Shown here: one piece after another, positions 1-64,000 of the stretch
How positions within the stretch are numbered: position 1 is the stretch's first letter
How the letters are laid out: the number at the start of each line of letters is the position of its first letter
NCBI GenBank assembly: GCA_020725385.1
Contig: DYFC01000017.1
Span: forward strand, 32,001 to 96,000
Reading direction: 5' to 3'
Source of the DNA: Nitrospira japonica
GTDB lineage: Bacteria; Nitrospirota; Thermodesulfovibrionia; Thermodesulfovibrionales; SM23-35
DNA length: 64,000 nt
Program-made: the position numbers and the translations under genes
The notes under the pieces: generated by a model
What the model was told of the DNA's origin: nothing
The model's database searches: none
What the model saw: only the letters and a program-made list of their open reading frames with translations

Positions 1-32
1 AAGGATCCAGTTAATTTGGATATATACCTTAA

Positions 33-962
33 TTATTCCGATATAATTACTCTATTTCGCCCGTGTTTTTTTGCTTCATACATTGCTGTATCAGCTTTAT
101 GTATTAATTTCTCAGCGTTGTCAATAGATTCATCGGGTATGCTGGCAATTCCTATACTTATTGTAATTGGTCTATTGACACCTTCAAATTCATTATCAGA
201 AATAGCTTTTAAAATTCTTTGTGCAGCGACAAATGTATCTTCTTTTGTAGTTCTTGGTAAGATTGCAATGAATTCTTCACCGCCCCAACGGGCAACAACA
301 TCTACTTTGCGAAGATTGTTTTTAATAATATTGGCGATGCCTTTTAGAACAACATCACCAATACGATGTCCGAATTCGTCATTAACACTTTTAAAATTAT
401 CAATATCTATCATCATACAAGATGCGGGCGTTTTGTACCTTAAAGTATTTTCGAATTCTTTTTCAATAACAGATTCAAAATATCTTCTATTATAAATCTG
501 GGTTAATGAATCTGTTATTGCAAGAATTTCGAGTTTTGTAAGCAAGTCTTCAAGCTGACGGTTCTTCTCACGAAGTTCATCCTGCAGTGCTTTTGTTCTA
601 AGACAGGCATATATACGGGCGCTTAGTTCAGATTCATTAAATGGTTTTGTAAGATGGTCGTCAGCGCCTGCTGTAAGGCTTGCTACTTTATCCGATGTTG
701 AGCCCTGTGCTGTAAGCATTATGATAGGTATTCCTCTTGTATCCTGATTCAATTTCAACCATCTGCAAACTTCATTACCGCTCATATCAGGTAAAACTAG
801 ATCGAGAACAACCAGATCAATATCCTGCGTTTTAACAATTTTGATAGCTGATTTTCCATCTTCTACCCATGTGACATTATAACCCGATGATTCAAGGTAA
901 TGTTTTGTCGCACTACCCTGAACTTTATCGTCTTCTACAAGTAATATTTTCGATTCAGCCAT
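33..962 (-). CDS. Response regulator diguanylate cyclase (REC-GGDEF)
   Basis: N-terminal receiver domain (LLVEDD, VLDLVLPDMSG, TKPF); C-terminal GGEEF with RKVD I-site. Confidence 0.93.
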   Translation of the reverse strand: MAESKILLVEDDKVQGSATKHYLESSGYNVTWVEDGKSAIKIVKTQDIDLVVLDLVLPDMSGNEVCRWLKLNQDTRGIPIIMLTAQGSTSDKVASLTAGADDHLTKPFNESELSARIYACLRTKALQDELREKNRQLEDLLTKLEILAITDSLTQIYNRRYFESVIEKEFENTLRYKTPASCMMIDIDNFKSVNDEFGHRIGDVVLKGIANIIKNNLRKVDVVARWGGEEFIAILPRTTKEDTFVAAQRILKAISDNEFEGVNRPITISIGIASIPDESIDNAEKLIHKADTAMYEAKKHGRNRVIISE

Positions 963-1215
963 AATAAAAGTATATCAAAAATAATCTAAAAAAACTTATA
1001 GTTTAGTTAAGATATTCAAGTTTTCTTAAGTATTATAGCTGAAATTGATATTATACTGGTAATTATCAGCTAAATAATTCATAATGCAAGATATTATGTG
1101 AGTAAGATAGCAAGCCACCGAGCTATCAAGCGAAAAAGCGGAGAGCATAGAGCTTAGAGAAGCAATACACTTGATCTAATAGGCTATATTTTTTTATTTA
1201 AAATAGATTAATTTA

Positions 1216-2769
1216 TTGAAAAGATTTCCCAAGGTGAACAAGGTGATAAAAATATCAGAAATGTCTTTAATGGAAAAATTATATCAACTAATTATTCATA
1301 GACTGGATGGGGATAAAATTAATTCTGATTCATATAGAAAATATATTTATTCTTTAATACAGAAAGGTGTGGGTGGTTTCATACTTTTTAACGGGGAATC
1401 AGAAGAAATAAAGGAATTTATAGATGAAATACAAAAGCGTTCGGAAATAATTTTATTTATCGCATCTGACATTGAAAGGGGTGTCGGGCAACAGGTTTTA
1501 GGCTGTACACATTTTCCACCCCAGATGGCAATCGCTGCTGCTATAAAAAGAAATTTTCAAGAAGATGTTTCTTTAATATGTCAAACAGTCAAAGCAATTA
1601 CAGATGAAGCATCATACATTGGAATAAATATGCCTTTAATTCCTGTGCTTGATATTAACCTCAATCCAGATAATCCAATAATATGTACGAGAGCTTTCTC
1701 AGATAATCCTGAAGTAGTATCATGGTTTGGCAATGAATATATTAAAATCTTAGAAGAAAATGGCATGATAAGCTGTGCCAAACATTTTCCCGGACATGGA
1801 GATACATCAGAGGACTCTCATTTAAGTCTTCCTGTAATAAAAAAATCTAAGAATGAACTTATGTCTATGGAACTGAAACCCTTTAAAAAAGCTATTGAAC
1901 AAGGTGTTAGCAGCTTGATGATCGGGCATCTTCTGTTGCCGGAGATTGATAATATGCCTGCAAGCTTATCATATAATGTAATAACTAACTTGTTGCGCAA
2001 AGAAATGGGATTCGATGGCCTTGTTCTATCAGATGCACTTAGTATGAAAGCATTGAACGGCATTCAGAGTATATCTGCTCTATGTATCAAAGCAGGTACT
2101 GATATACTTCTCCATCCAAATAATCCTGATATTACCGTAAAAGAGCTTGTTTCTGCTCTTGAATTGAATATAATAACTGAAGAACATATAGATAAAGCGA
2201 TAAATAGAATTTTAAAAACAAAACAAAAAATAAAGAGTAATTTAAAAGATGAAATTAATTATAAAATTCATGAAGATATATCATGCCGGATTACTAAAAA
2301 ATCAATTACCCTTGTTAGGAATACTCAAAGCATAATACCTATAAAGGGGTTAGATTCTACAACTGTTGTATTAGCTGGTGATGAACAATATTTTAATGAT
2401 TGCTTTTTTAAGAATACGTTTAGTAATGTTTGCACATTAAAAGATATTAAAGACATAACGTTACAGACGCCGGAACAGATTATTGTTAATATATTTACGA
2501 GTGTCTCTGCATGGAAAGGTAGTTCAGGTATTTCAGATATTGAAAGAGATTATATAAAAAAATTAATCCAGAAGTCTTCACGTTCAATAGTAATTTCTTT
2601 TGGAAGCCCGTATGTTTTAAGACATTTTATGGAAGCAAATACTCTGATCGCAGCATATGAACCATCACTTCAAGCTCAAACTGTTGTTTTAAAGTGTATT
2701 TTAGGTAAAACAAAAATATCTGGAACACTTCCAGTTAAGTTAACAAATTTTACTAAGAATGATACTTGA
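1216..2769 (+). CDS. nagZ: Glycoside hydrolase family 3 beta-N-acetylhexosaminidase
   Basis: ASDIERGVG, KHFPGHGDTSEDSH (NagZ signature) and SDALSM nucleophile motifs. The true start may be ATG 1261. Confidence 0.88.
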   Translation: MKRFPKVNKVIKISEMSLMEKLYQLIIHRLDGDKINSDSYRKYIYSLIQKGVGGFILFNGESEEIKEFIDEIQKRSEIILFIASDIERGVGQQVLGCTHFPPQMAIAAAIKRNFQEDVSLICQTVKAITDEASYIGINMPLIPVLDINLNPDNPIICTRAFSDNPEVVSWFGNEYIKILEENGMISCAKHFPGHGDTSEDSHLSLPVIKKSKNELMSMELKPFKKAIEQGVSSLMIGHLLLPEIDNMPASLSYNVITNLLRKEMGFDGLVLSDALSMKALNGIQSISALCIKAGTDILLHPNNPDITVKELVSALELNIITEEHIDKAINRILKTKQKIKSNLKDEINYKIHEDISCRITKKSITLVRNTQSIIPIKGLDSTTVVLAGDEQYFNDCFFKNTFSNVCTLKDIKDITLQTPEQIIVNIFTSVSAWKGSSGISDIERDYIKKLIQKSSRSIVISFGSPYVLRHFMEANTLIAAYEPSLQAQTVVLKCILGKTKISGTLPVKLTNFTKNDT

Positions 2770-3634
2770 TATTGTTAGAAACGAAGGTGATAAAAGCAAA
2801 TATGCTATTGTTTTTATTCATGGACTTGGTATGGATAAAAACATATGGCTCGATCCTTCAAAATCAAGAATACTCGGTGGAATGTTTCCGCTTAAAGTTC
2901 TCCTCAGAAAATATCCGAAAGTTAAAACTGTTTTCAATGATCTAAGTAAATTTAATTACCCTTTAATAACATGGAGTCAAAGGAATCCTGCAGGCGAAAT
3001 TGACACTGTTGTGAAAGAACTAAATGAAATTATGTCTATTGCTTCTAATATGACAAAAGCAGGAATAATTATTATTTGCCATAGCAGAGGCGGGCTAATT
3101 GCAAGAAAATATCTCATGAATCAAGTAGTGCCTATTAAAGCATTGATAACGATTTCAACCCCTCACAGAGGAAGTTCCCTGGCAAAGATTTCAAAATATC
3201 TTTCACCTATTGTTTCTTTATTTTTTCCGTTTGTTCCTGAAGGAAGAAGAAATTCTACAAGAAGTGCAATTAGAAAAATTATGCAATTTCTCAGAAGCAA
3301 AGCCCTAAATGAATTGCTCCCTGATTCAGAGTTTTTCCTATCGTTGAATGATTCTCCAATTGAGGGAGTAAAATATTTTTCCATAGGGGGCACGATACCA
3401 ACACTATTTAGGTTATATAAAATGTCGTTTCCTGACATTTTAGAAAAAATAATTCCAGCCGGGCTATTCCCTGATGAATTCAGAAAAAACAAAGGCGATG
3501 GACTTGTTACAGTTGAAAGCTCAAAATTGCAATGGGCACAGGAGCATTGTAATTTCCCTTGTAATCATGCAGGAATTTTGTTTAATAAGAATGTTAGGAA
3601 TTATATTATGAAAATAATAAGAGGAATACGATAA
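2759..3634 (+). CDS. Alpha/beta-hydrolase (lipase/esterase-like)
   Basis: VFIHGL oxyanion motif, CHSRGG nucleophile elbow, STPHRGS, GDGLV and C-terminal NH; overlaps the end of nagZ. Confidence 0.8.
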   Translation: MILDIVRNEGDKSKYAIVFIHGLGMDKNIWLDPSKSRILGGMFPLKVLLRKYPKVKTVFNDLSKFNYPLITWSQRNPAGEIDTVVKELNEIMSIASNMTKAGIIIICHSRGGLIARKYLMNQVVPIKALITISTPHRGSSLAKISKYLSPIVSLFFPFVPEGRRNSTRSAIRKIMQFLRSKALNELLPDSEFFLSLNDSPIEGVKYFSIGGTIPTLFRLYKMSFPDILEKIIPAGLFPDEFRKNKGDGLVTVESSKLQWAQEHCNFPCNHAGILFNKNVRNYIMKIIRGIR

Positions 3635-3676
3635 TAAAAGAAGGGTTAAGCAATTAAACTTACCCTTCTTTTATTA
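3632..3676. terminator. Bidirectional intrinsic terminator
   Basis: TAATAAAAGAAGGGT...ACCCTTCTTTTATTA inverted repeat between convergent genes. Confidence 0.75.
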
Positions 3677-3693
3677 AATTAATAGTATCGATA

Positions 3694-5559
3694 TTAAAAA
3701 CTAAAACTCATGCCCGCTGAAAATTGAACAGGCGGCATTGGATAATCTTTAAGAATCTCGAAATTTCTATCAAATATATTTTTACCTATGACAAAGATTT
3801 CTGTAGGAATCTTCCAGATATCTAATTTTTGAGCAATTTTCCCGTCGAGCAAGAAATAGCAACCCGGATCTCCTTTCTCTACTTTATAACGATGTATGTA
3901 ACTTCCTTCAAAAGCAATAGTATTTCCCTTGAAAGGATGCAGGGAAACATTTCCTTTAATCTGATGGCGGGTGCTAAAGCGTATTTTTTTGTCTGAAGTT
4001 CTATCCTGAGGGTCCATAAAAGTATAGCTTAACCCGATGTCAAGATAATCAAGGTGTAAGCTACTTTCTGTTTCAAATCCAGCAACACGTGTTTTTGCAA
4101 TATTCACAGGAGACCATTTGAAAGGGCTAATTTCCTGCCATTGGATAAGGTCTTTTGATTGTTTAATAAATCCAACTGCTTTTATATTTGCAATCTTTCC
4201 GAAGAATTTATTTATATTTACCTCAAATTCTGTTGACTTTTCCGGTTTTAAATCCGGATTACCCTCAGCCCATCCAGTATCAGGCCAGTAAAGAGCATTC
4301 ATTTCAGGAATACGGAATCCCTGTCCTATAGAGAAAGAAAGATTTGTCTCGTACGGGAGTTTTATTAATAAAGAAGCTTTCGGGCTGAACCTATCCTCTG
4401 ATGAAATGGAATCATATCTTAGCCCGAGAGTCAATATTAAATATTTTTTCAAAGAAGTTTCATTTTGAAGGAATATCCCTTTTCTTGTTCTGCTATGTCT
4501 TCCAATTGACTCATTTTCATTAATATTGTTAGTGCTATCAATATCCTCTTCGAGAACTTCAATTCCACCTGTCAAGAGATTCATTGAGCCTAAAGAAAGA
4601 CTATGCTGAAGATCAAATCCAAGAACATGGTTTTTATGAGTATTATCTTCAAGACCTGGATTCATATAATCAATTGTTGAGTTGTGACTGTAAAATTTCA
4701 TGATAGAATCTTTATATTTAATATTAATCCCGGCAAGAAAATTCTTGTCTTTTTCGTTTGCTTTTGGTGTTGGCCATGATAATGAACCCGGAGAGCCAGC
4801 GTCTCTGAAATTATAATCAAAGGAAATATCTGTTCTAATGTCTTTAGAAATATCATAGGTTATTTTAACGCTTGCGGATTCTGAATCATATTCACTATTT
4901 TCTCTAAAACCGGCTGAGGAATTTTTTGATAGAGAAAGATAGAAACCAGCGTTTCTTATGCGTTGTGATGTATTAAAATTCAAGTCTTTTGTAACAAATC
5001 TACCATATGATGCTGAGATACTTGTCTTTGGAGTTTCAGGTATTTTTGTAATGATATTTATAACACCTCCCATAGCATCCGCACCATATAATGCTGATGA
5101 AGCTCCACGCAATATCTCTATTCTTTCTATATTATCAACCGGTATTGAAAGAGCGTTTATGTCAACCTGTCCATCGCCCGGCTTGTTAAGTCTCTTACCA
5201 TCAATAAGCACAAGAACCTGTGCTGAAGTTGAAGACCTCAGACTTACACTCGATGATGAACCTTTATTACCATATTCAAAGAAAGTTAAACCTGTAATGT
5301 TCCTTAGAATCTCGGATATATTTGTATAACTGCTATTTTCAATTTCCTTTTTTGTTATAACAGTAACATCCTGTGGAATATCCTCAATTGATTCCTCAAT
5401 TTTTGTTGCAATAACAACAATCTCCTCAAATGATACGACTTTTTCTTCTGCAGATAAAGAAGTAATAAGTGAAAAGTAATAAGTGAGAAGTAAAGAAATG
5501 CAAATAATGAATTTTGAAAAGTGATGACTGATGACTGATGACTGATAACTTTTTTCCAT
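3694..5559 (-). CDS. btuB: TonB-dependent receptor, probable corrinoid (B12) transporter
   Basis: TonB box EEIVVIAT, plug motifs (VLIDG, IERIEILRGASSALYGADAMGGVINIIT) and C-terminal Phe; lies behind a cobalamin riboswitch. ATG 5559 has a GAGGGAGG RBS. Confidence 0.88.
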   Translation of the reverse strand: MEKSYQSSVISHHFSKFIICISLLLTYYFSLITSLSAEEKVVSFEEIVVIATKIEESIEDIPQDVTVITKKEIENSSYTNISEILRNITGLTFFEYGNKGSSSSVSLRSSTSAQVLVLIDGKRLNKPGDGQVDINALSIPVDNIERIEILRGASSALYGADAMGGVINIITKIPETPKTSISASYGRFVTKDLNFNTSQRIRNAGFYLSLSKNSSAGFRENSEYDSESASVKITYDISKDIRTDISFDYNFRDAGSPGSLSWPTPKANEKDKNFLAGINIKYKDSIMKFYSHNSTIDYMNPGLEDNTHKNHVLGFDLQHSLSLGSMNLLTGGIEVLEEDIDSTNNINENESIGRHSRTRKGIFLQNETSLKKYLILTLGLRYDSISSEDRFSPKASLLIKLPYETNLSFSIGQGFRIPEMNALYWPDTGWAEGNPDLKPEKSTEFEVNINKFFGKIANIKAVGFIKQSKDLIQWQEISPFKWSPVNIAKTRVAGFETESSLHLDYLDIGLSYTFMDPQDRTSDKKIRFSTRHQIKGNVSLHPFKGNTIAFEGSYIHRYKVEKGDPGCYFLLDGKIAQKLDIWKIPTEIFVIGKNIFDRNFEILKDYPMPPVQFSAGMSFSF

Positions 5560-5624
5560 TTTTCCTCCCTCGGGAAATAATTTATTCAAAGCATGTTGTT
5601 AGCTCTGAAATTTTAGTTTCTACT

Positions 5625-5868
5625 GATCTGGATAGGTCTTCCGGCTTCAGGCAATTTTATGTTTCCTACTAACCTTCCTTCCCGGAGAAACCGTTCAAAC
5701 CATTTAAGCAGTTAAAACAGTTCTACTCCAGTGGATTAAAGACAGTGATTGAGATTCTTCTAATTCACTACCTCACTAATTTCTAATTTACTGTCTTTCC
5801 GGGTTTTCGTTCCATTCACGGCTGCGGGGCAGCGATGGCTTTCCACCATTCTTCCCTGAATCCAGATT
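5625..5868 (-). promoter_or_regulatory. Cobalamin riboswitch 1 (btuB leader)
   Basis: Minus strand reads AGGGAAG..GGTG.AAAGCC..CGCTGCCCCGCAGCCGTG, CCACTGG...CCGGGAAGG and B12 box AAGCCGGAAGACCT, closed by ATCTGGAT/ATCCAGAT. Confidence 0.92.
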
Positions 5869-5934
5869 TATTAATAATTACCTGAATACATAGACTTAAT
5901 TTATATCACCTCCTTTCATGTAAATTTTGATTAA

Positions 5935-6720
5935 CTAAAAAACCCTGTACCATATCAGAGTAAAAAACAAAAATAATAATTCCGAAATTTCGCTTATAGC
6001 ACCGAGAGTATCTCCTGTAAGACCTCCAAATTGTTTATTAAACAAAATGATTGATAATCTACAAAAAATATATATCAAAGAAATTAAAAGGCAGCAGAAG
6101 ATGAAGTCCATAACTTGGAAGGAATGATAAAAAATTGTTTTTAAAGATAAAAATAAAATAATGAAAAATAAGAGAGAGATAAGGACTTCTTTAAATTTTA
6201 ATTTTCCTATAAACAGATTTCCCATGCCTTCTTGTCTTGCCGGTTTAGCTTGAAACATCGAGATAATAATTGACAATTTAGAAAAAACGGGCATTAAAAG
6301 AATTGATGTGTAAAAAACTGATGAGGTATAAAGCATAAGATTCTTTATAGAAAGAAATTTCAAAAGCAATATAAAAAATATTGCTGTAACACCAATTGGT
6401 CCTGCTGTGCCCTCTTTCATAATGGATAGTTTTTTTTCTTTGTCACCATTCATTGCAATACCATCAAAAGTATCTGAAAGTCCATCAATATGAAAGCCAG
6501 CATTATATAAAACAGAAGTCATTAGAATAATTCCTGCAACTATCTCATTATCAAAGAGATGTTTGGTTACTAAATAAATCAAAATAAGAATTATGCCCTG
6601 AAATACGCCAACCGGAACAAATGCAATTGAGCATCTTGGAATCCCGGATTTTTCAATGCTTATATTTTTGTTTAATGGAATAATTGTTAAAAGCTGTAAA
6701 GCAACTATGAACGTTTTCAT
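5935..6720 (-). CDS. cobS: Adenosylcobinamide-GDP ribazoletransferase (cobalamin synthase)
   Basis: FHIDGLSDTFDG and FGGLTGDTLGA motifs; multi-pass membrane protein. Confidence 0.92.
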   Translation of the reverse strand: MKTFIVALQLLTIIPLNKNISIEKSGIPRCSIAFVPVGVFQGIILILIYLVTKHLFDNEIVAGIILMTSVLYNAGFHIDGLSDTFDGIAMNGDKEKKLSIMKEGTAGPIGVTAIFFILLLKFLSIKNLMLYTSSVFYTSILLMPVFSKLSIIISMFQAKPARQEGMGNLFIGKLKFKEVLISLLFFIILFLSLKTIFYHSFQVMDFIFCCLLISLIYIFCRLSIILFNKQFGGLTGDTLGAISEISELLFLFFTLIWYRVF

Positions 6721-7793
6721 TCCTGAACCTTTTTATTTGATACTCCAGCTTTATCAAATGTAGCCATTTCTTTATATATCTTTAGTCCTGCTTCTATGAT
6801 AGTTAACGCAAGTGCTGCGCCGGTACCTTCACCGAGTCTCAAATCAAGGTCAAGTATGGGCTTAATACCTATTTTTTCAAGAATAGCTTTATGACCCTTT
6901 TCAACAGAATTGTGTGCGGCAAACATGTAATCTTTTGTATTTGATTCAATCGAATAGGCGATAAGAGCACCTGCTGTTGAGATAAAGCCATCTATAACAA
7001 CAGGTATTTTCTTTGCAGAAGCACCTAATATAAGACCTGCAATGCCTCCAATTTCAGCTCCTCCGACTTTTGAGAGAATGTCAATTGGATCAGTAATGTC
7101 AGGCTTATTAATTAAAATTGCTTTTTCTATTATTTCACATTTTTTTCTTAATGTAATATTATCAATTCCAGTGCCTCTGCCTGTTACTCCATAAATCGGT
7201 TTGCCTGTTAATAAAGAAGCAATTGCAGATGATGGTGTTGTATTCCCAATTCCCATTTCACCTGTGCAGAAAATGTTATAGCCTTCATTTGCATATTCAA
7301 TTGCAATCTCTATTCCTGTCTCTATACACTTTATAGCTTCATCCCTTGTCATAGCAGGATAATTCTTAATGTTTTTAGTGCCATAGATAACTTTTCTTGT
7401 AATAAAATGGCAATTTTCGGAAATATATATGGATTTCTCAAAGTCATACTTAACTCCCAAATCAATGACAACAACATCCGCGCCTGCATGTTTTGCAAGA
7501 ACATTTATACCCGCTCCGCCATTAATAAAGTTAAAGATCATTTGTTTTGTAACTTCTTGTGGATATGCACTTACTCCTTCTTCTGCAACTCCATGGTCAC
7601 TCGCAAAAATGAAAATTGCTTTTTTATCCAATACTGGCATTGGATTTTCAGAGATTACCACAAGTCTTTTTGCGAATTCCTCAAGTCTTCCAAGACTTCC
7701 TTGAGGCTTTGTTAGATTATCAAGATGTTCTTGAGCAATTTCACCAAATTTTGTATTAACAGGTTTTATACTTTTAATTATTTTCTTAAGCAT
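6717..7793 (-). CDS. cobT: Nicotinate-nucleotide-dimethylbenzimidazole phosphoribosyltransferase
   Basis: LTKPQGSLGRLE, SDHGV, GEMGIGNTT and LRLGEGTGA motifs. Confidence 0.95.
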   Translation of the reverse strand: MLKKIIKSIKPVNTKFGEIAQEHLDNLTKPQGSLGRLEEFAKRLVVISENPMPVLDKKAIFIFASDHGVAEEGVSAYPQEVTKQMIFNFINGGAGINVLAKHAGADVVVIDLGVKYDFEKSIYISENCHFITRKVIYGTKNIKNYPAMTRDEAIKCIETGIEIAIEYANEGYNIFCTGEMGIGNTTPSSAIASLLTGKPIYGVTGRGTGIDNITLRKKCEIIEKAILINKPDITDPIDILSKVGGAEIGGIAGLILGASAKKIPVVIDGFISTAGALIAYSIESNTKDYMFAAHNSVEKGHKAILEKIGIKPILDLDLRLGEGTGAALALTIIEAGLKIYKEMATFDKAGVSNKKVQE

Positions 7794-8331
7794 GGGTTCC
7801 CTTTATTTTTAATGGTATCCCGGCAATCATCATATATACTTCATCTGCAATTTCTGCAATGCTTTGATTCAATATTCCTAAATTGTCTCTAAATTTCCTT
7901 GCAAGTTTATTTTCAGGAACAATACCCGAACCAACCTCATTGGAGACAATAAAAACTGTACAATAAAGAGAAGATAGAGTGTTACAAAGAGATTCTATAT
8001 CCTTTTCAACATTCTTATTATTAAAAAAAAGATTAGAAAGCCAGAGAGTTAGACAATCAATGACTATTACATTATATTTGTCTTTTATATTTTTGATTAC
8101 ATCTGAAATTTTAACCGGCTCTTCATATGTATCCCATTCATTACCTCTTTGCTTTTTATGTTTTTCTATCCTCTCTTTCATTTCCTCATCCTGTATGGGA
8201 GTATCGCCATACGTCCATATCGCTGTTGCAATAAATGCTTTATTTCCCAAAATCTTTGATGCTTCTTTCAAAGCAAAAGTGCTTTTACCACTTCTTGCTC
8301 CGCCTGTTATAAAAACTATTTTTTTATTCAT
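7786..8331 (-). CDS. cobU: Bifunctional adenosylcobinamide kinase / cobinamide-phosphate guanylyltransferase
   Basis: GGARSGKS, EMKERIEKH, DCLTLW and VSNEVGSGIVP motifs. Confidence 0.95.
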   Translation of the reverse strand: MNKKIVFITGGARSGKSTFALKEASKILGNKAFIATAIWTYGDTPIQDEEMKERIEKHKKQRGNEWDTYEEPVKISDVIKNIKDKYNVIVIDCLTLWLSNLFFNNKNVEKDIESLCNTLSSLYCTVFIVSNEVGSGIVPENKLARKFRDNLGILNQSIAEIADEVYMMIAGIPLKIKGTHA

Positions 8332-8339
8332 CTTAGATT

Positions 8340-9140
8340 CTATACCCTTATAGATTTTTTTCTGTCTTCCTCGTTGACTAAAAAAATATATGGTTTTGAT
8401 GAAACCGGATTATTTCCGACAATCACGACAGTTTTATAAACTTCCTCAATAATCTGATAAGTCAATATTTCTTGAGGTGAACCGATTTTATGTATAAGGC
8501 CATTATTAAGCAGGATTATCCGGTCACAATATTCGCTGGCTAAATTAAGGTCATGCAAAACTATTATTACAGTGAGTCCCGATTCTTTGTTCAATTTTCT
8601 TATAAGATCTAATATTTTTATCTGATGTGTTATATCAAGATGAGCTGTTGGCTCATCTAATAAAAGTAGTTCAGGCTCCTGAGCCAATGCTCGTGCGATT
8701 GATATAAGTTGTTTTTCGCCACCGCTTATCTGATTTAGAAATTTATCTTTTAGTCTTATGGTGTCTGTTTGAAGCATACATTTTCTGACAACCTCATAAT
8801 CTTTTTTTGTCTCTAAAAACTGAAATTTTTTGTAATGAGGGCTCCTGCCTAAAAGTATAAATTCTTCTACATTCATAAAATTAGGCTGGAGATTCTGGGT
8901 AACAACAGCTATTTTTTTAGACAATTCTTTATGAGTAATCTGCCAAATATTTTTCCCTTCAAAAATGACTTCTCCTTTTAGAGGTTTAATCAAGCGAGTT
9001 AATGCTTTTATTAATGTAGTCTTTCCAGAACCATTTGGACCGATTATGCCCAGAAGTTCCTTTTTATTGACATTAAAAGTTATATCTTTAAGTAAAAAAT
9101 CTGAATTATATCCACATGTTAAATTTTTTATCTCAAACAT
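8340..9140 (-). CDS. ABC transporter ATP-binding subunit (BtuD/FepC-like)
   Basis: GPNGSGKT, SGGEKQ, LLLDEPT and H-loop; located in the B12 cluster. Confidence 0.9.
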   Translation of the reverse strand: MFEIKNLTCGYNSDFLLKDITFNVNKKELLGIIGPNGSGKTTLIKALTRLIKPLKGEVIFEGKNIWQITHKELSKKIAVVTQNLQPNFMNVEEFILLGRSPHYKKFQFLETKKDYEVVRKCMLQTDTIRLKDKFLNQISGGEKQLISIARALAQEPELLLLDEPTAHLDITHQIKILDLIRKLNKESGLTVIIVLHDLNLASEYCDRIILLNNGLIHKIGSPQEILTYQIIEEVYKTVVIVGNNPVSSKPYIFLVNEEDRKKSIRV

Positions 9141-10156
9141 TATTTTTCTCCGAAGAAAGCCGAACGTCTGGTAAGGGCATAAATAAAAAGGCTTCCGCCT
9201 AATATGCCGGTAATCACGCCGATTGGAAGTTCTACAGGTGAGATAATTGTTCTGGATAGCGTATCGCAGAAAATCAAAAAGCCTGCTCCAGAAAGAAAAG
9301 AACTTATTAAAACTATTTTGTGGTCTGTGCCTGCAAATATTCTGACAAAATGAGGTACAACAAGACCGACAAATCCGACCATGCCTGTAATAGAAACACT
9401 AAATCCTGTGAGAATGGAAGCCAAGAGGAAAAGTATTTTCTTAACCTTTTCTACATCTATACCAAGATGAGCTGCTTCTTCTTCACCTAATGAAATTGCG
9501 TTTAAATCCAGACAGAATAAGTAAGATATGAAAAGCCCGGAAATTGAGACAATAACCATCAATTTTATTAGTAGCCAGTTCGGCTCTTCCAAAGAACCCA
9601 TAACCCAGAAAACTATACTATGTAAATCTTCTGTACGGGATAAAGCCATAATCAGCATAATTAGAGATGAAGATATAAAGCTTATCATTACTCCGGTAAG
9701 TAGAATTTCGTGTATTTTAAAAACTTCTCTTTTCAAACTAAAAAAATAAAGTAAAACAATCACTGTAATTGCACCGGTAAACCCGCTTAATGGCAATGAT
9801 AGAAAGCCTAATATTTCGTTTAACTTAAAAAGAATATTCAAGCATACTCCCAATGCTGCTCCACCCGATATGCCAAGTGTATATGGTTCAACCAGTGGAT
9901 TACGGAATATTCCCTGTAGAATAACACCTGCAAGACTTAATGCTCCTCCGGTAGCAAACCCTAAAATAATTCGTGGCAGGCGTATGTCGAAAATGATGCT
10001 GTATTCAGTGGTACACCTACTATATATAATAGAAGAAAAAATTTTTTTGGCAGGAATTCCTGATGAACCAACAGACAAAGAAAAAAGAATTATTACTGAA
10101 AGAATAATTCCTAAAATAAATAACCAGATAAGCCAATGTATTAATTTGTTTCTCAT
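9140..10156 (-). CDS. FecCD/BtuC-family ABC permease
   Basis: IRLPRI, FRNPLVEPYTLGIS, LGEEEAAHLG and GFVGLVVPH motifs. Confidence 0.9.
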   Translation of the reverse strand: MRNKLIHWLIWLFILGIILSVIILFSLSVGSSGIPAKKIFSSIIYSRCTTEYSIIFDIRLPRIILGFATGGALSLAGVILQGIFRNPLVEPYTLGISGGAALGVCLNILFKLNEILGFLSLPLSGFTGAITVIVLLYFFSLKREVFKIHEILLTGVMISFISSSLIMLIMALSRTEDLHSIVFWVMGSLEEPNWLLIKLMVIVSISGLFISYLFCLDLNAISLGEEEAAHLGIDVEKVKKILFLLASILTGFSVSITGMVGFVGLVVPHFVRIFAGTDHKIVLISSFLSGAGFLIFCDTLSRTIISPVELPIGVITGILGGSLFIYALTRRSAFFGEK

Positions 10157-10992
10157 ATGTTTGGATGTAAGATATGAAATATTTCTTCCAATGTCTTAAC
10201 AAAACTTACTGGAGTAGGGCTACAGAGTTTATTAGAATCGACAATGTAGATTCTATTCTTTCTTATTGCATTTATAGTCTTATAATTTTGCCAGATTTTC
10301 TTTTCTTCTTCTCCAGCAATACCCATAGTAGCAATAATTATTACATCAGGGTTTTGTTTTAGTACTTCTTCTCGACTGTATATTCCCATTTCGTTGTTAG
10401 GACCAATATTTATCCCTCCTGCAAATTTAATAAAATCATCTATAAAAGAATCTTTTGGCGCTACCCATAAAGGTTTTGTGCCAATCTGTACAAGAACCTT
10501 TGTTTTTGGTAGATTCTTGACTTTATTTTGAATAGAGGATACATCTTTTTTAGCCTTATGAACTAGTTCCAGTGCCTTTTTTTCTTTTCCAACAATCCTG
10601 CCTAATTCAACAAATTGATTACATATCTCGTTGAAGCTTTTTGGTGCAGGAAAAGTAATTACCTTTATCCCCAGTCTTTTTAATTTTTCCTTAGCTTTTG
10701 GATTTATTAAAGACGTTGCAATAATTAAATCAGGATGAAGGCTTATTATCTTTTCAATGTTAACTTCTATTATATTGCCTATTTTTTCTATTTTCTGTGC
10801 TTCTTCCGGTCTATTACAATAAGTTGTAACGCCGACAAGTTTATCACCTCCACCCAAAAGAAAAAGTTGTTCTGTTATTGAAGGACATAAGGATATTATT
10901 CTTTGGGGATAAGTGGAACAAAAACCTATATTACAAATGCTAAACACAAAGATAACTGTTATTAGTATTGGCATAATTATATATTTCTTCAT
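10153..10992 (-). CDS. Periplasmic cobalamin-binding protein (BtuF-like)
   Basis: Signal peptide, RIISLCPSITE, VGVTTYC and NPDVII motifs. Confidence 0.88.
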   Translation of the reverse strand: MKKYIIMPILITVIFVFSICNIGFCSTYPQRIISLCPSITEQLFLLGGGDKLVGVTTYCNRPEEAQKIEKIGNIIEVNIEKIISLHPDLIIATSLINPKAKEKLKRLGIKVITFPAPKSFNEICNQFVELGRIVGKEKKALELVHKAKKDVSSIQNKVKNLPKTKVLVQIGTKPLWVAPKDSFIDDFIKFAGGINIGPNNEMGIYSREEVLKQNPDVIIIATMGIAGEEEKKIWQNYKTINAIRKNRIYIVDSNKLCSPTPVSFVKTLEEIFHILHPNI

Positions 10993-11013
10993 TTTAAATA
11001 TATTCTTCTCATT

Positions 11014-11688
11014 TTATATTTCAAATTTGCTCCGTCTATTTTTTCTAAGCTTTAAGAACCAGTGTTTATCTTTTAAAACTTTTTCACCAGCTGTAAACTC
11101 AATAGTATTTTTAAAAATAGGGCCGTCATAAACAAAAGTATGATATTCACCTCTTTCGCCGCAAAGATCTACATTCAATAAAGCTTTTAAATCATCGATA
11201 AAACTTCCATCAATTTCGCGTCCTAACCAATCTTTATCTAGAAACTCAGAATTAGTAGCCACTATTATGGCTTTGAACCCTACGTCAATAAATTCATTAA
11301 GCAATTTTATTCTTTTTTCTTTCCATAAAGGCAAAATTGGCTTTATATTTATTTCTTTACAAACCCTTTCTACCCAATCTCTGTGCTCCTGAAGGTCAAT
11401 ATCTCCGAATATACCCGCTTCAATGCCATTTTTTTCTAAATTATAAACAGCTTTTTTGAATTCTTCTTCGTAATTTTTCCACGAAGTCTTTCTCTGAATA
11501 ATGGATAATCCTATTGCTTCTGCCTGTGCTCTCAATAAATCAGAGCCAATTCCGTGAGAACGGGAACGATTTCCATCCTCTGTAGCCATATTTAAAAGGT
11601 ATTTAATCTCGACTTTACCGAGATTCTTTGCCCTATAAAAGGCTAATGATGTATCTTTGCCGCCGCTCCATGAAATAAATGCTTTCAT
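11014..11688 (-). CDS. Dph6/MJ0570-family ATP pyrophosphatase (diphthine-ammonia ligase-like)
   Basis: SWSGGKDTS PP-loop, SRSHG, FGDIDL, PLW and CGERGEYHTFVYDGPIF motifs. ATG 11688 immediately follows the upstream stop. Confidence 0.85.
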   Translation of the reverse strand: MKAFISWSGGKDTSLAFYRAKNLGKVEIKYLLNMATEDGNRSRSHGIGSDLLRAQAEAIGLSIIQRKTSWKNYEEEFKKAVYNLEKNGIEAGIFGDIDLQEHRDWVERVCKEINIKPILPLWKEKRIKLLNEFIDVGFKAIIVATNSEFLDKDWLGREIDGSFIDDLKALLNVDLCGERGEYHTFVYDGPIFKNTIEFTAGEKVLKDKHWFLKLRKNRRSKFEI

Positions 11689-11689
11689 A

Positions 11690-12607
11690 TTATTTATTTC
11701 TCCAATCCAAAACATAACCGCATACCTTGCAGTGAAAAGCCGTAAGTTTCATTCCTGCTCCGCATCCCGGACATTCCTTCTGAGAATATTTTGGTCTGGG
11801 GATGTCTCCAATTTCTTTTCTATAAATCTCATAATAATAAAGGTGTTCCTTATTCAAAAAGTTTATGGGATATAGCTTTTTCTTTTCTTCAAACTCATCG
11901 TCAGAGATTTTTAATGAAATAATTTCTCTCAACTTAGTCATTCCCGAACCATACTCAAGTGGCCTTTTATCCTGCCAGATAATTTCTGGCGGCAATGTAT
12001 TTTCAAACGCTTTACGCAATATCCATTTGCCGAAGATTTTACCGTTATGTTTTTTTATTTTTGAATCAACAGGTATTTGTAAAGCAAAATCTATAATATC
12101 CTTATCCATAAAAGGTTGGATTATCTTAATTTTAAAAAACTTACCAATATTATTAGAGCTAAAACTCATGTTTCTTGAGATTCTTTTGATATAATTTTCT
12201 AAATCATTTATATCTTTCATAAAAGAATATCCGCCAAATAACTCGTCACTTCCATCACCTGTTGCTACTTCATCTAATCCTAAATTTTTAGCTAACTCAA
12301 GGCCAAAGTAAACCACTAAATCATTTGGTAAGGCAGGGTCAAAAGATTTCAATATTTTTATTACTTCTGGAATTTTTTCTATTGCCTCATTTACTCTTAC
12401 CTTCCTCATGATGTGTTTAATATTAAGAAAACTTGCCAGAGATTTTGAATAATGGACATCTTCTCCATCAGATTCTAAATTTACTGTAATAGCTGTGATT
12501 TTAGGATTAATAACTGCTAAAATTGAAGTATCCAAACCACCAGAAAAAAGCAAACATTTATAGGAGTTTTTTCTTACTATTTCAGAAATTACTGTCTTTA
12601 AAAACAC
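11690..12607 (-). CDS. Asparagine synthase C-terminal (synthetase) domain-only protein with C-terminal zinc ribbon
   Basis: FSGGLDTS, TGDGSDELFGGY and GKWILRKAF motifs; no Ntn glutaminase domain; ends CPGC-x11-CKVC. GTG start with AAGGAG RBS. Confidence 0.82.
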   Translation of the reverse strand: MFLKTVISEIVRKNSYKCLLFSGGLDTSILAVINPKITAITVNLESDGEDVHYSKSLASFLNIKHIMRKVRVNEAIEKIPEVIKILKSFDPALPNDLVVYFGLELAKNLGLDEVATGDGSDELFGGYSFMKDINDLENYIKRISRNMSFSSNNIGKFFKIKIIQPFMDKDIIDFALQIPVDSKIKKHNGKIFGKWILRKAFENTLPPEIIWQDKRPLEYGSGMTKLREIISLKISDDEFEEKKKLYPINFLNKEHLYYYEIYRKEIGDIPRPKYSQKECPGCGAGMKLTAFHCKVCGYVLDWRNK

Positions 12608-12621
12608 TGGTCCAAGCTCCT

Positions 12622-12744
12622 TTAGTTATTATGGCAATTTTCTATTGGCAAAATTAGGAAGAAAAAATTGAAAAGTAATTTAATACAGATAATAAAGTTA
12701 GAAAACCCGAAGCTTAAAACTGAAAATTGAAAACTTATTTTCAT
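12622..12744 (-). pseudogene. 40-codon ORF resembling the btuB N-terminal signal region (relic or leader peptide)
   Basis: Hand translation MKISFQFSVLSFGFSNFIICIKLLFNFFFLILPIENCHNN* aligns with BtuB MEKSYQSSVISHHFSKFIICISLL; same CGAGGGAG RBS context. Confidence 0.6.
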
Positions 12745-12824
12745 CTTTTCTCCCTCGAGAAAATTTTCAGGTTGTTTGTCCAAGTTTTAAAGTTCTTTTT
12801 AAACTTTTAACTTGGAACTTTTTG

Positions 12825-13055
12825 CTCTGGATAGGTCTTCCGGCTTAGGGCAGTTTAATTTCTTTTCTACTAACCCGCCTTCCCGGAGAAACCGTTCAAA
12901 CTGTTCAATCAGTTCTAACAGTCTTACTCCAGTGGCTTAAAGACAGTGATTGAAATTCTTCTAATTCACTGTTTTCCCGGGTTTTCGTTCCCATCACGGC
13001 TGCGGGGCAGCGGGAGAATTGCCATTGGCTCACTCCTCTTCCCTGACTTCCGAAT
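12825..13055 (-). promoter_or_regulatory. Cobalamin riboswitch 2 (leader of the ligase-ABC-cobUTS operon)
   Basis: Same conserved elements as riboswitch 1 (AGGGAAG, CGCTGCCCCGCAGCCGTG, CCACTGG, CCGGGAAGG, AAGCCGGAAGACCT), with long identical blocks. Confidence 0.92.
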
Positions 13056-13229
13056 ATTTTATAACATATCACACAGATAATTTTCAATTGAAAAGCGAAT
13101 AGCGTAGAGCGAAGAGCAAAGAGAAAAAAATTTATAACTCGATACACGAAACTGAAAATTAGCTAACTGTAAAAAAGTTGTTAGTAATCTGTATGGAACG
13201 GATATGGAGAAAGGACACTGCTAACGGAT

Positions 13230-13610
13230 TTATTTTTTATCTGTTGATGTAAATTTGTCTATGATTTTAGTTTCGTATTCCGGGAAATCTTCAAATGTTA
13301 GAGGCTTTTTGCGGGTAAGATTGACTTTTAAAAGTTTGAAATTAAGTTCCCTTATTTTCTTTAAACGTTCTTTATCATCATCAATCGTATTAATCAAAGC
13401 ACACATATTCATAATTTCTTTTCTTTCTTCAAGTTCTGGTGGGATACAACCTGCATTTTTTAAAAATTTATAAGCTATTCTTAAATCTTCAGGAATCCAT
13501 GTATCATCTTCAATCTCAATGGGTTTTCCCATATTTTCAAGATTGTCAAATTCACCATTTGCCATTGCTTCACTGATACGTCTCTCGGCTATTTTCCAGA
13601 ATATTTCCAT
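13230..13610 (-). CDS. DUF1992 (DnaJC28-like domain) protein
   Basis: IAERRISEAMANGEFDNL..GKP and LKNAGCIPPELE motifs; probable start MEIFWK. Confidence 0.8.
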   Translation of the reverse strand: MEIFWKIAERRISEAMANGEFDNLENMGKPIEIEDDTWIPEDLRIAYKFLKNAGCIPPELEERKEIMNMCALINTIDDDKERLKKIRELNFKLLKVNLTRKKPLTFEDFPEYETKIIDKFTSTDKK

Positions 13611-13722
13611 AATATCTTCATTATACAAAAAATATAACTTTTTAAAATACAGATAATTGATCTGAAAAATATTTTTTCTAATTAAGCTTGTTATTGCAAC
13701 ATTAATACGATAAAGTATAAAT

Positions 13723-14646
13723 ATGGCTAATAATTTACTGAATCAACTTCAGAGTCAGATTGAAATAGTTATAAAAGGTAAGAGTAATGCCATAAAAATG
13801 GCTCTTTTGACATTGCTTTCAAAAGGGCATTTGCTCATTGAAGATATTCCCGGTGTTGGAAAAACAACTCTTGCCTATACAATTGCGAAATCAATAAACT
13901 GTTCATTTCAGAGAATACAATTCACAAGCGACCTGCTGCCCACAGATATAATCGGGGTGAATATTTATAATCCAGAAACAAGAGAATTTGAATTTAGAAG
14001 AGGGCCGATCTTTTCGAACATTGTACTTGCTGATGAAATAAACAGAACAAATCCCAAGACACAATCAGCACTTCTTGAAGCAATGAATGAAAGAAGGATA
14101 TCTGTTGAAAGGAAAACTTATTTATTACCCGAACCATTTATGGTAATAGCTACACAGAATCCGGTTGAATATCACGGGACTTTTCCATTACCTGAAAGCC
14201 AGCTTGACAGGTTTATGATGCATATAAAGATCGGATATCCTGAAAGAGAATATGAAAAACAAGTTTTATTGCAGCCATCACCAATCGAAATTGCCGATAC
14301 AATAAAGCCGATTATTACTTCTAATGATATTATCAAAATGCAAAAAGAAATTGAAAATATAGAAGTTGAAGAAAGTCTTCTCGATTACATTATGTCAATT
14401 ATTGCTGAAACAAGAAAAGATGATAGAATAAGACTCGGAGTTAGTCCGAGAGGAGGACAATTTCTTTTACGTGTCTCAAAATCTGCTGCATACTTTGAGG
14501 GAAGACATTATGTTCTTCCTGGAGATATAAGGGAGCTCGCTCCATTAGTATTCGGACATAGAATTATACTTAAAACAAAATCTTATATATCGGATGCAGA
14601 AAAAGTAATAGAAGATATACTTCATAAAATTCCCTTACCACTATGA
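13723..14646 (+). CDS. MoxR-family AAA+ ATPase
   Basis: EDIPGVGKT, RIQFTSDLLP, LADEINR, ATQNP and LPESQLDRF motifs. Confidence 0.93.
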   Translation: MANNLLNQLQSQIEIVIKGKSNAIKMALLTLLSKGHLLIEDIPGVGKTTLAYTIAKSINCSFQRIQFTSDLLPTDIIGVNIYNPETREFEFRRGPIFSNIVLADEINRTNPKTQSALLEAMNERRISVERKTYLLPEPFMVIATQNPVEYHGTFPLPESQLDRFMMHIKIGYPEREYEKQVLLQPSPIEIADTIKPIITSNDIIKMQKEIENIEVEESLLDYIMSIIAETRKDDRIRLGVSPRGGQFLLRVSKSAAYFEGRHYVLPGDIRELAPLVFGHRIILKTKSYISDAEKVIEDILHKIPLPL

Positions 14647-15647
14647 GACTTACAAAAGAGGGCAGGAGACTTGTCATTGCCACAGCGCTTATAAGCATTA
14701 CCGCTCTTAACACAGGAAATAATCTAATTTATCTCATACTTTCACTTCTACTATCCATTATATTTATATCGATTATTATTCTTAGAAATAACATGAAAAA
14801 CCTTACTTTAAATGTAATTCAAAATAAACCTATTTTTGCAAACACACCTTCTGAGATTTTATTGAGACTAAAAAATATGAAAGGCTTCCCGGCCCGTTCT
14901 ATAAAAGTTTTATCATCAAGTGGTATGAAAGAGGATGCTTATTTCCCCGAGATTCTTCCATATAAAGAGATATTTGCCAATGTCAATGTGATTTTTAAGA
15001 AAAGAGGATTATACAAGTATGGTGATTTTTATCTTGAATCAGGCTATCCTTTCATTTTTTTTAAAAGAACAATTTTATGCAATGTTAAAGGAGAAATAAT
15101 TGTCTATCCCGAGATTAAAGAACAGTCACATTTTTTGCAATCTTATATCAGAGAAGGTCAAGAAAGTATTAGTCAAAAGATAGGCGAGGGTGAGGATTTT
15201 TCGATGGTTAGAGAATTCAGATATGGCGATGATAGCCGTAAAATACACTGGAAAGCATCAGCAAAAACAGAAAAACTTCTTGTTATGGAATACGATGCTT
15301 CTGAGATCAGAAAATTAACTATAATTCTTGATAACCTTGATGTACCTGATAAATACGATTTTGAAAAAGCTGTTTCATTTGCAGCATCTGTTGCTGATTA
15401 TTATATAACACAAGGTTACTATGTAAGGCTCTTAACCTGTGGAAAAGTTGTGCCTTTTGGCATAGGGCAGGAACATTTATTCAAAATACTTGATGTTCTT
15501 GCTGTTATTGAAAGTAAAAGCTTATGGGAATGTCCTCTTACTTTTTATTCAGATGGTATTACTTTATTAATACTAAATTCATATGTATCTTCGATGAATA
15601 AATTTATTTCATCAGCAGACATGGTTTTTTATGCTCAGGACTTATAA
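14643..15647 (+). CDS. DUF58 domain protein
   Basis: N-terminal TM helices and REFRYGDDSRKIHWKASA; the usual MoxR partner; ATGA overlap. Confidence 0.88.
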   Translation: MRLTKEGRRLVIATALISITALNTGNNLIYLILSLLLSIIFISIIILRNNMKNLTLNVIQNKPIFANTPSEILLRLKNMKGFPARSIKVLSSSGMKEDAYFPEILPYKEIFANVNVIFKKRGLYKYGDFYLESGYPFIFFKRTILCNVKGEIIVYPEIKEQSHFLQSYIREGQESISQKIGEGEDFSMVREFRYGDDSRKIHWKASAKTEKLLVMEYDASEIRKLTIILDNLDVPDKYDFEKAVSFAASVADYYITQGYYVRLLTCGKVVPFGIGQEHLFKILDVLAVIESKSLWECPLTFYSDGITLLILNSYVSSMNKFISSADMVFYAQDL

Positions 15648-17541
15648 TATATTAACAGCCATAATTGCTCTTACAGGAAGTGTAAGTCTTTTCATATCAG
15701 GGGAGATAAATCCAGTTTTTTTATTCAGCCTTGTTGTAATGATATATGGGTATTTCCGCGTGGTAAAAAATATGCCACAGGCTCCAAAGTGGACTATAAA
15801 TTTACTTTCTATTACAACTTTAATTATTTTCTTGCTGGATGCATTTATTGCATCTGATGATTATCTTGTAAGTGTTGCAAATCTTACGATATTATTTCAG
15901 GCAATAAAAAGCTTTGATTTAAGGGAACCATGGGATAATCTTCAAGTCTTTTTCATGTCTTTATTGCAGTTAATAATCACCTCTGAATTTACGAATTCAA
16001 TATTATTTGGTGGAATATTTATTGTTTTTCTATCGTCATCAGTCAGTGCAATTATACTCGCTCATTTTATAAAAATAGGTTTGAAAGAAAAAATAGTTCT
16101 TACAAAACCAATGGTTTTAATTACTCTGATAACATTTGCTCTTACAACAATTTTATTTATAAGTATTCCAAGAATTGCAGGTGGTATTTGGGGTAAGGGT
16201 CATAAAAAAGGCATAAAAACAGCAGGATTTTCAGAAAGAGTTAATTTTGGATCATTTGGAACTGTAAAACTCGACCCGACAATTGTAATGCGTATTGAAT
16301 TAAGCGGCAAAGAAAGAAAAGACTTTTACTGGAGAGGTATGACGCTTGATTATTTTAACGGAATAATGTGGGAGAATACGGAAAGTGGAAGGAGATTGAT
16401 ATATAAACGTGAAGGATTTTTTACAATAAAACCTTTTAAAAAAGAAAATACATTAATACAGAAAATTTATCTTGAACCAATTGATACTGAAATCATCTTC
16501 GGAATCCCGTTAATTGTAGCTATTGAAACAAACAGCAGGATCATCTCAATGGATGAAACAAATACAATATATGTACCAATGAAAAAAAATAAACAATTAT
16601 TTTACACAGTGTATAGCGTTGATGAACCAATTTATTCAGGCTTTATAGAGAAAAAATATCTTCAATTGCCTGAGAGTATGGATAGAATCAAAGAGCTTGC
16701 AAGTAATATAGTTAAAGGAAAAAATAAAACTTTAGATAAAGCTATGGCAATTGAAAAACATCTTAAAGAAAAATACTCTTATACACTTAATGTTCCGGAA
16801 CCTTCACGTGGAATGAATCCGATTGATGATTTTTTATTTAGGACAAAAAAGGGGTACTGTGAACATTACGCTACTGCAATGGTACTTATGTTAAGGTCTA
16901 TCGGGATACCTTCCCGTATTGTAACAGGATTTTATGGTGGTGAAATCAATTCTTATGGAGGTTATTTAATAGTCAGGCAAAGTAACGCACATTCCTGGGT
17001 GGAGGCAGTTATAGGCAATGAATGGAGAAAATTTGATCCAACTCCTGCAGTTTCTGTTGAAAAACCATCGATAATAATGCTCTATCTTGATATGATGAAA
17101 ATGCAATGGAATAGATACGTTGTATCATTTAGTTCGTCGGATCAAAAAAACATTTTTAATTTATTAACATTTCCATTCAGAATACCTGACATGCCTGATT
17201 TCAGATTAAAAAAGATAAAGGATATACTATCCTTCGTTTTAATTGCTCTTATAATAAGCACAATAGCGTTATTAATTCATAAATCATCAAAGAAAAAACA
17301 TTATACCTATCCGACAATTCAATATATAAAAGCAATCGGAATATTAAAGAAAAAAGGGATAAAAATAACCGATAAAATGACTTCAACTGATATTAGGAGA
17401 TTTATTAAAAAAGATGGTTTGAAAGAAAAAGTAGAAGAATTAATCACCATGTACGAAGAACATAGATTCGGCAAAAAGACATTAACTCATGAAGAAAAGA
17501 AAAGATATAAAATGCTTTTGAAACAAATAAAAGCAATCTAA
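15631..17541 (+). CDS. Membrane transglutaminase-like protein (TgpA/DUF3488)
   Basis: Multi-TM N-terminus, YWRG, and catalytic triad motifs GYCEHYA / HSWVEA / FDPTP. Confidence 0.88.
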   Translation: MLRTYNILTAIIALTGSVSLFISGEINPVFLFSLVVMIYGYFRVVKNMPQAPKWTINLLSITTLIIFLLDAFIASDDYLVSVANLTILFQAIKSFDLREPWDNLQVFFMSLLQLIITSEFTNSILFGGIFIVFLSSSVSAIILAHFIKIGLKEKIVLTKPMVLITLITFALTTILFISIPRIAGGIWGKGHKKGIKTAGFSERVNFGSFGTVKLDPTIVMRIELSGKERKDFYWRGMTLDYFNGIMWENTESGRRLIYKREGFFTIKPFKKENTLIQKIYLEPIDTEIIFGIPLIVAIETNSRIISMDETNTIYVPMKKNKQLFYTVYSVDEPIYSGFIEKKYLQLPESMDRIKELASNIVKGKNKTLDKAMAIEKHLKEKYSYTLNVPEPSRGMNPIDDFLFRTKKGYCEHYATAMVLMLRSIGIPSRIVTGFYGGEINSYGGYLIVRQSNAHSWVEAVIGNEWRKFDPTPAVSVEKPSIIMLYLDMMKMQWNRYVVSFSSSDQKNIFNLLTFPFRIPDMPDFRLKKIKDILSFVLIALIISTIALLIHKSSKKKHYTYPTIQYIKAIGILKKKGIKITDKMTSTDIRRFIKKDGLKEKVEELITMYEEHRFGKKTLTHEEKKRYKMLLKQIKAI

Positions 17542-17592
17542 TTTATAAAGTTAGAGCAAAAATATAATATATATGCTATCGTAAAAAGTTAT

Positions 17593-18693
17593 ATGTTAGC
17601 TTTACGAAACATTTTAAGGAGAAAGGTCAGAACACTAATAACTATTCTTGGTGTAGCGATTGGAATTTCACTTTTTGTTACTGCAATTTCTTTCAGTCAT
17701 GGTTTTCAGAAGCAAATGTATGACATAATAAAAAATTACCAGGTTGATATTACTATTCAAAGAAAAGGCTCCCCAACTCCTATACATTCAAGAATTACAC
17801 GGGAAGATTATCAGAGACTTCAAAATATTGAGGAAATAGAGGGGATTTCAAGCATGATTATAGGAACTATAAGGACAAAATGGAATCCATATTTCATGAT
17901 AATCGGAGTTTCAAATGACATTTTGAATTATAGGATTGGATTACTTGAGGGCAGGGTAATGCTTCCAGATAAAAAGGAAGCAATTATTGGCCAGCTTGCT
18001 TCTGAAATGTTTAATTATGGAATTAATAGCGAGATTGAGATTGGAGAAGATGAAGTTTATAAAATTACAGGTATATATTCTACCTCGATAAGAATAATTG
18101 ATGGAGCAATTTGCCTTAATTTAGAAGATGTTAGAAGGATACTAAGATTCAGTGATTATGCCAATATGCTTTTTATTCGTGTTAAACATGATGCCGATCC
18201 TGTAACTGTAATACGGAAGATTAACAATAATTTTCCCGAACTTTATGCTGCAAGGAGCAGTGATTTTTCATCTCAAATGAGATTAAATAATACTGTTAAA
18301 GCTTTTGTATGGGCAATAACTGTTATTTCACTTTTTACTAGTTGCATCATTGTAAGCAATACATTAATTATGTCTATAACCGAAAGGACACGTGAAATAG
18401 GTATCCTTGTGGCTGTCGGATGGAGCAGACTCAGAATAATCAAAATGATTATGAATGAAGCATTGTTGATAAGTTTTGCAGGGTGTCTTCTTGGAAATAT
18501 TATCGGGATAATTCAATTGTGGATACTTAATTATGTAAATATAGCAGGACCGGGGTGGATTCCTGTTTCAATATCATTCTGGATATTTCTTCAATCTATT
18601 ATATTCTCCACCATTGTTGGTGTTTTAAGTGCTATTTCACCAGCAATAATAGCGTCGAAATTACTTCCTGCAGAAGCATTAAGATATGAATAA
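17593..18693 (+). CDS. MacB/FtsX-family ABC permease
   Basis: ALRNILRRKVRT, MSITERTREIGILVAVG and C-terminal PAEALRYE motifs. Confidence 0.88.
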   Translation: MLALRNILRRKVRTLITILGVAIGISLFVTAISFSHGFQKQMYDIIKNYQVDITIQRKGSPTPIHSRITREDYQRLQNIEEIEGISSMIIGTIRTKWNPYFMIIGVSNDILNYRIGLLEGRVMLPDKKEAIIGQLASEMFNYGINSEIEIGEDEVYKITGIYSTSIRIIDGAICLNLEDVRRILRFSDYANMLFIRVKHDADPVTVIRKINNNFPELYAARSSDFSSQMRLNNTVKAFVWAITVISLFTSCIIVSNTLIMSITERTREIGILVAVGWSRLRIIKMIMNEALLISFAGCLLGNIIGIIQLWILNYVNIAGPGWIPVSISFWIFLQSIIFSTIVGVLSAISPAIIASKLLPAEALRYE

Positions 18694-18728
18694 TCCGGAT
18701 ATTTTTATGGAAATACTATATTAATATT

Positions 18729-19319
18729 ATGAAAATTAAAAGTTTCGATATTTTTATTTTTTTTAATATTATTCTTTTTATACTAATGTGCATATTTGTA
18801 TATTACGATAGATTTATACTTTATAGAGGGTCAGAAAATATTCTCGAATTTTATGCATATGCTTTTTTTGATCTTTTAATAATAACAATATGCTGGATAT
18901 ATTTTAGGAATTATGAAATAAATTTGATTACGCTCTGTCTTATAGAATTCGGAATACTTATTCATTTTGGAGGTGGTCTTATAAATATTGATGGCAAAAG
19001 GCTGTACGATAATTATTTTTTCCAGATACGCTATGATAAGTATGTTCATTTTATAAATTCATTTATTGCATGTGTAATTACAAGAAAAGTACTTAATAAT
19101 TTTGGTTTCAGTATAAGAAGACTTGAAGGGTTTGTAGTGATTTTGATTGTTCTTGGTATGGGGGCTTTAATCGAAATAGTAGAGTATATTGTTGTCAGTA
19201 CAGTGCCAGGTGCAGGAGTTGGAGGCTATGACAATAATATGCAGGACATGATTGCTAATTTTGCCGGAGGGACATTTTATTCAATAATAAAGAGATTAAT
19301 ACAAAAATTTTATCTTTAA
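18729..19319 (+). CDS. Membrane protein, DUF2238/YjdF-like
   Basis: Multi-TM with H-x-x-G, YDKYVH, E-x-x-E and D-x-x-x-D conserved motifs. Confidence 0.6.
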   Translation: MKIKSFDIFIFFNIILFILMCIFVYYDRFILYRGSENILEFYAYAFFDLLIITICWIYFRNYEINLITLCLIEFGILIHFGGGLINIDGKRLYDNYFFQIRYDKYVHFINSFIACVITRKVLNNFGFSIRRLEGFVVILIVLGMGALIEIVEYIVVSTVPGAGVGGYDNNMQDMIANFAGGTFYSIIKRLIQKFYL

Positions 19320-19335
19320 TTCGGTTAATTTCAGG

Positions 19336-20004
19336 CTAAACATAATAGTCTTCATCTTTTTGCCAGCCATGCTTTCCAATTAAAGGCACAAAAACACATG
19401 GTGTATGTGTTTCTTTCTCAAGTTTACCTTTTGATTTTATGACTTTAAGAAGAACTTGTGAAAATCTATCCCCGACAGGCGCAATTATTATTCCATTGTT
19501 ATCTGAAAGCTGCTCAATTAAAGGCTGTGGTATTTGAGGTGTTCCGGCAGTTATTAATATTCTGTCAAAAGGTGATTTTTCTTCCCATCCCAATGTCCCA
19601 TCACCTGTTTTTATGTTTATATTTTTATAGAAAAGCGAATTTAAGATATTTTTTGCACTTTCCGCAAGTTGTTCGATACGTTCAATGGAATATACTTCTT
19701 TTGCAAGTTCAGCGAGAATTGCTGTCTGGTATCCTGATCCAGTTCCTATTTCAAGCACTTTTTCATCTCCTTTGAGCTCAAGAAGTTCTGTCATTATAGC
19801 TACCATATATGGTTGGGAAATTGTTTGACCTTCTCCAATTGAAAGAGCCATGTCATCATAGGCTCTTGGTTGTATATTTTCCGGAACGAACAAATGTCTT
19901 GGAACTTTTCTCATGGCATCAAGGACACGATCATCGCTGATACCACGGGGTATCAGCTGGGTTCTAACCATATATTCTCTTAAATCTTTAAAATCCATCA
20001 TCAT
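19336..20004 (-). CDS. pcm: Protein-L-isoaspartate O-methyltransferase
   Basis: VPRHLFV, GQTISQPY, VLEIGTGSGYQ and FVPL motifs. Confidence 0.95.
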   Translation of the reverse strand: MMMDFKDLREYMVRTQLIPRGISDDRVLDAMRKVPRHLFVPENIQPRAYDDMALSIGEGQTISQPYMVAIMTELLELKGDEKVLEIGTGSGYQTAILAELAKEVYSIERIEQLAESAKNILNSLFYKNINIKTGDGTLGWEEKSPFDRILITAGTPQIPQPLIEQLSDNNGIIIAPVGDRFSQVLLKVIKSKGKLEKETHTPCVFVPLIGKHGWQKDEDYYV

Positions 20005-21380
20005 ATCCTCTTTAGTATTTCTCTTGCAGCGATTACTCCTGAAGCAGAAGCCTGTATTAATCCTCTGCTTACACCTGCGCCATCTCCCACTGCAAAAAGA
20101 TTTCTAATCTCAGTTTCGAGTTGATTAGAAAGTTTCAATTGTATTGAATAAAATTTTACCTCAACTCCATATAAAAGTGTATGCTCTGAATTAACACCAG
20201 AAGCAATACAATCAAGCGCTTCGATCATTTCTGTAATATCTGCAAGATAACGATAAGGGAGTGCAAAGCTAAGATCGCCCGGAGTTGCATCAGACAATGT
20301 TGGAACAACTTCTCCTTTTTCAATTCTTTCAGCAGTTGATCTTCTGCCATTTTTCAGATCTCCCAGACGTTGAACCAGTACACCTTTGCCAAGTAGATTA
20401 GCGAGTCCTGCTATATATCTTCCATAAGATATAGGATCTTTAAAGGGTTCTGTGAATGTAGTGCTTACAAGAATCGCAAAATTTGTATTTAATGTTTTTT
20501 TGTCAGTATAGCTGTGACCGTTAACTGTCCATATACCTTTTAAATATTCTTTTACTACCTCTCCATAAGGATTTACACAGAAAGTTCTTACTCGATCATT
20601 AAATTTTTTTGATTTAAAAATAAGTTTTGGTTCGTATGTAATTTCTGTTATTTTTTCAAGCACTTTCGCGGGCAATTCTACTCTAACACCAATGTCAACC
20701 GGATTTTGAAGTACAGGAAGTTTTAAACGTTTCACCTCTTTTTCAAGCCATCTTGAACCTTCACGCCCGGGTGCGAGAATGAGGTATTCAGAAAAATATT
20801 TTGTGCCATTCTTTAATTTTATACCGCAGACACTGTTTCTATGCATCAATATCTTTTCAGCTTCGGATAAAAATAAAATATCTATTTTATCTTTAATATA
20901 TGCTTTTATATTTTCAAGAACAATTCTGCATCTGTCAGTTCCTATATGCCTTATCTTTGACGGGATTAAAGATAAATCATATTTTAAGGCAATCGAAGAA
21001 AGATTTTTAATTGCTTCTTTATCTTCACCATAAATATGGTCAGGGGCACCATATTTAACATAGATACTATCCGTGTAATTTATTAAATCTTCGAGCGAAT
21101 TTTTATCAATATATCTCGAAAGAAAACCACCAATATCAGTCGAAAGTGTGAGCTTACCATCACTAAAAGCACCTGCTCCTCCCCAACCACTCAAAAGTGC
21201 GCACTCAGGACAGGTCATGCATTTTGTTTTTTTAACCTTCATCGGGCAGATTCTATTATGAATATCTTTGCCTTTATCTATCATTAAAATGTGTAAATTA
21301 TTATCTTCTCTGAGAAGTTCAAGAGCAGCAAATATACCGGCAGGACCCGCACCTACAATTATGACATCATATCTTTTCAT
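20001..21380 (-). CDS. FAD-dependent oxidoreductase (uncharacterised flavoprotein family)
   Basis: GAGPAG, GGAGAFSDGKL, RTFC and GDGAG motifs; N-terminal Cys cluster. Confidence 0.8.
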   Translation of the reverse strand: MKRYDVIIVGAGPAGIFAALELLREDNNLHILMIDKGKDIHNRICPMKVKKTKCMTCPECALLSGWGGAGAFSDGKLTLSTDIGGFLSRYIDKNSLEDLINYTDSIYVKYGAPDHIYGEDKEAIKNLSSIALKYDLSLIPSKIRHIGTDRCRIVLENIKAYIKDKIDILFLSEAEKILMHRNSVCGIKLKNGTKYFSEYLILAPGREGSRWLEKEVKRLKLPVLQNPVDIGVRVELPAKVLEKITEITYEPKLIFKSKKFNDRVRTFCVNPYGEVVKEYLKGIWTVNGHSYTDKKTLNTNFAILVSTTFTEPFKDPISYGRYIAGLANLLGKGVLVQRLGDLKNGRRSTAERIEKGEVVPTLSDATPGDLSFALPYRYLADITEMIEALDCIASGVNSEHTLLYGVEVKFYSIQLKLSNQLETEIRNLFAVGDGAGVSRGLIQASASGVIAAREILKRI

Positions 21381-21383
21381 GTA

Positions 21384-22148
21384 TTATATTTTAATCTTAA
21401 ATCTATTTTGCAGAAACTTCAGTGCATCATAATTTGTCAGGTCAAGATGAATTGGCGTAACAGAGACATAGTTATCGAGAATAGCCTGAATGTCGGTATC
21501 TTCACCATGTTCCCAGTATGGCATTCCACCGCCTATCCAATAATGCTTTTCTCCATGTGGGTCAAATGTTTCATGAATTGAACCATCATATACTCTCTTC
21601 CCTTGACGTGTAAGTTTAAATCCTTTGAGATTGTTTATTGGTATATCGGGTACATTTACATTGAGAAATGTATCATAAGGAAGGGAATTTTCAAGTATAT
21701 ACTTACCGATTTCGACCGCAACTTTCGAGGCAGTATCAAAATTAAAGGGTAGACCGGGTTTTTTACTTAATACAAGAGAGATAGCAAAAGCAGGAATACC
21801 CATTATTGTGCTTTCAATAGCAGCTGAAACTGTTCCAGAGTAAGTTATATCATCACCAAGGTTTGCTCCTTTATTTATTCCTGAGACAACAAATGCTGGT
21901 TTATCAGGAATGATTTTATTTATACCAACTGCAACACAATCAGTAGGGGTGCCATTCAGACTAAATATATGATCATCAAGATGTTCTACTTTTAAGGGTC
22001 TATGCATTGTCAGAGCATGACTTACAGCGCTTCTTTCTCTGTCTGGAGCAACAACATAAACATCACCGATTTCTTTCATTATTTTATAAAGTGAAATAAT
22101 ACCGGGAGAATGAACCCCGTCATCATTTGTAACAAGAATTATATTCAT
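21384..22148 (-). CDS. surE: 5'/3'-nucleotidase SurE
   Basis: LVTNDDG, GTPTDCV and SGINKGANLG..YSGTVSAA motifs. Confidence 0.95.
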   Translation of the reverse strand: MNIILVTNDDGVHSPGIISLYKIMKEIGDVYVVAPDRERSAVSHALTMHRPLKVEHLDDHIFSLNGTPTDCVAVGINKIIPDKPAFVVSGINKGANLGDDITYSGTVSAAIESTIMGIPAFAISLVLSKKPGLPFNFDTASKVAVEIGKYILENSLPYDTFLNVNVPDIPINNLKGFKLTRQGKRVYDGSIHETFDPHGEKHYWIGGGMPYWEHGEDTDIQAILDNYVSVTPIHLDLTNYDALKFLQNRFKIKI

Positions 22149-22333
22149 ATGATATTGTATCAAAAATATTGATGTTGTGTAATATTTTGATAAAAAGCTT
22201 GCTCTAATTGCTATTTTTATGCAAAATATATAGGTGCTTTTTTCAAAAATTCATCCTGAAGGGGTTGGGAGAAGGATGAGCTTAATAATTTTAAAGAACA
22301 ATTATCTCAGATATTTTTGTCTTTATAAATCAA

Positions 22334-23374
22334 ATGGAACAAAAACTAACTTATAAAAAATCCGGTGTTGATATTGATGAAGGTGAACGTTTTGTTCATA
22401 TTATTTCACCGATGGTCAAAAAGACGTTCCGTAAGGAAGTCTTAACCGGAATAGGTTCTTTTAATGCTCTTTTTAATATTGATACCCGAAAATACAAATC
22501 ACCTGTTCTTGTAAGCGGAACAGATGGTGTAGGGACAAAACTTAAAATTGCTTTTATGATGGATAAACATGACACCGTGGGGATTGACCTTGTTGCCATG
22601 TGTGTCAATGATATTCTTACAAGTGGTGCCGAACCTTTATTTTTCCTTGATTACTTTGCTTCCGGTAAATTGAATTCAAAAACAGCTATTAATGTAATTA
22701 AAGGTATAGTTAAAGGATGTAAGGAGGCAGGCTGTGCTTTGGTTGGTGGAGAAACAGCAGAAATGCCGGGATTTTATCCCGAGAACGAATATGATCTTTC
22801 AGGGTTTGCTGTTGGAGTAGTTGAAAAAAAAGAAATAATTAATGGCTCAAGAATAAGACAAGGGGATTTGCTTATAGGTATTGCTTCTGATGGTATTCAT
22901 AGTAACGGATATTCATTGGTTCGTAAGTTGTTTTTTGATATAAAAAAAATGAAAGTTGATACCTATTTCCCAGAATTAAAAAAGACTCTTGGTGAAGAAT
23001 TACTAAGACCGACTAAGATTTATGTTAAAGCATTTATGGCTTTAAAGAATCAAGTTGATATTAAAGGAATGGCACATATTACAGGCGGAGGGATTCCCGG
23101 AAACTTACCAAGAATTTTTCCAAGAGGTATAAGTGCTGTAATTAAAGAAAATTCATGGGATGTCCCGGAGATTTTTAAGATTATAAGAGAAATGGGAAAT
23201 GTGCCTAAAGATGATATGAGAAGAACCTTTAATATGGGTATTGGATATATTATAGTAGTACCTGAAGTTGATGCATATAATGCATTGAAAATATTAAAAA
23301 AAATAGGTTATAAGTCTTTTCTTATTGGAAATATTGTGAAAGGAGGTAAAGATGTTAGATATTCTGAAAATTAA
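22334..23374 (+). CDS. purM: Phosphoribosylformylglycinamidine cyclo-ligase
   Basis: TDGVGTK, GGETAEMP, HSNGYSL and AHITGGG motifs. Confidence 0.96.
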   Translation: MEQKLTYKKSGVDIDEGERFVHIISPMVKKTFRKEVLTGIGSFNALFNIDTRKYKSPVLVSGTDGVGTKLKIAFMMDKHDTVGIDLVAMCVNDILTSGAEPLFFLDYFASGKLNSKTAINVIKGIVKGCKEAGCALVGGETAEMPGFYPENEYDLSGFAVGVVEKKEIINGSRIRQGDLLIGIASDGIHSNGYSLVRKLFFDIKKMKVDTYFPELKKTLGEELLRPTKIYVKAFMALKNQVDIKGMAHITGGGIPGNLPRIFPRGISAVIKENSWDVPEIFKIIREMGNVPKDDMRRTFNMGIGYIIVVPEVDAYNALKILKKIGYKSFLIGNIVKGGKDVRYSEN

Positions 23375-24203
23375 GAATTTTCTAAGAAAAGTATTTACCC
23401 CTGTAACTATAATGTTTGTTCCTCACAGTAAGACCGAACCTTTGAACTTCAAGGTGCCTTTTATAGGAATTTTTACAATTGTTATTCTATGTTGTTTTGG
23501 TATTGTATATATAAGTATTATTGCAGTTAATACTTATGAATACTATAGAATGAAAAATAAATTAAATTATTATTCTCAACAATTTACGGAACTAAATTCA
23601 ACTATTACTTCATTAAAAAAAGCTGATGATGATTTCAGGCAGTTGTTTTCACTCAAAAATAGGGATAGAATCTTGGAGCACGCTGATGTTATCGATAGCG
23701 GCTCCATAGATTTAGATATGGAAAGCTTAAAGAAACAGATTAGCAAAACTATTGAAAATATAGATGAAATAAAAAAATATTTGCGTTCTGAAAGAGATAT
23801 ATATCTATCCACGCCAAAGGGTTTTCCTGTAAATGGTAATATATCTTCTCCATATGGAATGAGAGAACATCCAAATACAGGTTACAGAGATTTTCATTCA
23901 GGGATAGATATTTCAACTGATTCCGGTACTCCTGTGAAAGCAACTGCGGATGGTATTGTTACTTTTGCCGGTTGGAATGGTGGAAGCGGCAATCTTGTAG
24001 CTATTGAACATGGACATGGATTTTCTACCTTTTATGCACATAATCGGTCAATTAATGTTAGAGTGGGACAAAAAGTAAAAAGAGGTGAGGTTATAAGTTA
24101 TTCCGGTTCAACAGGAAATTCAACGGGACCACATGTCCATTATGAAATATGGAAAAATGGAAGAGCAGTAAATCCTTATGAATACATAAAAGGGAGGTCA
24201 TGA
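23352..24203 (+). CDS. Membrane-anchored M23 metallopeptidase
   Basis: TM helix and coiled coil, HSGID and STGPHVHYE motifs. Confidence 0.9.
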   Translation: MLDILKIKNFLRKVFTPVTIMFVPHSKTEPLNFKVPFIGIFTIVILCCFGIVYISIIAVNTYEYYRMKNKLNYYSQQFTELNSTITSLKKADDDFRQLFSLKNRDRILEHADVIDSGSIDLDMESLKKQISKTIENIDEIKKYLRSERDIYLSTPKGFPVNGNISSPYGMREHPNTGYRDFHSGIDISTDSGTPVKATADGIVTFAGWNGGSGNLVAIEHGHGFSTFYAHNRSINVRVGQKVKRGEVISYSGSTGNSTGPHVHYEIWKNGRAVNPYEYIKGRS

Positions 24204-24571
24204 TGTTTTCCCGTAATTCTGAAAAACTTGAGGCATTAATTGGTGTTAATACAGAATTTAGAGGCAATATTGACACAAAAGGAACTCTTAGAATTGATGG
24301 TATTTTCGAAGGAAATATTAATGCTGATTGGGTAATACTCGGTGAAAAAGCTTCAGTAAAAGGAGACATTGAATCAAGAGGCATTGTTGTTGGAGGAAAA
24401 ATAGAGGGAAACTTAAAAGCAAAAGAAATAGTTGAGATAAAATCAAAAGGTCAGGTTTTGGGGGATATTCATACAACAAAGTTAACAGTGATTGAGGGTG
24501 GAATTTTCGATGGAAGGTCAACAATGATAAAAGAAGGATCGAATGTTGTTGAATTCCAGGTAAAAAATTAA
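24200..24571 (+). CDS. Bactofilin (polymer-forming cytoskeletal protein)
   Basis: Beta-helix repeats (LRIDG.FEGNI, V.G.IEGN, V.GDI); ATGA overlap with the M23 gene. Confidence 0.9.
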   Translation: MMFSRNSEKLEALIGVNTEFRGNIDTKGTLRIDGIFEGNINADWVILGEKASVKGDIESRGIVVGGKIEGNLKAKEIVEIKSKGQVLGDIHTTKLTVIEGGIFDGRSTMIKEGSNVVEFQVKN

Positions 24572-24619
24572 TTAGCCTAAAATGCAGTTTGAGAATTCTG
24601 TATAAAGTTCAGATAATAT

Positions 24620-24653
24620 AAAAAATGAGGGTAGTTTTAGCTACCCTCTTTTT
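24620..24653. terminator. Bidirectional intrinsic terminator
   Basis: GAGGGTAG-TTTTAG-CTACCCTC hairpin flanked by A and T runs. Confidence 0.8.
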
Positions 24654-24705
24654 GCCTCTGGATTGCACCCGATAACCCAGAGCATATACGGTGTTTGACC
24701 CACTT
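24620..24705 (-). ncRNA. Candidate small RNA (~85 nt)
   Basis: Own sigma70-type promoter, internal hairpin CTCTGGGTT-loop-AATCCAGAG, ends in a terminator; no plausible ORF with RBS. Confidence 0.45.
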
Positions 24706-24710
24706 AAATT

Positions 24711-24739
24711 ATGTTAGCATATGCTTTAATATGTGTCAA
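24711..24739 (-). promoter_or_regulatory. Sigma70-type promoter
   Basis: TTGACA (24739-24734), 17-nt spacer, extended -10 TGcTAACAT. Confidence 0.6.
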
Positions 24740-24747
24740 CAATAATA

Positions 24748-26058
24748 TTATGCTTTGATTATTTTTTTACTTTTGATATTTTTAATGGCATTTCTTGTAT
24801 CAATTATAAGTGAACTGTTTTTTAGAATGAAATGGTAATTATATTTTGAATGGTCTGTAACTATTACAACACAGTCATATTGTTTAAGCTTTCTTTCTGT
24901 TAATGGAACACTTTTCATAGAAAGTTCAGGATAATGTCTCATGCCTGAAAATGAAGGAATATACGGGTCATTATAATCAACTTTTGCCCCTTTGTCTTTT
25001 AAGATGCTTATTATTTCAACTGCAGGTGATTCGCGGATGTCATCAGTGTCTTTTTTGTAAGCAACTCCGAGAATTAGGATTTTTGATTTTTTTAAGCATT
25101 TGCCATGCATGTTTAATCCATCTAAAATTTTTGAGACTACATATTCTGGCATACTTGTATTTATTTCGCCAGCAAGTTCTATAAAGCGGGTGTTAAAATC
25201 ATATTCCTTTGCTTTCCATGATAAATAAAAAGGATCAATCGGTATGCAATGACCTCCTAGCCCGGGTCCGGGATAGAATGGCATAAAACCAAAAGGCTTT
25301 GTTGATGAAGCATCTATAACTTCCCAAATATCGATTCCCATTTTATCAGAGAGGATTTTTAGTTCATTTACAAGTGCGATATTTACACTTCTGAATATAT
25401 TTTCAAGTAGCTTTGTAAATTCAGCAACTTCAGGAGAGGAAACCGGAATAATTTTATTAATAACCTGTTCATATAAGACTCTACCTATTTCTGTGCAATA
25501 TCTGCTTATACCTCCGACTACTTTCGGAATATTTTTAGTGTTAAATTTTGGATTACCAGGGTCTTCTCTTTCTGGAGAAAAAACTAAGTAAAAGTCTTTT
25601 CCGACTTTTAATCCTTTTTTTTCAAATTCTGGAAGAAGTATTTCCCTTGTAGTTCCAGGATATGTTGTACTTTCAAGAGATATCAGATGATTTCTTCTTA
25701 AATATTTAGCAATTTCAAGTGTAGTATTTTTGATATAACTTAGATCAGGTTCTTTGTTCTTTTTTAAAGGTGTTGGAACGCAGATTATTATACAATCTGT
25801 ATTCCTGAGCCTTGAATAATCTGTTGTAGCTTCAAATAATTTTTTTTCTCTGACAGCCAAAATATTCTCAGAAGGAATATGTTTTATATAACTTATACTA
25901 TTATTGAGTTTCTGAACTTTTTTTATATCAATATCAAATCCTGTTACTTTAAATTGCTCCTGTGAAAAACGAATACATAATGGAAGTCCAACATAGCCAA
26001 GGCCGATAACACCAACAGTTGCTTCTCTGTCCTTTATTTTCTGAATTAAATTTTTCAA
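24748..26058 (-). CDS. UDP-N-acetylhexosamine 6-dehydrogenase (WbpA/WbpO-like)
   Basis: GLGYVG, ICVPTP, ESTTYPG, SPEREDPGN and GGHCIPIDP motifs. Confidence 0.9.
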   Translation of the reverse strand: MKNLIQKIKDREATVGVIGLGYVGLPLCIRFSQEQFKVTGFDIDIKKVQKLNNSISYIKHIPSENILAVREKKLFEATTDYSRLRNTDCIIICVPTPLKKNKEPDLSYIKNTTLEIAKYLRRNHLISLESTTYPGTTREILLPEFEKKGLKVGKDFYLVFSPEREDPGNPKFNTKNIPKVVGGISRYCTEIGRVLYEQVINKIIPVSSPEVAEFTKLLENIFRSVNIALVNELKILSDKMGIDIWEVIDASSTKPFGFMPFYPGPGLGGHCIPIDPFYLSWKAKEYDFNTRFIELAGEINTSMPEYVVSKILDGLNMHGKCLKKSKILILGVAYKKDTDDIRESPAVEIISILKDKGAKVDYNDPYIPSFSGMRHYPELSMKSVPLTERKLKQYDCVVIVTDHSKYNYHFILKNSSLIIDTRNAIKNIKSKKIIKA

Positions 26059-27464
26059 TGGGGTTTTCTCCCATAAATATCATCCAATCTCACAATATCA
26101 TCTTCTCCTACATATTCGCCATTTTGAACTTCTATTATTTCAAGAGGAACTTTACCAGGATTTTCAAGCCTGTGAAGGGTTGATTTAGGAACATAGATTG
26201 ACTCATTTTCATGGATATAACTCTCTTTGTCTCCAATAGTTACCTTTGCCGCTCCTTTTATTACCACCCAATGTTCCGAGCGATGATAGTGCATTTGAAG
26301 GCTGAGTCTTTCTCCCGGATTAACAACTATTCTTTTTATCTTATATCTTGTACCTTCTTCAAGAATTGTATAGCTGCCCCATGGTCTATAAGTAGTTAAA
26401 TGTTCAAGAGCTTCTTTTCTTTTACTATTATTAAGAGTCTTCACTATTTCACGAACTTTCTGTGTCTCACCTTTTTTAGCGATCAACACAGCATCATCAG
26501 TGTCTATTATAAGACAGTCTTCAATGCCTATTGTAGAAATAAGCCTTTTATTGCTGATTATTAGAGTATCCTTAGTATCAACAGTAATAGTATCACCCAT
26601 TTTTACATTGCCTTTTTCATCTTTATTAGCAACATCATAAAGTGAATCCCATGAACCAATATCATTCCAATAAATATCAAGAGGTAGTACAGTCATTTTA
26701 TCGGATTTTTCTGCAATAGAATAATCGAGTGAAATATCAGGCATCTCATCAAATCTTTCAACTAATTCATCGAATCCTAACTCATACATATTAGCAATTT
26801 CTGGAGCGTATTTTTTGAACTCTTTTTGCATTGTCCTGATTTTAAATGCAAACATACCTGAATTCCAGTAATAATTGCCATCTTTTATATATTTTTCAGC
26901 TGTTTTAGTATCAGGTTTTTCAGTAAATTTATCTACTTTAAAAAATACTTGATTTCTTTGATGTCCCTTGTTTTCTACCTTTATATAACCGTAACCTGTT
27001 TCGGGTCTTGTTGGCTTTAGTCCAAATGTAACAATATAACCTTTACGGGATATTTCTTCTGCTGTTTTTACATATTCTGAAAACTTTTCAGCCGGTCTTA
27101 TCATATGATCTGAAGGAGAAACGAACAATACTTCGTCCTCTGCAGTTCCAAGCTTATCAAGACAATATTTCATGCCCAAGGCTATTGCAGGTGCTGTATT
27201 CCTTCCAACCGGTTCGAGAATAATATTATTTACCGTTTTTTTACTATTGGATATAGAATTAAGATCGGAAATAACGTGAAATTTATATTCATTGTTAGTC
27301 ATTACAATTATGTCTTCAGGTGAAAAAATATTCAAAAGCCTTTTAATAGTTTGCTGTAATAGAGAGTTGTTGTCACCTAATTTCAAAAATTGTTTCGGGA
27401 AATTTTTCCTGCTCAAAGGCCATAACCTTGTGCCAGACCCCCCCGCGAGAACTAAAGCTTTCAA
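26055..27464 (-). CDS. manC: Mannose-1-phosphate guanylyltransferase / mannose-6-phosphate isomerase
   Basis: [30 protein letters not shown] and C-terminal cupin (SLQMHYHRSEHW). Confidence 0.93.
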   Translation of the reverse strand: MKALVLAGGSGTRLWPLSRKNFPKQFLKLGDNNSLLQQTIKRLLNIFSPEDIIVMTNNEYKFHVISDLNSISNSKKTVNNIILEPVGRNTAPAIALGMKYCLDKLGTAEDEVLFVSPSDHMIRPAEKFSEYVKTAEEISRKGYIVTFGLKPTRPETGYGYIKVENKGHQRNQVFFKVDKFTEKPDTKTAEKYIKDGNYYWNSGMFAFKIRTMQKEFKKYAPEIANMYELGFDELVERFDEMPDISLDYSIAEKSDKMTVLPLDIYWNDIGSWDSLYDVANKDEKGNVKMGDTITVDTKDTLIISNKRLISTIGIEDCLIIDTDDAVLIAKKGETQKVREIVKTLNNSKRKEALEHLTTYRPWGSYTILEEGTRYKIKRIVVNPGERLSLQMHYHRSEHWVVIKGAAKVTIGDKESYIHENESIYVPKSTLHRLENPGKVPLEIIEVQNGEYVGEDDIVRLDDIYGRKPH

Positions 27465-27478
27465 TTTATAACCTCCGG

Positions 27479-28891
27479 TTACTTATAAAATTTTATACAT
27501 TTATTTAATTCGTTTTCCATAAACTTTTTGTAGATATTCAAAGATTCCCGATCTTCAGCTTCAAAACGCATAACTATAACAGGCTGTGTATTACTTGTTC
27601 TTACAAGTCCCCATCCTTTCTCAAATACCACTCTTACACCATCTATGTCATAAATTCTCTTAACTGGAAAAGGACTTTGTCCTGAAGAGATATAATTTCT
27701 AAATCTATCAACAAGTCTATCAACAATTTTTTTCTTCATATTTTCTTCGCATTCAAGGCGAATTTCCGGAGTATGATGTAATTGAGGGATTCCTGATAAC
27801 AATTTCTTCAAATTCAAGCCGGTTTTTTTCATTATTTCGATAATTCGGAAAGATGTATATAATGCATCGTCAAAACCAAAATAATCATCAGCTATAAAAA
27901 TATGTCCGCTGAATTCTCCTGCAAGAATTGCTTTTTCTTCTTTCATTTTGTTTTTTACAAGAGAATGTCCTGTTTTCCACATTATGACTTTTCCACCATT
28001 TTTTTCAATATCTTCAAATACTGATTGAGAACATTTTACATCTCCTATAAAGACTGAACCTGGCAATCTTTTTAGAATATCTCTTGCAAGTATAACCATT
28101 AATTGATCTCCCCATATAATATTACCATTATCGTCAATTACACCAATACGATCAGCATCTCCGTCATATCCTATTCCGATATCTGCTTTTTCTTCGATAG
28201 TAGTATGAATCAGATCTTTTATATAATCTACTACAGTGGGATCCGGATGATGATTTGGGAATCTACCATCGGGTTCACAATAGAGTTGGATTACTTCACA
28301 CCCCATTGATTGAATTATCTCAGGACTTACTATACCTCCGGTACCATTTCCTGCATCAATAACTACTTTTAATTTTCTATAATCATTACTGGAAAGATAA
28401 GAAAACTTTTTTTTCATGAAGTCTTTATATGCGGTATTTATCTCGAAATACTCCATATATCCTTTGACTTTATTATTTATAAATACCTTTTCTTCGATAA
28501 TATATTTGAGTTCCTGTATCTTTTCTCCAAAAATTGTATCTTTGCCAACACTAATTTTAAAACCATTGTATTCTGGTGGATTATGACTTCCTGTTACCAT
28601 TATGCCACCATCAAGATTTAGATGAAAGATTGAAAAATATTGTAGAGGGGTAGGGCATAAACCTATATCATATACATTTATGCCTGTTCCAATAATACCT
28701 CTGATAACAGAATTAGCCAATGATTCAGAACTGAGTCTTCCATCCCTGCCAACACTTACCCATTTTGCATCAGGATTTACTTTTTTAAGATAAGTTCCAA
28801 AAGCAAGGCCGAGATTATAGGCAAAGTCTTCATTTATATCTTTCCCTGAAATACCACGAATATCGTATTCTCTAAAGATGTTCTTATCCAT
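27479..28891 (-). CDS. Phosphomannomutase/phosphoglucomutase (AlgC/ManB-like)
   Basis: FREYDIRG, TGSHNP, DGDADR and GEFSGH motifs. Confidence 0.92.
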   Translation of the reverse strand: MDKNIFREYDIRGISGKDINEDFAYNLGLAFGTYLKKVNPDAKWVSVGRDGRLSSESLANSVIRGIIGTGINVYDIGLCPTPLQYFSIFHLNLDGGIMVTGSHNPPEYNGFKISVGKDTIFGEKIQELKYIIEEKVFINNKVKGYMEYFEINTAYKDFMKKKFSYLSSNDYRKLKVVIDAGNGTGGIVSPEIIQSMGCEVIQLYCEPDGRFPNHHPDPTVVDYIKDLIHTTIEEKADIGIGYDGDADRIGVIDDNGNIIWGDQLMVILARDILKRLPGSVFIGDVKCSQSVFEDIEKNGGKVIMWKTGHSLVKNKMKEEKAILAGEFSGHIFIADDYFGFDDALYTSFRIIEIMKKTGLNLKKLLSGIPQLHHTPEIRLECEENMKKKIVDRLVDRFRNYISSGQSPFPVKRIYDIDGVRVVFEKGWGLVRTSNTQPVIVMRFEAEDRESLNIYKKFMENELNKCIKFYK

Positions 28892-28894
28892 TTT

Positions 28895-29887
28895 TTAACT
28901 ATATACTTTCTTCCAGTATTTTCTTAAAAATTTAAGTTTACGTTTTACCCAATCTAAGTTTTGTATGTACCATTTAACAGTTTTTTCAATTCCTACATCG
29001 AAAGTTACTTTTATATCCCATCCTGTTTCATTACGGATTTTTGATGAATTTAAAGAATACCTGAAATCGTGTCCAGGTCTGTCTTTAACAAATTCAATAA
29101 GACTATAGTCTTTTTCGAGCAAGTCTAATATTTTCTTAACAACTTCAATATTTTTCTTTTCCTGACCGCTCCCAACATTATATATTTCTCCTGCAATTCC
29201 TTTATTTATAATTTTAAAAATTGCTTCGGCACAATCAGAAACATAAAGCCATTCCCTTATATTTTCACCTTTACCATAAACTGGAATCTTTTCGTTATTT
29301 AATGCTTTTAAAATCACAACAGGTATAAGTTTTTCAGGATATTGCCATGGACCATAATTATTTGATGGCCTGACTGTTATAACAGGAAGTCCATATGTTC
29401 TGAAATATGCTCTCCCAAGCATATCTGCTGATGCTTTGCTTACTGAATATGGGGAATTTGGATTAATTGCGCTTGTCTCGGTGAAATGCCCATTATAACC
29501 GAGTTCTCCATAAACTTCATCGGTGGAAATATTAATAAATTTTTTAATGCATTTTTCTTTTGATACATCCAGAAGAACTTGAGTGCCTTTAATATTTGTA
29601 TCAATAAAAGGTGAAGCATTAAGAATACTTCTATCAACATGACTCTCTGCAGCCCAATGAACAACAATATCAGGTTTGAATTTATCGAAAATAATTCTTA
29701 AAGTTTTTATATCAGTAATGCTTCTTCTGTGAAAATCAATTTTATCAATGATATTTTTAAGACGTTCCAAATCACCGGCGTAACTGAGATTATCAACTAC
29801 AGCTATTGAGTAACCCTTTTTTACTCCTGATCTTACAAATTCACTACCTATAAAACCTGCTCCACCTGTAACAAGAATTCTTTTCAT
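28895..29887 (-). CDS. rfbB: dTDP-glucose 4,6-dehydratase
   Basis: GGAGFIG, AAESHVDRS, STDEVYG, YSVSK and DRPGHD motifs. Confidence 0.95.
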   Translation of the reverse strand: MKRILVTGGAGFIGSEFVRSGVKKGYSIAVVDNLSYAGDLERLKNIIDKIDFHRRSITDIKTLRIIFDKFKPDIVVHWAAESHVDRSILNASPFIDTNIKGTQVLLDVSKEKCIKKFINISTDEVYGELGYNGHFTETSAINPNSPYSVSKASADMLGRAYFRTYGLPVITVRPSNNYGPWQYPEKLIPVVILKALNNEKIPVYGKGENIREWLYVSDCAEAIFKIINKGIAGEIYNVGSGQEKKNIEVVKKILDLLEKDYSLIEFVKDRPGHDFRYSLNSSKIRNETGWDIKVTFDVGIEKTVKWYIQNLDWVKRKLKFLRKYWKKVYS

Positions 29888-29893
29888 GGTTTA

Positions 29894-30751
29894 CTAAATA
29901 TCTTCCTTTTTATATAGAGTTTCAATATATCTATCAATACCTGTTTTCCAATCAGGTATATCAACATTTAAAGCTCCGGAAAGCTTCTTATTAGACATTG
30001 CTGAAAAAAAAGGCCTTTTTGCAGGAGATGGAAAGTCATTTGAATTTGCCGGTAGAACAAGATTTTCTAAGCCTGCACGTTCTATGAAGTATCTTGCCAC
30101 CTCATATCTCGAAGCATATCCGCTGTTTGTTAAGTGATAAACTCCACGAAGTCTTTTATTTATCGAAAAAAGCGTTAGGCTGACAATATCGTTGGTGTAA
30201 GTTGGAATGGAAATCTGGTCACATACTATCTTAAGAACTTTATTATTTTTAGCCCAATCCAATAACTTTGATAAGAAATTTTGTCTTCCTTGACCAAAAA
30301 CCCAGCTAACTCTGAATAAAAGAAAATTATTCATGGTATCCTGAAGATATTTTTCACCTAATAATTTACTTTGCCCATATTTATTCAGGGGATTAGGTTC
30401 ATCATCTTCATTATAAAAGTCTCTCTTCAACCCATCAAAAATATAGTCTGTACTGTAATGAACAAGCAAAATATTGTTCTTTTTACATGCAATGGCAAGA
30501 TTCATAACACCTTCTGCATTTACTCGGAGAGCTATTTCATAATCATCTTCAGCCTTATCAACAAAATTATACGCTGCACAATTTAATACAATATCAGGTT
30601 TATTTTCCTCTATTTTTTTTAGGACAGCATCCATATTTGAGATGTCAAGACTTGCCTTATCAAAAGAACAATAATCATGTCCAAAATCTTTTAAATATTC
30701 AGGAAATTCTTTTGCAAGCTGTCCGTTAGCCCCTGTGATTAAAAATTTCAT
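29894..30751 (-). CDS. rfbD: dTDP-4-dehydrorhamnose reductase
   Basis: GANGQL, AAYNFVDKAE, STDYIFDG and YGQSK motifs. Confidence 0.93.
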   Translation of the reverse strand: MKFLITGANGQLAKEFPEYLKDFGHDYCSFDKASLDISNMDAVLKKIEENKPDIVLNCAAYNFVDKAEDDYEIALRVNAEGVMNLAIACKKNNILLVHYSTDYIFDGLKRDFYNEDDEPNPLNKYGQSKLLGEKYLQDTMNNFLLFRVSWVFGQGRQNFLSKLLDWAKNNKVLKIVCDQISIPTYTNDIVSLTLFSINKRLRGVYHLTNSGYASRYEVARYFIERAGLENLVLPANSNDFPSPAKRPFFSAMSNKKLSGALNVDIPDWKTGIDRYIETLYKKEDI

Positions 30752-30781
30752 AAAATCTTATAAAAGTAATGAAGATTAATG

Positions 30782-31336
30782 TTAATAAACAAAATTATTA
30801 TCTGCTTCCTTCAAATAAGGATGCTTTTTATCTTTTTCTGAAAGTATAGGTTCTAATATAGGCCAGTTAATATTTATATCAGGATCATTCCATATTATAC
30901 CTCTATCACAAACAGGGGAATATTCTCTTGTGCATTTATAAAGAACTTCAGCAGTTTCTGAGATTACAACAAAACCATGTGCAAAACCTGATGGGACATA
31001 GAGCATTAACCTGTTTTCTCCTGATAACTCAACTCCAATCCATTTTGAATAATAAGGTGAATTTTTACGTATATCCACTACAACATCAAATATTTTACCT
31101 CTTAAGCACTGAACAAGCTTTGCCTGAGCATCGGGATTTTTTTGATAATGAAGTCCGCGCAAAACCCCTTTATATGAAAATGAGAAATTATCCTGTAAAA
31201 AGTATTCTTTGATTCCAGCTTTTAGAAAGTCTGAATATTTGTAAGTCTCAGCAAAATACCCTCTTGAATCAGAAAAAATTTCAGGTGTTATTAAAATTAC
31301 TCCCGGGATTTCTAATTGCTTAAAAGTAAATGGCAT
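30782..31336 (-). CDS. rfbC: dTDP-4-dehydrorhamnose 3,5-epimerase
   Basis: DSRGYF, LRGLHYQ and GFAHGF motifs. Confidence 0.95.
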   Translation of the reverse strand: MPFTFKQLEIPGVILITPEIFSDSRGYFAETYKYSDFLKAGIKEYFLQDNFSFSYKGVLRGLHYQKNPDAQAKLVQCLRGKIFDVVVDIRKNSPYYSKWIGVELSGENRLMLYVPSGFAHGFVVISETAEVLYKCTREYSPVCDRGIIWNDPDININWPILEPILSEKDKKHPYLKEADNNFVY

Positions 31337-31340
31337 ATAT

Positions 31341-32213
31341 TTATTTAATCAATCTCATTAAATATTTTCCGTATTCATTCTTATTAAGATTTTGGGCAAG
31401 TTTAATTAACTGTTCCTTATTTATGTAACCTAATTTAAAAGCTATTTCTTCAATACATGCAATCTTAAGCCCCTGTCTTCTCTCGATTGTTGCTATAAAT
31501 TCACCTGCTTCAAGAAGGCTTTCATGTGTCCCTGTGTCAAGCCATGCAAAACCTCTACCCATTAATTCTACCCTTAATTTTTTATTTTTCAGGTATTCTT
31601 TGTTTACATCTGTTATTTCAAGTTCTCCTCTATGTGAGGGTTTTATTCTTTCTGCGATACAAATTACTTGATTATCATAGAAATAGAGTCCTGTAACCGC
31701 ATATTTTGATTTTGGAGTTTTTGGTTTTTCTTCGATTGAAAGAACATTACCGTTTTCATCAAACTCTACAACCCCGTATCTTTCAGGATCATTTACATAA
31801 TATCCAAATACTGTGGCTCCTCCAAGATTCTCAATATCAGAATATGCTTTTTTCAGTAAATTTGTGAAACCATGACCGTAAAATATATTATCTCCAAGAA
31901 CAAGGCAAACATTATCATCTTTTATGAATTCCTTAGCGATTATGAATGCCTGGGCAATTCCACCGGGATGTGGCTGTTCTTTGTATGAAAAATTCAGACC
32001 AAGATTTTCTCCTGTCCCAAAAATCTGGATAAAGCGGGGCAAATCAGCAGGTGTTGAAATGATAATAATATCCCTTATCCCTGCGAGCATTAAAACAGAT
32101 AAGGGATAATAAATCATCGGTTTATCGTATATAGGTAACAACTGTTTACATACCCCTAAAGTAATGGGGTATAATCTTGTTCCGCTTCCGCCTGCTAAAA
32201 TTATGCCTTTCAT
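31341..32213 (-). CDS. rfbA: Glucose-1-phosphate thymidylyltransferase
   Basis: [25 protein letters not shown] and WLDTGT motifs. Confidence 0.96.
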
Positions 32214-32299
32214 TTTGTATTTTATTTTACATTACATTAATAAATATTAAAATACCTTGTTATTCACATTATTTCAAATTTTGTGATAAGATTAGTCTG

Positions 32300-33160
32300 A
32301 TGAAAATAATTGATATTCATACTCATGGGATTGGCGGGTATGACACAAGAACTACAGATTTTAAACACCTCTTAAACATAGCACATCTTCATGGCTTAAA
32401 AGGTGTAGAAGAAATTCTCCTTACAATTTATCCAGCAACAATCAAATTAATGCGTGAGAACATGGAAAATATAAGAAAAGCTATGGAAATACAAAATCAA
32501 TTAATTGATAATGGTTCTAAAATTATTGGAATTCATCTTGAAGGTCCTTTTCTTAATCCTGCCTATTGTGGCGCTTTAAATGCTATGACTTTTCTTGAAC
32601 CTTCTGAAAAATTATTTTATGAATTGGTGGAAGGTTATGAAAATATTATTAAGATTATAACAATTGCACCGGAACTTGATGGTGCTCCTGAACTTATTAA
32701 AAAAATTTCCGACATTGGAATCATGGTAAACATGGGACATTCAGAGGCAACATACAATGAAGCTGAAAATGGATATAATCATGGGGCAAAAGGAGTTACA
32801 CATATATTCAATGCCATGAAAGGGTTACACCATAGGGAACCGGGGCTTGCAGGTTTTGGTTTGTTAAATAAGGATGTTTTTATAGAAATGATTGCTGACC
32901 CTTTTCATCTTAGTGAAAAAACAATCGAATTAATTTTTAAAGTTAAAGACCCTGAAAAAATAATTATTGTTTCCGATTCTGTAAAAGAGACAGAAACTTA
33001 TCCGGAAAACAAAGGGATATATAGCAATTATGGCAAATTGCTCGGTGGTAGTATGACTATAACTGAGTCTGCAAAAAGGCTAATTGATTCAGGATATGAA
33101 AAAGAAATAATAATGAATTGCATCACATCAAACCCAAAAAAATATTTAGAAAGGGAGTAA
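32300..33160 (+). CDS. nagA: N-acetylglucosamine-6-phosphate deacetylase (compact form)
   Basis: DIHTHG, HLEGPF, APE, GHS and THIFNAM motifs. Probable start ATG 32300, because the longer ORF overlaps rfbA. Confidence 0.82.
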   Translation: MKIIDIHTHGIGGYDTRTTDFKHLLNIAHLHGLKGVEEILLTIYPATIKLMRENMENIRKAMEIQNQLIDNGSKIIGIHLEGPFLNPAYCGALNAMTFLEPSEKLFYELVEGYENIIKIITIAPELDGAPELIKKISDIGIMVNMGHSEATYNEAENGYNHGAKGVTHIFNAMKGLHHREPGLAGFGLLNKDVFIEMIADPFHLSEKTIELIFKVKDPEKIIIVSDSVKETETYPENKGIYSNYGKLLGGSMTITESAKRLIDSGYEKEIIMNCITSNPKKYLERE

Positions 33161-33164
33161 ATTA

Positions 33165-33380
33165 ATGTCAGAGAAAGTTATTATTTATGGAAAGCCGGGT
33201 TGACCATATACAAAAAAAGCACTTGATGCTTATGGAGATAATGTTGAATATTATGATGTGAAAGCAGATGATAAAAATATGGAGAATATGCTAAAGATTT
33301 CAGGCGGAATAAGAAAAGTGCCTGTAATAGTAGAAAAAGGTAAAGTTACGGTAGGATTTGGTGGTGCATGAATTGTTTAA
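33165..33380 (+). CDS. Glutaredoxin-like selenoprotein with two Sec codons (UXX-star type)
   Basis: Hand translation MSEKVIIYGKPG-U-PYTKKALDAYGDNVEYYDVKADDKNMENMLKISGGIRKVPVIVEKGKVTVGFGGA-U-IV*; TGA at 33201 and 33369; AAGGGAG RBS; hairpins follow both UGAs. Confidence 0.88.
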
Positions 33381-33405
33381 TAATTTAGCGGCAGCTAAAT
33401 AAAAC
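33369..33405 (+). promoter_or_regulatory. Bacterial SECIS-like hairpin for the second UGA
   Basis: ATTTAGC-GGCA-GCTAAAT stem-loop 11 nt after the UGA, with G at the start of the apical loop. Confidence 0.65.
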
Positions 33406-33497
33406 AAAAATTTGCAGATTATTTATGCTTATCATACATAATGGCAATTCTTGGAGCTTCATCCTGAATAAATCCAGTAAATATGATTAAATAAAAT

Positions 33498-33980
33498 ATG
33501 TGGTATGCAATTTATTTGAAATCAGGAAAAGAAGATTCGGTTTCCTCACATCTCAAGAATGCTGGGATTGAAGTAATTAATGCAAAGCTAAAAATAAAAA
33601 AGTTTAAAAATAATAAATTAACAGAGGTTATCGAGCCTTTATTTCCCTGTTATATATTTGCCAATTTTGATAAGGATAAATATTCTCATATGATTACGTT
33701 TACCAGAGGAGTTCGTTATATAGTTGGAAAAAGTAATCCGTTAGTTGTAAGTGAAGATATAATTCAAGCTATTAAAGAAAATATGAATGAAAATAATTTT
33801 GTAATTATAAAACCCCGTAAATTTTCAAAAGGGGAAAAAGTTATTATTAAAGAAGGTCCTTTGAAAAATTTTTATGGAATATTTGAGAAAGAGCTTAAAG
33901 GACCAGAAAGAGTAATGATACTTCTTGAAACTCTTAATTATAAAGTGGAGATTGATGGAAGTTATCTTGAAATAGCTTAA
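33498..33980 (+). CDS. NusG paralog (RfaH/UpxY/LoaP-like antiterminator)
   Basis: WYAIY..SGKE, EPLFPCYIF, TRGV and KOW motif GEKVIIKEGPLKNFYG; not in a secE-rplK context. Confidence 0.85.
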   Translation: MWYAIYLKSGKEDSVSSHLKNAGIEVINAKLKIKKFKNNKLTEVIEPLFPCYIFANFDKDKYSHMITFTRGVRYIVGKSNPLVVSEDIIQAIKENMNENNFVIIKPRKFSKGEKVIIKEGPLKNFYGIFEKELKGPERVMILLETLNYKVEIDGSYLEIA

Positions 33981-34076
33981 AAGAAATAATTAAGACAATG
34001 TCCAATACTACTAAAGATATTTTGACTGTAAATATCTTTATCTGTTATCTTATTCAAAATTGATAAATATTTAGAA

Positions 34077-35357
34077 ATGGTAAAAAAATCAGAAAATAAA
34101 GAATATATCAGACCCCTTGAAAGAAAAGTCGAAGCTTTAAGAATTCTTACAGAGGTATCTTCAATAATATCATCTACACTTGATATCCGAGAATTGATGT
34201 CTCTTGTTATGGAAAAAGCAAAAGAAATTTTAAGTGCAGATGCATGTTCGATTCTTATTTATAACAAAAAGACCAATAAACTCGAGTTTGAAGTTGCTAT
34301 ATGCGGTGAAGAATCAACTTCAGAAATGTTAAAGGAAAAAATAACTCTTGATATGGGGCAGGGCATAGCTGGTTGGGTTGCACAGAACCAGCAAATTCTT
34401 GTAATTAAAGATGTAAAAAAAGATAAAAGGTTTTTTCATGATGTAGATAAAATGACTGGTTTTGAAACAAAATCTCTTATCGCTGCTCCTTTAATTGGAA
34501 GGCGTGGTTTAATCGGAGTTGCCGAAATAATCAATCCGCAAAAAGAAGATTATGACCTTGAAATATTAAGTATCCTTACAAAGCATTTTGCAACTGCAAT
34601 AGAGAATGCTATATACCATTCTGAATCTCTTGAAAGAGAAAGAATTAAACAGGAACTCGAAATTGCAGCAACATTGCAAAAAAGTTTTTTGCCTGAAAAC
34701 CCTATTTTTGAAAAAGGAAAAATTAAAGTTTTCGCAATAAACATACCAGCAAGACATGTAGGTGGAGACCTTTATGATTTTGTAGAACCGGTCAGGGGAA
34801 AAGTAGGAGTTTTTATTGGAGATGTTTCAGGTAAAGGTGTATCTGCTGCTTTATATATGGCTAAAATTATAAGTGATTTCAGGTATATTGCACGTGGAAT
34901 TAATTCTCCTTCAGAAGTTATGGGTAAATTGAATAAAGTACTATCTGGTGCGCCTAGAGGGATGTTTCTTACTGCTATATATCTTATTATTGATGTGGGA
35001 AATGGAGAATCGGTTATTTCAGTTGCAGGGCATCCTCCCTGCATACTCATAAATAAAGATGGAATAAAGGTTCTGGAAATGCAGACGGGGCCGCCGCTTG
35101 GAATTATTGAAACTGATTTTAAGGAGAATAAGATTAGTCTAAGGAGCGGTGACAGATTAATTATGCTTACAGATGGAGTATTTGAAGCAAAAAATATTTC
35201 AGGAGAAAGAATAGGTTTTAATGCTATATTGGAGTTTATTGGAGAAAACCAAAATATTGAAAATTTGTCTGAAAAAATAATAGGCCATATTAATGAATAT
35301 TCAAAAAATACAGAAATGGCTGATGATATCACAATTGTAGAAATTAAAATCCGGTGA
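34077..35357 (+). CDS. GAF-domain PP2C/SpoIIE phosphatase (RsbU-like)
   Basis: GAF domain (GIAGWVA, FETKSLIAAPL); VGGDLYD, GDVSGKG, TDGV and DDIT motifs. Confidence 0.9.
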   Translation: MVKKSENKEYIRPLERKVEALRILTEVSSIISSTLDIRELMSLVMEKAKEILSADACSILIYNKKTNKLEFEVAICGEESTSEMLKEKITLDMGQGIAGWVAQNQQILVIKDVKKDKRFFHDVDKMTGFETKSLIAAPLIGRRGLIGVAEIINPQKEDYDLEILSILTKHFATAIENAIYHSESLERERIKQELEIAATLQKSFLPENPIFEKGKIKVFAINIPARHVGGDLYDFVEPVRGKVGVFIGDVSGKGVSAALYMAKIISDFRYIARGINSPSEVMGKLNKVLSGAPRGMFLTAIYLIIDVGNGESVISVAGHPPCILINKDGIKVLEMQTGPPLGIIETDFKENKISLRSGDRLIMLTDGVFEAKNISGERIGFNAILEFIGENQNIENLSEKIIGHINEYSKNTEMADDITIVEIKIR

Positions 35358-35761
35358 AAGATTCGGTTAAAATAATAATACCTTCACATCCAAAGTATTT
35401 ATCTGTGGTCAGGAATGTTACTTCAAAGATTGGTGAAATATACGGGATTGATGAAACAATAGTGAATGATTTAAAACTTGCAATTGATGAAGCATGTACA
35501 AATATAATCAGACATGCTTATAAAGGTGATACAACAAAGAGAATTATAATTAGATATACAGTTAATCCCGGGCAATATACTGTTGTTCTTGAAGATAATG
35601 GAATAAAAGCCGATAAAAATAAACTAAAGGGAAGAGATCTGAACGATATAAAACCTGGCGGACTCGGAATACATTTTATAAAAAGAGTTTTTGATATTTT
35701 TATGCTTGATGAAAAAAAGAAAAAAGGCAATAGGCTTATTCTTGTTAAATATCTTAAATGA
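35354..35761 (+). CDS. Anti-sigma-factor-type Ser kinase (RsbW/SpoIIAB-like)
   Basis: N box EACTNIIRHAY, DNG and GGLG motifs. Confidence 0.88.
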   Translation: MKDSVKIIIPSHPKYLSVVRNVTSKIGEIYGIDETIVNDLKLAIDEACTNIIRHAYKGDTTKRIIIRYTVNPGQYTVVLEDNGIKADKNKLKGRDLNDIKPGGLGIHFIKRVFDIFMLDEKKKKGNRLILVKYLK

Positions 35762-36090
35762 AAACTGAAATAACAGATTTTAAAGGGAATAAAAGAATTA
35801 AGATAACAGGTGATATTGATATGCATACTTCTCCTGAACTCAGAGAAGTTCTTTTATCAATAATAAAGAAGTCAAAAAATCAGTGCGTCTGTGTGGATTT
35901 TACGGATGTTACTTATATAGATAGCTCAGGTATTGCCACATTTGTTGAAGGACTTAAAGCAATAAGGGCATCCGGGAGTAGATTATTTTTCTACGGATTA
36001 CCTGAAAGTATAATGGAAATCTTCAGGTTCTCAAGACTTGATAGGGTATTTGAGATATTCAGGACATTTGAAGATGCCTTCGGAATCTAA
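35758..36090 (+). CDS. STAS protein (RsbV/SpoIIAA-like)
   Basis: GDID, and DFTDVTYIDSSG carrying the phosphorylatable Ser. Confidence 0.9.
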   Translation: MKTEITDFKGNKRIKITGDIDMHTSPELREVLLSIIKKSKNQCVCVDFTDVTYIDSSGIATFVEGLKAIRASGSRLFFYGLPESIMEIFRFSRLDRVFEIFRTFEDAFGI

Positions 36091-36880
36091 GAATATTGTA
36101 GAAGTTATAGGAAGTAAAACAAAACCTATTAAGATAAGCATACATAATATTTCATGCATTATTAATGATATTTTTTACTGGACTTTTATCTCTCCTTTTA
36201 AAGGATTTCCCATAAGGTTTAAGGCTTGTGTTAATGAAATGGTTAAAGCAGGATATAATTCAGTTCCTATAATCTCTGTAATCTCTTTTTTTATAGGTGT
36301 TATTCTTGCTTTTCAGGCTGCTTATCAACTTAAAAAAGTAGGGGCTTTGATTTATGTTGCAAATCTCGTTGGAGTGTCTCTTACAAGAGAACTCGGACCG
36401 ATAATTACAGCAATAATTGTCTCTGGAAGAAGCGGCTCTGCTTATGCCGCAGAGATAGGTTCAATGAAAGCTGCTGAAGAGATTGATGCATTGATAAGTA
36501 TGGGAATAAATCCTGTCAGGTTTATTGTTGTTCCAAAACTCATAGCTCTGATGGTAATGGTTCCCGCTCTTACGATTTTTTCTGACTTGATTGGAATATT
36601 CGGTGGCTTCGTATTATCAACTACTATTCTTGAAATACATCCTTCAAATTATTTCCAGCAAACTATAAATGCACTTCTTGTTAAAGACATCCTAACCGGG
36701 CTCATGAAAGCATGGGCATTCGGAGTTGTAATAACAATAGTCGGTGTTTATCAAGGGTTTATGGTAAAAGGCGGAGCTGAAGAAGTAGGCCGTAGAACTA
36801 CATCAGCTGTTGTTGCTTCTATCTTTTTAGTAATTGTATCGGATTTATTTTTCACAGCATTATTTTATTATTTCACGTAA
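36074..36880 (+). CDS. MlaE-family ABC permease
   Basis: RELGPIITA, GRSGSAYAAEIGSMK..EEIDAL and VGRRTT motifs; probable start ATG 36074. Confidence 0.9.
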   Translation: MPSESKNIVEVIGSKTKPIKISIHNISCIINDIFYWTFISPFKGFPIRFKACVNEMVKAGYNSVPIISVISFFIGVILAFQAAYQLKKVGALIYVANLVGVSLTRELGPIITAIIVSGRSGSAYAAEIGSMKAAEEIDALISMGINPVRFIVVPKLIALMVMVPALTIFSDLIGIFGGFVLSTTILEIHPSNYFQQTINALLVKDILTGLMKAWAFGVVITIVGVYQGFMVKGGAEEVGRRTTSAVVASIFLVIVSDLFFTALFYYFT

Positions 36881-36881
36881 T

Positions 36882-37667
36882 ATGGAAAAAGCAATAGAAG
36901 TAGAAAACTTAGTAACACATTACGGAGATAGAGAGATATTAAAGAATATATCTTTCTCAATACCAAAAGGTTCGATTACTGTAATACTCGGAGGAAGCGG
37001 ATGCGGTAAAAGCACTTTGCTAAAACACCTTATAGGATTGCTCAAGCCAACTTCAGGAAGGATAATTATAAAGGGAAATGATATAACAAAAATGAATGAA
37101 GATCAGATGAATGAGATAAGAAAAAAAATGGGTATACTTTTTCAGGGTGCTGCTTTGCTTAATTCAATGACAATTCTTGATAATGTTGCTTTGCCTTTAC
37201 ACGAACATACAAAACTTAAAGAATCAACAATTGAAATAATGGTCAGGATGAAACTTGACCTTGTTGGGCTGTCAGGTTTTGATTCTTTCTATCCTTCTCA
37301 ACTTTCAGGTGGAATGAAAAAAAGGGCAGGACTTGCGAGAGCCCTTGCCTTAGACCCTGAAATGCTTTTTTTCGATGAGCCTTCAGCAGGACTTGATCCT
37401 GTTACTGCTGCCGGACTTGATGAACTTATTATTAAATTGAATAAGGTTTTCAGAATGACAATTATAGTGGTAACTCATGAATTGCCGAGTGTATTCAAAA
37501 TAGCTGATTATGTTATTATGCTTGACAAAGGCTATGTGATTTTCTCGGGAACTCTTAATGAACTGAAGACTTCTGATAATCCAAGAATCAGAATGTTTCT
37601 TGAAAGGCAGCCTGAAGAGGAAAAATATTCACCAGATGATTATTTCAAGGTAATTGCAGGAGAGTAA
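36882..37667 (+). CDS. MlaF-family ABC ATPase
   Basis: GGSGCGKS, LFQGAAL, LSGGMKKRAGLARA and DEPSAGLDP motifs. Confidence 0.9.
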   Translation: MEKAIEVENLVTHYGDREILKNISFSIPKGSITVILGGSGCGKSTLLKHLIGLLKPTSGRIIIKGNDITKMNEDQMNEIRKKMGILFQGAALLNSMTILDNVALPLHEHTKLKESTIEIMVRMKLDLVGLSGFDSFYPSQLSGGMKKRAGLARALALDPEMLFFDEPSAGLDPVTAAGLDELIIKLNKVFRMTIIVVTHELPSVFKIADYVIMLDKGYVIFSGTLNELKTSDNPRIRMFLERQPEEEKYSPDDYFKVIAGE

Positions 37668-37668
37668 T

Positions 37669-38544
37669 ATGAAAGAAGAGTTTAAGGCCGGTATAATTAT
37701 TGTTTCAGCTATTGTAATCCTTAGTATTTTCATAATCCTTATAGGTGGCGGCCAGTTGTTCGAGAAGTTTGATATTTACTATGTAAAAGTAATGAACGCA
37801 GCAGGGCTCGAGACAGGTGCTCAGGTAAAGCTCGGAGGAGTTAAAGTTGGCAGGGTTTTAAATGTAAAACCTCCGGTATCTTTTGGTGAACCTGTTAATA
37901 TAGAAATAGGTCTAAAAAAAGGCACAATTCTATATAAAGGAACAAAAGCTTATATAACACAAATTGGTTTTGTTGGAGATATTTACCTGCTTCTTTCTGT
38001 AAAAGATACAACCAATGAAATTATAAAAGTCGGCTCGGTTATTCCATCTGAAGAGCATATGCAGATGGATGTTCTCATGGCAAAGCTGAATAACCTTTCT
38101 TCATCTGTTGATAAACTCATAAATGACGTAGATAAAATATTTAGCGAAAGAAATGTAAAAGGAATCGAGAATATTATAGGCAATACTAATAAAGCAATTG
38201 TCACAAGTTCAGAAAATATTGATAAAGTTGCGCTTGGCTTGAAGAATACAACAGAAAGACTTGAAAAAGTATTAAATGAGATTGAAAGTCTTCTTAAAGA
38301 AAATAAAGGTGATGTTGCCCAACTTCTGAAAAGGGCGCGTGAAAATATAGACAAAGCCGGTGATATGATGAAAAGCATAGAAAAAACTTCAAAATCGGTT
38401 GATAAAACAGTTTTGCACCAATCAAAAAATATTGACCAATTAATTAACTCTATGACAAGAACTACCGAAGAGCTTCAGGAAGTTTTACAAGAAATAAAAA
38501 ATAAACCATGGAGTCTTATTTATAAAGATGGGAGGGGAGAATAA
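37669..38544 (+). CDS. MlaD/MCE-domain protein with long helical extension
   Basis: TM anchor, AAGLETGAQVKLGGVKVGRV, coiled coil ending KNKPWSLI. Confidence 0.88.
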   Translation: MKEEFKAGIIIVSAIVILSIFIILIGGGQLFEKFDIYYVKVMNAAGLETGAQVKLGGVKVGRVLNVKPPVSFGEPVNIEIGLKKGTILYKGTKAYITQIGFVGDIYLLLSVKDTTNEIIKVGSVIPSEEHMQMDVLMAKLNNLSSSVDKLINDVDKIFSERNVKGIENIIGNTNKAIVTSSENIDKVALGLKNTTERLEKVLNEIESLLKENKGDVAQLLKRARENIDKAGDMMKSIEKTSKSVDKTVLHQSKNIDQLINSMTRTTEELQEVLQEIKNKPWSLIYKDGRGE

Positions 38545-38545
38545 G

Positions 38546-39148
38546 ATGGAAAAGAAGACTAAACTAATTTTAATATACCTTTCAATAATAGTATTTTCTA
38601 TAAGTTTATTAATGAGTGCATGTACAATGCCCCAGACAAAAATTTATAGCCTTGATTTGAATTATCCTTATAATGAAAAAGATTTGAAAAGCAAATTCTC
38701 TGAAAAGGCAGTTACGATTATTGTTAATGCACCAAGACATCTTTCGCAACCTTATATTGTCTATAGAACCTCACCATATGAAATGGAAATATCAAAATAC
38801 TCAAAATGGGAAGCTTCTCCGCAAGAGATTATAAAAAAAGCAATGAAAGATTACCTTTCATCCTCAAGAATATTTAAAGAAGTTAAAACATCATATACTT
38901 TTCAGGAAGGCTATTATACTCTTGAGATTGATTTGAAAAAATTTGAAAGATTTGATTCAGAGAATAAATCATATGGAGAATTATTATTTGATTATATACT
39001 AATTTCTCCTGAAGGAAATGAGATTGTGTGCTCAACAATAAATAAAAGAATGGAACTTCAGGAAAAATCATTTCTCGGTCTTGCAAAAATTCTTACTAAT
39101 GCAATAAAAGAAGCCTCCATTGAAATCGGTGATAAGATTGTAAAATGA
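38546..39148 (+). CDS. PqiC-like ABC transport auxiliary lipoprotein
   Basis: Lipobox MSAC; IVYR...WEASP; follows the MCE gene. Confidence 0.78.
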   Translation: MEKKTKLILIYLSIIVFSISLLMSACTMPQTKIYSLDLNYPYNEKDLKSKFSEKAVTIIVNAPRHLSQPYIVYRTSPYEMEISKYSKWEASPQEIIKKAMKDYLSSSRIFKEVKTSYTFQEGYYTLEIDLKKFERFDSENKSYGELLFDYILISPEGNEIVCSTINKRMELQEKSFLGLAKILTNAIKEASIEIGDKIVK

Positions 39149-39224
39149 TAAATTGTCCTGAATTTAATGTGTTCCAGCTTGTAAGCTTTTTCAACCGCAT
39201 TACTTGTTTGAATATATTCAATAT

Positions 39225-40580
39225 TTATAGTATCGGAAGATAACGCATATGTTCATACGGATGAATTTGAATACTATACTCATCCCACTCAATTTTTTTG
39301 CTCATTATAAACTGCTCAAATATATGATCTCCAAGTGTTTCTTTTAAAAGTTCACTTTCTTCAGCAAATTCCAAAGCTCTGTTAAGGCTTCCCGGAAGAC
39401 TATCTATATTATATTTTTTTCTTTCTTCTTCAGTCATATGATAAACATCCATTTCTATTGGATCGGGCAGGATATATCCTTTTTCGATTCCTTTTAGCCC
39501 GGCGTTAAGCATACACGCAAATGCAAGATATGGATTGCAGGAAGGATCAGGTGAGCGAAGTTCAACACGTGTTGCTTTTTCTTTGCCGGGTTTGTATAAA
39601 GGAACTCTTACCAGAGTTGATCTATTACGTCTTGCCCAGCATATATAGACAGGAGCTTCGTAGCCCGGAACTAATCTTTTATATGAATTAACCCATTGAT
39701 TGAGTACAAGTGTTATCTCTTTTATATGTGTGAGGAGCCCTGCAATGTATTTTTTTGCAATATCCGATAGGAAGAATGGATCTTTTGAGTCAAAAAAAGC
39801 ATTTTTATCGCCAGTAAATAATGACTGATGTGTATGCATGCCACTTCCATTCTGCCCGAATATAGGCTTTGGCATAAATGTAGCATATACATTGTATTGT
39901 TTGGCTATCTCTTTAACGATGATTCTGTATGTCATAACAATATCGGCCATTGTCAAAGCATCAGCATATCTTAAATCTATTTCATGCTGTGAATGGGCGA
40001 CTTCATGATGCGAATATTCAACCTGTATTCCCATTGTTTCAAGAGCAAGTATAGTGTCTCTCCTCAAGTCTTCAGCAGCATCCAGAGGATAATCAAAATA
40101 GCCTCCTTCATCAAGTGGTTCTGTACTTTTATCGTTTTTAAAATAAAAATATTCCAATTCAGGTCCAACATAAAAGGTAAAGCCTTTTTGTTTTGCTTTA
40201 TCAAGATTTACTTTTAATATGTATCGGGGGTCTCCTTTGTATGGAGAGCCATCAGGTTCGTAAATATCACAAAACATTCTTGCAACAGCCTTTTCTTTAG
40301 GTCTCCAGGGAAGCATTACAAAAGTAGCAGGATCCGGTCTTGCTATCATATCGCTTTCATCAATTCTTGCAAAGCCTTTTATTGAAGAACCATCAAAACC
40401 CATGCCTTCATTGAATGCAAATTCAAGTTCATCAACAGGAACCGCAAAGCTTTTCAATTGTCCATGAATATCAGCAAACCATAATCTAACAAATTTGACA
40501 TCATATTTTTTTACAATTTCAAGAACATCTTTTTTATCCCTTGGTTTTTGTCCTGATTTTTTAATTTTTGCTTTTGCCAT
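39225..40580 (-). CDS. glnA: Glutamine synthetase type I (alpha-like)
   Basis: FDGSSI, GPELEY, HHEVA, TFMPKP..GQNGSGMH, SYKRLVPGYEAP and ELRSPD motifs. Confidence 0.93.
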   Translation of the reverse strand: MAKAKIKKSGQKPRDKKDVLEIVKKYDVKFVRLWFADIHGQLKSFAVPVDELEFAFNEGMGFDGSSIKGFARIDESDMIARPDPATFVMLPWRPKEKAVARMFCDIYEPDGSPYKGDPRYILKVNLDKAKQKGFTFYVGPELEYFYFKNDKSTEPLDEGGYFDYPLDAAEDLRRDTILALETMGIQVEYSHHEVAHSQHEIDLRYADALTMADIVMTYRIIVKEIAKQYNVYATFMPKPIFGQNGSGMHTHQSLFTGDKNAFFDSKDPFFLSDIAKKYIAGLLTHIKEITLVLNQWVNSYKRLVPGYEAPVYICWARRNRSTLVRVPLYKPGKEKATRVELRSPDPSCNPYLAFACMLNAGLKGIEKGYILPDPIEMDVYHMTEEERKKYNIDSLPGSLNRALEFAEESELLKETLGDHIFEQFIMSKKIEWDEYSIQIHPYEHMRYLPIL

Positions 40581-40604
40581 TTTAATTCCTCCGGAGTTTA
40601 TTAA

Positions 40605-41303
40605 TTACTTAATTTCTTTAAAAAATAATTTGTAAAAATTTCTTGCCCTACCTTTATATTCCTCATATATGCGTTCAGTTTCATTAATTATATTTTCTAT
40701 GTCTGGATTATCATTCAACCATTCAAGGATCATCTCACGTGTAACCTCTATATGAAATTGGAATGCATATATATTATTCCCATATCTGAATGCCTGGTGT
40801 TTATACATTTTAGAACTTGCGAGAAGAACAGCGCCATTAGGTAAAGTAAATGTGTCGCCATGCCAGTGGAATACTTTAAATTTTTTCCAGAAATCTCCAA
40901 CAGCAGGATGCTTTGCAAGTTGTCTCATTAAAGGATCTTTGATCCCTTCGCCTGTAAGTTCAATATGGTGCCAGCCTATTTCTTTCTCATCACCGGGATA
41001 AACGTCGGCACCAAGACAATGTGCAAGTAGTTGTGCTCCAAGACATATACCCATAACTTTAATATCTCTATTTATTGCTTCTCTGATAATTCGGGAGGCT
41101 GCTTGAAGATGGGGGTATTTATCCATTTCATAAACACCCATAGGGCCGCCAAGTATTATAAGTGCATTATATTTTTCAAGTGAAGGTGCAATTTCTCCTG
41201 AGCCAAGTTCTACTATTTTAAAACTTATATGTTTTTCTTTAAGAAAATCTCCGATAGTCCCGGGACCTTCAGTTATAATATTTTTGACAATTAATACTGC
41301 CAA
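40605..41303 (-). CDS. Class I glutamine amidotransferase-like protein
   Basis: GGPM, GICLGAQ, WHGD and QFHIE motifs; GGAGG RBS. Confidence 0.85.
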   Translation of the reverse strand: MAVLIVKNIITEGPGTIGDFLKEKHISFKIVELGSGEIAPSLEKYNALIILGGPMGVYEMDKYPHLQAASRIIREAINRDIKVMGICLGAQLLAHCLGADVYPGDEKEIGWHHIELTGEGIKDPLMRQLAKHPAVGDFWKKFKVFHWHGDTFTLPNGAVLLASSKMYKHQAFRYGNNIYAFQFHIEVTREMILEWLNDNPDIENIINETERIYEEYKGRARNFYKLFFKEIK

Positions 41304-41427
41304 TACAACCTCCTAAAGAAAGCTTATAGCAAAGAGATGAGAGCTAAAGTATTAAGCTACAAATTTTATGACTTTGTTACATGTTATCCGGATTATGCGA
41401 CAGCTTTATATAAAGTATACAAATAAA

Positions 41428-44214
41428 TTATTTGTAAATTACAGCCGAGATTTGTGACAAATTAAACCTTATTCTTTCTAATTTCTCAATTAACTCTTCT
41501 TTGGAAGTTAGGTTAATTAATTTTATTATTATATCAAGAATATCAGAATTTATCTGCAATACATTTAAATTATTCATTCTTAGAATAGTGTCAATTGTTC
41601 TAAGAAATCTGTGAGATTCTATAAGAAAACTTGAAGTTGACTTATCAATGAGAGAGAAAGAATCTATTTTTTTTAATGCTTCAAATGTATTTTGAATAAT
41701 AATATCAGGGAATATGTCAGCATATTTCAATTGTATATATTGAACAATAAATTCTATTTCTTTAATTCCGCCAGGACCTAATTTCAAATCATACCCTTTT
41801 TTTTCTTTTGAGATTTCTTTTATTATTCTTTGCCTCATTTCCTGTAAATCCTGCGAACGAATATCTTTTTTTCTCTTTAAAATGATTTTTCTTCTCAAAT
41901 TCTCAAAGTCATTAATCAAGAAAAGGTTGCCTGCTACAGGGCGAGCTTTAATCAATGATTGTATTTCCCATGGTTTTGCATTTCTTAAAAAATATTCTTC
42001 ATACCCTTTAATGTTGTTTACAAGAATTCCTTTTGAGCCATCAGGTCTTAATCTCAGATCAACTTTATATGCAATTCCTGTATCAGTATATTCTGTCAGC
42101 AGTTTTATAATCTTGTCTGGAAATTCATTATATACTTTGTCTTCAGAAACAATAAAAATAAGGTCAAGATCTGAACCGATATTAAGTTCCTTTGAGCCAT
42201 AACCACCAAATGCTATTATTGCAAATTTTGTATCAGGCATTAAAGAAGAAGTAATTATTTTTAGAATCGCATCTGCTATTGAGCTCAACCTTTCCATAAA
42301 ACTATATACATCAAGTATGCCTGTAATAAAAAATATACCTGATTTTAACTCTTCATAGGATTTGAATTTCCGGATGCTTTGGTTTATTTCATTTGTTTTA
42401 AGCATTATTTGAATCATCTCTTCAAATCGTTTAAAATTACCATTAATATGCTGCAAATCAAAAATACTTTCAATATTTTCTATATTAAGTAAAGACCTTG
42501 TTAAATAACTGCTTGTTGAAAATGTCTTAATAATTATTTCTATAAGCTCGCGTCTTTCTTTTAGTATTCCAGTAAAGGATGCATGCTCTCCTATCTTGTC
42601 TATGAAATTAGTAAGATTTAAAAGCGCTTTGTCTTTGTTTGTTGCTTTTATAATTTCATCAAGAAAATAAGCTATAACTTTTCTCAGAGATGTTCTTTCA
42701 TACAAGGTTTTATATGTAGTTAACTGTTCCTGCAGTAGTCTGATATTTTTAAATGCCTCGTTAGGATCGGTAAAACCTTTGAACTTAAGAAAATCAAAAA
42801 CAGCCTCATCTGGCAGTTCTTCAAATACAGAGAGTATAGAATCAGTTGATTCAGCAGTATCTTTAAAGAGAAGGTTATACATGTCTCTTACTTTAAATCT
42901 TTGGAGTTTTAATTTGGACATAAAAACTGCTTTATTATCAAAAAGCATTTTCTTTGCAAGTATCTCAAGTTCCTCATCCGAAGAAGGAATAATATAGGTT
43001 TGGGTGTCATCCCTCATTTGAAGAAAATGTTCAATCCTTCTTAAGAAAAAATAGCTGTTACTTAATATATCACTATCGTCTTTTGAAAGAAGATTTTCAA
43101 TTAATAATTCATTCAAAGTTTCAGAAATTTTTCTTTTTCTTAGATTATCTTTTTCTCCACCGTATAACAACTGAAAAGCATGAACAAAAAACTCAACTTC
43201 TCTAATGCCGCCATAACCTCGTTTTATATCATTTGTATCAGAGATACTATCGATTCTTTTTTTAAGACTTTTTATCTCTTCAATATCATTATAATCGAGT
43301 GATTTTTTCCAGATAAATGGTTCTATGCCTTTTAGAAAATATAAGCCCAATGAAGTATCTCCTGAGATGTATCTTGAGCGAATTAAGGCAAATCTTTCCC
43401 ATGACTTTCCCCATGATTCATAATATTGAAAACAGGCATTTAAAGGAGTTGAGATAGATCCTTTTTGACCATTTGGTCTAAGTCTTAAATCAACCCTGTA
43501 ACATATACCATCTTCTGTAATAGTTTGAAATAAATTAGTAATTATTTCTGTTAATTTGCAGAAATATTCGTGTGAATTTATTCTGTTTTTCAAAATGCCG
43601 GATGCTGTTCTTATGCCTGAAGATATTTGTCTTTCTGAAAGATAAACAGTCATAATATCAATGTCTGAACTATAATTAAGTTCTTCTGCACCAAGCTTTC
43701 CGAGACCTATTATGGCGAAAGAATTGTCTTTAATATCTCCAAAGTTATCTTTCATTAATTTAGAAGACATATTAAGAGCAATTTCAATTAGTGCATCTGC
43801 AAGTACAGTCAGTTCAAAGGCACTCTCTTCTGTACTAATTTTTCTGGAAAGATCTCTTAAAGTTATTCTTAGTAAATAATCTTTTTTTAGTGTTCTCAGT
43901 ATTTCAAGACATTGTTTTTTATATTCATAATCCCGTAGATTTTTTTCTAATCTTTTATAATCTTTAATTATTTGTTCTTTAGAAATTGGTGAATCTATTT
44001 TTTTTAAAGATGAAGTGAGACTTTCAGGCTTAATGAATGAATAATCAGCAAGAAACTGACTACACGAAAATAACATTGCAATATTTGAAAGAAATGCAAT
44101 ATTCTGTTCGATAAAGTCAGGATGCGTAGTTTGCATTCTTTGCAAATTCTTAAGACATCTTGGTTTGTCAGGGGTTGTATCTGAAATATCATTAATAAGT
44201 TTGATAATATTCAT
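41428..44214 (-). CDS. glnE: Glutamine synthetase adenylyltransferase/adenylyl-removing enzyme
   Basis: Two nucleotidyltransferase repeats (GKLGAEELNYSSDID and GGYGSKELNIGSDLD), two VDLRLRP motifs, and GGI(R/K)E(V/I)EF twice. Confidence 0.92.
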   Translation of the reverse strand: MNIIKLINDISDTTPDKPRCLKNLQRMQTTHPDFIEQNIAFLSNIAMLFSCSQFLADYSFIKPESLTSSLKKIDSPISKEQIIKDYKRLEKNLRDYEYKKQCLEILRTLKKDYLLRITLRDLSRKISTEESAFELTVLADALIEIALNMSSKLMKDNFGDIKDNSFAIIGLGKLGAEELNYSSDIDIMTVYLSERQISSGIRTASGILKNRINSHEYFCKLTEIITNLFQTITEDGICYRVDLRLRPNGQKGSISTPLNACFQYYESWGKSWERFALIRSRYISGDTSLGLYFLKGIEPFIWKKSLDYNDIEEIKSLKKRIDSISDTNDIKRGYGGIREVEFFVHAFQLLYGGEKDNLRKRKISETLNELLIENLLSKDDSDILSNSYFFLRRIEHFLQMRDDTQTYIIPSSDEELEILAKKMLFDNKAVFMSKLKLQRFKVRDMYNLLFKDTAESTDSILSVFEELPDEAVFDFLKFKGFTDPNEAFKNIRLLQEQLTTYKTLYERTSLRKVIAYFLDEIIKATNKDKALLNLTNFIDKIGEHASFTGILKERRELIEIIIKTFSTSSYLTRSLLNIENIESIFDLQHINGNFKRFEEMIQIMLKTNEINQSIRKFKSYEELKSGIFFITGILDVYSFMERLSSIADAILKIITSSLMPDTKFAIIAFGGYGSKELNIGSDLDLIFIVSEDKVYNEFPDKIIKLLTEYTDTGIAYKVDLRLRPDGSKGILVNNIKGYEEYFLRNAKPWEIQSLIKARPVAGNLFLINDFENLRRKIILKRKKDIRSQDLQEMRQRIIKEISKEKKGYDLKLGPGGIKEIEFIVQYIQLKYADIFPDIIIQNTFEALKKIDSFSLIDKSTSSFLIESHRFLRTIDTILRMNNLNVLQINSDILDIIIKLINLTSKEELIEKLERIRFNLSQISAVIYK

Positions 44215-44229
44215 ATAAAAAGAGAGTGA

Positions 44230-45198
44230 TTAAAGTGGAAAATTAAGATCGAGAATTCTTTTTCTTAAAATTAAAATCTCAAATGAAATCGCAGCCATAG
44301 AAGCCAATAATGATAGAAAACCAACATTTGCATTTAATACCGAAGAAACTCCGTTATCAGCATAAAGTAATGAAATTACCCTGTCTCTTAAAATAATTGG
44401 AAGTATCAATACATCCTGTGGTGTTCCTGATAGAAGGCGTATTAAAGCTTCATTTTCTTTTACATTAAGAATAGGTCCTCTGTAACTGCTTTTATTTCTT
44501 AATACATCTGAGAACACCGATTGTCCTTTTTCTTGCATAGAAAAAGTTTCAACATTGAGTCCTCTGCCTTTCCAGCCCATGATTGTACCGCTTTTTACAG
44601 TGAATAACGCTGTACGTTTTGCAATTTTATATGCCTCATTTAACAATAAACCTGCTATTCCCTCTTTGTCTTTAACTTCAGTAAAAGCGATCTTTATTTT
44701 ATTAATCGAGTTTTCTTCAATTTTGGTTTCGGGATTGAAACGGTCACTTAAACTTATAAAACGTACATTCCTCTTAATCCCGTAGTATTTTTCAAGAGAA
44801 TATAAAAGACGCATTTCGGATATTACGTATGGAATAATATCAAAACCTGTAATAAAACGTAGTTCATCGAGTTCTCTTATATCTTTCGGATTAAGCATAG
44901 CAGTGTGCATTCTGCTTCGTTCTTTTTTAAAGGGAAGAATTTTATATTTATCAATTACGTCAATACTGATTGATGATATAATATCTTCCGGAATATTGTT
45001 CAATAAATCGAGCGGTGCAGGGGCCACTTTGAAGTATTTGCTTAGGAATTTTGTTAGTTCTGTTTCATCAATGTATCTTAACTCGAGAAGATTAGTCCCT
45101 ATTCTCCCTCCAAATTGTATCTGCCTTTTTAACGCTTGTTCAAGTTGTTGCGTTGTTATGAGCGCTTCTTTTACAAGTGCTTCACCAAGTTTCATCAT
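44230..45198 (-). CDS. MshEN/T2SS-E N-terminal domain protein with GAF-like C-terminus, no ATPase
   Basis: KLGEALV..ALIT..QL..AL..Q followed by RIGTNLL tandem motif; AMLNP; LLYAD. Confidence 0.7.
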   Translation of the reverse strand: MMKLGEALVKEALITTQQLEQALKRQIQFGGRIGTNLLELRYIDETELTKFLSKYFKVAPAPLDLLNNIPEDIISSISIDVIDKYKILPFKKERSRMHTAMLNPKDIRELDELRFITGFDIIPYVISEMRLLYSLEKYYGIKRNVRFISLSDRFNPETKIEENSINKIKIAFTEVKDKEGIAGLLLNEAYKIAKRTALFTVKSGTIMGWKGRGLNVETFSMQEKGQSVFSDVLRNKSSYRGPILNVKENEALIRLLSGTPQDVLILPIILRDRVISLLYADNGVSSVLNANVGFLSLLASMAAISFEILILRKRILDLNFPL

Positions 45199-45236
45199 AA
45201 TACATTATTAATTTTTGCATAAAAAATATCAAGATG

Positions 45237-46052
45237 TTATTTTTTAGAAGGATTGAGATTATGCACTATCTCCGCGCCTATCAAGAATATACAGGAGGAA
45301 TAAAATACCCACAATAAAAATACAACAAAAGCTGATAGAGGGCCATATATTGTCCCGAATTTTACAACTGAGCCAACATACCAGGTAAATACATGTTTTG
45401 CTATTTCAAGTAATATGGTAGTAAATAAAGCACCTGACAAAGCGTGCTTGATTCTTATCTTACTTTTTGGGAAAAATAAATACATAATAGTCACAGTAAA
45501 AAGGACTGTAAAAAAAGGTATTACATATCTGATAAGCAAAGCAGTAATTAAGCCTATTCTAAGTGTGGGAAAAGTCTGCTTTAAAGTTTTCAGTAGCGGA
45601 ATCAATGAAGTAGTAGCAAATGAGATAAAAATAGTTATTATTATAAAAGTTATCATTATTATAGAGAAAATTACAGACCAGAAAAAAGATCTTTTCTTTT
45701 TTACTTTGAATATTATGTTTAATGCATTCTCAAGAGATGCAAATACTTGTATTGATAAAAAACCATACAATAAAAGACTCAAAGTACCTATTGCTTTGTA
45801 AGAGATAAGCTTATTGAGTTCTTTTATTATTCCTGAAGTAATCTCGGGGAAAAACTCTATTAATCTATGAGAGAAGAACTCATAAAAACCATGATATTTA
45901 CCGAGTATGTACCCAAGTATAGTAATTAGAAAAAGACAGAAAGGAACCATTGCCATCATAGCAAAATAGGATATAGAGCCAGCTAGCATTACTCCATTAT
46001 CCCTGAAGAAGTCAATAAAACTTTTTGAGATAATCTTTATAAATTTCAACAT
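45237..46052 (-). CDS. YihY/BrkB-family inner membrane protein
   Basis: Multi-TM; YGPLSAFVVFLLWVFYSSCIFLIGAE motif. Confidence 0.88.
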   Translation of the reverse strand: MLKFIKIISKSFIDFFRDNGVMLAGSISYFAMMAMVPFCLFLITILGYILGKYHGFYEFFSHRLIEFFPEITSGIIKELNKLISYKAIGTLSLLLYGFLSIQVFASLENALNIIFKVKKKRSFFWSVIFSIIMITFIIITIFISFATTSLIPLLKTLKQTFPTLRIGLITALLIRYVIPFFTVLFTVTIMYLFFPKSKIRIKHALSGALFTTILLEIAKHVFTWYVGSVVKFGTIYGPLSAFVVFLLWVFYSSCIFLIGAEIVHNLNPSKK

Positions 46053-46092
46053 AATTAAAATTATTTTAACTTAACTTATTGAATTTATGAAT

Positions 46093-47397
46093 TTATTTCT
46101 TTTTAATGTATATTCTTATTGGTGTGCCTTTAAAGGAGAAATGATTTCTTAATATCTTTTCAATATGTCTTATATGGAAGTCTTTAAAAGCTTCTGGGTG
46201 ATTTGTAAATAGTATAAATACAGGAGGAGCGGTTTTAATTTGTGTAATATAATATATTTTTACAGTTCTGCCTTTATAGCTTGGAAGGTTCGAGGTAGAT
46301 AATATTTCATTAAGAACCCTGTTTAGTTCAGCAGTCTGGATTCTTTTATTACGTTCTTTAATAATTTCATCTATTATCGGAAAAATTTTTGTAACCCTTT
46401 TTTTTTCAAGAGCTGATATAGTGATGAAAGGCGCATACTGCATAAACCACATTTTTCCGAGTAGTTCTTTACCAAGAATTTTATAATCATTTTCAGGGTT
46501 TTTCATTAAATCCCATTTATTAAGAATAAAAATAGCACCTTTACCATATTCTTCGACAATGCCTGCAATTTTTTGATCCTGTTCTGTTATTCCTTCAGAT
46601 GAATCAATAACTATTAATGCTACATCACACCTTTCAATACTTTTTAAAGCTCTTACCAATGAATACTTTTCTACGGAATAACTGAATTTATCTTTTTTTC
46701 TTATGCCTGCTGTATCAATAAGAAGATATTTTTTACCGTAGTAGGAACATATACTGTCAATCGAATCTCTTGTTGTGCCGGGTATAGGGCTCACAATCAT
46801 TCTTTTTTTACTCAGGAGTGTATTAATCAGAGTTGACTTTCCTGAATTTGGTTTGCCGACAACAGCGATTTTCGGGAAAATTGCAGATTCTTCTTTATAT
46901 TCAGGAAGTAAGGACACAAGTTTTTCCATAAAATCATCATAACCATAGCCTGTTGCTGCGGATAATGGTATCAGTTCTTCAGAACCTATTGCATAGAAAT
47001 CGTATAATCTATCTTCCCGTGAATATGCATCTATTTTATTTACAGCCCAGATTACTTTTTTCCCGGATGCTCTAATTTTTTTTGATAGTTCAATATCAGG
47101 AGGAGTTAATCCTGCTTTACCATCAAGCAAATGGATGATGACATCTCCTTCTTCAATAGCAAAAAGAGCCTGTTCTGTAACCTGTTTTATGATTTCATCA
47201 TCTGCTTCTGGATAAAAACCTCCGGTATCAACAACAATAAAGTGTTTTCCTTCCCATTCTGCATCAAGATAATTACGGTCTCTTGTAACCCCGGGTATGT
47301 TTTCTATAATAGCTGTACGTGTACCTGTAATTCTGTTAAAAAGTGTTGATTTGCCTACATTTGGTCTTCCAACGATTACTACTATAGGTTTAGGCAT
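46093..47397 (-). CDS. der: Ribosome biogenesis GTPase Der (EngA)
   Basis: Two G domains (GRPNVGKS, GKPNSGKS), DTGG/DTAG and a C-terminal KH-like domain. Confidence 0.96.
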   Translation of the reverse strand: MPKPIVVIVGRPNVGKSTLFNRITGTRTAIIENIPGVTRDRNYLDAEWEGKHFIVVDTGGFYPEADDEIIKQVTEQALFAIEEGDVIIHLLDGKAGLTPPDIELSKKIRASGKKVIWAVNKIDAYSREDRLYDFYAIGSEELIPLSAATGYGYDDFMEKLVSLLPEYKEESAIFPKIAVVGKPNSGKSTLINTLLSKKRMIVSPIPGTTRDSIDSICSYYGKKYLLIDTAGIRKKDKFSYSVEKYSLVRALKSIERCDVALIVIDSSEGITEQDQKIAGIVEEYGKGAIFILNKWDLMKNPENDYKILGKELLGKMWFMQYAPFITISALEKKRVTKIFPIIDEIIKERNKRIQTAELNRVLNEILSTSNLPSYKGRTVKIYYITQIKTAPPVFILFTNHPEAFKDFHIRHIEKILRNHFSFKGTPIRIYIKKK

Positions 47398-47903
47398 ATA
47401 TATTTTTTAAACTCCTCCACCATTTGTATCCATAATTCTGCTATTTCTTTTAATTTATCATCAAACTCCCTGTAATTGATAGCAGGCTCCATTACATCAA
47501 ATAAAGAATCACAAAAATACCAGTTGCAACCTGAAGGTCTAAAAACTCTATTTAGAGAACAGCCATTTTTATTTAAGAAATGGCATGGTTCTGAATCGTT
47601 TTTACTAAAATCAACTTCAGGTATTTTTGCCTCTATGGCATGAAGGTAGATAAGATCTTCGAGATTGAAACGGCCATGCTTACTGATACAACATACATTT
47701 TTACAATCGGGACAAACATTATCAGTAGCACTTTGAATAAAATAATCTATATCTTGTATGCCCTTTTTTATTTTTACCGAAAGTTTTTTTATATATGCTA
47801 TCTCATCATTCTGTTTGTTAAATAATTGTTCCATAAAGATAAGTAGCGACTTATAATCATTAATTTCTCTTAAATTGTAATTATCTAATATTTTTATATT
47901 CAT
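47382..47903 (-). CDS. Cysteine-cluster protein (YkgJ/CxxCxxxCC-like)
   Basis: CPDCKNVCC, PCHFL...GCSL and RPSGCNWYFC motifs. Confidence 0.6.
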   Translation of the reverse strand: MNIKILDNYNLREINDYKSLLIFMEQLFNKQNDEIAYIKKLSVKIKKGIQDIDYFIQSATDNVCPDCKNVCCISKHGRFNLEDLIYLHAIEAKIPEVDFSKNDSEPCHFLNKNGCSLNRVFRPSGCNWYFCDSLFDVMEPAINYREFDDKLKEIAELWIQMVEEFKKYICLNL

Positions 47904-47970
47904 AATTCATGTGATATTTTGGTCTGAATTAAAGATTTTTTTTATAATTGACGATATTAATATTAAGCTA

Positions 47971-48121
47971 TCCCGGGTTTTGAGAGCAGAGGGAATAAAT
48001 ATAGTGTGTAATCCCGGAGTGCATGATGTGGTGTGCATGCTCTTCTAAATACAGAGAAGCCTAAAGCATCAGCCAGGGTTAAAATGTTATAAGAGCCTCT
48101 TTAGCAGATCAAAATCCGGGA
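47971..48121 (+). ncRNA. ssrS: 6S RNA
   Basis: 13-bp closing stem, AGAGG/CCTCT stem, unpaired AT-rich central bubble and further stems; apical GGTGTGCATGCTC...GAGAAGCCTAAA resembles enterobacterial 6S; TATAAT upstream at 47943. Confidence 0.72.
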
Positions 48122-48176
48122 CAAGATTTAACTTAATATATATATCAAGCTATCATCTCTTCACCTTCTACTAATC

Positions 48177-48204
48177 AAAAGGGTTCAGGTTTTTGAACCC
48201 TTTT
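48177..48204. terminator. Bidirectional intrinsic terminator
   Basis: AAAAGGGTTCA-loop-TGAACCCTTTT. Confidence 0.8.
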
Positions 48205-48211
48205 AAGATTT

Positions 48212-49345
48212 TTAATTTATTGCAAATATTTTTTTTAATACATTTACAATATGTAATACTTCCGATTTTTTAAGTAATGGATACAAAGGTAAAGATATGG
48301 TTCTCTGACCAATTTCCTCGGCAACAGGAAAATCCCCTTCTTTAAATCCATAAGTTTTTCTGTAATATTTTAACAAATGGATAGGTCTATAATTTACAGC
48401 AACACCTATATTATTTTTCTGAAGTGACCATACAATCTGGTCCCTTCTTCTTGCAGGTACTAAAATTGTAAAAAGATGTCTTGCATGTTTAAGCCCGGGT
48501 AACGTCTTTAATAGGTTAATCTCTTTTATTGTTTTCAAAAAAGTCTCATAATATTCCCAAAGTTGATTACGTTTTTCCCATAATTTATCTATCCGTCTCA
48601 ATTGACCAAGTAAAAGAGATGCTTGAATATTATCCATGTTGTATTTCCATCCAAGAACCGGCATATCCCAGTGACGGTATTTCCCTGTATATCTATCTGC
48701 AGCAGATTTATCAATACCATGTAAACGTAACATTCTTAGGATCTCTGCAAGTTTTATATTATTTGTGCTTATAGCTCCTCCTTCACCTGAAGTAATATTT
48801 TTCGTAGCATAGAAACTGAAACAAGCAGCATCGGAGATTTGCCCTGGTTTTAATCCTGCGCGTGATGCCTCGATTGAATGTGCGGCATCTTCTACTATTT
48901 TTAACTTATATTTGGAAGCTATTTTGTAAATTTTTTTCATATCACACATTTGCCCGTACAGATGTACAGGCAAGATTGCTTTTGTTTTTTCAGTAATAGC
49001 AGTCTCAAGAAGTTCTGCATTCATGTTGCCGGTGTCTTCTTCTACATCCACAAATACAGGTTTTGCACCTGTGTGCAAAATTGAATTGGCTGTTGCACAA
49101 AAACTCATTGGAGTTGTTATAACTTCGTCTCCATTTCCTATCCCGAGGGCCAGTAAACTAAGATGAAGAGCGGCTGTACAGCTTGTAACGCCAACAGTTT
49201 GTTTTACACCCAGATACTTAGAGAAGGCTTCCTCAAAAAGGGCGACTTCAGTGCCGGTAGTAAGAAATATTGACCTGAGAACATGATTCAGCCTAAACAA
49301 ATCATCATTATTAATGTTATGACGAAAAAATTCTATCTTTTTCAT
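48212..49345 (-). CDS. DegT/DnrJ/ArnB-family nucleotide-sugar aminotransferase
   Basis: SCTAALH, PVHLYG, EDAAH and SFYATKNITSGEGG (PLP Lys) motifs. Confidence 0.92.
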   Translation of the reverse strand: MKKIEFFRHNINNDDLFRLNHVLRSIFLTTGTEVALFEEAFSKYLGVKQTVGVTSCTAALHLSLLALGIGNGDEVITTPMSFCATANSILHTGAKPVFVDVEEDTGNMNAELLETAITEKTKAILPVHLYGQMCDMKKIYKIASKYKLKIVEDAAHSIEASRAGLKPGQISDAACFSFYATKNITSGEGGAISTNNIKLAEILRMLRLHGIDKSAADRYTGKYRHWDMPVLGWKYNMDNIQASLLLGQLRRIDKLWEKRNQLWEYYETFLKTIKEINLLKTLPGLKHARHLFTILVPARRRDQIVWSLQKNNIGVAVNYRPIHLLKYYRKTYGFKEGDFPVAEEIGQRTISLPLYPLLKKSEVLHIVNVLKKIFAIN

Positions 49346-49437
49346 AAAATATAGAAAAGAATATTTATTTTACTAATGTAACATGATTATAAATATCTGA
49401 ATATGATAAAATTAAATTAAAAAACTTTAAAAGAATC

Positions 49438-50397
49438 ATGGATAATATAATACCAGAATTTTCAATAGTTATTCCTGTTTATAATGAACAAGAAAATATT
49501 CCCGAGCTTTATAAAAGATTAACCGAAGTAATGGATACACTTTGCACTTCCAGAGAACTATCAATAAATTATTATGAAATAATTATGGTAGATGATGGAA
49601 GTACAGATGGTTCATGGGAAATCATAAAGAAACTTCATTATGACGATAAAAGGGTCAAAGGCATAAATTTTTCACGTAATTTTGGACATCATATAGCAAT
49701 TACTGCAGGACTTGATTACATAAAAGGTAATACTGTAATACTCATGGATGGAGACCTGCAGGACCCGCCCGAAGAGATCCCGAAACTTTATCAAAAATTT
49801 CAGGAAGGGTATGATTTAGTTTACGGAATCAGACAGAAAAGAAATGACTCTTTATTTAAGATATTGACTTCAAAGTTTTTCTGGTGGATTCTTAGAAAAT
49901 TTTCAGGGGTGGAAATGCCAAAAGATCAAACAATGCTTAGAGTTCTGAGTAAACGACTTGTTGAATCTATAAAACAAATGAGAGAAAATGCGAGGTTTAT
50001 TCATGGAATGATGGCATGGGTAGGTTTTAATTCCGCTAATGTTGAAATCAGGCATAATCCCAGAACAAAAGGTAAGAGTAAGTATAATCTACCCAAGATG
50101 TTTAAATTAGCTTTTCATGCAGTGACTTCATTTTCAGCTATTCCTTTAAAACTTGCATCCTATCTGGGATTTTCAAGCTCATTTCTAAGTTTTCTAATAG
50201 GATTATATTTCTTATATAAAAAGATTTTTTTTAACATTCCGGTTCCAGGTTATGCTTCTATAATAGTTTCGGTTTTTTTCGTTGGGGGTATTCAATTATT
50301 AGTGCTCGGGATAATGGGAGAATATATAGGAAGAACATATCAGGAAGTGCAGCGCAGACCTCTTTATATAATTAAGGAATCATTTATTGAAGAATAA
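49438..50397 (+). CDS. GT2 polyprenyl-phosphate glycosyltransferase (ArnC/GtrB-like)
   Basis: PVYNE, VDDGS, SRNFGH and MDGDLQDPPE motifs; two C-terminal TM helices. Confidence 0.9.
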   Translation: MDNIIPEFSIVIPVYNEQENIPELYKRLTEVMDTLCTSRELSINYYEIIMVDDGSTDGSWEIIKKLHYDDKRVKGINFSRNFGHHIAITAGLDYIKGNTVILMDGDLQDPPEEIPKLYQKFQEGYDLVYGIRQKRNDSLFKILTSKFFWWILRKFSGVEMPKDQTMLRVLSKRLVESIKQMRENARFIHGMMAWVGFNSANVEIRHNPRTKGKSKYNLPKMFKLAFHAVTSFSAIPLKLASYLGFSSSFLSFLIGLYFLYKKIFFNIPVPGYASIIVSVFFVGGIQLLVLGIMGEYIGRTYQEVQRRPLYIIKESFIEE

Positions 50398-51106
50398 AAT
50401 ACCAATAATTGAATTAAAATGGGATACCAGATTATTCAATAAAAAGATCGGGAGGCTTTGTTTACTTCCAGGTTACATAAATAAGATTGACAAAATTATA
50501 AATGAAGCAAAATCCAAAGGCTTTTTATATTTAACCTGCAGAATTGAACCACCCAAATTTTCACAGATTCGTTTATTAGAATCTGCAGGATTTTATTTAA
50601 CCGATGCAGGATTAACATTGGAAATAAAAACACCGAATTTATATTTAGGTGAAAATTTAATCAAAGTTCCTATCAATACAGCAACTATTACGGATATTCC
50701 TGTTTTAAAAAAGATTGTAAAATCACTTTTTCTTCATAGTAGATTCTATCACGACCCGTTTTTTACTAAAGATGATGCTGATAAAATCTATCAAGCATGG
50801 ATTGAAGATGCAATAAAAGGGATTTCTGCCGATATCGTTTTCTGGGTAAAAAATAAAGGTTTCATTGTTTGTAAAAAATCCCGTTTAAAAACAGGCGAAA
50901 TTTCATTAATTGGGGTGGTTGATAAATTTAGAGGCAAAGGAATTGGTAAAGCATTATTGGCTTCATCATTAAAATGGTTTGATAAGGAGGGTTTCAGTAA
51001 GGTAAGGGTAAGAACGCAGTTAATTAATATCAATTCTTTGAATTTTTACCTTTCTCATGGATTTTATGTGTATTCTTGTGATATGGTGTTTGGAAAAATA
51101 CTATAA
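50387..51106 (+). CDS. GNAT acetyltransferase, WecD (TDP-fucosamine acetyltransferase)-like
   Basis: LKWDT..F, SRF..D, RGKGIGK and TQ..N...FY..HGF motifs. Confidence 0.8.
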   Translation: MKNKIPIIELKWDTRLFNKKIGRLCLLPGYINKIDKIINEAKSKGFLYLTCRIEPPKFSQIRLLESAGFYLTDAGLTLEIKTPNLYLGENLIKVPINTATITDIPVLKKIVKSLFLHSRFYHDPFFTKDDADKIYQAWIEDAIKGISADIVFWVKNKGFIVCKKSRLKTGEISLIGVVDKFRGKGIGKALLASSLKWFDKEGFSKVRVRTQLININSLNFYLSHGFYVYSCDMVFGKIL

Positions 51107-51204
51107 CTTTTACAGATTGTAAAGTATTTTTGAATCGGGAGATACAGATAAATCTTCCTAATTGAATTAAATTAATACATCACTGATGGAGGTATTTATT
51201 TAAA

Positions 51205-51681
51205 ATGGATAAAAAGCCTGTTTTGGTTCTAGGAATCGGTAATCTGCTTTTCAGAGACGATGGGGTAGGACTTCACGTGGTAGAAAGACTTAAAACTATG
51301 TCATTGCCTTCAAATGTTGAGATAATAGAAGGAGGAATAGCAGCTTTTGATATAGTATATATGATTGAAAACAGAAAAAAAGTTATAGTTATAGATGCTA
51401 TAAAAGCAGAAGGAGAACCGGGAATGATATACCGCTTTACCGGAGATGATTTTATTGAAAAAAGAAAAAATGCATTGAAATCACCTGCTGAAGCTGAATT
51501 TGCGGATTATTATAATACAACGTGCATTATGGGAACAGCTCCGGAAGAGCTTATTGTAATAGGCATAGAACCATTCGACACAGGAGATAAAGACGGAAAG
51601 CTTAAAATCGAGTTATCTCCTGTGCTTCAGTCAAAACTACCTGATATTATTGAGATGGTTTTAAAAGAAATAAGGATTTGA
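51205..51681 (+). CDS. Hydrogenase maturation protease-like protein 1 (His ligand apparently missing)
   Basis: LGIGNLLFRDDGVG, IDA and GIEP motifs; has SPAEAE where the paralog has SAHD. Confidence 0.85.
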   Translation: MDKKPVLVLGIGNLLFRDDGVGLHVVERLKTMSLPSNVEIIEGGIAAFDIVYMIENRKKVIVIDAIKAEGEPGMIYRFTGDDFIEKRKNALKSPAEAEFADYYNTTCIMGTAPEELIVIGIEPFDTGDKDGKLKIELSPVLQSKLPDIIEMVLKEIRI

Positions 51682-51745
51682 TAATTATTTTTTTAGGTAT
51701 AAAGGCCAAATTATAAATTAATAATAGTCGAGAGGTTGAGATTAA

Positions 51746-52213
51746 ATGGATAAAAAACCTATTTTGATTTTGGGTCTTGGCAATCTTCTCTTGAAAGATG
51801 AAGGAATAGGAGTGCATGTTGTTCAAAGAATGATGAATATGTCATTGCCCCCTGATGTTGAAGTTCTTGATGGCGGTACACTTGGCATGAAGCTTATCTA
51901 TTATATTGAAAACAGAACCAAGGTTATTGTTATAGATGCTGTGTTAATCGATGATCAACCCGGAACAATTTACCGTTTTACAGGTAAAGACCTGTTGGAA
52001 GGAAATGCATGTCAATTATTTTCTGCTCATGATATTAATTTTACCCATGTTTTAAAAAATGCCGAGATGTTTGGGAATACACCAGGTGAAGTAGTATTTA
52101 TCGGAATTAAACCGGAAGATATAAGTCCCGGAATTGAATTAACTCCAGTAATTGAAGCACAGATTCCGAGAATTCTTGAATTGGTATTAAAAGAAATCGA
52201 AGTCTCAAAATGA
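51746..52213 (+). CDS. Hydrogenase maturation protease (HyaD/HybD family) 2
   Basis: LGLGNLLLKDEGIG, DGGT, IDA, SAHD and GIKP motifs. Confidence 0.9.
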   Translation: MDKKPILILGLGNLLLKDEGIGVHVVQRMMNMSLPPDVEVLDGGTLGMKLIYYIENRTKVIVIDAVLIDDQPGTIYRFTGKDLLEGNACQLFSAHDINFTHVLKNAEMFGNTPGEVVFIGIKPEDISPGIELTPVIEAQIPRILELVLKEIEVSK

Positions 52214-54057
52214 TATTGAGAGCCTCGAAATTTATATTTATTTCACTTGTTTTTATATTCATATTCGGAATGTTTGCCGGACGTATATGGGACCCTGATT
52301 TCTGGTGGCATTTGAAGACGGGTGAATATATTTATTCTACCGGCTCTTTGCCGGAGACTGACCCTTTTGCTTATACTTCTCTTCCTAAAGATCCTTTAAA
52401 CCCTGAATCTAAAAGAATCAAATTTATTTTAACTTCTTACTGGCTTTCTCAAATAATATTTTTCTTAATTTACAAAATGGCAGGATTTCAGGGAATTATA
52501 ATTTTTAGAGCAACAATTCTCACGGCACTCGTTTTTTTTGTTTATATGGCGATTAAAAGGGAAGGCGCTAACTTCTATACTTCAATAATCATGATTATTC
52601 CCTTGGCTATAATATTGAGCAATTTCACCGGTGAAAGACCACAGCTTTTTTCTTTCTTTTTTTCATTTCTTCTTATTTATTTATTTGAAGGTTTCAGAAT
52701 GTCTAAAATAAAAATTTCTTGGTCTTCATATCAGGAAATCAACTCAGAACGCCGACATGCCAATTTATTATATCTATTACCTGTCCCTTTCATTATGCTC
52801 CTGTGGGCAAACATGCATGGCGGAGTTTTTATAGGGGTTGCAATTCTATCTATATATGTTATCTGTGAAATTATTAAATTCTTTAGATATAAATCCGCGA
52901 GTGTTCTGTCTTCCAAAGAGCTAAAAATACTCGTTATAATCGGTTTCATCTCGATTTTAATGACAATTTTAAATCCAAATAAATGGGATGTTTTTTCTGT
53001 TTTGATTGAGTTTCAAAAAAGTAAATACATGGAATCAATTGTTGAGTCAAGGTCACCTTTTAATTTTCTTTCCTCGGGTTTTTATAATCAAGAGCTTATA
53101 ACATATATTTTTTTAATAATAATTTGTATCTTCTTTATGATTATAAATTTTAAACGCCTGGATATAACAGATATTGGAATAGTATCATTTTTTCTCTATA
53201 TAAGTGTTACTTCGGCAAGAACAATACCTTTTTTTGCAACAATATCTACCTTGTTTATAGCACGTTATGCAATAAAAACTATAAGAACGCTAAATTATAT
53301 CGAGAAATTAAGAAGTTTCGCTGGAAAAATTAAATTAGGATCTCTACAATCTGTATTGATAACTTCATTGTCAATTGTTTTGTTTATAGTTCTTGTGAAC
53401 ACCAGAATAATGAATAAGGGCATTGTGTGGGAGAGATATCCTAAAGGTTCTGCTGAATTCCTGAAAAATAATAAGATTTATGGAAATATGCTGAATCCAT
53501 ATGTATGGGGAGGTTATCTAATATGGACATTATATCCTGATTATAAAGTTTTTGTAGATGGAAGAGGTTTGATAGAAGAAGTTTTTTTCCAGAATTCCAA
53601 GATATTTAGTGCGAATTTACAGCAGTTTGGGGATATTCCTGAATGGCAGGCTTTTATGAAAGCATATAATATAAATTTTATAATAACTTATTCTGTTAAT
53701 GATTTCTCCGGCAAGCTGATTCCAATTATTCCATTTATTATGAATGACCCTGAATGGTTATTTGTATATATGGATAATAATTCACTGATATTTGTTAAAG
53801 AAAGTCCTGAAAATTCCGGAATTATCGAGAAATATTCGATGCCAAAAAAATGGGTATGGAATGAAGTTATAACAGAGGCTGCTTACAAAGTTAAAAAAGT
53901 GCCTGAAAAAACTAATTTTTATATAACAATGGGAGATGCTTTTTTTGCCAAACAGGATTTCCAGGATGCAAGAACAATGTATTTGAAAGCCAGAGAGTTT
54001 AACCCTTCAAATCCGGTTGTAATTCAAAGACTAAATTCATTGAACTCAATACAATAA
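52210..54057 (+). CDS. Multi-TM membrane protein, GT-C-like, with C-terminal TPR
   Basis: DPDFWWHLKTG after TM1, ERPQ, LWANMHGG, WGGYL and FVDGR motifs; about 11 TM helices; terminal TPR-like repeat. The GT-C assignment is inferred. Confidence 0.6.
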   Translation: MILRASKFIFISLVFIFIFGMFAGRIWDPDFWWHLKTGEYIYSTGSLPETDPFAYTSLPKDPLNPESKRIKFILTSYWLSQIIFFLIYKMAGFQGIIIFRATILTALVFFVYMAIKREGANFYTSIIMIIPLAIILSNFTGERPQLFSFFFSFLLIYLFEGFRMSKIKISWSSYQEINSERRHANLLYLLPVPFIMLLWANMHGGVFIGVAILSIYVICEIIKFFRYKSASVLSSKELKILVIIGFISILMTILNPNKWDVFSVLIEFQKSKYMESIVESRSPFNFLSSGFYNQELITYIFLIIICIFFMIINFKRLDITDIGIVSFFLYISVTSARTIPFFATISTLFIARYAIKTIRTLNYIEKLRSFAGKIKLGSLQSVLITSLSIVLFIVLVNTRIMNKGIVWERYPKGSAEFLKNNKIYGNMLNPYVWGGYLIWTLYPDYKVFVDGRGLIEEVFFQNSKIFSANLQQFGDIPEWQAFMKAYNINFIITYSVNDFSGKLIPIIPFIMNDPEWLFVYMDNNSLIFVKESPENSGIIEKYSMPKKWVWNEVITEAAYKVKKVPEKTNFYITMGDAFFAKQDFQDARTMYLKAREFNPSNPVVIQRLNSLNSIQ

Positions 54058-54142
54058 TTATTATATTTCTCAAAAATACCTTTTCAAATAAAAATCATCG
54101 GATTAACCCTCCTTAGGCGGGTTAACTTAAAAAATGCATTTG

Positions 54143-54341
54143 AAATAATGCAGATGTTGCAAGAAAATTTATTTTTCGATACCTTAGTGGACGCTTAAAG
54201 ATGATTTACCATTAACTTTTTTATTCATTACCAATAAATATCTTTTGATATAAAAATTATCGAGTTAAGTAAATTTTTGAGCAATGTCTGCATTATTTGG
54301 GTTAAATGACTTTTTGAGCAAGTCTGTTTTTTTCGGGTTAA
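54143..54341. repeat. Three imperfect ~30-bp copies (one inverted, two direct)
   Basis: 54143-54171 is the inverse of 54270-54298 (24/29 match); 54311-54341 repeats 54274-54305. Confidence 0.65.
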
Positions 54342-54366
54342 AGAAATAATTTCAAATGGACGATAA
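54339..54366 (+). promoter_or_regulatory. Sigma28 (FliA)-type promoter
   Basis: TAAA-N16-GACGATAA upstream of a chemoreceptor gene. Confidence 0.55.
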
Positions 54367-54503
54367 TTTAATTAAAGTATTAAAAATAAAATGTGCAGTT
54401 TTCAAAGAAATCACCTCTGTATTCTTTGTCAAAGCAAATTGGTTAGGTTGATAATCTGAAACAGATGTCTTTTCAATGAATTACTGCGCAAGGAGGTTTA
54501 ATT

Positions 54504-56144
54504 ATGTTTAAGTATCTTAAAAACATGAAAATCAGGTACAAATTATGGCTGGTTGTTGGTGTTATGATGTTCGGAATTATAACAGTTGGAACGATGTCGG
54601 CAGTCGAGTTAAAAGGAGATCTTTTCAAGGAAAAGGAAACAAAGACACGCCATCTTGTTGAGACCGCATATGGAGTAATAGAAAATTATTACAATCAATT
54701 TAAAGAGGGTAAAATTTCAGAAAGAGATGCCCAGGCATTTGCAATAGCTGCAGTGAAAAATTTAAGGTATGAAGAAAAAGATTATTTCTGGATTAATGAT
54801 ATGCAGCCAAAAATGATTATGCATCCTTTTAAACCAGAACTTGATGGAAAAGATTTATCGGATTTTAAAGATCCTACGGGAAAGGCACTTTTTGTAAGTA
54901 TGGTTGAAGTTGTAAAAAATTCAAAAGGGGGTTACGTAAGTTATATGTGGCCAAAGCCGAATTATAAAGAACCTGTGCAAAAAATATCTTATGTAAAAGG
55001 TTTTGAGCCATGGGGATGGATTATAGGAACCGGTATTTATGTCGATGATGTTAATGCTACGGTAAAGAAAGAAATACTGAAGATAATTACTATACTAATT
55101 CTTATAGTAGCAATATCTTTTTTCATTGCAACAACTATAATCAATGGATTGCAGAAACAATTGGGAGGAGAGCCTTCATATGTGGCTCAAATAGTTCAAA
55201 AAGTTTCTGAAGGTGATTTAAGCATTGAGATAGTAACAAATAAAAAATATGAAAATAGCCTTTTATATCATGCAAAAATAATGGTTGATAAGCTGAAAAA
55301 TCTTCTTGGAGAAATAAAGTCAACAGCAGATACACTTGCCTCTGCAAGCCATGAACTTTCAGCAAGCGCAGAACAGATGTCAAGAGGCGTTATTGAACAA
55401 TCAGGTAGGGCGTCTCAAATAGCTACAGCTTCAACAGAGATGTCCCAGACTATAATAGATATTGCTAAAAATTCGTCTAATATTGCTTCTTCTGCTTCTG
55501 AAACTGTGAATATTGCAAATAACGGTGAAAAAATAGTTGATAAATCGGTTGATGAAGTAAAAGCAATAGCAGCTACGGTTAATGAATCTGCCAGTTTAAT
55601 GTCTTCTTTGGGTGAACGCTCAAAGCAAATAGGCGATATACTTAATGTAATAAAAGATATTGCAGACCAGACAAATCTACTTGCATTGAATGCCGCAATA
55701 GAAGCAGCAAGGGCCGGAGAGCAAGGGAGGGGTTTTGCAGTGGTTGCAGATGAAGTTAGAAAGCTTGCAGAAAGAACTGCTAAAGCTACATCGGAGATAG
55801 GGAGTATGATATTTGGAATCCAGAAGGAGATGGAAGCTACTGTTGAATCCATGAATGCCGGTACAAAAAAGGTAGAAACCGGAGTAGAGTTTGCTGCTCA
55901 GGCTGGAGATGCTTTGCGTCAGATTGTAAAAAGTGTGAGTGAACTTCAGTCAATGGTTCAACAGATTGCTACAGCAACGGAAGAAATGTCAACGACTTCA
56001 GAACAAATTAGCGGTGATATTGAGACGATCGCCAATGTATCAAAAGAAACTTCTGTCAGTTCGGAACAGATATCAAAAGCTTCTTCGGATCTTTCAAGAT
56101 TAGCCGGAAATTTACAAAATGTAGTTGGTTTATTCAAAGTTTAA
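54504..56144 (+). CDS. Methyl-accepting chemotaxis protein with single Cache domain
   Basis: YFWIND...[17 protein letters not shown] and [37 protein letters not shown] motifs. Confidence 0.95.
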
Positions 56145-56172
56145 ATTTATAATTCTAAATTAAATCTTTTCA

Positions 56173-56206
56173 AATAAAGGGCTCCAACAAAAATGAGCCC
56201 TTTATT
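56173..56206 (+). terminator. Intrinsic terminator
   Basis: AATAAAGGGCTC...GAGCCCTTTATT. Confidence 0.75.
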
Positions 56207-56533
56207 ATATTTTCAAATATAATATTTATATCCCAATTTATCTTATTTATCTTCAGAAAAACTAATTCATTAAAAAAGAAAATAGTTGAAATATAATACT
56301 GTGATTTTTTAGAATAAAAAATAAATATATTACAATTTAAACATAAATATAATAAAAATTATAAAGGCTTTTTAAAACATTATTGAATCACTCTGCAATT
56401 TTGATATTTGTAAAAAGTTCTTCGATTGTTGTTGTATTTCTGTCAGAAGTGAATCTCAAAAGTTTTTCAAAACCTGTTATATTGACAAAATAGTATTCTT
56501 GTCTTTAAAAGAGTCTTTTCATCGGGGGTATTA

Positions 56534-57562
56534 GTGTTAAAAGTTTTAAATAGAAAAGTAAATAAAATAAATAAATGTAAAGGAAAATCTTCTGAAAACA
56601 ATAACTTACATGAAACCAAAAGAAAAGTTTTGAAAAGTAGGAGTAACAAAGATTACAGGCACTTTCATAAACATCAAGATCCTGAATTATATTATAAAGC
56701 TATAATAGAAGCTTTTGATGGTTTAATTTATATCTGTTCATCTGACTACCGTATAGAGTTTATGAATCGGCAATTTATAGATAAAATCGGGTATGATGCC
56801 ACAGGTGAGTATTGTTATAAAGTTTTTCATGATAGAACTGATGCATGTCCATGGTGTGTAAATAAACGTGTTTTTAATGGTGAAACAGTCCGTTATGAAA
56901 CAATGATTCCAAAAGAAAACAAATGGTATTATGTTATGAATACACCTATTTATTATAAAGATGGAACTATGTCAAAACAATCTTTGATGATTGATATAAC
57001 TGAAAAGAAAATAATTGAAAATGCATTAAAGGAGAGCGAAGACAAGTACAGAATACTTTATGAAAATAATACTTCAATGTATTTTACTGTTAATAAAAAT
57101 GGAATTATCATTTCAGTTAATCACTTTGGTGCAGGACAACTCGGGTATTCTGTTGAAGAATTAATAGGCACATCGGTATTAAATCTTTTTCATCCGGATG
57201 ATAGAAAATTGGTGAGTGAACAATTCGAGAAATGTTTTATAAATCCTGATAAAGTGGAATACAGGGAATTCCGAAAAATTCGCAAAGATGGAAGTATTTT
57301 ATGGGTTAAAGAAAGTGCACGTGTAATAAATAAAGCAGATAAGAGCCAGATTATTCTTGTTGTATGCGATGATATCACGAAAAGAAAAATCATTGAAGAG
57401 GAATTAAGAAAAAGCCGGGATGAACTTACTCAAAGAGTAAAAGAACTTGAAGAATTTTATGATCTTGCTGTTGGAAGAGAATTAAGAATGATAGAAATAA
57501 AAAAACAGAATAAAAAACTTAAGGAAGAACTTGCAAAATTTAATGTTTATTTTGACGAATAA
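56534..57562 (+). CDS. Two-PAS-domain protein with C-terminal coiled coil
   Basis: Two PAS/PAC units ending in DIT; VGRELRMIEIK tail; no enzymatic output domain. Start uncertain. Confidence 0.78.
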   Translation: MLKVLNRKVNKINKCKGKSSENNNLHETKRKVLKSRSNKDYRHFHKHQDPELYYKAIIEAFDGLIYICSSDYRIEFMNRQFIDKIGYDATGEYCYKVFHDRTDACPWCVNKRVFNGETVRYETMIPKENKWYYVMNTPIYYKDGTMSKQSLMIDITEKKIIENALKESEDKYRILYENNTSMYFTVNKNGIIISVNHFGAGQLGYSVEELIGTSVLNLFHPDDRKLVSEQFEKCFINPDKVEYREFRKIRKDGSILWVKESARVINKADKSQIILVVCDDITKRKIIEEELRKSRDELTQRVKELEEFYDLAVGRELRMIEIKKQNKKLKEELAKFNVYFDE

Positions 57563-57568
57563 CTTCAT

Positions 57569-58990
57569 TTGTTAGTTATGAAAATTCCTCCACATGAATA
57601 TCATATTTATAAAAATCTTATAGAAAATACTGCTGAAATAATTCAGACAGTTACTCCTGATGGACATTTTATTTTTGTAAATAAAGCATGGTATAAAACT
57701 CTTGGATATTCTCATAATGAATTAAGTTCTTTAAATTTAAACGATATTATACATCCTGATCATAGAAATCATTCTAAAACCCTATTTGATAAAATAAGTA
57801 AATCAAATAAATCTTTATTAGTTGAGACCGCATTTATAACAAAAGATGGCAGAAAAATATATGTTGAAGGCAGTATACATAGAATTAGTCAGGCTAATAA
57901 AGTTTTATATATTCAATGTATTTTTCGTGATGTTACAGAAAAAAAGATTTACATGGAAATTATTGAAAATGCTATAAATGAATGGAGAATTACATTTGAT
58001 TCCATGCCATGCGGTGTTTTAATAATTGATCTTGATTGTAATATAAAAAGAACGAATAGATATTTTGCAAATATTTTTAAATTACAGATTGAGGATATAA
58101 AAGGTTTGAAATGTAGTGAGGTATTAAAAGATGTAGAACTTCAAAATGTTTTTAGGAAAATTATTTATGAAAAAACATTTCCTTTAGAGACAATACAATA
58201 TAATCTTAAAGAAATTAATAAAAGTTTCATGATTGATTTTACTCCAATTCCAGCAAGCGATGGAATTACAAGATCTATTATTCTTACTTTTGTCGATGTT
58301 TCAGAAATAAAAAATAAAGAGAAAAAACTTGTGGAAAGCAGAGACGCTTTTTTTAATATGCTCAAAGACCTCGATTATTCTTATAAAGAATTAAAGGATC
58401 TTTTCGAAAATTTAATACGCTCTTTTATTAATATGATTGAGGCAAAGAGTCCATGGACAAAAGGACATTCTGAACGTGTTACCGATTACGCTTTAACTAT
58501 TGCCACTGCATTAAATTTTGAAGAAGATGAATTAAATGATCTAAAAATAGCTGCTTTACTTCACGATATTGGTAAAATTGGTACTTATGATTTATTACTT
58601 GACAATCCAAATAGACTTACAGAAGACGAGTTACAGCTCATTTATATGCACCCGATTAAGGGTGAGAATATATTGAAGCCAATAAAACAGATGAGAAAAA
58701 TATTACCTATTATAAGACATCACCATGAACGGATAGATGGCAGTGGTTATCCGGATGGCTTAAAAGGGGATGAAATACCTCTACCGGCAAGGATATTAAG
58801 TATCGCGGATGCGTTCGATTCGATGACATCAAACAGACCATATCGAAATGCTGGAACCTATGAGTATGCTATCTCGGAACTTAAGAGTTGCAGCGGAACT
58901 CAATTTGATGGCGGACTTGTTGACGTTTTCTTGAAACTTTTATATAAGTCCGGGATTCGCAAAACACAGGAGTTTCCGGTTAATTTTTAG
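57569..58990 (+). CDS. PAS-PAS HD-GYP cyclic-dinucleotide phosphodiesterase
   Basis: GHSERV, LHDIGK, HHERIDGSGYPDGL and ADAFDSMTSNRPY motifs. The start may be ATG 57578. Confidence 0.9.
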   Translation: MLVMKIPPHEYHIYKNLIENTAEIIQTVTPDGHFIFVNKAWYKTLGYSHNELSSLNLNDIIHPDHRNHSKTLFDKISKSNKSLLVETAFITKDGRKIYVEGSIHRISQANKVLYIQCIFRDVTEKKIYMEIIENAINEWRITFDSMPCGVLIIDLDCNIKRTNRYFANIFKLQIEDIKGLKCSEVLKDVELQNVFRKIIYEKTFPLETIQYNLKEINKSFMIDFTPIPASDGITRSIILTFVDVSEIKNKEKKLVESRDAFFNMLKDLDYSYKELKDLFENLIRSFINMIEAKSPWTKGHSERVTDYALTIATALNFEEDELNDLKIAALLHDIGKIGTYDLLLDNPNRLTEDELQLIYMHPIKGENILKPIKQMRKILPIIRHHHERIDGSGYPDGLKGDEIPLPARILSIADAFDSMTSNRPYRNAGTYEYAISELKSCSGTQFDGGLVDVFLKLLYKSGIRKTQEFPVNF

Positions 58991-58991
58991 T

Positions 58992-59987
58992 TTATGTAAT
59001 TACTTCAGAAAGAATTCTTTTACCGGTTCTGCTTTCACAGCTAAAAACAGGTAATCTATGATTTTTAGTACGCTTTTGGTAGTACATTAATTTATCTGCT
59101 GAGTCTAATAATTCATGAACAGAACTAACTGTATTTGCATTGTATATTGAAATACCGGTACTTACTGAAAGATTATAAGGATGTCTTTGCAATTTATTAT
59201 ATTCTTCAAAATTATCATGTAATCTTTTTGTAATTGCTTCTATGGTATTATAAGTAGTATCTATTGTTAGAACAACAAATTCATCCCCTCCAATACGTGC
59301 CAGAATATCCGATTCTCTAAATGTCCTTTTAAGGATATTTGCTGTATTAATAAGTGCACTGTCACCTTCTTTATGACCGTGATTATCATTTATAAATTTA
59401 AGATTATCAACGTCCGCAAAAATAAAAAGTATTTCTTTTTTTAGTCTTTTTGCAAGTCTTAAATGTTGTTCGGCAAGATTTATAAAACCTCTTCTATTAT
59501 ATAAACCGGTTAATTCATCTATAAGTGAAAGCATATGTAATTGGTCCAGCATATTTTTTTTATCAGTGATGTCTCTTGCGATCCATTGTATTGCATAAGG
59601 GAAACCTTCTTTAAAAAGAATTGAAGCCTCTGATTCAACCCATATAAATTCTCCATTCTTTTTCTTTAGTCTTAACACAAGCGGACTCTTATTGGTGTAG
59701 TTATTATTTAAGAGATCAATAAAATTAAGAGCCGATTTTATATGTTCTTCTGAAAAGAAAGCTGTCAGATTTATTTTTTTAAATTCCTCTATTTTATATC
59801 CGAGTAGATTTAAAGTAGCATTATTTGCGTCAATAAAATTGCCTTTAAGGTCATGTATATATATGCAATAGAATAAACTATTATAAAGAGCATTATATCT
59901 TATTTGTATTTCTTTACAATATATTACTGGTTCACTGGAGCCGGATGTCCCGCATTTATTTTTTAAAGCACTATTTAATTTTTCCAA
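58992..59987 (-). CDS. PAS-GGDEF diguanylate cyclase
   Basis: PAS domain, DELTGLYNRR, RESD I-site and GGDEF. Confidence 0.92.
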   Translation of the reverse strand: MEKLNSALKNKCGTSGSSEPVIYCKEIQIRYNALYNSLFYCIYIHDLKGNFIDANNATLNLLGYKIEEFKKINLTAFFSEEHIKSALNFIDLLNNNYTNKSPLVLRLKKKNGEFIWVESEASILFKEGFPYAIQWIARDITDKKNMLDQLHMLSLIDELTGLYNRRGFINLAEQHLRLAKRLKKEILFIFADVDNLKFINDNHGHKEGDSALINTANILKRTFRESDILARIGGDEFVVLTIDTTYNTIEAITKRLHDNFEEYNKLQRHPYNLSVSTGISIYNANTVSSVHELLDSADKLMYYQKRTKNHRLPVFSCESRTGKRILSEVIT

Positions 59988-60020
59988 TGAGCCCTCCTTT
60001 TAAAAATTTAATAAATTTTT

Positions 60021-60036
60021 AGCAAATAAAATGCCA
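60021..60036 (-). promoter_or_regulatory. Sigma54 promoter for the PAS-GGDEF gene
   Basis: TGGCAT-TTTAT-TTGCT on the minus strand. Confidence 0.7.
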
Positions 60037-60116
60037 ATTTGTTAGTAAAGAGCAAAGAACGAATAGCGAAGAGAAAAATATTAATTGATTAATTTTTTTC
60101 CAGAACAATTGTTTTT

Positions 60117-60132
60117 AGGCATAAACTTTGCT
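60117..60132 (+). promoter_or_regulatory. Possible sigma54 promoter
   Basis: AGGCAT-AAACT-TTGCT with correct GG-N10-GC spacing. Confidence 0.5.
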
Positions 60133-60237
60133 CCTATGTATTGTAATAAGTTTGAAATTGTCAGAATATTGACGACGTTTGGGTAATATAAATTACTTAG
60201 TAAGTATAAGATGTCAAAAAATTAACCCGGTAATAAA

Positions 60238-60381
60238 ATGGATATTAATCCGGCAAATAAAATTTATGAAACTCCTGTAATAAAAAGGGAAGAGAATACA
60301 GGTCTTCCTGATAAAAGAAAACAAAAAAGAGAAAAGAAGGAACAGGACAAAGGAGTAAGGAAAGTTGACATCAAGGTATAA
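60238..60381 (+). CDS. Small charged protein (47 aa) ending VDIKV
   Basis: Hand translation MDINPANKIYETPVIKREENTGLPDKRKQKREKKEQDKGVRKVDIKV*; stop lies 1 nt before the next ATG. Confidence 0.6.
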   Translation: MDINPANKIYETPVIKREENTGLPDKRKQKREKKEQDKGVRKVDIKV

Positions 60382-60382
60382 G

Positions 60383-60778
60383 ATGCTTAGAAATACAAAA
60401 ACAAAAGAGAAAGAACTTTTATCACTTGAACTCTCTGAAGTTAAGGACATCGCTGACATTATTTTTAAGAGATTAAACAGGAAGATAGAAGTTCTTGAGG
60501 CTATTGAAAATTCAGTAGATGAAAAAATAAAAGTTCTTGAGAAACTGATACAGAAAGCTGAAGCAGCACAATCATCTTTATCCAAACTTGACCGTCATGG
60601 AGAAATAGCTTTAATGGGAAGAAGAGGTATGAGCAGCCGTGAAATAGCTGAAGCACTTGATGTGCCTGTTGGAGAAGTTGATTTAATCCTTAATCTGAAA
60701 GGCATTAGGACAGGTGCAAATACCTCTTCTGAAAAAGTTAAACAGGAAAAAATTTCCAATCAGGTAATATTTACCTGA
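60383..60778 (+). CDS. Hypothetical protein with coiled coil and C-terminal HTH-like motif (DUF2802/DUF6115-like)
   Basis: GMSSREIAEALDVPVGEVDLILNL motif; next to flagellar genes. Confidence 0.65.
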   Translation: MLRNTKTKEKELLSLELSEVKDIADIIFKRLNRKIEVLEAIENSVDEKIKVLEKLIQKAEAAQSSLSKLDRHGEIALMGRRGMSSREIAEALDVPVGEVDLILNLKGIRTGANTSSEKVKQEKISNQVIFT

Positions 60779-60820
60779 GATTTAAATTGAAAAATTCCCT
60801 CCTATTACCCCTCTTTCATC

Positions 60821-60850
60821 AGGGTTCGGGAAAATACCCGAACCCTTTTT
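60821..60850 (+). terminator. Intrinsic terminator
   Basis: AGGGTTCGGG-loop-CCCGAACCCT followed by a T run. Confidence 0.85.
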
Positions 60851-60925
60851 ATTTTATTTGTCTAAATAATAAAGATGTTACACGATAAACTATATCTAAG
60901 TATGTATTCAAGAAGTATAATCAAA

Positions 60926-60953
60926 AGATTCCTCACATTCGTTCGGAATGACA
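60926..60953. repeat. REP-like palindromic element half-site
   Basis: AGATTCCTCACATTCGTTCGGAATGACA resembles the end of a widespread intergenic repeat family (recalled, not searched); single copy in this window. Confidence 0.4.
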
Positions 60954-61093
60954 AGGTAGAGAGGTTTAAAATTACAGAAAAAGAATTTGTAATGATTGAT
61001 AAAGGTTTAAAATAACAAAAAACCAACTATAAAAAAACAAAAAGTCGTGAAATAAAAGTATTAACTGAGTAGAATTTTATTTAAAAAACAAAC

Positions 61094-61109
61094 TGGCATT
61101 ATGTTTGCT
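61094..61109 (+). promoter_or_regulatory. Sigma54 promoter for the flgFGAH operon
   Basis: TGGCAT-TATGT-TTGCT, 11 nt before the flgF ATG. Confidence 0.72.
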
Positions 61110-61120
61110 TAAAAAAAGGC

Positions 61121-61822
61121 ATGAATAAAGGAATTTATATAGCACTTTCAGGAGCAGTTTTAAAAAATACACAGGTGGAGATTATTTCGCAAAATCTTGC
61201 AAATGCAGCATCTACCGGTTACAAAAAAAACAAAGTGTCATTCAAAGATTATATGTTGCCAGTAACACAGGAATCTGCTGACGGAAGAGCAATGAGTGAA
61301 CTCTCTGCAATAAAAACTGATTTTTCAGAAGGAACGATGATAAAAACAGGAAATACACTTGATATAGCTATTGATGGTAAGGGATTTATTAGTCTTGAGG
61401 ACGGATTTTATACACGTAGAGGTGATCTTAAGATATCTTCTGACGGATATCTTAGAGCCTTTAATGGATTTAAAGTGCTTGGTAACGCAGGTCCTATTCG
61501 TTTGCAAGGAGGCATAATTCAAATTGATAACAACGGTGATGTTTTTGTAAATGGTCTGTTAACTGACACGATTAAACTTACTGATTTTGAATCAACTGAT
61601 AATCTCGTAAGAGCAGGTAATAGCCTTTTTAAGACCGCTGAGAAAGGTTTTAAGGCAAGTACTTTTGTAAGACAAGCACATCTTGAAGCATCCAATGTAG
61701 ATGTATTCAGAGAAATGGTTTCAATGATAGAGACAATGAGAGAATATGAGACATTTCAAAAAGCTATAAGAGCTTTTGATGAAGCCTCAGAAAAGATAAA
61801 CAATGAGTTAGGGAGGTTTTAA
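61121..61822 (+). CDS. flgF: Flagellar basal-body rod protein FlgF
   Basis: QNLANA.STGYK, TGNTLDIAIDG and LEASNV motifs; precedes flgG. Confidence 0.88.
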   Translation: MNKGIYIALSGAVLKNTQVEIISQNLANAASTGYKKNKVSFKDYMLPVTQESADGRAMSELSAIKTDFSEGTMIKTGNTLDIAIDGKGFISLEDGFYTRRGDLKISSDGYLRAFNGFKVLGNAGPIRLQGGIIQIDNNGDVFVNGLLTDTIKLTDFESTDNLVRAGNSLFKTAEKGFKASTFVRQAHLEASNVDVFREMVSMIETMREYETFQKAIRAFDEASEKINNELGRF

Positions 61823-61825
61823 AAA

Positions 61826-62614
61826 ATGCTAAGATCATTATTTATTGCTGCAACAGGTATGGAAGCTCAAAAACTGAATATAGATGTAATAGCAAATAAT
61901 CTAGCGAATGTTAATACAGTTGGCTTTAAGAAAAGTAGAGCGGATTTTCAAGAATTAATATATCAGGATTTAAGAACACCCGGGGCTATTTCTGCTGAAG
62001 GTTCTCAAATACCATCCGGTATCCAAGTCGGGCTTGGTGTTAAACCTGTTGCAGTTCAAAAATTATTTCTTCAGGGAGATTTTGTTCATACAGGTAATCC
62101 ACTTGATCTTGTAATAGAAGGAGATGGTTTTTTTCAGATAACAATGCCTGACGGAACGATAGCTTACACGCGTGCTGGAACATTTAAACTTGACAGCGAA
62201 GGTAGAATAGTTAATTCAGATGGTTATCCGCTTGAACCTGCTATAACTGTACCTGCAAATACTATCAGCATAACAGTTGGTTCTGACGGTAAGATTCAAG
62301 CATTACAATCCGGAAGTACTACTCCTACAGAAATAGGGCAGATTGAACTCGCAAGATTTATAAATCCGGGTGGACTTAAGGCAATGGGTAAAAATTTATT
62401 TACAACATCAGGCTCTTCAGGTGAGGCAACAACAGGAAATCCTTCAACAGAAGGCCTCGGTACCATAGCTCAGGGATTTATTGAAATGAGTAATGTAAAT
62501 ATTGTTGAAGAAATGGTAAATATGATTGTTAGTCAAAGAGCTTATGAAATAAATTCAAAAGCTGTTCAGGCTTCGGATGAAATGCTTCAAACTGCAAATA
62601 ACATCAAGAGATAA
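61826..62614 (+). CDS. flgG: Flagellar basal-body rod protein FlgG
   Basis: [18 protein letters not shown] and [21 protein letters not shown] motifs. Confidence 0.96.
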
Positions 62615-62627
62615 AAGGTTGTAGAAA

Positions 62628-63356
62628 ATGAAATTTAGTAATCGTAAAATATCATCTAAAAAAATAGATAAACCATTATTATCAGGCAGGCAATCTTTGA
62701 CACCTTTATTGTTACTTTTACTTTCATGTATTAATCTTCTTCCTTCTGTTTCAATGGCAGGGCCATGGAATTTAGAAGATACTCTTAAAGAATACGTTAA
62801 AAATGTATATCCATGGCCTGAAATTATGATCAGTGATATTGTGGTAAAAGGTGATATGCCTGATATTAAGCCATCAAAAATAATGGTTCAAAAAGGATTA
62901 CCCGGAAAAACTGTTTTTTTACTTGAATTTGATTCTTCGGAAACATTATCTGTTATTGCAAATGTGAAAGCATTTGATAATGTGATTTCAGTCAAAAGAG
63001 CTTTCAAGAAAGGTTATATTCTTCAAAAAGAGGATTTATATACTTTACTTATGGATGTTCAGCGCATACCCGCTGGATCTTTAAAAGACATAAAAAGTGT
63101 AGTAGGCAAATCACTAAATCGTTCAGTTCTTGCAAATACTCCAATTACTGCAGGAATGGTGATAGATTCCTATACTGTTAAAAAAGGGAAGAAAGTTCTT
63201 CTTCTGGTTGAAGGTGAAAATTACAGAATCTCAACTACAGGTGAAATTAAAGAAAGTGGTTCTGTTGGGGATTATGTCAAAGCTTTAAATATTGCTTCTA
63301 AAAAAGTTATTTCAGGATTGCTTATCGATGAAAACACATTAAAGGTGGAACTATAA
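62628..63356 (+). CDS. flgA: Flagellar P-ring chaperone FlgA
   Basis: Signal peptide, SAF-like region and G.VGD.V...N..SKK motif; lies between flgG and flgH. Confidence 0.82.
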   Translation: MKFSNRKISSKKIDKPLLSGRQSLTPLLLLLLSCINLLPSVSMAGPWNLEDTLKEYVKNVYPWPEIMISDIVVKGDMPDIKPSKIMVQKGLPGKTVFLLEFDSSETLSVIANVKAFDNVISVKRAFKKGYILQKEDLYTLLMDVQRIPAGSLKDIKSVVGKSLNRSVLANTPITAGMVIDSYTVKKGKKVLLLVEGENYRISTTGEIKESGSVGDYVKALNIASKKVISGLLIDENTLKVEL

Positions 63357-64000
63357 ATGCGGAGTATAAACTATTTGATTGCTTTTATATTTTTATTTTC
63401 TGCCTGTGCTACAACAAAAGTTGAACTTCCACCCGAGCCACCAAAATACGTCTATGAAAATAGAGTAGCAGAACACCCAGCTTTAAATTCTTTGTGGAGG
63501 GACTCTGCAAGCCTTTATGAAGACCCAAAAGCGAGGAGGCTGAATGACCTTGTTACAATCAGGGTTGTAGAAAATATCACCGGTTCTGGCAAAGCTGATA
63601 CAAATACTAACAAAAAATCATCACTTGATGTGAGTGTAGAAAAGTTTTTTGGAGTGCCTACAAATCTTGGTTTAAATAATCTTTATGGAAAAGGAAATAC
63701 TTTTTCCCCTTCGGTGAAAGGTTCTGCTGAAAATGATTTTCAGGGAAGTGGAGAAACAACAAGAGAAGGAAGACTTGTTGGAACAATAACTGCAAAAGTT
63801 GTTGAAGTAATGCCTAATAATAATCTTGTGCTTGAAGCAAGAAAAGAAATAACAATAAACAATGAAAAACAAATACTTATTCTCACAGGTGTAATAAGAC
63901 CCGATGATATTCTTGTTGACAATTCTGTTGTTAGTAGCAGAGTTGCAGATGCAAAGGTTTATTTTGTTGGTGATGGTGTTGTTCAGGAAAAACAAAAGCC
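63357..64000 (+). CDS. flgH: Flagellar L-ring protein FlgH (runs off the window end)
   Basis: Hand translation MRSINYLIAFIFLFSAC (lipobox)...SLYEDPKARRLNDLVTIRVVE...TGVIRPDDI; absent from the ORF track because no stop is in the window. Confidence 0.9.
   Translation, partial: MRSINYLIAFIFLFSACATTKVELPPEPPKYVYENRVAEHPALNSLWRDSASLYEDPKARRLNDLVTIRVVENITGSGKADTNTNKKSSLDVSVEKFFGVPTNLGLNNLYGKGNTFSPSVKGSAENDFQGSGETTREGRLVGTITAKVVEVMPNNNLVLEARKEITINNEKQILILTGVIRPDDILVDNSVVSSRVADAKVYFVGDGVVQEKQK

Follow-up and report, generated by a model that had tools for sequence, protein, structure and literature searches.

The stretch of DNA analysed here (the window, 64,000 nucleotides) carries a gene of UXX-star selenoprotein family 1 at 33165..33380 on the plus strand, which comprises 71 codons followed by TAA and holds two in-frame TGA triplets, the proposed selenocysteine (Sec) codons 13 and 69. 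Direct reading of this strand places the ATG at 33165 and the TAA at 33378-33380. A Shine-Dalgarno-like GGGAG, likewise read directly (33153..33157, plus strand), lies 7 nt 5' of the ATG and overlaps the end of the upstream ORF, and GGAGG-type sites occur at an equal distance from the start in the relatives. The first TGA (33201..33203, plus strand) is codon 13, U13 of the motif G-U-P-Y-T, and takes the place of the nucleophilic Cys of glutaredoxins. The second TGA (33369..33371, plus strand) is codon 69, U69 of the motif G-G-A-U-I-V, and constitutes the third-last codon; ATT, GTT, and TAA follow it in a U-x-x-stop layout. The 71-residue product ends in G-F-G-G-A-U-I-V, contains a K-V-P motif of the cis-Pro type at residues 51-53, and is devoid of Cys upon translation. 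Since no ORF of at least 40 aa is listed at this place under table 11, an ordinary ORF caller would miss the gene. An earlier interpretation made from the letters alone (the sequence-only reading) had described a frame opened by a ribosome-binding site and an ATG after the upstream ORF, with a UGA at the glutaredoxin redox Cys position, an intact cis-Pro VP motif, a second UGA at the third-last residue, no Cys, and no call by standard ORF finders; each of these features was recovered. Selection acts on the 71-codon frame. In contigs of three other studies both TGAs are unchanged, and the five differences inside the ORF comprise four synonymous ones and one E3G replacement.

Upstream of the gene, a NagA-like amidohydrolase ORF occupies 32177..33160 on the plus strand (327 aa from a TTG), and its TAA stop at 33158-33160 lies 4 nt before the ATG. 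This neighbor had been named nagA with a 4-nt gap; the gap is exact, but the gene qualifies as NagA-like only, scoring 180.1 bits on TIGR00221 against a cut-off of 225.65. A NagA-like gene on the same strand upstream is the commonest neighbor, yet it is present at only 14 of 91 loci, and no conserved operon partner was found among them. From the 4-nt gap alone, we infer that the two genes may be co-transcribed. A divergent rmlB-rmlD-rmlC-rmlA cluster for dTDP-rhamnose (28895-32213, minus strand) is located on one side of the gene, and a NusG paralogue resembling RfaH/UpxY (33498-33980, plus strand; 95 bits on the RfaH model, under the cut-off) on the other. Since the gene lies between these two features, the region is suggested to be one of surface polysaccharides.

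Family membership, fold, and relatives

The translated product, with Cys standing in for Sec, was compared with the NCBIfam equivalog model NF041114 ('UXX-star selenoprotein family 1'). The match extends over the whole profile (1-70/70) at 2e-31, with 108 bits against a cut-off of 72, and the wider model NF041212 yields 82 bits. The value of 2e-31, together with the occurrence of the same frame with two TGAs in relatives, places the gene beyond chance. As judged from its sequence, the gene is another member of the known, curated UXX-star family, in agreement with the original assignment. It has in common with family 1 the U-P-[YFH]-T motif near the N terminus, the G-G-x-U-x-x-stop C terminus, a length of about 70 residues, and two Sec positions, and no defining difference separates the two. 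The deviations of the window gene are confined to U-I-V where the usual form is U-G-V, a Leu for Arg in the stretch encoding the first hairpin loop (CUUGA), and GGCA as the second hairpin loop. The UXX-star families 2 and 3 and the HUGP/GUXX-star fusion (NF041211, NF047338, and NF045501) also possess a glutaredoxin-like domain with Sec as the third-last residue, but the window protein scores 47, 45, and 54 bits on these models, whose cut-offs are 100, 97, and 325.

The glutaredoxin fold is supported by the Pfam model PF00462 Glutaredoxin (38.4 bits) and by an AF2 model computed from 63 family sequences, which reaches a mean pLDDT of 86. The model adopts a beta-alpha-beta-alpha-beta-beta arrangement without a C-terminal helix and ends after strand 4 plus a short tail. 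The top Foldseek matches in the PDB are glutaredoxins (3ic4 with a TM of 0.71, 3qmx, and 4tr1), and by sequence the closest solved structures are likewise glutaredoxins, with 2klx at 1.7e-5. The [UC]-P-x-T motif is present within this fold as G-U-P-Y-T. Classical and Sec-containing glutaredoxins (PF00462; Clostridium oremlandii Grx, 4tr0/4tr1; A. fulgidus, 3ic4) share with the window protein the thioredoxin-type beta-alpha-beta-alpha-beta-beta core, a nucleophile located where helix 1 starts, a cis-Pro loop, and a GG motif. In contrast, their active site is C/U-P-Y-C rather than U-P-Y-T, and the window protein lacks the C-terminal helix and carries an extra Sec on a three-residue tail. It is not a glutaredoxin proper by the NCBIfam glutaredoxin models, the scores being far under the cut-offs (27.8 bits vs 90 for TIGR02181, Grx3; 26.2 bits vs 85.75 for TIGR02194, NrdH). 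Two short strands in the AF2 model, one immediately preceding the cis-Pro (residues 51-52) and one at residues 69-70, weakly hint that the tail may lie on the cis-Pro loop near residue 13, at the substrate site of glutaredoxins.

The distribution of the family was analysed at two scales. In a set of 41 genomes, consisting of the window's own and 40 relatives, 20 contain a match over the family cut-off, and a TGA is located inside every match. Eighteen of these sequences were read through, and all of them have U at both sites and, two codons past the second U, a stop (TAA, TAG, or TGA). A public scan using one genome per prokaryote species provided 299 stretches encoding a relative, of which the best 80 were analysed. 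These 80 loci belong to Nitrospirota/Thermodesulfovibrionales, Pelotomaculum, Syntrophales and other Deltaproteobacteria, Acidobacteriota, Methylomirabilota, and Spirochaetes. Within this set of 80, Sec occupies the first site at 57 loci and Cys at 23, a Cys share that may be inflated by the use of Cys at the first site in one of the two search patterns; Trp or variable residues, which would have pointed to a pseudogene, never occur there. At the C-terminal site, all 80 loci have TGA and none has Cys. Consequently, the 80 loci divide into 57 Sec..Sec and 23 Cys..Sec forms. The Sec/Cys exchange at the first site fits its placement at the glutaredoxin redox Cys, and the prediction that homologues would show Cys or TGA at both sites was borne out, by both codes at the first site and by TGA at the second. 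Between the C-terminal TGA and the stop, 80 of these 80 loci have exactly two codons, which are conserved, mostly as G-V. As far as these sequences indicate, the invariant residue of the family is the C-terminal Sec, and the 'active-site' Sec is replaceable by Cys.

Two groups of loci depart from the common form. The copy in G021 (L045; G021:C10:26234-26395) keeps the first TGA, loses the frame after residue 56, and falls under the family cut-off; judging from its sequence, it is probably a pseudogene, in contrast to the intact copies. At seven Cys-form loci of Acidobacteriota (L153:2182-3210 and six similar ones), an open frame of ~340 aa extends from the upstream region into the glutaredoxin-like domain, with the NF041114 match limited to the last 67 residues. 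These long frames could be a fusion or a mere open frame in GC-rich DNA.

A 2026 review (PMC13188914) lists the family as 'Distant Grx-like protein 1', citing Zhang and Gladyshev 2008; for family 2 and the fusions it credits Haft and Tolstoy 2025. Grx-like families are present in Zhang and Gladyshev 2008 (PMC2398784), the name 'Distant Grx-like protein 1' being absent from the accessible portion of its text. A full-text literature search for 'UXX-star' returned the review PMC13188914 only. The family is already curated in NCBIfam and published, and the gene itself adds little new, representing one more member of it. It is nonetheless a 71-codon gene, apparently doubly recoded and skipped by ordinary ORF callers, that was spotted from sequence alone.

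Hairpins following the two UGA codons

A SECIS-like element follows each UGA. The one after the second UGA (element 2; 33373..33407, plus strand) extends across the stop codon and the 3' UTR. It consists of an inner helix (33383-33389/33394-33400), a GGCA loop, and an outer helix (33373-33378/33402-33407). Since just two codons follow U69, the second SECIS must extend past the stop codon. The hairpin ATTTAGC-GGCA-GCTAAAT at 33383-33400, whose loop starts 18 nt past the UGA, folds better than shuffled sequences (z -3.05, with 3 of 200 shuffles as good). In an alignment of 81 distinct sequences covering the TGA to 45 nt past it, 80.5% of the cells in the 7-bp family helix are paired, compared with 57.9% in shuffles, and two-sided changes are observed at all seven pairs. 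The covariation amounts to 0.618 against 0.251 in shuffles, none of 500 shuffles being as high, and to 0.10-0.19 in slid controls with the partner moved by 1-3 columns. A hairpin of at least 5 bp is present in 79 of the 81 sequences, with loops that start 13-25 nt past the UGA (mode 18). The first two loop bases include a G in 78 of the 81, and GU is found in 65.

The SECIS-like element after the first UGA (element 1; 33204..33235, plus strand) is situated within the coding region and is composed of an inner helix (33217-33221/33227-33231), a CUUGA loop, and an outer helix, CCAUA/UAUGG. Its hairpin, AAGCA-CTTGA-TGCTT at 33217-33231, is weak when taken alone (z -0.88, with 32 of 200 shuffles as good). 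In a gap-free alignment of 58 distinct Sec-form sequences, 91.4% of the cells in the 5-bp family helix are paired, and the covariation is 0.383 against 0.177 in shuffles, with none of 500 shuffles as high. One pair joins two codon third positions and reads CG in 42 sequences, UA in 13, AU in 2, and another combination in 1. With the Cys forms as a control, all five pairs are formed in 34 of 49 Sec forms vs 5 of 23 Cys forms, and the second loop base is G in 48 of the 49 Sec forms. Both hairpins noted in the sequence-only reading, the clean one after the second UGA and the weaker one after the first, therefore sit at covarying hairpins of the family.

The loops of the window gene are unusual. 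The usual loops of the family are xGGUC for the first hairpin and (A)GUU for the second, and the CUUGA and GGCA of the window gene depart from both. In this genome, in the sister species G005, and in G009, Leu replaces Arg in the loop-encoding stretch, giving the off-consensus loops CUUGA or CUUGC; G009 combines such a CUUG-type loop with selD. A SECIS hairpin after each UGA is hence indicated by covarying helices in the relatives, and the window gene has both helices with loops off consensus. An Rfam scan of 32500-34200 with E up to 10 detected no SECIS family, just chance snoRNA-like matches, and ARAGORN found no tRNA in the window. Element 2 would provide a clean example of a bacterial SECIS working from the 3' UTR. 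The comparative data thereby sharpen two points about the family, namely the apparently invariant C-terminal Sec with a replaceable first Sec and the placement of the second SECIS in the 3' UTR.

UGA decoding machinery and the selD site

The assembly (71 contigs, 2.46 Mb) has a completeness of 96.6%. A TGA stop ends 286 of the 1323 frames of at least 250 codons, and the RF2 gene prfB is present (505 bits); on these grounds, TGA as a genome-wide sense codon was rejected. The sequence-only reading had proposed looking for selA, selB, selC, and selD. The search identified selA (628 bits), two copies of selB (384 and 358 bits), and a tRNA-Sec with the anticodon UCA (72 bits), but selD was not found in the assembly.

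The genome was also scanned for read-through frames in which coding signal precedes as well as follows a TGA and a hairpin lies downstream of the TGA, and the resulting 14 candidates were compared with NCBIfam. Seven are further selenoprotein genes, each with a single uninterrupted family match that extends across the TGA. Their products are formate dehydrogenase-N alpha (1515 bits), a second Fdh alpha (880 bits), arsenite methyltransferase (ArsM), TmcB, an RnfB-like Fe-S protein (NF005503), PrxU (423 bits), and a DsbC/G-like protein. The genes are located on the contigs of this genome (G000) at C27:11712-14783(-), C27:32849-35563(-), C26:19593-20384(-), C23:3663-4979(+), C31:134476-135621(-), C45:33359-34078(+), and C62:14927-15700(+). 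Among the rejected candidates, ProS+GreA, CheC+GGDEF, and flippase+SixA are neighboring gene pairs in one frame, two others have no family match, and the matches of the protoporphyrinogen oxidase and cytochrome candidates start past the TGA.

A 96-nt tRNA was also observed; it has the shape of tRNA-Sec (8-bp acceptor stem and long variable arm), its anticodon is GCA (Cys), and its discriminator is U. This tRNA-Sec-like tRNA-Cys sits just upstream of the second selB (C15:21101-23099; L061:9093-11100, minus strand), and G005 has the same pair. The accessible part of Mukai et al. 2016 (PMC5389517) describes selC* tRNA-Cys genes in Thermodesulfovibrio/Nitrospirae and an adjoining selB* in two deltaproteobacterial groups only. 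G001, which belongs to the same genus, has two selD copies scoring 385 and 343 bits. On the tRNA-Sec model, it yields, besides the best match, three more that reach or exceed the gathering score (two tRNA-Sec-like genes of ~58 bits and one match of 47 bits); these genes are spread over several contigs. Because of these extra selD and tRNA-Sec-like matches, the selenium gene set appears to vary in copy number within the genus.

The search for selD covered the whole assembly with TIGR00476 and NF002098 and found no selD. The top TIGR00476 matches, 69 and 55 bits against a cut-off of 125, are ThiL and HypE, respectively. A tblastn search with the G002 SelD (X at the TGA) against the whole assembly and a 739-nt spacer returned nothing beyond the same two proteins. 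selD is over the cut-off in 38 of the 41 genomes, nearly all with one internal TGA, and the exceptions are this genome, G005, and G024. G005, the sister species, is 98% complete and keeps selA, tRNA-Sec, both UXX-star TGAs, and the PrxU TGA; G024 keeps the FdhA TGA. In G002 and G003 of the same genus, selD adjoins an 85-aa gene, YedF, and a cysteine-desulfurase-like gene. The same YedF/desulfurase-like cluster is present in this genome on a 53-kb contig, with an AT-rich spacer after mtaB at the position where selD would be expected. This spacer measures 739 nt here (C15:18315-19053; L061:6316-7054) and 765 nt in G005, and no selD remnant was found in the 739-nt spacer. In G001 and G003, selD lies on contigs of 2.0-2.6 kb.

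The most likely explanation is that selD lies elsewhere and was missed in assembly or binning. It is improbable that this genome and G005 have truly lost selD, yet decode the UGAs here and in at least seven other selenoprotein genes. In such a case selA, selB, and tRNA-Sec would have been kept, and the YedF/cysteine-desulfurase-like cluster would have been retained, joined to the second selB and the tRNA-Sec-like tRNA-Cys. The selenium donor for SelA would then arise via an enzyme or route not yet recognised. A Sec-using lineage with selD neither at the ancestral site nor elsewhere in two assemblies may matter more than the gene itself, if a closed genome agrees.

Proposed decoding and function, and the competing explanations

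Considering the results described above, 33165-33380 is very probably a working UXX-star family 1 gene in which both UGAs are recoded to Sec, each via its own hairpin. SelB with Sec-tRNA(Sec) would decode both UGAs, each directed by a hairpin ~18-20 nt downstream, the first being written into codons 18-22. Sec is predicted to be inserted at both positions. The resulting protein would have a glutaredoxin fold truncated behind the Gly-Gly motif.

We tentatively propose that Sec13 and Sec69 may form a selenenyl-selenide redox couple. According to this proposal, the C-terminal Sec would swing on the flexible tail into the groove by the cis-Pro loop and bond to U13; the Cys forms would form a selenenyl-sulfide instead. 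In some monothiol glutaredoxins, a Cys just after the GG motif is the resolving residue, and thioredoxin reductase has a redox-active C-terminal Cys-Sec tail. The Gly-Cys-Sec-Gly tail of the animal thioredoxin reductase resembles the window protein in placing a redox Sec on a flexible C-terminal tail with an insertion signal beyond the stop. However, its fold is unrelated, its insertion depends on a eukaryotic SECIS and SBP2, and it uses a Cys-Sec pair, whereas the two residues of the window protein are distant. By analogy with these systems, the diselenide between the two ends of the protein, which the sequence-only reading had envisaged, is plausible.

The same gene and recoding may instead serve to bind a metal or metalloid through the two selenols, with no redox cycling. 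This function, which is raised in the review PMC13188914, is rather unlikely. The Thr, not Cys, at the second active-site position and the Sec-containing arsenite methyltransferase in the same genome are in line with it, whereas the protein has the fold, cis-Pro loop, and GG motif of thiol-disulfide oxidoreductases. Moreover, no metal-handling neighbor recurs, the commonest one being the NagA-like amidohydrolase at 14 of 91 loci. The redox couple is favored over metal binding because of the parallels with monothiol glutaredoxins and thioredoxin reductase.

The remaining explanations question the recoding itself. If the gene were a silent relic, or its UGAs were read as something other than Sec owing to the loss of selD, the off-consensus SECIS loops and the absence of selD from this assembly (96.6%) and from G005 (98%), with the locus contiguous without selD in both, would be accounted for. 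We consider this quite improbable, since both genomes retain intact selA, selB, and tRNA-Sec, the frames of at least eight selenoprotein genes containing a TGA are still open in this genome, and G005 keeps both UXX-star TGAs along with the PrxU TGA. The copies of this genome and G005 differ by conservative changes only, and the population differences are mostly synonymous. The CUUG-type loop is shared by G009, which has selD, and the tRNA-Sec-like tRNA-Cys cannot read UGA with its GCA anticodon. Furthermore, the short selD contigs in G001 and G003 suggest that selD may be hard to assemble in the genus. The proposal that the second UGA is a plain stop, yielding a 68-residue protein with one Sec, and that the hairpin is a terminator or unrelated, is very improbable. 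UGA often serves as a stop in this genome (286 of 1323 long frames), many relatives end with TGA as a true stop two codons later, and a hairpin at the end of a gene is in the usual place for a terminator. Against this, a T-run follows the hairpin in only 2 of the 81 sequences and no terminator-like site was found in 32000-34200 of the window, on which basis a terminator was rejected; the hairpin covaries and displays SECIS spacing and G-first loops. The stop exactly two codons past the TGA, after conserved codons, in 80 of the best 80 of 299 loci and the extension of NF041114 over the last three residues (profile 1-70/70) also oppose a plain stop. Two stops within 71 codons and the missing table 11 call are what a decayed glutaredoxin pseudogene or a chance frame would show, an explanation that is scarcely credible given the score over the cut-off of the equivalog model NF041114, the recurrence of the same two TGA positions in several phyla, the Sec/Cys exchange at the first site, and the covarying hairpins after both TGAs. 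The G021 copy (L045), which has really decayed, differs in that its frame is gone after residue 56.
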